9,680 bases of DNA from an uncultured Clostridia bacterium (GTDB lineage Bacteria > Bacillota > Clostridia > TANB77 > CAG-508). A program made the translations under genes and the position numbers. Within the stretch, counting starts at the first letter, position 1; the number at the start of each line of letters is the position of its first letter. The notes under the pieces are model-generated. The model made no database searches, was not told where the DNA came from, and saw only the letters and a list, made by a program, of their open reading frames with translations. This document shows, one piece after another, positions 1-9,680 of the stretch. The DNA is taken from assembly GCA_944392435.1 (NCBI GenBank), contig CALXWQ010000098.1:1-9680 (forward strand). Reading direction: 5' to 3'.

Positions 1-168
1 AGATTATCAATATTTCCTTTTTCATGTATGGAAGTTGTTACAAAGCCAAGAAGTACCATATATAGAAAGCTATTAGTTAAGAATTATGTTATATTATATA
101 AAATTAATGAAGAAGATAAAAGGGCAGATATAATACATATTTATTATGGAAGAAGGAATTTTTTATAG
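1..168 (+). CDS. RelE/ParE-family type II toxin, C-terminal part (start lies upstream of the window)
   Basis: Frame +1 is open from base 1 to TAG at 166-168. It reads RLSIFPFSCMEVVTKPRSTIYRKLLVKNYVILYKINEEDKRADIIHIYYGRRNFL*. The ending (YVILYKI ... IIHIYYGRRN) matches the usual C-terminal beta-strand and basic tail of RelE/ParE toxins. It is absent from the ORF track because it has no start codon in the window. Confidence 0.55.
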   Translation, partial: RLSIFPFSCMEVVTKPRSTIYRKLLVKNYVILYKINEEDKRADIIHIYYGRRNFL

Positions 169-176
169 TAAAAAAA

Positions 177-210
177 GAGGCTAATTCTTTTGAGAAAATT
201 AGCTTCTTTT
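177..210 (+). terminator. Rho-independent terminator after the toxin gene
   Basis: GAGGCTAATT (177-186) pairs with AATTAGCTTC (197-206), giving 9 Watson-Crick pairs and 1 G-U. The loop is about 10 nt and TTTT follows at 207-210. The hairpin starts 9 nt after the stop codon. Confidence 0.6.
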
Positions 211-212
211 AC

Positions 213-242
213 TTGCAAAATAAAGACCTTTTATAGTATAAT
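213..242 (+). promoter_or_regulatory. Candidate sigma-A promoter of gyrA
   Basis: TTGCAA (213-218), 18-nt spacer, TATAAT (237-242). It lies about 46 nt upstream of the gyrA ATG, and a GGA-rich Shine-Dalgarno region sits at 271-279. Confidence 0.5.
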
Positions 243-288
243 ACAAGGGTAGTTATAATAACGGATTAGAAAGGACGGAATAATAAAA

Positions 289-2727
289 ATGGAAGAAAAT
301 GAAGGAAAAATTATTGAAAGAAACATTGAAACAGAGATGAAAAACTCATATATTGACTATGCAATGAGTGTTATAGTTTCTCGTGCACTTCCAGATGTAA
401 GAGATGGTTTAAAACCAGTACATAGAAGAATTCTATATGCTATGTATGAAGATGGTATTACATCAGATAAGCCATATAGAAAAAGTGCTAATACAGTAGG
501 TTCTGTTTTAGGAAGATACCATCCACATGGAGATTCATCAGTTTATGATGCTATGGTAAGAATGGCACAAGATTTCTCACTTAGATATCCTTTGATTGAT
601 GGACATGGAAACTTTGGTTCAGTAGATGGTGATGCTCCAGCTGCTATGAGGTATACAGAAGCTAGAATGTCAAAAATTGCCGAGACAATGCTTACTGATA
701 TAGAGAAAAATACAGTTGATTTTATGCCAAACTATGATGATAGATTACAAGAGCCAACTGTTTTACCAGCAAAAATACCAACACTTTTAATTAATGGTTC
801 ATCAGGTATTGCGGTAGGTATGGCAACTAATATACCACCACATAATTTAACAGAAGTCATAAACGGTATTGTTAAAATAATAGATGATGACAATGTTACA
901 GATGAACAATTAATGGGAATAATAAAAGGACCTGATTTCCCAACAGAGGGATTAATTTTAGGTAGAGAAGGTATAAAACAAGCATATACAACAGGTAGAG
1001 GAAAAATAACAATGAGAGCTGAGACAGAGATAGAAGAAATGAGCGGAAATAAGCAAAGAATTATTGTTAGATCTTTACCTTATCAAGTTAATAAAGCAAA
1101 ATTAATTGAAAACATAGCTAACCTAGTAAAAGAGAAGAGAATTGAAGGAATATCAGAGGTAAGAGATGAATCTGATAGAGAAGAAAAAGTAAGAGTAGTA
1201 ATTGAATTAAAAAGAGATGTAAATGCTCAAGTTATTTTGAATCAATTATTTAAATTTACACAAATGCAAGATACATTTGGAGTTATAATGCTAGCATTGG
1301 TTGACGGAGAACCAAAAATTTTAACTTTGAGACAATGTTTAGAGTATTATATAGACCATAGAAAAACAGTTATTCTTCGTAGAACTCAATTTGACTTAGA
1401 TAAAGCATTAGCTAGAGCACATATTTTAGAGGGATTAAAAATAGCATTAGACAATATTGATGAAGTTATTGAAATAATCAGAAATTCATATGATGATGCT
1501 AAAGAAAGATTAATGGAAAGATTTGGACTTTCAGACATCCAAGCTCAAGCCATACTAGACATGAGATTAAAGACTTTATCAGGTTTACAACGTGAAAAAA
1601 TTGAAGAAGAATATGCTGAATTAATGAAATTAATTGAGCATTTAAGAGCAATACTTGCAAGTGACAAACTTGTTTATGATATTATTAAAGAAGAATTACT
1701 AGAAATAAAAGATAAATATGGTGACGAAAGAAAGACAAAAATAGTTGCAGCAGAAGGAGAATTTGATGTAGAAGACTTAATAAAGGAAGAACAATGTGTA
1801 GTTGCCCTAACTCATTTTGGTTATGTAAAGAGAATGCCAATTGATACATATAAGAGCCAAAAACGAGGAGGAAAGGGAATAACAGGAATTGCAACTAGAG
1901 AAGAGGACTTTGTAAAACAAATCTTTACATGTTCAACTCATGATACTATATTATTCTTTAGTAATAAGGGAAAGGTATATAGATTAAGAGGATATGAAAT
2001 TCCGGAAGCTGGCAGAACTGCTAAAGGTACAGCTATAGTAAATTTATTGATGTTAGATGGAGGAGAGAAAATTTCAGCAGTTATACCTATTGCTAATTTT
2101 GCAGAAGGAAAATATTTATTAATGGGTACGAAAAATGGAATAATCAAGAAAACAGCACTTAATGAATATATGTCTGTAAGAAAGAGTGGTTTAATAGGAA
2201 TAACATTAAAGGACGAAGATGAGTTAATTCAAGTAAGACTAACAGATGGAGAAGATAATGTAGTACTTGTTACTCATAAAGGAATGTGCATTACATTTGA
2301 TGAAAAAGATGTAAGACCAATGGGCAGAGTATCTCAAGGTGTTATTGGTATTAGATTAGATGAAGGAGATTTTGTAATAGGAATGGAATCTATTATCCAA
2401 GGAAGTAAAGCAACTCTTCTTACAATAACAGAGAATGGATTTGGTAAAAGAACAGAACTAGATGAATATAGAGTGCAAACAAGAGGCGGAAAAGGTGTAA
2501 CAACATATAAAGTTACTCCAAAAACTGGAAATCTTGTAGGAATAAGAATTGCAACAGATGATGAAGATGTAATGCTTATAACAGACACAGGAACTATAAT
2601 AAGATTAAAAGTTGCAGACATTAGTGTACTCGGACGCTCAACACAAGGCGTAACTTTAATGAGAACTAATGAAGGAAAAGTTGTAAGTATTGAGACAATT
2701 CCTATGGAAGAAAAGCAAGAAGAATAG
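289..2727 (+). CDS. gyrA: DNA gyrase subunit A
   Basis: 812-aa ORF with the N-terminal signature [33 protein letters not shown]. The QRDR reads [10 protein letters not shown] and the catalytic Tyr lies in [10 protein letters not shown]. The C-terminal beta-pinwheel repeats include the GyrA-box QKRGGKG, which separates GyrA from ParC. Confidence 0.97.
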
Positions 2728-2863
2728 AAATAAGAACAAAAAGACATAAGTTGCTATTTGTTTACGCCGATTTGAATTCTAAACTAAAGGAAAGCAATAT
2801 CAAAAATAATAGAAATTTCAGCTATTTTTAAAGTTATAAGAAATTCAATTTCATATGCAATAA

Positions 2864-2910
2864 GGAGATGGAAGTTAATGAAATCAAATATTTCATTAAC
2901 TTCCATCTTC
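2864..2910. terminator. Bidirectional terminator hairpin between convergent gyrA and the helicase-loader gene
   Basis: GATGGAAGTTAATGAAAT (2867-2884) is perfectly complementary to ATTTCATTAACTTCCATC (2890-2907), giving an 18-bp stem with a 5-nt loop (CAAAT). The stem extends to about 21 bp with one G-U pair. It lies 11 nt beyond the minus-strand stop at 2919-2921, and T/A-rich runs flank both sides. Confidence 0.75.
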
Positions 2911-2918
2911 CTAAAATA

Positions 2919-3920
2919 TTAATTCCTTTTTTTAAATCGTATATCATCTCCAAAGAAATAACAAATGTCATAATTGCCTACAAGTCTAGAGATAATACGT
3001 TCATCGTAATTTGAGTATAAATTTTTTAAAGTTAAATTAGTTGATATAATTGTTTTGGTAATTTTATTTTGATTTAATAAACGTGTATTAATTACATTAA
3101 AAAGTTCAGTAAATTTCATATTATTAATGCATTCTGTGCCTAAATCATCTATAATTAATAAATCTACATTTAGAATATTATCTATAATGTTAGTTGATTT
3201 AGTTTTTCCGAACCTGTAATCTATGATTGTATCTAACATAACTGGTGCTGTTTGATAAAGTACATTCTTTCCAGTTTTCAAAATTTCATTTGCTATACAA
3301 CTTGATAAAAATGTTTTTCCAAGACCAGTATTACCAGTAAATAATAAATTCTTTTGCTCTTTATCATCAAAATTCTCAATAAATTTTAAACAAATATCTT
3401 TTATTATATTAATATTTTTTCTAGGAGAAATTTTGGAGTGATATTTTTCTTCATTTACCTCATCAGAATATAATAAATCGGTAAAATTATTAAAATTTTG
3501 TGTATCCAAATTTGTAATATTAGCCTTATTATATAATTCATTGTATAATTTTTGCTTTAAGCAAGCACACATAGAAGTAGTATAATCATCATTAGTAATA
3601 TATCCAGTATCCTTACATATATTACAATCATATTTGGGCTTAAAATAATCACTTGGGATGTAGATTTTTTTTAAAAAGTTTTCTTTTTCTTGTTTAAGCT
3701 CAATAATATTTTTATTTAACTCATCTAATAATTTTTTATCATTATTACTAATAAGTGATTTAGTAGTAGAAATAGCAAGAGATGCTAGCTTATCATCTAT
3801 TTGTTGAAGTTTAGGATAATTTCTATATAATTCTTGTTTCCTTTGCTCAGCTTCAAGTTCTACACTGGCTTTCTTTTTAGAATACTGAGCTAATATTTCT
3901 TTTAAAACTGTATCTGCCAT
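2919..3920 (-). CDS. Replicative helicase loader, DnaC/DnaI (IstB-like AAA+) family
   Basis: Walker A is GNTGLGKTF, Walker B is LLIIDDLG, and a downstream STNL...RIISRL motif is typical of DnaC/DnaI/IstB. The N-terminus has a coiled-coil-like region and a Cys cluster (CNICKDTGY...CAC) resembling the DnaI zinc-binding N-domain. The SD AAAGGAG (3929-3935) sits 8 nt before the ATG at 3920. The track start at 3923 is an in-frame TTG one codon upstream. Confidence 0.85.
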   Translation of the reverse strand: MADTVLKEILAQYSKKKASVELEAEQRKQELYRNYPKLQQIDDKLASLAISTTKSLISNNDKKLLDELNKNIIELKQEKENFLKKIYIPSDYFKPKYDCNICKDTGYITNDDYTTSMCACLKQKLYNELYNKANITNLDTQNFNNFTDLLYSDEVNEEKYHSKISPRKNINIIKDICLKFIENFDDKEQKNLLFTGNTGLGKTFLSSCIANEILKTGKNVLYQTAPVMLDTIIDYRFGKTKSTNIIDNILNVDLLIIDDLGTECINNMKFTELFNVINTRLLNQNKITKTIISTNLTLKNLYSNYDERIISRLVGNYDICYFFGDDIRFKKRN

Positions 3921-4000
3921 CAATATTACTCCTTTAATTTTTTTATATCATAGTTTTATATTGTAACAAAAAAATGAAATATATCATATAATAAAATATT

Positions 4001-4966
4001 TTATTTTATATTTGCATATAAACTATCAAAATTGTCATAAGTTCTTTGCTCATATTTATCATAACCAGTTTCTTTTTCCAATTTCTTTATATTTTTATTT
4101 TTTTCCTTCATATTTTTTAAAAATGCTTGAACCTCATCTGCAGTTTTAAATCCTCTCGAATGCCAATCTGTTAATAATTTGTCTAAATATTCAAAATTAG
4201 GGTTAGCTTTTGAAGTGGTTTTCTTTAACGCAATTTCAATTATATCCATACCATACCCATAATCTATATTCCATCTTTCAATATAACCATGTTCATATTG
4301 CGTAAGAGGACGAGTAAGTCCCAATTTTTTTGATATGGATTTTTTTATAATATTAAGTTTCTCTTGTTTCTGATAGTATATGTCTAAATCATTGAAAGTC
4401 TTAACGTTATTCTGGCTCCATGCTTCTGCAACTGTTTGAACATAATTTTTATGAAGAGCTGATCTATCAAAACAATAACTAAATAAAGCTATCATAACTT
4501 CTTCATCAAAATTATATTTTTTAAACCATAATTCAATTTCTGGATACCAGGTAGTAGGCATAAGTCCAGAAAAGAATTTATTATTAATATGCTCTATAGC
4601 TTTAGCACGTTTTTGATTTTCAGTTGATTTTTGCAATTGTTCAGCAGATAAAGCAGTTTTGGGTTTATATAATTTGTGTAATTCTATTTCTTGCATATTG
4701 TTTATAATATAACCAGTATTTTTTTTCGTTAATAAACCTTGTTCTTCCCAATATTTCACAGCATCTTGAATTGTTTTTAGAGGAAGTACTAGTTTCTTAG
4801 ATAAATCATTTACTTTAATATCTTTGTCATATTTCGACAAAAATACCATATATAAATATACTTTTATAAAGTCACCACTAGCCTCAGATAAATATTCAGA
4901 AAAGAATATATCAGGTATTAAAGTATTGGAAAATAGTGATGATAAGTCTGCATTTTCTAATTTCAT
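4001..4966 (-). CDS. DnaD-domain replication initiation / helicase-loading protein (B. subtilis DnaB/DnaD-like architecture)
   Basis: An N-terminal winged-helix-like region (FIKVYLYMVFLS...LKTIQDAVKYWEEQGLL) precedes two DnaD/DnaB_2-type repeats. These are WYPEIELWFKKYNFDEEVMIALFSYC...TVAEAWSQNNVKT and YIERWNIDYGYGMDIIEIAL...YLDKLLTDWHSRGFKT. The SD GGGGGG lies 8 nt before the ATG. The gene sits directly upstream of, and co-oriented with, the loader gene. Confidence 0.8.
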   Translation of the reverse strand: MKLENADLSSLFSNTLIPDIFFSEYLSEASGDFIKVYLYMVFLSKYDKDIKVNDLSKKLVLPLKTIQDAVKYWEEQGLLTKKNTGYIINNMQEIELHKLYKPKTALSAEQLQKSTENQKRAKAIEHINNKFFSGLMPTTWYPEIELWFKKYNFDEEVMIALFSYCFDRSALHKNYVQTVAEAWSQNNVKTFNDLDIYYQKQEKLNIIKKSISKKLGLTRPLTQYEHGYIERWNIDYGYGMDIIEIALKKTTSKANPNFEYLDKLLTDWHSRGFKTADEVQAFLKNMKEKNKNIKKLEKETGYDKYEQRTYDNFDSLYANIK

Positions 4967-4998
4967 TGTAAAATCCCCCCTATAAAAGTATAAATAGA

Positions 4999-5027
4999 AT
5001 TATATCATTTTAAGGAATGATTTACAA
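4999..5027 (-). promoter_or_regulatory. Strong candidate sigma-A promoter for the dnaD-like/loader operon
   Basis: On the minus strand: TTGTAA (5027-5022), 17-nt spacer, extended -10 TGaTATAAT (TATAAT at 5004-4999). It lies about 33 nt upstream of the ATG at 4966. Confidence 0.55.
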
Positions 5028-5104
5028 TTGTTAAAATATAAAAAAATGATAGAAAAATGTAGAAAAAGCAAGATAAATCATAAAAATTAAATGATAATGA
5101 TTAA

Positions 5105-5389
5105 TTAATATTTTTTATATAAATATATTTTAGGAGACCTAATATAATTATAAATGTAGGCTAATATATATATAAATCTTTCGTGATTAAAACCAATTAT
5201 ACTTATTAATGCTAATGGGAGAAAAAGTACTATAAATATAGCTATTTTAAAAGTAATACTAGGAATAAAAATATAAACAAAAGCAAAAATAATTAATCCC
5301 CACACTATATTTAAAATTAAAGTCGTATAATCAATAAATCCTAGTAGTTTTGCCTTAAAGTTATAATTTTGTGGAAAAATAAATTTCAT
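5105..5389 (-). CDS. PrgI/TcpE-family (VirB3-like) small T4SS membrane protein
   Basis: 94 aa. A short N-terminal cytoplasmic stretch (NYNFKAKLLGF) precedes two long hydrophobic helices. The basic/aromatic tail (GFNHERFIYILAYIYNYIRSPKIYLYKKY) fits the pattern I associate with PrgI/TcpE proteins. The gene lies immediately downstream of a VirB6-like gene, as prgI does after prgH. The SD AAGGA is 8 nt before the ATG. The family call is made by eye, not by alignment. Confidence 0.5.
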   Translation of the reverse strand: MKFIFPQNYNFKAKLLGFIDYTTLILNIVWGLIIFAFVYIFIPSITFKIAIFIVLFLPLALISIIGFNHERFIYILAYIYNYIRSPKIYLYKKY

Positions 5390-5443
5390 ATAATCAATCC
5401 TTGTAAATAAATTTAGGTTTTTAAGAACCTATAAACTTTTATT

Positions 5444-5482
5444 GTTACTATTCATAGAAAAAAATAATCTATGAATAGTAAC
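5444..5482. repeat. Perfect 14-bp inverted repeat (hairpin) between the VirB6-like and VirB3-like genes
   Basis: GTTACTATTCATAG (5444-5457) and CTATGAATAGTAAC (5469-5482) flank an 11-nt A-rich loop. The repeat begins 7 nt downstream of the VirB6-like stop on the minus strand. No clean U-tract follows it in the minus-strand orientation. Confidence 0.8.
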
Positions 5483-5488
5483 TTATAA

Positions 5489-6382
5489 TTATAAACTTCC
5501 TTTATTTTTTAGAAAACTTAAATTAGTAGAAATATCAGTAGAAATACCGCCGATAAAATGTTGAACATATGAATTACCTTTTATTAGAGCATATAGTGAG
5601 CCAATACATAATAGTTTAGATACTAATTCTGAACTATCAAAGTCAATAGCAAATATTATTAGCAATACAATAGAAATAAAAATTTCAATAAATAATAATG
5701 AAATAAATATTTTTAGCCAAGCTTTAAAAAAGCAAGATGTAGAATTATTTATTAGAGTCAAAAATGCAAAAGGTGTTAAAAATATCAAAACTTGAATCAT
5801 AATATATCTTAAGGAATAAGAAAATAATAGATTTATAAAATTAAAAGATATAAGGCTTCTAATTAAACCATCAAGAGAAAACACATTAAAAGAAGTATTT
5901 TCTATAGTTATTATATCATTTAAATTTTGAATTAAATTAGAGAATGATATTTCATTTCCAAGTACATCTTGCCCCACATCTCTTATTGCAGCAGCGATTA
6001 AAGACGGAAAATAAACTAGAAGTTCACATATAAATTTAGAAAAATTAATACATATAGCAAATATTAATAATTTAAAAACAAATTGGTAGGGCCTTTCTAT
6101 TTGAATTCCAGTAAAATATGAATATAATAATTTAAAACAATAATAAATACTTACAGCCAATAATAAAGAATTAGCAATTATTATTAATCCGTTTCCAGAA
6201 GAAAATTTAAAAATATCATTAATAAAATTTCCATTTAATGAATTTACATCAATGAAAGCTAATTTATCTAATGTACCATATACACTATTATCAATAGAAG
6301 AAAATAAAGTGTTTAGCAAATTATTTATTGTATCTATTATTGCTTGAGATATATTAGATGTGTTAGTAATTACTTCCTCCAA
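5489..6382 (-). CDS. Polytopic (about 6 TM) membrane protein, VirB6/TrbL/PrgH-like T4SS channel component
   Basis: 297 aa with a hydrophilic N-terminal region and then about six hydrophobic segments. Examples are LIIIANSLLLAVSIYY, LLIFAICINFSKFICELLVYF, IMIQVLIFLTPFAFLTLI and IFISLLFIEIFISIVLLIIFAI. It starts with TTG (6382-6380), preceded by a strong SD GGAGGTG (6393-6387). It sits between the VirB2-like and VirB3-like genes. Assignment rests on topology and synteny only. Confidence 0.5.
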   Translation of the reverse strand: MEEVITNTSNISQAIIDTINNLLNTLFSSIDNSVYGTLDKLAFIDVNSLNGNFINDIFKFSSGNGLIIIANSLLLAVSIYYCFKLLYSYFTGIQIERPYQFVFKLLIFAICINFSKFICELLVYFPSLIAAAIRDVGQDVLGNEISFSNLIQNLNDIITIENTSFNVFSLDGLIRSLISFNFINLLFSYSLRYIMIQVLIFLTPFAFLTLINNSTSCFFKAWLKIFISLLFIEIFISIVLLIIFAIDFDSSELVSKLLCIGSLYALIKGNSYVQHFIGGISTDISTNLSFLKNKGSL

Positions 6383-6418
6383 AATGCACCTCCTTACAAT
6401 AAAATATAAAATTAAATT

Positions 6419-6769
6419 TTATTCAACTAAAGATTTAATAGCAGATAAAATTAAATTGATTGCTAAAATAAATCCATATGAAAATAAAGAACCTCTAATT
6501 AATTTTTTAGACATACGAATTCTTTCTTCATCACCAAAACTAAATTTTTTCATAAAAACACCTACACCCACGGCAACAGCAGCTGCTGGTGTGGCAAGTG
6601 TTAATAACCATCCCTCAATATCTTCAAAAGCTGTATTTAATACCTTAACTAATTCTGGGGTATTATCAAAAAGACCTGCATAACTAATATTTATTGAAAA
6701 AGTAAAATATATAATTAATAATAAAAATAATGAATAAATAAAAATAAATTTTTGTTTTGATTTTCTCAT
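6419..6769 (-). CDS. Secreted two-TM small protein, VirB2/TrbC/Maff2-like (pilin-like T4SS subunit)
   Basis: 116 aa. A Sec-type signal peptide (MRKSKQK + FIFIYSLFLLLIIYFTF + SINISYA/G) is followed by a short hydrophilic segment. An Ala/Gly/Val-rich TM (LATPAAAVAVGVGVF), a charged loop (MKKFSFGDEERIRMSKK) and a second TM (GSLFSYGFILAINLILSAI) then follow. This is the canonical VirB2/TrbC layout. Confidence 0.45.
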   Translation of the reverse strand: MRKSKQKFIFIYSLFLLLIIYFTFSINISYAGLFDNTPELVKVLNTAFEDIEGWLLTLATPAAAVAVGVGVFMKKFSFGDEERIRMSKKLIRGSLFSYGFILAINLILSAIKSLVE

Positions 6770-6838
6770 AGTTAATCACATTCCTTTCTAAGGCACAAAT
6801 CTGGTTGGAAAAGAATTAAATTTTGACTAGGAAAACGA

Positions 6839-6887
6839 GTTTAAAATTTATAAGGCGTACTCTGTGTACCATGATTAAATTTTAAAC
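6839..6887 (-). repeat. 12-bp inverted repeat / RNA hairpin inside the 207-nt intergenic gap of the T4SS-like operon
   Basis: GTTTAAAATTTA (6839-6850) is perfectly complementary to TAAATTTTAAAC (6876-6887). The 25-nt loop contains GTAC-N5-GTAC. On the minus-strand RNA the hairpin is followed by UCGUUUUCC. Confidence 0.6.
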
Positions 6888-6924
6888 GATGTTTGACAAC
6901 GTTAAAATTGTAATTATTTTTCAA
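6841..6924 (-). CDS. Candidate 27-aa small ORF (MKNNYNFNVVKHRLKFNHGTQSTPYKF), function unknown
   Basis: A perfect SD AGGAGG (6936-6931) lies 6 nt before TTG (6924-6922). The frame runs for 27 codons to TAA (6843-6841). It is not in the ORF track because it is too short. The same SD-plus-TTG arrangement is used by the neighbouring VirB6-like gene. Confidence 0.25.
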   Translation of the reverse strand: MKNNYNFNVVKHRLKFNHGTQSTPYKF

Positions 6925-6976
6925 CCTTTACCTCCTGTAAAATAAAATTTTATTAGGGTATAAATAAAAAAGCAGT

Positions 6977-8854
6977 CTATTTCTCAAAATATGGTTTTAA
7001 TCTTATCTTTTGTGGTTTCAAAATTTTATTTCCATCTGATAAAAATGATAAAGAGCAAAAATTTTCTAGTTCTTGAGTAAAAAACTTAGTATCGTAAACA
7101 AATTCAAAATAAAGTTGAGTACTTATACTCTCAGATATACTAGAATCTGTAGAATTTAAAGAATTTGTTAAATAACTATAGTTAGTTTCTTTTGCGTTTT
7201 CAGAAATGCTCTTAAAATGTTTTTCCTTATCTTCTTTACCAATCTGCTTTTGAGCACTTTCAATAGTAAAAATATCATCAGTTCTAAACCAAAACTTATT
7301 TACTAAATTTTGAATAATAACATCAACTGAATACTTGTTGTTTAGAGTATTTAATAAAGATGTATAACTTTGAGTTGCAACAATATTTATACATTTTGCC
7401 TCTCTACTTTGAGCATAGAATTCACTGTCAGATAAAGTACAATATTCATGATATTCATCAGATATAAAAGCTACTATCCTTTCTGAATTTTTAAAATTAT
7501 TGGCGAGTCTTGCCATAACTTCAGTTTGAAAATCCAATTTCAAATATGTAGCTATTATTTTAGATAGAATTTTATACTCCGAAATATTCATATTGAGTAC
7601 AACAATTTTTCCTGTATTAATTAAATCTTCAAATCCAAAGAAATTTAGCTCTTCTTCCTTAGGATTAAACGTTTTATATGTTTCATAATCAGAGACGAAT
7701 ACATTAGTAATTCTTGTGATTTCAGATTTTAAAATAGATAAAGTCCTCAAATCTAAGGATAAAAATTCTTTTTGAAAGAAGTTAAGTGAAGAAATTAAGT
7801 TATAAATATCATTATCGGAGAATTCATTATTTGAAAATTTAGACCTTAATATTTTTATTTTTTCTAAATAGTAATTATCAACTGAAATTAATTTATGTAT
7901 TTCTTCAAAAGTGACATATCCATTATTATATAATCTGCACAATTTAATACATTCTGTAAGAATTTGCTCTACTTTATCTAGCCAATAAGATTCACTATTA
8001 TTAGGAGAAAACAAAAGTAAGATAGTTTTTAATCTATGAGCTAAGACAGATGGCTTTAGATTTGGTTTGTGCAAAGGGTTATATTTATATTTCCCACCTA
8101 AATTAATAATAATTAAATCATCTTCTCTTCCACAGTTCTTTGCAAATTCTTGAACCTTTAAATAATAGTTCCCTTTTACATCTAATACGAGCATACCAAT
8201 TTTATTTTTATTATCATTATGAGCAAATTCAATCAATTGCTTTGTAAATGGATACATAGCACTACTGGTTTTTCCAGTACCTATAGTTCCAGTAATCAAT
8301 ATGTTTTGGTATAAACTTTTTTCCGATAAAAAGATAGGCTTTTTGTTATCATAAGAATTACCTACAAACAAATTTAAAGGCTTAAAATTATTATTTATTT
8401 TTTCAAAAGTAAGAAAATATTTATTTTTATTAAAAAACTTATAAGTATTTTCAGAAAAAATATTATTTGACTTTTGATACTTTTCGATATTTTCAAAAAA
8501 TGTATATTTATTTTGGGAAAAATTAAAAAACTTTTTTATGTTTAATTTTGTTTTAATAGTATTTCTAAAATTATTAATTAGAATAAATACATTTTTTAAA
8601 ATTAAAGAGAACACTAAATATATAAAATTTGATATAATAAATGAGGAAAAAATATATGAAAATAAAAAGACAAATTTAATATATTTCCATAGAACTGGAT
8701 TTTTTATGCAAATATCAAAAGGATGTATACCATATGTAATAATCACTGAATTAGAATAAAATATTTCTGAAAATAAATAATATCCTATGAAACAATAAAT
8801 GCATGAAAAAATAATAATAAAGAAAAAACGTTTTATAAAAATACCTCCTAACAA
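6977..8854 (-). CDS. Type IV coupling protein (VirD4/TraD/TrwB-like, membrane-anchored ATPase)
   Basis: 625 aa with two N-terminal TM helices (FFFIIIFSCIYCFIGYYLF and FVFLFSYIFSSFIISNFIYLVFSLIL). Walker A is GTIGTGKT (nt 8290-8267), followed by MLVLDVKGNYY and YNPL motifs. An all-alpha insert precedes a Walker B-like RIVAFISDEYHEY, then REAKCINIVATQSYTSL and FRTDD. These elements appear in the order typical of TrwB/TraD/VirD4. The start is uncertain (see findings). Confidence 0.8.
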   Translation of the reverse strand: MLGGIFIKRFFFIIIFSCIYCFIGYYLFSEIFYSNSVIITYGIHPFDICIKNPVLWKYIKFVFLFSYIFSSFIISNFIYLVFSLILKNVFILINNFRNTIKTKLNIKKFFNFSQNKYTFFENIEKYQKSNNIFSENTYKFFNKNKYFLTFEKINNNFKPLNLFVGNSYDNKKPIFLSEKSLYQNILITGTIGTGKTSSAMYPFTKQLIEFAHNDNKNKIGMLVLDVKGNYYLKVQEFAKNCGREDDLIIINLGGKYKYNPLHKPNLKPSVLAHRLKTILLLFSPNNSESYWLDKVEQILTECIKLCRLYNNGYVTFEEIHKLISVDNYYLEKIKILRSKFSNNEFSDNDIYNLISSLNFFQKEFLSLDLRTLSILKSEITRITNVFVSDYETYKTFNPKEEELNFFGFEDLINTGKIVVLNMNISEYKILSKIIATYLKLDFQTEVMARLANNFKNSERIVAFISDEYHEYCTLSDSEFYAQSREAKCINIVATQSYTSLLNTLNNKYSVDVIIQNLVNKFWFRTDDIFTIESAQKQIGKEDKEKHFKSISENAKETNYSYLTNSLNSTDSSISESISTQLYFEFVYDTKFFTQELENFCSLSFLSDGNKILKPQKIRLKPYFEK

Positions 8855-8932
8855 AATTAATTATTGAAAAATTTAGACTTAAGATTTAATTTAGAACCTT
8901 GTAAATTATGAAAAAATTTATTATTGAAAAAT
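8853..8932. repeat. Two copies of a 20-nt direct repeat (19/20 identical), spaced 60 bp
   Basis: AAAATTAATTATTGAAAAAT (8853-8872) and AAAATTTATTATTGAAAAAT (8913-8932). The first copy overlaps the annotated TTG start of the coupling-protein gene. Both lie between the candidate promoter and that gene. Confidence 0.7.
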
Positions 8933-9015
8933 AAGTAAATTGTATAAAGAGTAATAAAAAGATGAATAATAAAAAATATAAAGAATAAATCAATTCTGCT
9001 GAAAATAAACACCAC
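8857..9015 (-). CDS. Candidate small hydrophobic ORF (about 50 aa) upstream of the coupling-protein gene
   Basis: The minus-strand frame is open from GTG (9015-9013) to TAA (8859-8857). It reads VFIFSRIDLFFIFFIIHLFITLYTIYLFFNNKFFHNLQGSKLNLKSKFFNN, which contains one TM-like segment. The SD-like GGAAGGTGG overlaps the GTG, and an in-frame ATT follows 6 nt after it. The stop lies 2 nt before the T4CP TTG. The start is unclear and the sequence is AT-biased, so this is weak. Confidence 0.15.
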   Translation of the reverse strand: MVFIFSRIDLFFIFFIIHLFITLYTIYLFFNNKFFHNLQGSKLNLKSKFFNN

Positions 9016-9032
9016 CTTCCAAATTTTTATAA

Positions 9033-9061
9033 ATAATACAATATTTTTTTCATTTTGTCTA
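9033..9061 (-). promoter_or_regulatory. Candidate promoter for the minus-strand T4SS-like operon
   Basis: On the minus strand: TAGACA (9061-9056), 17-nt spacer, TATTAT (9038-9033). It lies just upstream of the GGAAGGTGG SD-like element. Many alternative hexamers exist in this AT-rich spacer. Confidence 0.3.
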
Positions 9062-9076
9062 TACTTTTTTTGAAAT

Positions 9077-9106
9077 TTGTGGTAAAATTTTAATAATTGT
9101 TATAAT
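9077..9106 (+). promoter_or_regulatory. Candidate promoter for the DUF1858 gene
   Basis: Extended -10 TGtTATAAT (9098-9106) with a weak -35 TTGTGG (9077-9082) and an 18-nt spacer. It lies 55 nt upstream of the ATG at 9161. The SD AAGGAG (9147-9152) sits 8 nt before that ATG. Confidence 0.4.
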
Positions 9107-9160
9107 TTGTAGTTTTTACTGTTATGAAACTATAAATAAATAAGAAAAGGAGATTTTATA

Positions 9161-9346
9161 ATGAACATCAGTAAAGAAACAAAAATAGGTGAGTTATTAG
9201 AAACTGCACCAGAAAAAGCAGAAATTTTAATGGAGGCAGGTATGCATTGCTTAGGATGCCCAGCATCTCAAGCAGAAACATTAGAAGAAGCTTGTGAAGT
9301 ACACGGAATAGATGTAGAAGAATTATTAAAACAACTAAATGCTTAA
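9161..9346 (+). CDS. DUF1858 / hybrid-cluster-protein-associated redox disulfide domain protein
   Basis: 61 aa with the family-typical core GELLETAPEKAEILMEAGMHCLGCPASQAETLEEACEVHGIDVEELL, which includes the CxxC motif. The SD is strong. Confidence 0.85.
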   Translation: MNISKETKIGELLETAPEKAEILMEAGMHCLGCPASQAETLEEACEVHGIDVEELLKQLNA

Positions 9347-9419
9347 ATATACTATAAACTTATTTTTAATAGATTGATAAATATAAGTAAAATACAAGAG
9401 AAAAAGGGATGATGGTGAA

Positions 9420-9680
9420 ATGAAGAAGTCTAAAAAGATTGTTTCAAAAAAAGAGCAGAAAAAGCAAAAAGGTATAACTTTAATTGTTTTAGTAGTAACT
9501 ATAGTTGTAATAATTATTGTTGCTTCTGTTTCATTGGGGTATACATTTGGATTCAATGGATTAATGACTAGAGCTATGCAAGTAGATGAATTTTATTCAA
9601 ATGATACTATTTATACGCAAGAATCGGTATCTAATTTGATTGTACGTATGGATGAAGTAATAAATGAAATAAAGACATAA
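9420..9680 (+). CDS. Small N-terminally anchored protein with a prepilin-like (class III-like) leader
   Basis: 86 aa. A lysine-rich 18-aa leader ending in Gly (MKKSKKIVSKKEQKKQKG) is followed by ITLIVLVVTIVVIIIVA and a hydrophilic C-terminal part. The TAA stop occupies the last 3 nt of the window. It resembles G/(F,I)TLI(E) prepilin N-termini but has Val instead of Glu at +5. Confidence 0.4.
   Translation: MKKSKKIVSKKEQKKQKGITLIVLVVTIVVIIIVASVSLGYTFGFNGLMTRAMQVDEFYSNDTIYTQESVSNLIVRMDEVINEIKT

Follow-up and report, generated by a model that had tools for sequence, protein, structure and literature searches.

The right part of the window, as we call the whole 9,680-nt stretch of DNA analyzed here, carries one arm of a two-armed T4SS locus (positions 5105 to 9015, minus strand) from an uncultured low-GC gut Clostridium of the order TANB77, family CAG-508. 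This locus is not a decaying ICE, and it is not a device driven by a T4CP alone either. Our results make it probable that CAG-508 possesses a chromosomally fixed, vertically inherited and apparently relaxase-less T4SS of the MPF_FATA type, which is split around gyrA and likely exapted for host use.

Two T4SS arms around gyrA

The gene order of the origin region was rpmH-rnpA-yidC, followed by dnaA-dnaN-recF-remB-gyrB, the left arm and gyrA, and then by dnaC-dnaD and the right arm. The left arm occupies the plus strand of the gyrB-gyrA interval, outside the window, and encodes a VirB4 N-domain protein, a 614-aa VirB4 ATPase, a ParA/MinD-like ATPase and a 239-aa protein (p239). The right arm, on the minus strand, encodes the small protein p52, the T4CP, a VirB2-like pilin, and VirB6-like and VirB3-like proteins. 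Both arms lie 6 to 17 kb from dnaA, and their directions meet at gyrA, within the canonical dnaA-dnaN-recF-gyrB-gyrA cluster. Small variable cargo was observed in the spacers of the locus, namely a RelB/ParE toxin-antitoxin pair, a PDDEXK_2 gene, an HNH gene and a DGR cassette.

Within the window, gyrA (289 to 2727, plus strand) had the same context in loci L006 to L009 and L121, in 20 genomes and in approximately 80 metagenome loci. It faces a gene for a DnaC/DnaI-type helicase loader of the Clostridial PRK06835 type (2919 to 3923, minus strand; NCBIfam PRK06835, 338.6 bits against a cutoff of 215; Pfam IstB_IS21 and Bac_DnaA). A 22-bp perfect hairpin (2864 to 2911, no strand assigned) lies between these convergent genes, and the spacer that contains it (2728 to 2918) folded at -43.8 kcal/mol (z=-6.3); the hairpin is likely a bidirectional terminator that closes transcription from both sides. 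The next gene encodes a DnaD/DnaB_2-type replication initiation protein (4001 to 4966, minus strand; Pfam DnaB_2, E=4e-28; dN/dS 0.082) and is probably a transcription unit separate from the adjoining T4SS arm.

The sequence-only reading had described the right arm as a VirB4-less gene set and had offered, among other options, a minimal translocation module with the coupling ATPase as its only motor. The 9,680 bases of the window indeed hold no VirB4 gene, and Pfam and NCBIfam scans likewise bore out the absence of relaxase, hydrolase and integrase genes there. However, on longer contigs of the same organism the left arm stops approximately 3.0 kb short of window base 1, and the VirB4 ATPase and a separate N-domain protein were found approximately 3 to 5.7 kb left of the window, a find that the reading had itself named beforehand as refuting. 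The arm looked VirB4-less because the window edge excludes its counterpart, and a module without VirB4 is thus already refuted and retains next to no probability. The option of half of a split system was the correct one, the VirB4 ATPase and N-domain protein being encoded between gyrB and gyrA. The suggestion of domestication also held, given the fixed position, purifying selection and co-divergence described below, while the T4CP-only drive attached to it fell with the discovery of VirB4.

In locus L006, which was 100% identical to the window across all shared proteins and in which window base 1 corresponds to position 9713, the VirB4 ATPase gene lies at 4826 to 6670. Its product matched the CD1110-family VirB4 model of NCBIfam (NF045971, E=7.5e-88) and Pfam P-loop_TraG (74.8 bits), was 77 to 93% identical between species, and was present in every related locus extending far enough. 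The N-domain ORF (L006 4021 to 4602) matched residues 127 to 285 of a PrgI::VirB4 fusion (E=1.4e-16). Its homologues are separate proteins of 147 to 229 aa in many species, almost all with PF26593 TraC-like matches, and the protein is TraC/TrsD-like; in the window's own species, the ORF has no ATG, GTG or TTG start.

Identity of the right-arm proteins

The four ORFs described by the sequence-only reading are real and form a co-directional minus-strand set, but with spacers of 36 to 207 nt they are not especially tightly spaced, and the strong SDs ascribed to all of them reduced to one (AAGGAGG) ahead of the VirB6-like gene. A fifth ORF, at 8857 to 9015 on the minus strand, had been overlooked. 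It is the first gene of the arm and encodes p52, a small membrane protein of 52 aa with one TM helix and a conserved tail (FHNxQGSKLNLKSK), and its stop lies 2 nt ahead of the T4CP start. An open frame with a conserved sequence was present in 21 species, with a pN/pS of 0.19 (37 codons, 19 species), and p52 matched no family in Pfam or NCBIfam.

The T4CP (625 aa; 6977 to 8854, minus strand) starts from a TTG at 8854 that lacks an SD. Its earlier description as a VirD4/TraD-type ATPase was supported by two N-terminal TM segments and by Pfam matches above GA (TrwB_AAD_bind, 36.8 bits against a GA of 20.5; TraG-D_C, 22.7 bits against 22), so that we class it as VirD4/TraD/TrwB-like; a match to NCBIfam SXT_TraD (E=7.7e-10) was far under the cutoff of that model. 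The Walker A motif (GTIGTGKT, residue 189) and the DE of FISDEYHEY were invariant in alignment A4, and dN/dS was 0.167. Only 16 of 72,556 plasmids carried a match, the best at 31% identity, and a profile search against PDB sequences returned nothing at E<=0.01. The protein is very divergent from plasmid T4CPs and may have a non-canonical role.

The VirB2/TrbC-like pilin (116 aa; 6419 to 6769, minus strand) combines a signal-peptide-like N terminus with two hydrophobic helices (hydrophobic segments 6 to 34, 53 to 73 and 90 to 115). It matched PF18895 T4SS_pilin below GA (E=2.5e-4; 21.5 bits against 26.6). All of its homologues that were scanned matched this family too, and the homologue in the distant locus L033 exceeded GA (T4SS_pilin, 31.4 bits; TrbC, 28.7 bits), which upholds the VirB2-like assignment made earlier; dN/dS was 0.205. 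The next gene encodes a VirB6/TrbL-like polytopic membrane protein (297 aa; 5489 to 6382, minus strand; dN/dS 0.233). The window protein had no direct Pfam match, but 17 of 53 family members matched PF04610 TrbL/VirB6 (best E=2.5e-8). The suggested structure prediction and Foldseek comparison pointed the same way: an AlphaFold model built from the 53-sequence alignment (pLDDT 87.7) found chains of R388 TrwI/VirB6 (8rtd, 7o3v and 8rt9) at ranks 1 to 7 and 9 in the PDB, the five best matches having probability 1.00, E values of 6e-3 to 2e-2 and TM scores of 0.36 to 0.46.

The last protein of the arm (94 aa; 5105 to 5389, minus strand; dN/dS 0.196), a small membrane protein with a hydrophobic hairpin at residues 15 to 70, had been called PrgI/TcpE-like. 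It matched nothing in Pfam or NCBIfam, but a weak PrgI/VirB3 link emerged. An orthologue matched PF12666 PrgI at E=0.023, the family HMM matched the N terminus of a Vescimonas PrgI::VirB4 fusion (18.1 bits), and tblastn with that N terminus (residues 6 to 94) recovered the ORF at E=1e-3. The gene also follows VirB6, the same position as in Gram-positive T4SS. Judged from these sequence matches, the protein is probably VirB3/PrgI-like, although the assignment is weak. T4SS identity is thus firmly supported for the T4CP, VirB2-like and VirB6-like proteins and weakly for the PrgI-like protein.

Conservation, selection and fixation in the chromosome

The comparison of related genomes proposed by the sequence-only reading showed the same two-arm layout in 20 GTDB species genomes, one of them a closed 1.57-Mb chromosome, and the same order in all metagenome loci long enough (approximately 80), down to 54% T4CP identity. 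All recovered orthologues (13 to 23 loci per gene), like the ORFs of the window, were intact, and the dN/dS values of the T4SS genes were 0.17 to 0.23, compared with 0.155 for dnaC. Because the recovered orthologues are all intact and evolve at these ratios, the signal of conservation and selection is far beyond chance. Pairwise dN of the T4SS genes correlated with that of gyrA and dnaD (rho 0.65 to 0.84; dnaC versus gyrA, 0.82). The four T4SS genes had been described as being as AT-rich as the host genes, which was true relative to dnaC and dnaD (GC of 0.19 to 0.25 versus 0.23 to 0.26) but not relative to gyrA (0.32).

These data contradict the proposal of an ICE remnant, recently truncated or in decay, or of an ordinary mobile ICE with the rest just outside the window, and we now regard it as very improbable. 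The homology of the components to MPF_FATA conjugation genes, illustrated by the CD1110-family VirB4, and the small cargo of the spacers would suit such an element. However, no relaxase or integrase Pfam family was found among the genes called within 10 to 20 kb, there was no element boundary, and the T4SS genes had a single, partial match in IMG/VR. Intact ORFs, purifying selection and co-divergence with gyrA and dnaD speak against a remnant, as do occupation of the same site in the dnaA-gyrA core cluster across the 20 species and the metagenome loci and a GC content as low as that of the neighboring dnaC and dnaD. VirB8-like and hydrolase genes were likewise absent within 10 to 20 kb, and over that distance on either side the T4SS is apparently without a relaxase.

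The association with the replication genes extended over deep divergence but was not universal. In L033, the T4CP arm still adjoins dnaD-dnaC although the identity of the VirB6-like protein is as low as 27%, whereas in the more distant lineages L035 and L038 a VirB2-like/VirB6-like pair lies beside DUF1858 without a T4CP and without adjacent dnaD. Thus, the full T4SS set may not be universal in TANB77. The orientation of dnaD-dnaC with respect to the T4SS genes is reversed in L010.

This pattern bears on the idea of a working chromosomal DNA-transfer system, conjugation-like or for DNA release or uptake, in which the T4CP delivers chromosomal DNA with the help of a relaxase or unconventional DNA-processing enzyme whose gene would lie in another part of the genome. 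The classical task of a T4CP is to link the relaxosome to the channel, and here the Walker motifs are intact and under purifying selection, the locus lies close to dnaA, and the arm sits beside dnaD-dnaC even in L033; were this idea correct, the origin-proximal position and dnaD-dnaC linkage would be functionally meaningful. In known systems, moreover, T4CP and relaxase genes are often distant from virB4 (PMC12102498). However, no relaxase family was called near any locus, the inversion in L010 and the arrangement in L035 and L038 show that the linkage is not obligatory, and the DnaC-like protein is of the ordinary Clostridial type. We therefore consider DNA transfer unlikely.

Known relatives and possible function

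The nearest known analogue of the proposed exapted T4SS appears to be the origin-proximal T4SS of Patescibacteria, which is derived from MPF_FATA, lacks a relaxase and lies near dnaA, dnaN, rnpA and rpmH (PMC12102498, Quinonero-Coronel et al. 2025). Both systems have a VirB4 of MPF_FATA origin, are chromosomal and lineage-wide, stay off mobile elements, have no relaxase nearby and adjoin these same origin genes. They share VirB2-like (PF18895/PF04956), VirB3/PrgI-like and VirB6-like proteins as well as a separate homologue of the VirB4 N terminus, which is PF26593 TraC-like here and TrsD in Patescibacteria, where it is the most abundant component (PMC12102498). The hosts are also alike in having reduced genomes, and TANB77 and most Patescibacteria are uncultured. 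In contrast, the present host is a Clostridium (Bacillota_A, TANB77/CAG-508) and not a member of the CPR, its T4CP gene sits in close linkage with the VirB2, VirB6 and VirB3 genes instead of being mostly unlinked, its two convergent arms around gyrA interrupt the gyrB-gyrA pair, and p52, the ParA-like ATPase and p239 are additional conserved partners.

The T4CP homologues of Patescibacteria offer a precedent for functional independence of the two arms, with the T4CP arm, or the T4CP alone, exapted for a task that has nothing to do with the VirB4 channel: many lie away from virB4 and are dispensable, and a separate role is suspected (PMC12102498). The opposite strands of the arms, the intervening gyrA, dnaC and dnaD, the divergence of the T4CP and the T4CP-free VirB2/VirB6 pairs of L035 and L038 are in keeping with this, and the L038 pair immediately precedes a Tad pilus cluster (CpaB, ParA-like and CpaF). 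Against it, the T4CP, VirB2, VirB6 and VirB3 genes are co-directional and, in loci long enough, always occur with the VirB4 arm, at a constant position relative to it. Additionally, we know of no function of VirB3 or VirB6 without VirB4. Independence of the arms is accordingly improbable.

For a single T4SS assembled from both arms, we envisage that the VirB6-like protein would form the membrane channel base, that the VirB3-like protein would tether a VirB4 hexamer that receives its N-domain in trans, that the VirB2-like protein, after signal-peptide processing, would build an extracellular conduit or pilus-like part, and that the membrane-anchored T4CP would choose and feed the substrate. Such an apparatus was most likely derived by exaptation from a conjugative element, because it is immobile, lineage-universal and apparently relaxase-less. 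Its function, argued by analogy with the proposal for Patescibacteria, may be to serve the host in contact-dependent dealings with neighboring cells, through which protein or DNA would be exported or exchanged. PMC12102498 cites the T4SS genes of Ca. Southlakia epibionticum as essential for its growth as an epibiont.

Related to the Clostridial MPF_FATA elements (CD1110-family VirB4/CD1115-family VirD4, CTn2-type), whose VirB4 model the present ATPase matched, is the cluster on pMM35_02 of Vescimonas fastidiosa, which has a VirB4 35% identical to ours and pilin-like, VirB6-like and PrgI-like proteins that match one-to-one in a shared order. However, VirB3 in these elements is either fused to a full-length VirB4 or encoded beside it, whereas VirB3, N-domain and ATPase are three genes on two strands here. 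These elements also carry a cell-wall hydrolase, a T4SS-DNA_transf-type VirD4 and, in ICEs, a relaxase and integrase, while the present locus is immobile, has no hydrolase, relaxase or integrase nearby and encodes a divergent T4CP (TrwB_AAD_bind only, not T4SS-DNA_transf). A small separate VirB4 N-terminal homologue beside the VirB4 ATPase also occurs as TrsD-TrsE of pGO1/pSK41, an MPF_FATA subclass (PMC12102498); the likeness is one of arrangement, those being plasmid-borne conjugation systems with a relaxase.

The Rickettsiales rvh system and a minimal streptococcal protein-translocating T4SS are mentioned in the same work (PMC12102498). These resemble the present T4SS in that their genes are scattered as chromosomal islands between core genes or cut down to a minimal set, and in their uses other than self-transfer. 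Unlike the TANB77 system, rvh is a diderm MPF_T system of intracellular Proteobacteria, and the streptococcal T4SS is located on genomic islands and is not fixed in the origin cluster of a lineage. A Tad-type pilus cluster has been reported as exclusively conserved in TANB77, in a study that makes no mention of VirB4, VirD4 or a T4SS (PMC11680825). The Tad machinery differs in its parts (CpaB, TadZ/CpaE, CpaF/TadA, TadB/C and type IV pilin-like proteins), but it is likewise a conserved envelope-spanning machine of the same order with ParA/TadZ-like ATPases.

The VirB4 arm between gyrB and gyrA

The T4SS-like gene set on the minus strand (5105-9061) had been taken, from the window alone, to lack VirB4, but a VirB4 gene was found just beyond the window, which refutes that claim on the sequence-only reading's own terms. 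Exact protein-sequence look-up led to longer contigs from this organism (L006-L009), in which every shared protein was 98 to 100% identical to its counterpart in the window (100% in all cases for L006). These contigs carried recF, remB and gyrB, about 1.4 kb without called genes, four conserved genes plus a toxin-antitoxin pair, and then gyrA. The VirB4 ATPase (614 aa; L006 4826-6670, plus strand), identified with both Pfam and NCBIfam, ended about 3.0 kb to the left of window base 1 and was 77 to 93% identical between species. It matched P-loop_TraG (74.8 bits) and AAA_10 (52.5 bits), both above the gathering threshold (GA), and also DUF87. The match to NF045971 ("VirB4-like conjugal transfer ATPase, CD1110 family") had an E value of 7.5e-88 over profile positions 170-731 of 752; as roughly 170 positions at the start of the profile are missing from it, its score of 295.6 bits fell short of the model cutoff (325).

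By homology, the N-terminal domain absent from the 614-aa VirB4 is encoded by a separate TraC-like ORF of 193 codons (L006 4021-4602, plus strand, some 5.1-5.7 kb to the left of window base 1), whose frame matched residues 127-285 of the Vescimonas PrgI::VirB4 fusion with an E value of 1.4e-16. This match overturned the view of the gyrB-VirB4 stretch as ORF-less; the frame there lacks a canonical start codon. Homologues of the N-domain are separate proteins of 147 to 229 aa in many related species, almost all of them carry PF26593 (TraC-like), and they are encoded directly between gyrB and the VirB4 ATPase. Judged from these matches, VirB4 is present and exists, stably, as two proteins, one carrying the N-domain and the other the ATPase. 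The universal ATPase had appeared to be lacking because the window boundary fell between the two halves of one system, and the earlier suggestion that the window holds half of a split system was borne out by this VirB4 arm between gyrB and gyrA. For window-based scans in general, the case is a caution that a boundary can mimic gene absence.

In the window species, the TraC-like ORF runs for about 150 codons without an ATG, GTG or TTG, and the gene callers passed it over in L006-L009. There is a GGAGG 9 nt before an in-frame ATA, and P0391, whose sequence is the same wherever the two overlap, begins with ATG (MTLDK...); the ORF may have a non-canonical start or may reflect a strain-level loss of the start codon. 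The spacer of about 230 nt between the TraC-like ORF and VirB4 (L006 4600-4830) forms an extended imperfect hairpin on folding (-52.1 kcal/mol, z = -4.9) and has no match in Rfam; in the surrounding 22 kb, Rfam detected three tRNAs and no other family, and the gyrB-VirB4 spacer gave no match. Since the orthologous spacer in another species (L121) is only 85 nt long, this stretch is probably a species-specific palindromic insertion or a structured RNA.

The left arm continues after VirB4 with a ParA/MinD-like ATPase (489 aa) and then p239, a 239-aa protein of no family. Neither matched a T4SS family in Pfam or NCBIfam; against the PDB, the ParA-like protein found generic Mrp/MinD ATPases only and the p239 profile found nothing meaningful. 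A RelB/ParD-ParE toxin-antitoxin pair lies between p239 and gyrA (L006 9372-9880; the tail of the ParE-like toxin gene is at window positions 1-168, plus strand). The p239-gyrA spacer is a variable spot, with another small gene, a PDDEXK_2 gene or nothing at this place in the related loci L002, L004 and L121.

Proteins and intergenic features of the window

Downstream of the toxin gene tail, the window (GC about 0.25) carries gyrA on the plus strand (289-2727), followed on the minus strand by ORFs for a DnaC/DnaI-type loader (2919-3923), a DnaD-type protein (4001-4966), p94 (94 aa; 5105-5389), a VirB6-like protein (297 aa; 5489-6382), a VirB2-like protein (116 aa; 6419-6769) and a coupling protein (T4CP, 625 aa; 6977-8854). 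The ORF map placed the last four exactly where they had been reported; the list of four was nevertheless incomplete, as a conserved 52-aa ORF (p52; 8857-9015, minus strand) had been overlooked. The T4SS identity of the four proteins was supported, with the pilin-like protein itself falling below the GA and p94 joined by weak links. In PHROGs, no informative match was obtained for any of the four.

The 625-aa protein scored above the Pfam gathering thresholds for TrwB_AAD_bind (36.8 bits; GA 20.5) and TraG-D_C (22.7 bits; GA 22). Its hydrophobic segments (residues 1-32 and 59-96) were kept in 20 orthologues, giving it an N-terminal TM anchor, and the Walker A motif GTIGTGKT (residue 189) and the acidic pair DE of Walker B were invariant in the family alignment. 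The score against NCBIfam TraD was far under the model cutoff, and the family profile matched no solved T4CP among the PDB sequences. Plasmid relatives were detectable in only 16 of 72,556 plasmids, with a best identity of 31%; the nearest plasmid T4CP was that of Agarilytica pSU3, and its surrounding genes were uninformative. By architecture, the protein is best assigned as a type IV coupling protein and a divergent member of that group. A downstream non-canonical start, marked by an AGGAGG within the first codons, was rejected because the orthologues encode M-(x)-G-G there. The only IMG/VR match was partial: at the very end of one contig (L122 7-252), 82 residues were 67% identical to T4CP residues 216-297, the neighbor genes of T4CP were absent, and the contig may be chimeric or misclassified.

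Directly upstream of T4CP, p52 has a single TM segment and a frame that is open in 21 species; it matched no known family and, with a pN/pS of 0.19, evolves as a protein. Its stop lies 2 nt before the TTG start of T4CP, which has no Shine-Dalgarno sequence, and this small gap together with the unassisted start suggests that translation of T4CP is coupled to that of p52. On the other side of T4CP, the spacer to the pilin gene (6770-6976) is 207 nt long in the window species versus 36 to 42 nt in L002 and L004, and its fold had no significant structure (z = -1.2).

The 116-aa protein showed hydrophobic segments at residues 6-34, 53-73 and 90-115, which is the VirB2 topology of a signal peptide and two helices, with the sequence ...ISYA/GLF.... 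It scored 21.5 bits against PF18895 (T4SS_pilin), under the GA of 26.6; all six homologues scanned matched this family, and the most distant one was above the GA for both T4SS_pilin (31.4 bits) and TrbC/VirB2 (PF04956; 28.7 bits). The 297-aa protein has multiple TM helices and no direct Pfam match. When 1.84 billion representatives were scanned in full with HMMER, its family formed a compact group of 398 clusters (E ≤ 1e-3), and 17 of the 53 members scanned matched PF04610 (TrbL/VirB6), the best with an E value of 2.5e-8. An AlphaFold model built with 15 close orthologues reached a pLDDT of 47 and was discarded, and the rerun with 53 diverse representatives reached 87.7. In a Foldseek search of the PDB with this model, ranks 1-7 and 9 went to TrwI/VirB6 chains from the R388 T4SS, the five best of these matches having a probability of 1.00, E values of 6e-3 to 2e-2 and modest TM scores (0.36-0.46). 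The family profile found nothing meaningful among the PDB sequences.

For p94, a hydrophobic hairpin gives a topology that fits VirB3/PrgI. An orthologue weakly matched PF12666 (E = 0.023), the family HMM, searched against an 11-protein database, weakly matched the N-terminus of the Vescimonas PrgI::VirB4 fusion (18.1 bits), and reverse tblastn from that N-terminus returned p94, again weakly (E = 1e-3). These three weak but concordant links make p94 a probable VirB3/PrgI protein. The 99-nt spacer between p94 and the VirB6-like gene (z = -5.1) contains a perfect 15-bp hairpin (5444-5482, minus strand) and a second hairpin with a T-rich tail (5405-5431); it is a species-specific insertion, since the orthologous spacers in L002 and L004 measure 0 to 12 nt. 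The hairpins at 5405-5482 may act as an attenuator, a terminator or an mRNA-stability element inside the right arm.

These hairpins were located by RNA folding after the promoter and terminator scan gave none; in this AT-rich DNA, the promoter scan was uninformative (63 sites versus 62 expected) and no terminators were reported. Where gyrA and dnaC converge, a further perfect hairpin of 22 bp (2864-2911) probably terminates transcription in both directions, and because of it short mirrored ORFs beginning with MEVNEI occur on both strands. At the right end of the window are plus-strand ORFs for a DUF1858 protein (9161-9346) and for an adjoining 86-aa protein (9420-9680) whose N-terminus is weakly of the prepilin N-methylation type (KGITLIVLVV; N_methyl, E = 0.016). 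The latter is not part of the T4SS arms, and other species have something else there; in one of them, a diversity-generating retroelement (reverse transcriptase and bAvd) with a 471-aa protein takes its place beside DUF1858 (L004 5816-9488; L005 96-3768).

Position, conservation and selection

The locus L121 showed the wider layout, with mnmE-jag-yidC-yidD-rnpA-rpmH followed by dnaA-dnaN-recF-remB-gyrB, then TraC-like-VirB4-ParA-like-p239-(PDDEXK)-gyrA, and then dnaC-dnaD-p94-p297 and onward. The system thus lies within the canonical origin gene cluster, 6 to 17 kb from dnaA, and its two arms converge on gyrA. gyrB and gyrA are normally adjacent, and here the left arm interrupts the pair. We scanned for conservation with one genome per GTDB species, which gave 20 genomes, all labeled as uncultured Clostridia or Clostridium sp. 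and including Clostridium sp. CAG:273 and a closed 1.57-Mb chromosome; CAG-273 is classified as Clostridia; TANB77; CAG-508 (PMC13508870). Gene order was the same in every locus long enough, with the position fixed in the 20 species and in about 80 metagenome loci. The latter, found with the T4CP alignment as the query, kept the order down to 54% T4CP identity and 74 to 83% gyrA identity. The sole rearrangement seen was in one species, where dnaD-dnaC is inverted relative to the T4SS arm (L010 5890-7874), and this inversion argues against dnaD-dnaC belonging to the T4SS operon.

All recovered orthologues were uninterrupted. Median dN/dS values were 0.167 for T4CP, 0.205 for the pilin-like protein, 0.233 for the VirB6-like protein, 0.196 for p94 and 0.216 for p239, compared with 0.155 for dnaC, 0.082 for dnaD and 0.041 for gyrA. 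Pairwise dN of the T4SS genes correlated with that of gyrA and dnaD (rho 0.65-0.84), similar to dnaC versus gyrA (0.82), and the four right-arm genes (GC 0.19-0.25) matched dnaC and dnaD in their low GC. These results support long vertical inheritance of the T4SS genes. Among the genes called within 10 to 20 kb, there were no relaxase or integrase Pfam families, so T4CP was not associated with a relaxase there; Pfam families for a VirB8-like scaffold or a VirB1-like hydrolase were likewise absent from both arms and from the genes called within this distance.

Two readings as an integrative conjugative element (ICE), either decaying as a remnant or ordinary and mobile, were both rejected because of the fixed position, the intact ORFs, the dN/dS values, the co-divergence with core genes, the low GC and the absence of relaxase and integrase families. 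The recently truncated remnant offered as one option in the sequence-only reading therefore falls, as the genes are intact, conserved and co-diverging. Its alternative of a domesticated module agrees with the fixed position, the purifying selection and the co-divergence, but not in the part that made the module VirB4-less; overall, what stood of that interpretation was a split and domesticated system.

Related systems and possible function

TANB77 is an uncultured, reduced-genome gut order, and in full-text literature searches we found no T4SS described in TANB77 or CAG-508. A TANB77 paper on a "conserved pilin" was considered as a prior description and rejected because this detailed study reports a Tad pilus cluster, with the terms VirB and T4SS absent (PMC11680825). 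The closest described system is that of Patescibacteria, which is MPF_FATA-derived, chromosomal and mostly without relaxase, has VirB2-, VirB3- and VirB6-like proteins with the separate VirB4-N homologue TrsD as the most abundant component, lies beside dnaA, dnaN, rnpA and rpmH in several classes, and has genes that are essential for epibiotic growth (PMC12102498). Common to that system and the CAG-508 one are the chromosomal location near oriC, an MPF_FATA-related VirB4, a separate TrsD-like VirB4-N, the lack of a linked relaxase, and VirB2-, VirB3- and VirB6-like proteins, of which the CAG-508 VirB3-like protein is only probable. However, the host here is Clostridium, T4CP is tightly linked, the genes form two arms that flank gyrA, and further conserved partners are present (p52, the ParA-like protein and p239). 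Among mobile elements, the closest are the CD1110/CD1115-type Clostridial systems and the Vescimonas pMM35_02 cluster; unlike an ICE or a conjugative MPF_FATA system, the CAG-508 locus has no relaxase or integrase nearby (10-20 kb) and keeps one position across the 20 species and about 80 metagenome loci.

Until now, a chromosomally fixed, relaxase-less T4SS of Gram-positive type was described as a hallmark of Patescibacteria, and the origin-embedded, apparently relaxase-less T4SS is here extended to gut Clostridia of medical interest. The shared design comprises a split VirB4, VirB2-, VirB3- and VirB6-like proteins, T4CP, no nearby relaxase and a position in the dnaA-gyrB-gyrA cluster, and its occurrence in a lineage of Clostridia points to a solution that has recurred among bacteria that are hard to culture and have reduced genomes. 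The substrates of such systems and the reasons for a location at oriC can now be investigated in a second lineage, independent of the first. TANB77 is common in the human gut and has been associated with checkpoint immunotherapy outcome (PMC11680825), which gives practical interest to a conserved surface or secretion machine of this order.

From established T4SS biology, the VirB6-like protein would form the membrane channel base, the VirB3-like protein would anchor VirB4 hexamers with the N-domain given in trans, as TrsD/TrsE do in systems of the pGO1 type, the VirB2-like protein, once processed, would build an extracellular conduit, and T4CP would pick the substrates. The apparatus is immobile, lineage-wide and apparently relaxase-less, which favors exaptation, and we consider it probable that this T4SS was exapted to a host function, namely contact-dependent export of protein or DNA or its exchange with neighboring cells. 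The main rival, a genuine chromosomal system for DNA transfer or DNA release with its relaxase elsewhere in the genome, is fairly improbable and keeps some weight because T4CP is retained and the linkage to dnaD-dnaC is old. A stronger form of the exaptation reading, that CAG-508-family Clostridia and possibly the wider TANB77 vertically inherit a relaxase-less origin-cluster T4SS exapted for a lifestyle-critical, non-conjugative, contact-dependent function, is rather doubtful. If true, either convergence or an evolutionary link would relate the system to the T4SS that is essential in epibiotic Patescibacteria; a partner-dependent life would be indicated, and this could explain resistance to cultivation.

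Distant relatives retained the locus to different extents. In L033 (27% identity in the VirB6-like protein), the block of T4CP, pilin, VirB6-like, p94-like, DnaD and DnaC genes is retained with gyrA nearby, and L035 (also 27%) has only the pilin-like and VirB6-like pair beside a divergent DUF1858 gene, followed by rplM-rpsI. The junction between DUF1858 and the VirB2-VirB6 pair would be the oldest conserved feature, since it is kept in both L035 and L038, and only the CAG-508-like part of the lineage may have the complete two-arm layout. In L038 (22%; 4613-9392), the DUF1858-adjoining VirB2-like/VirB6-like pair is followed directly by CpaB (SAF), ParA-like and CpaF (T2SSE) genes. This arrangement, in which the VirB2/VirB6 pair might work with another machine, resembles the Tad-pilus cluster reported as TANB77 specific (PMC11680825).
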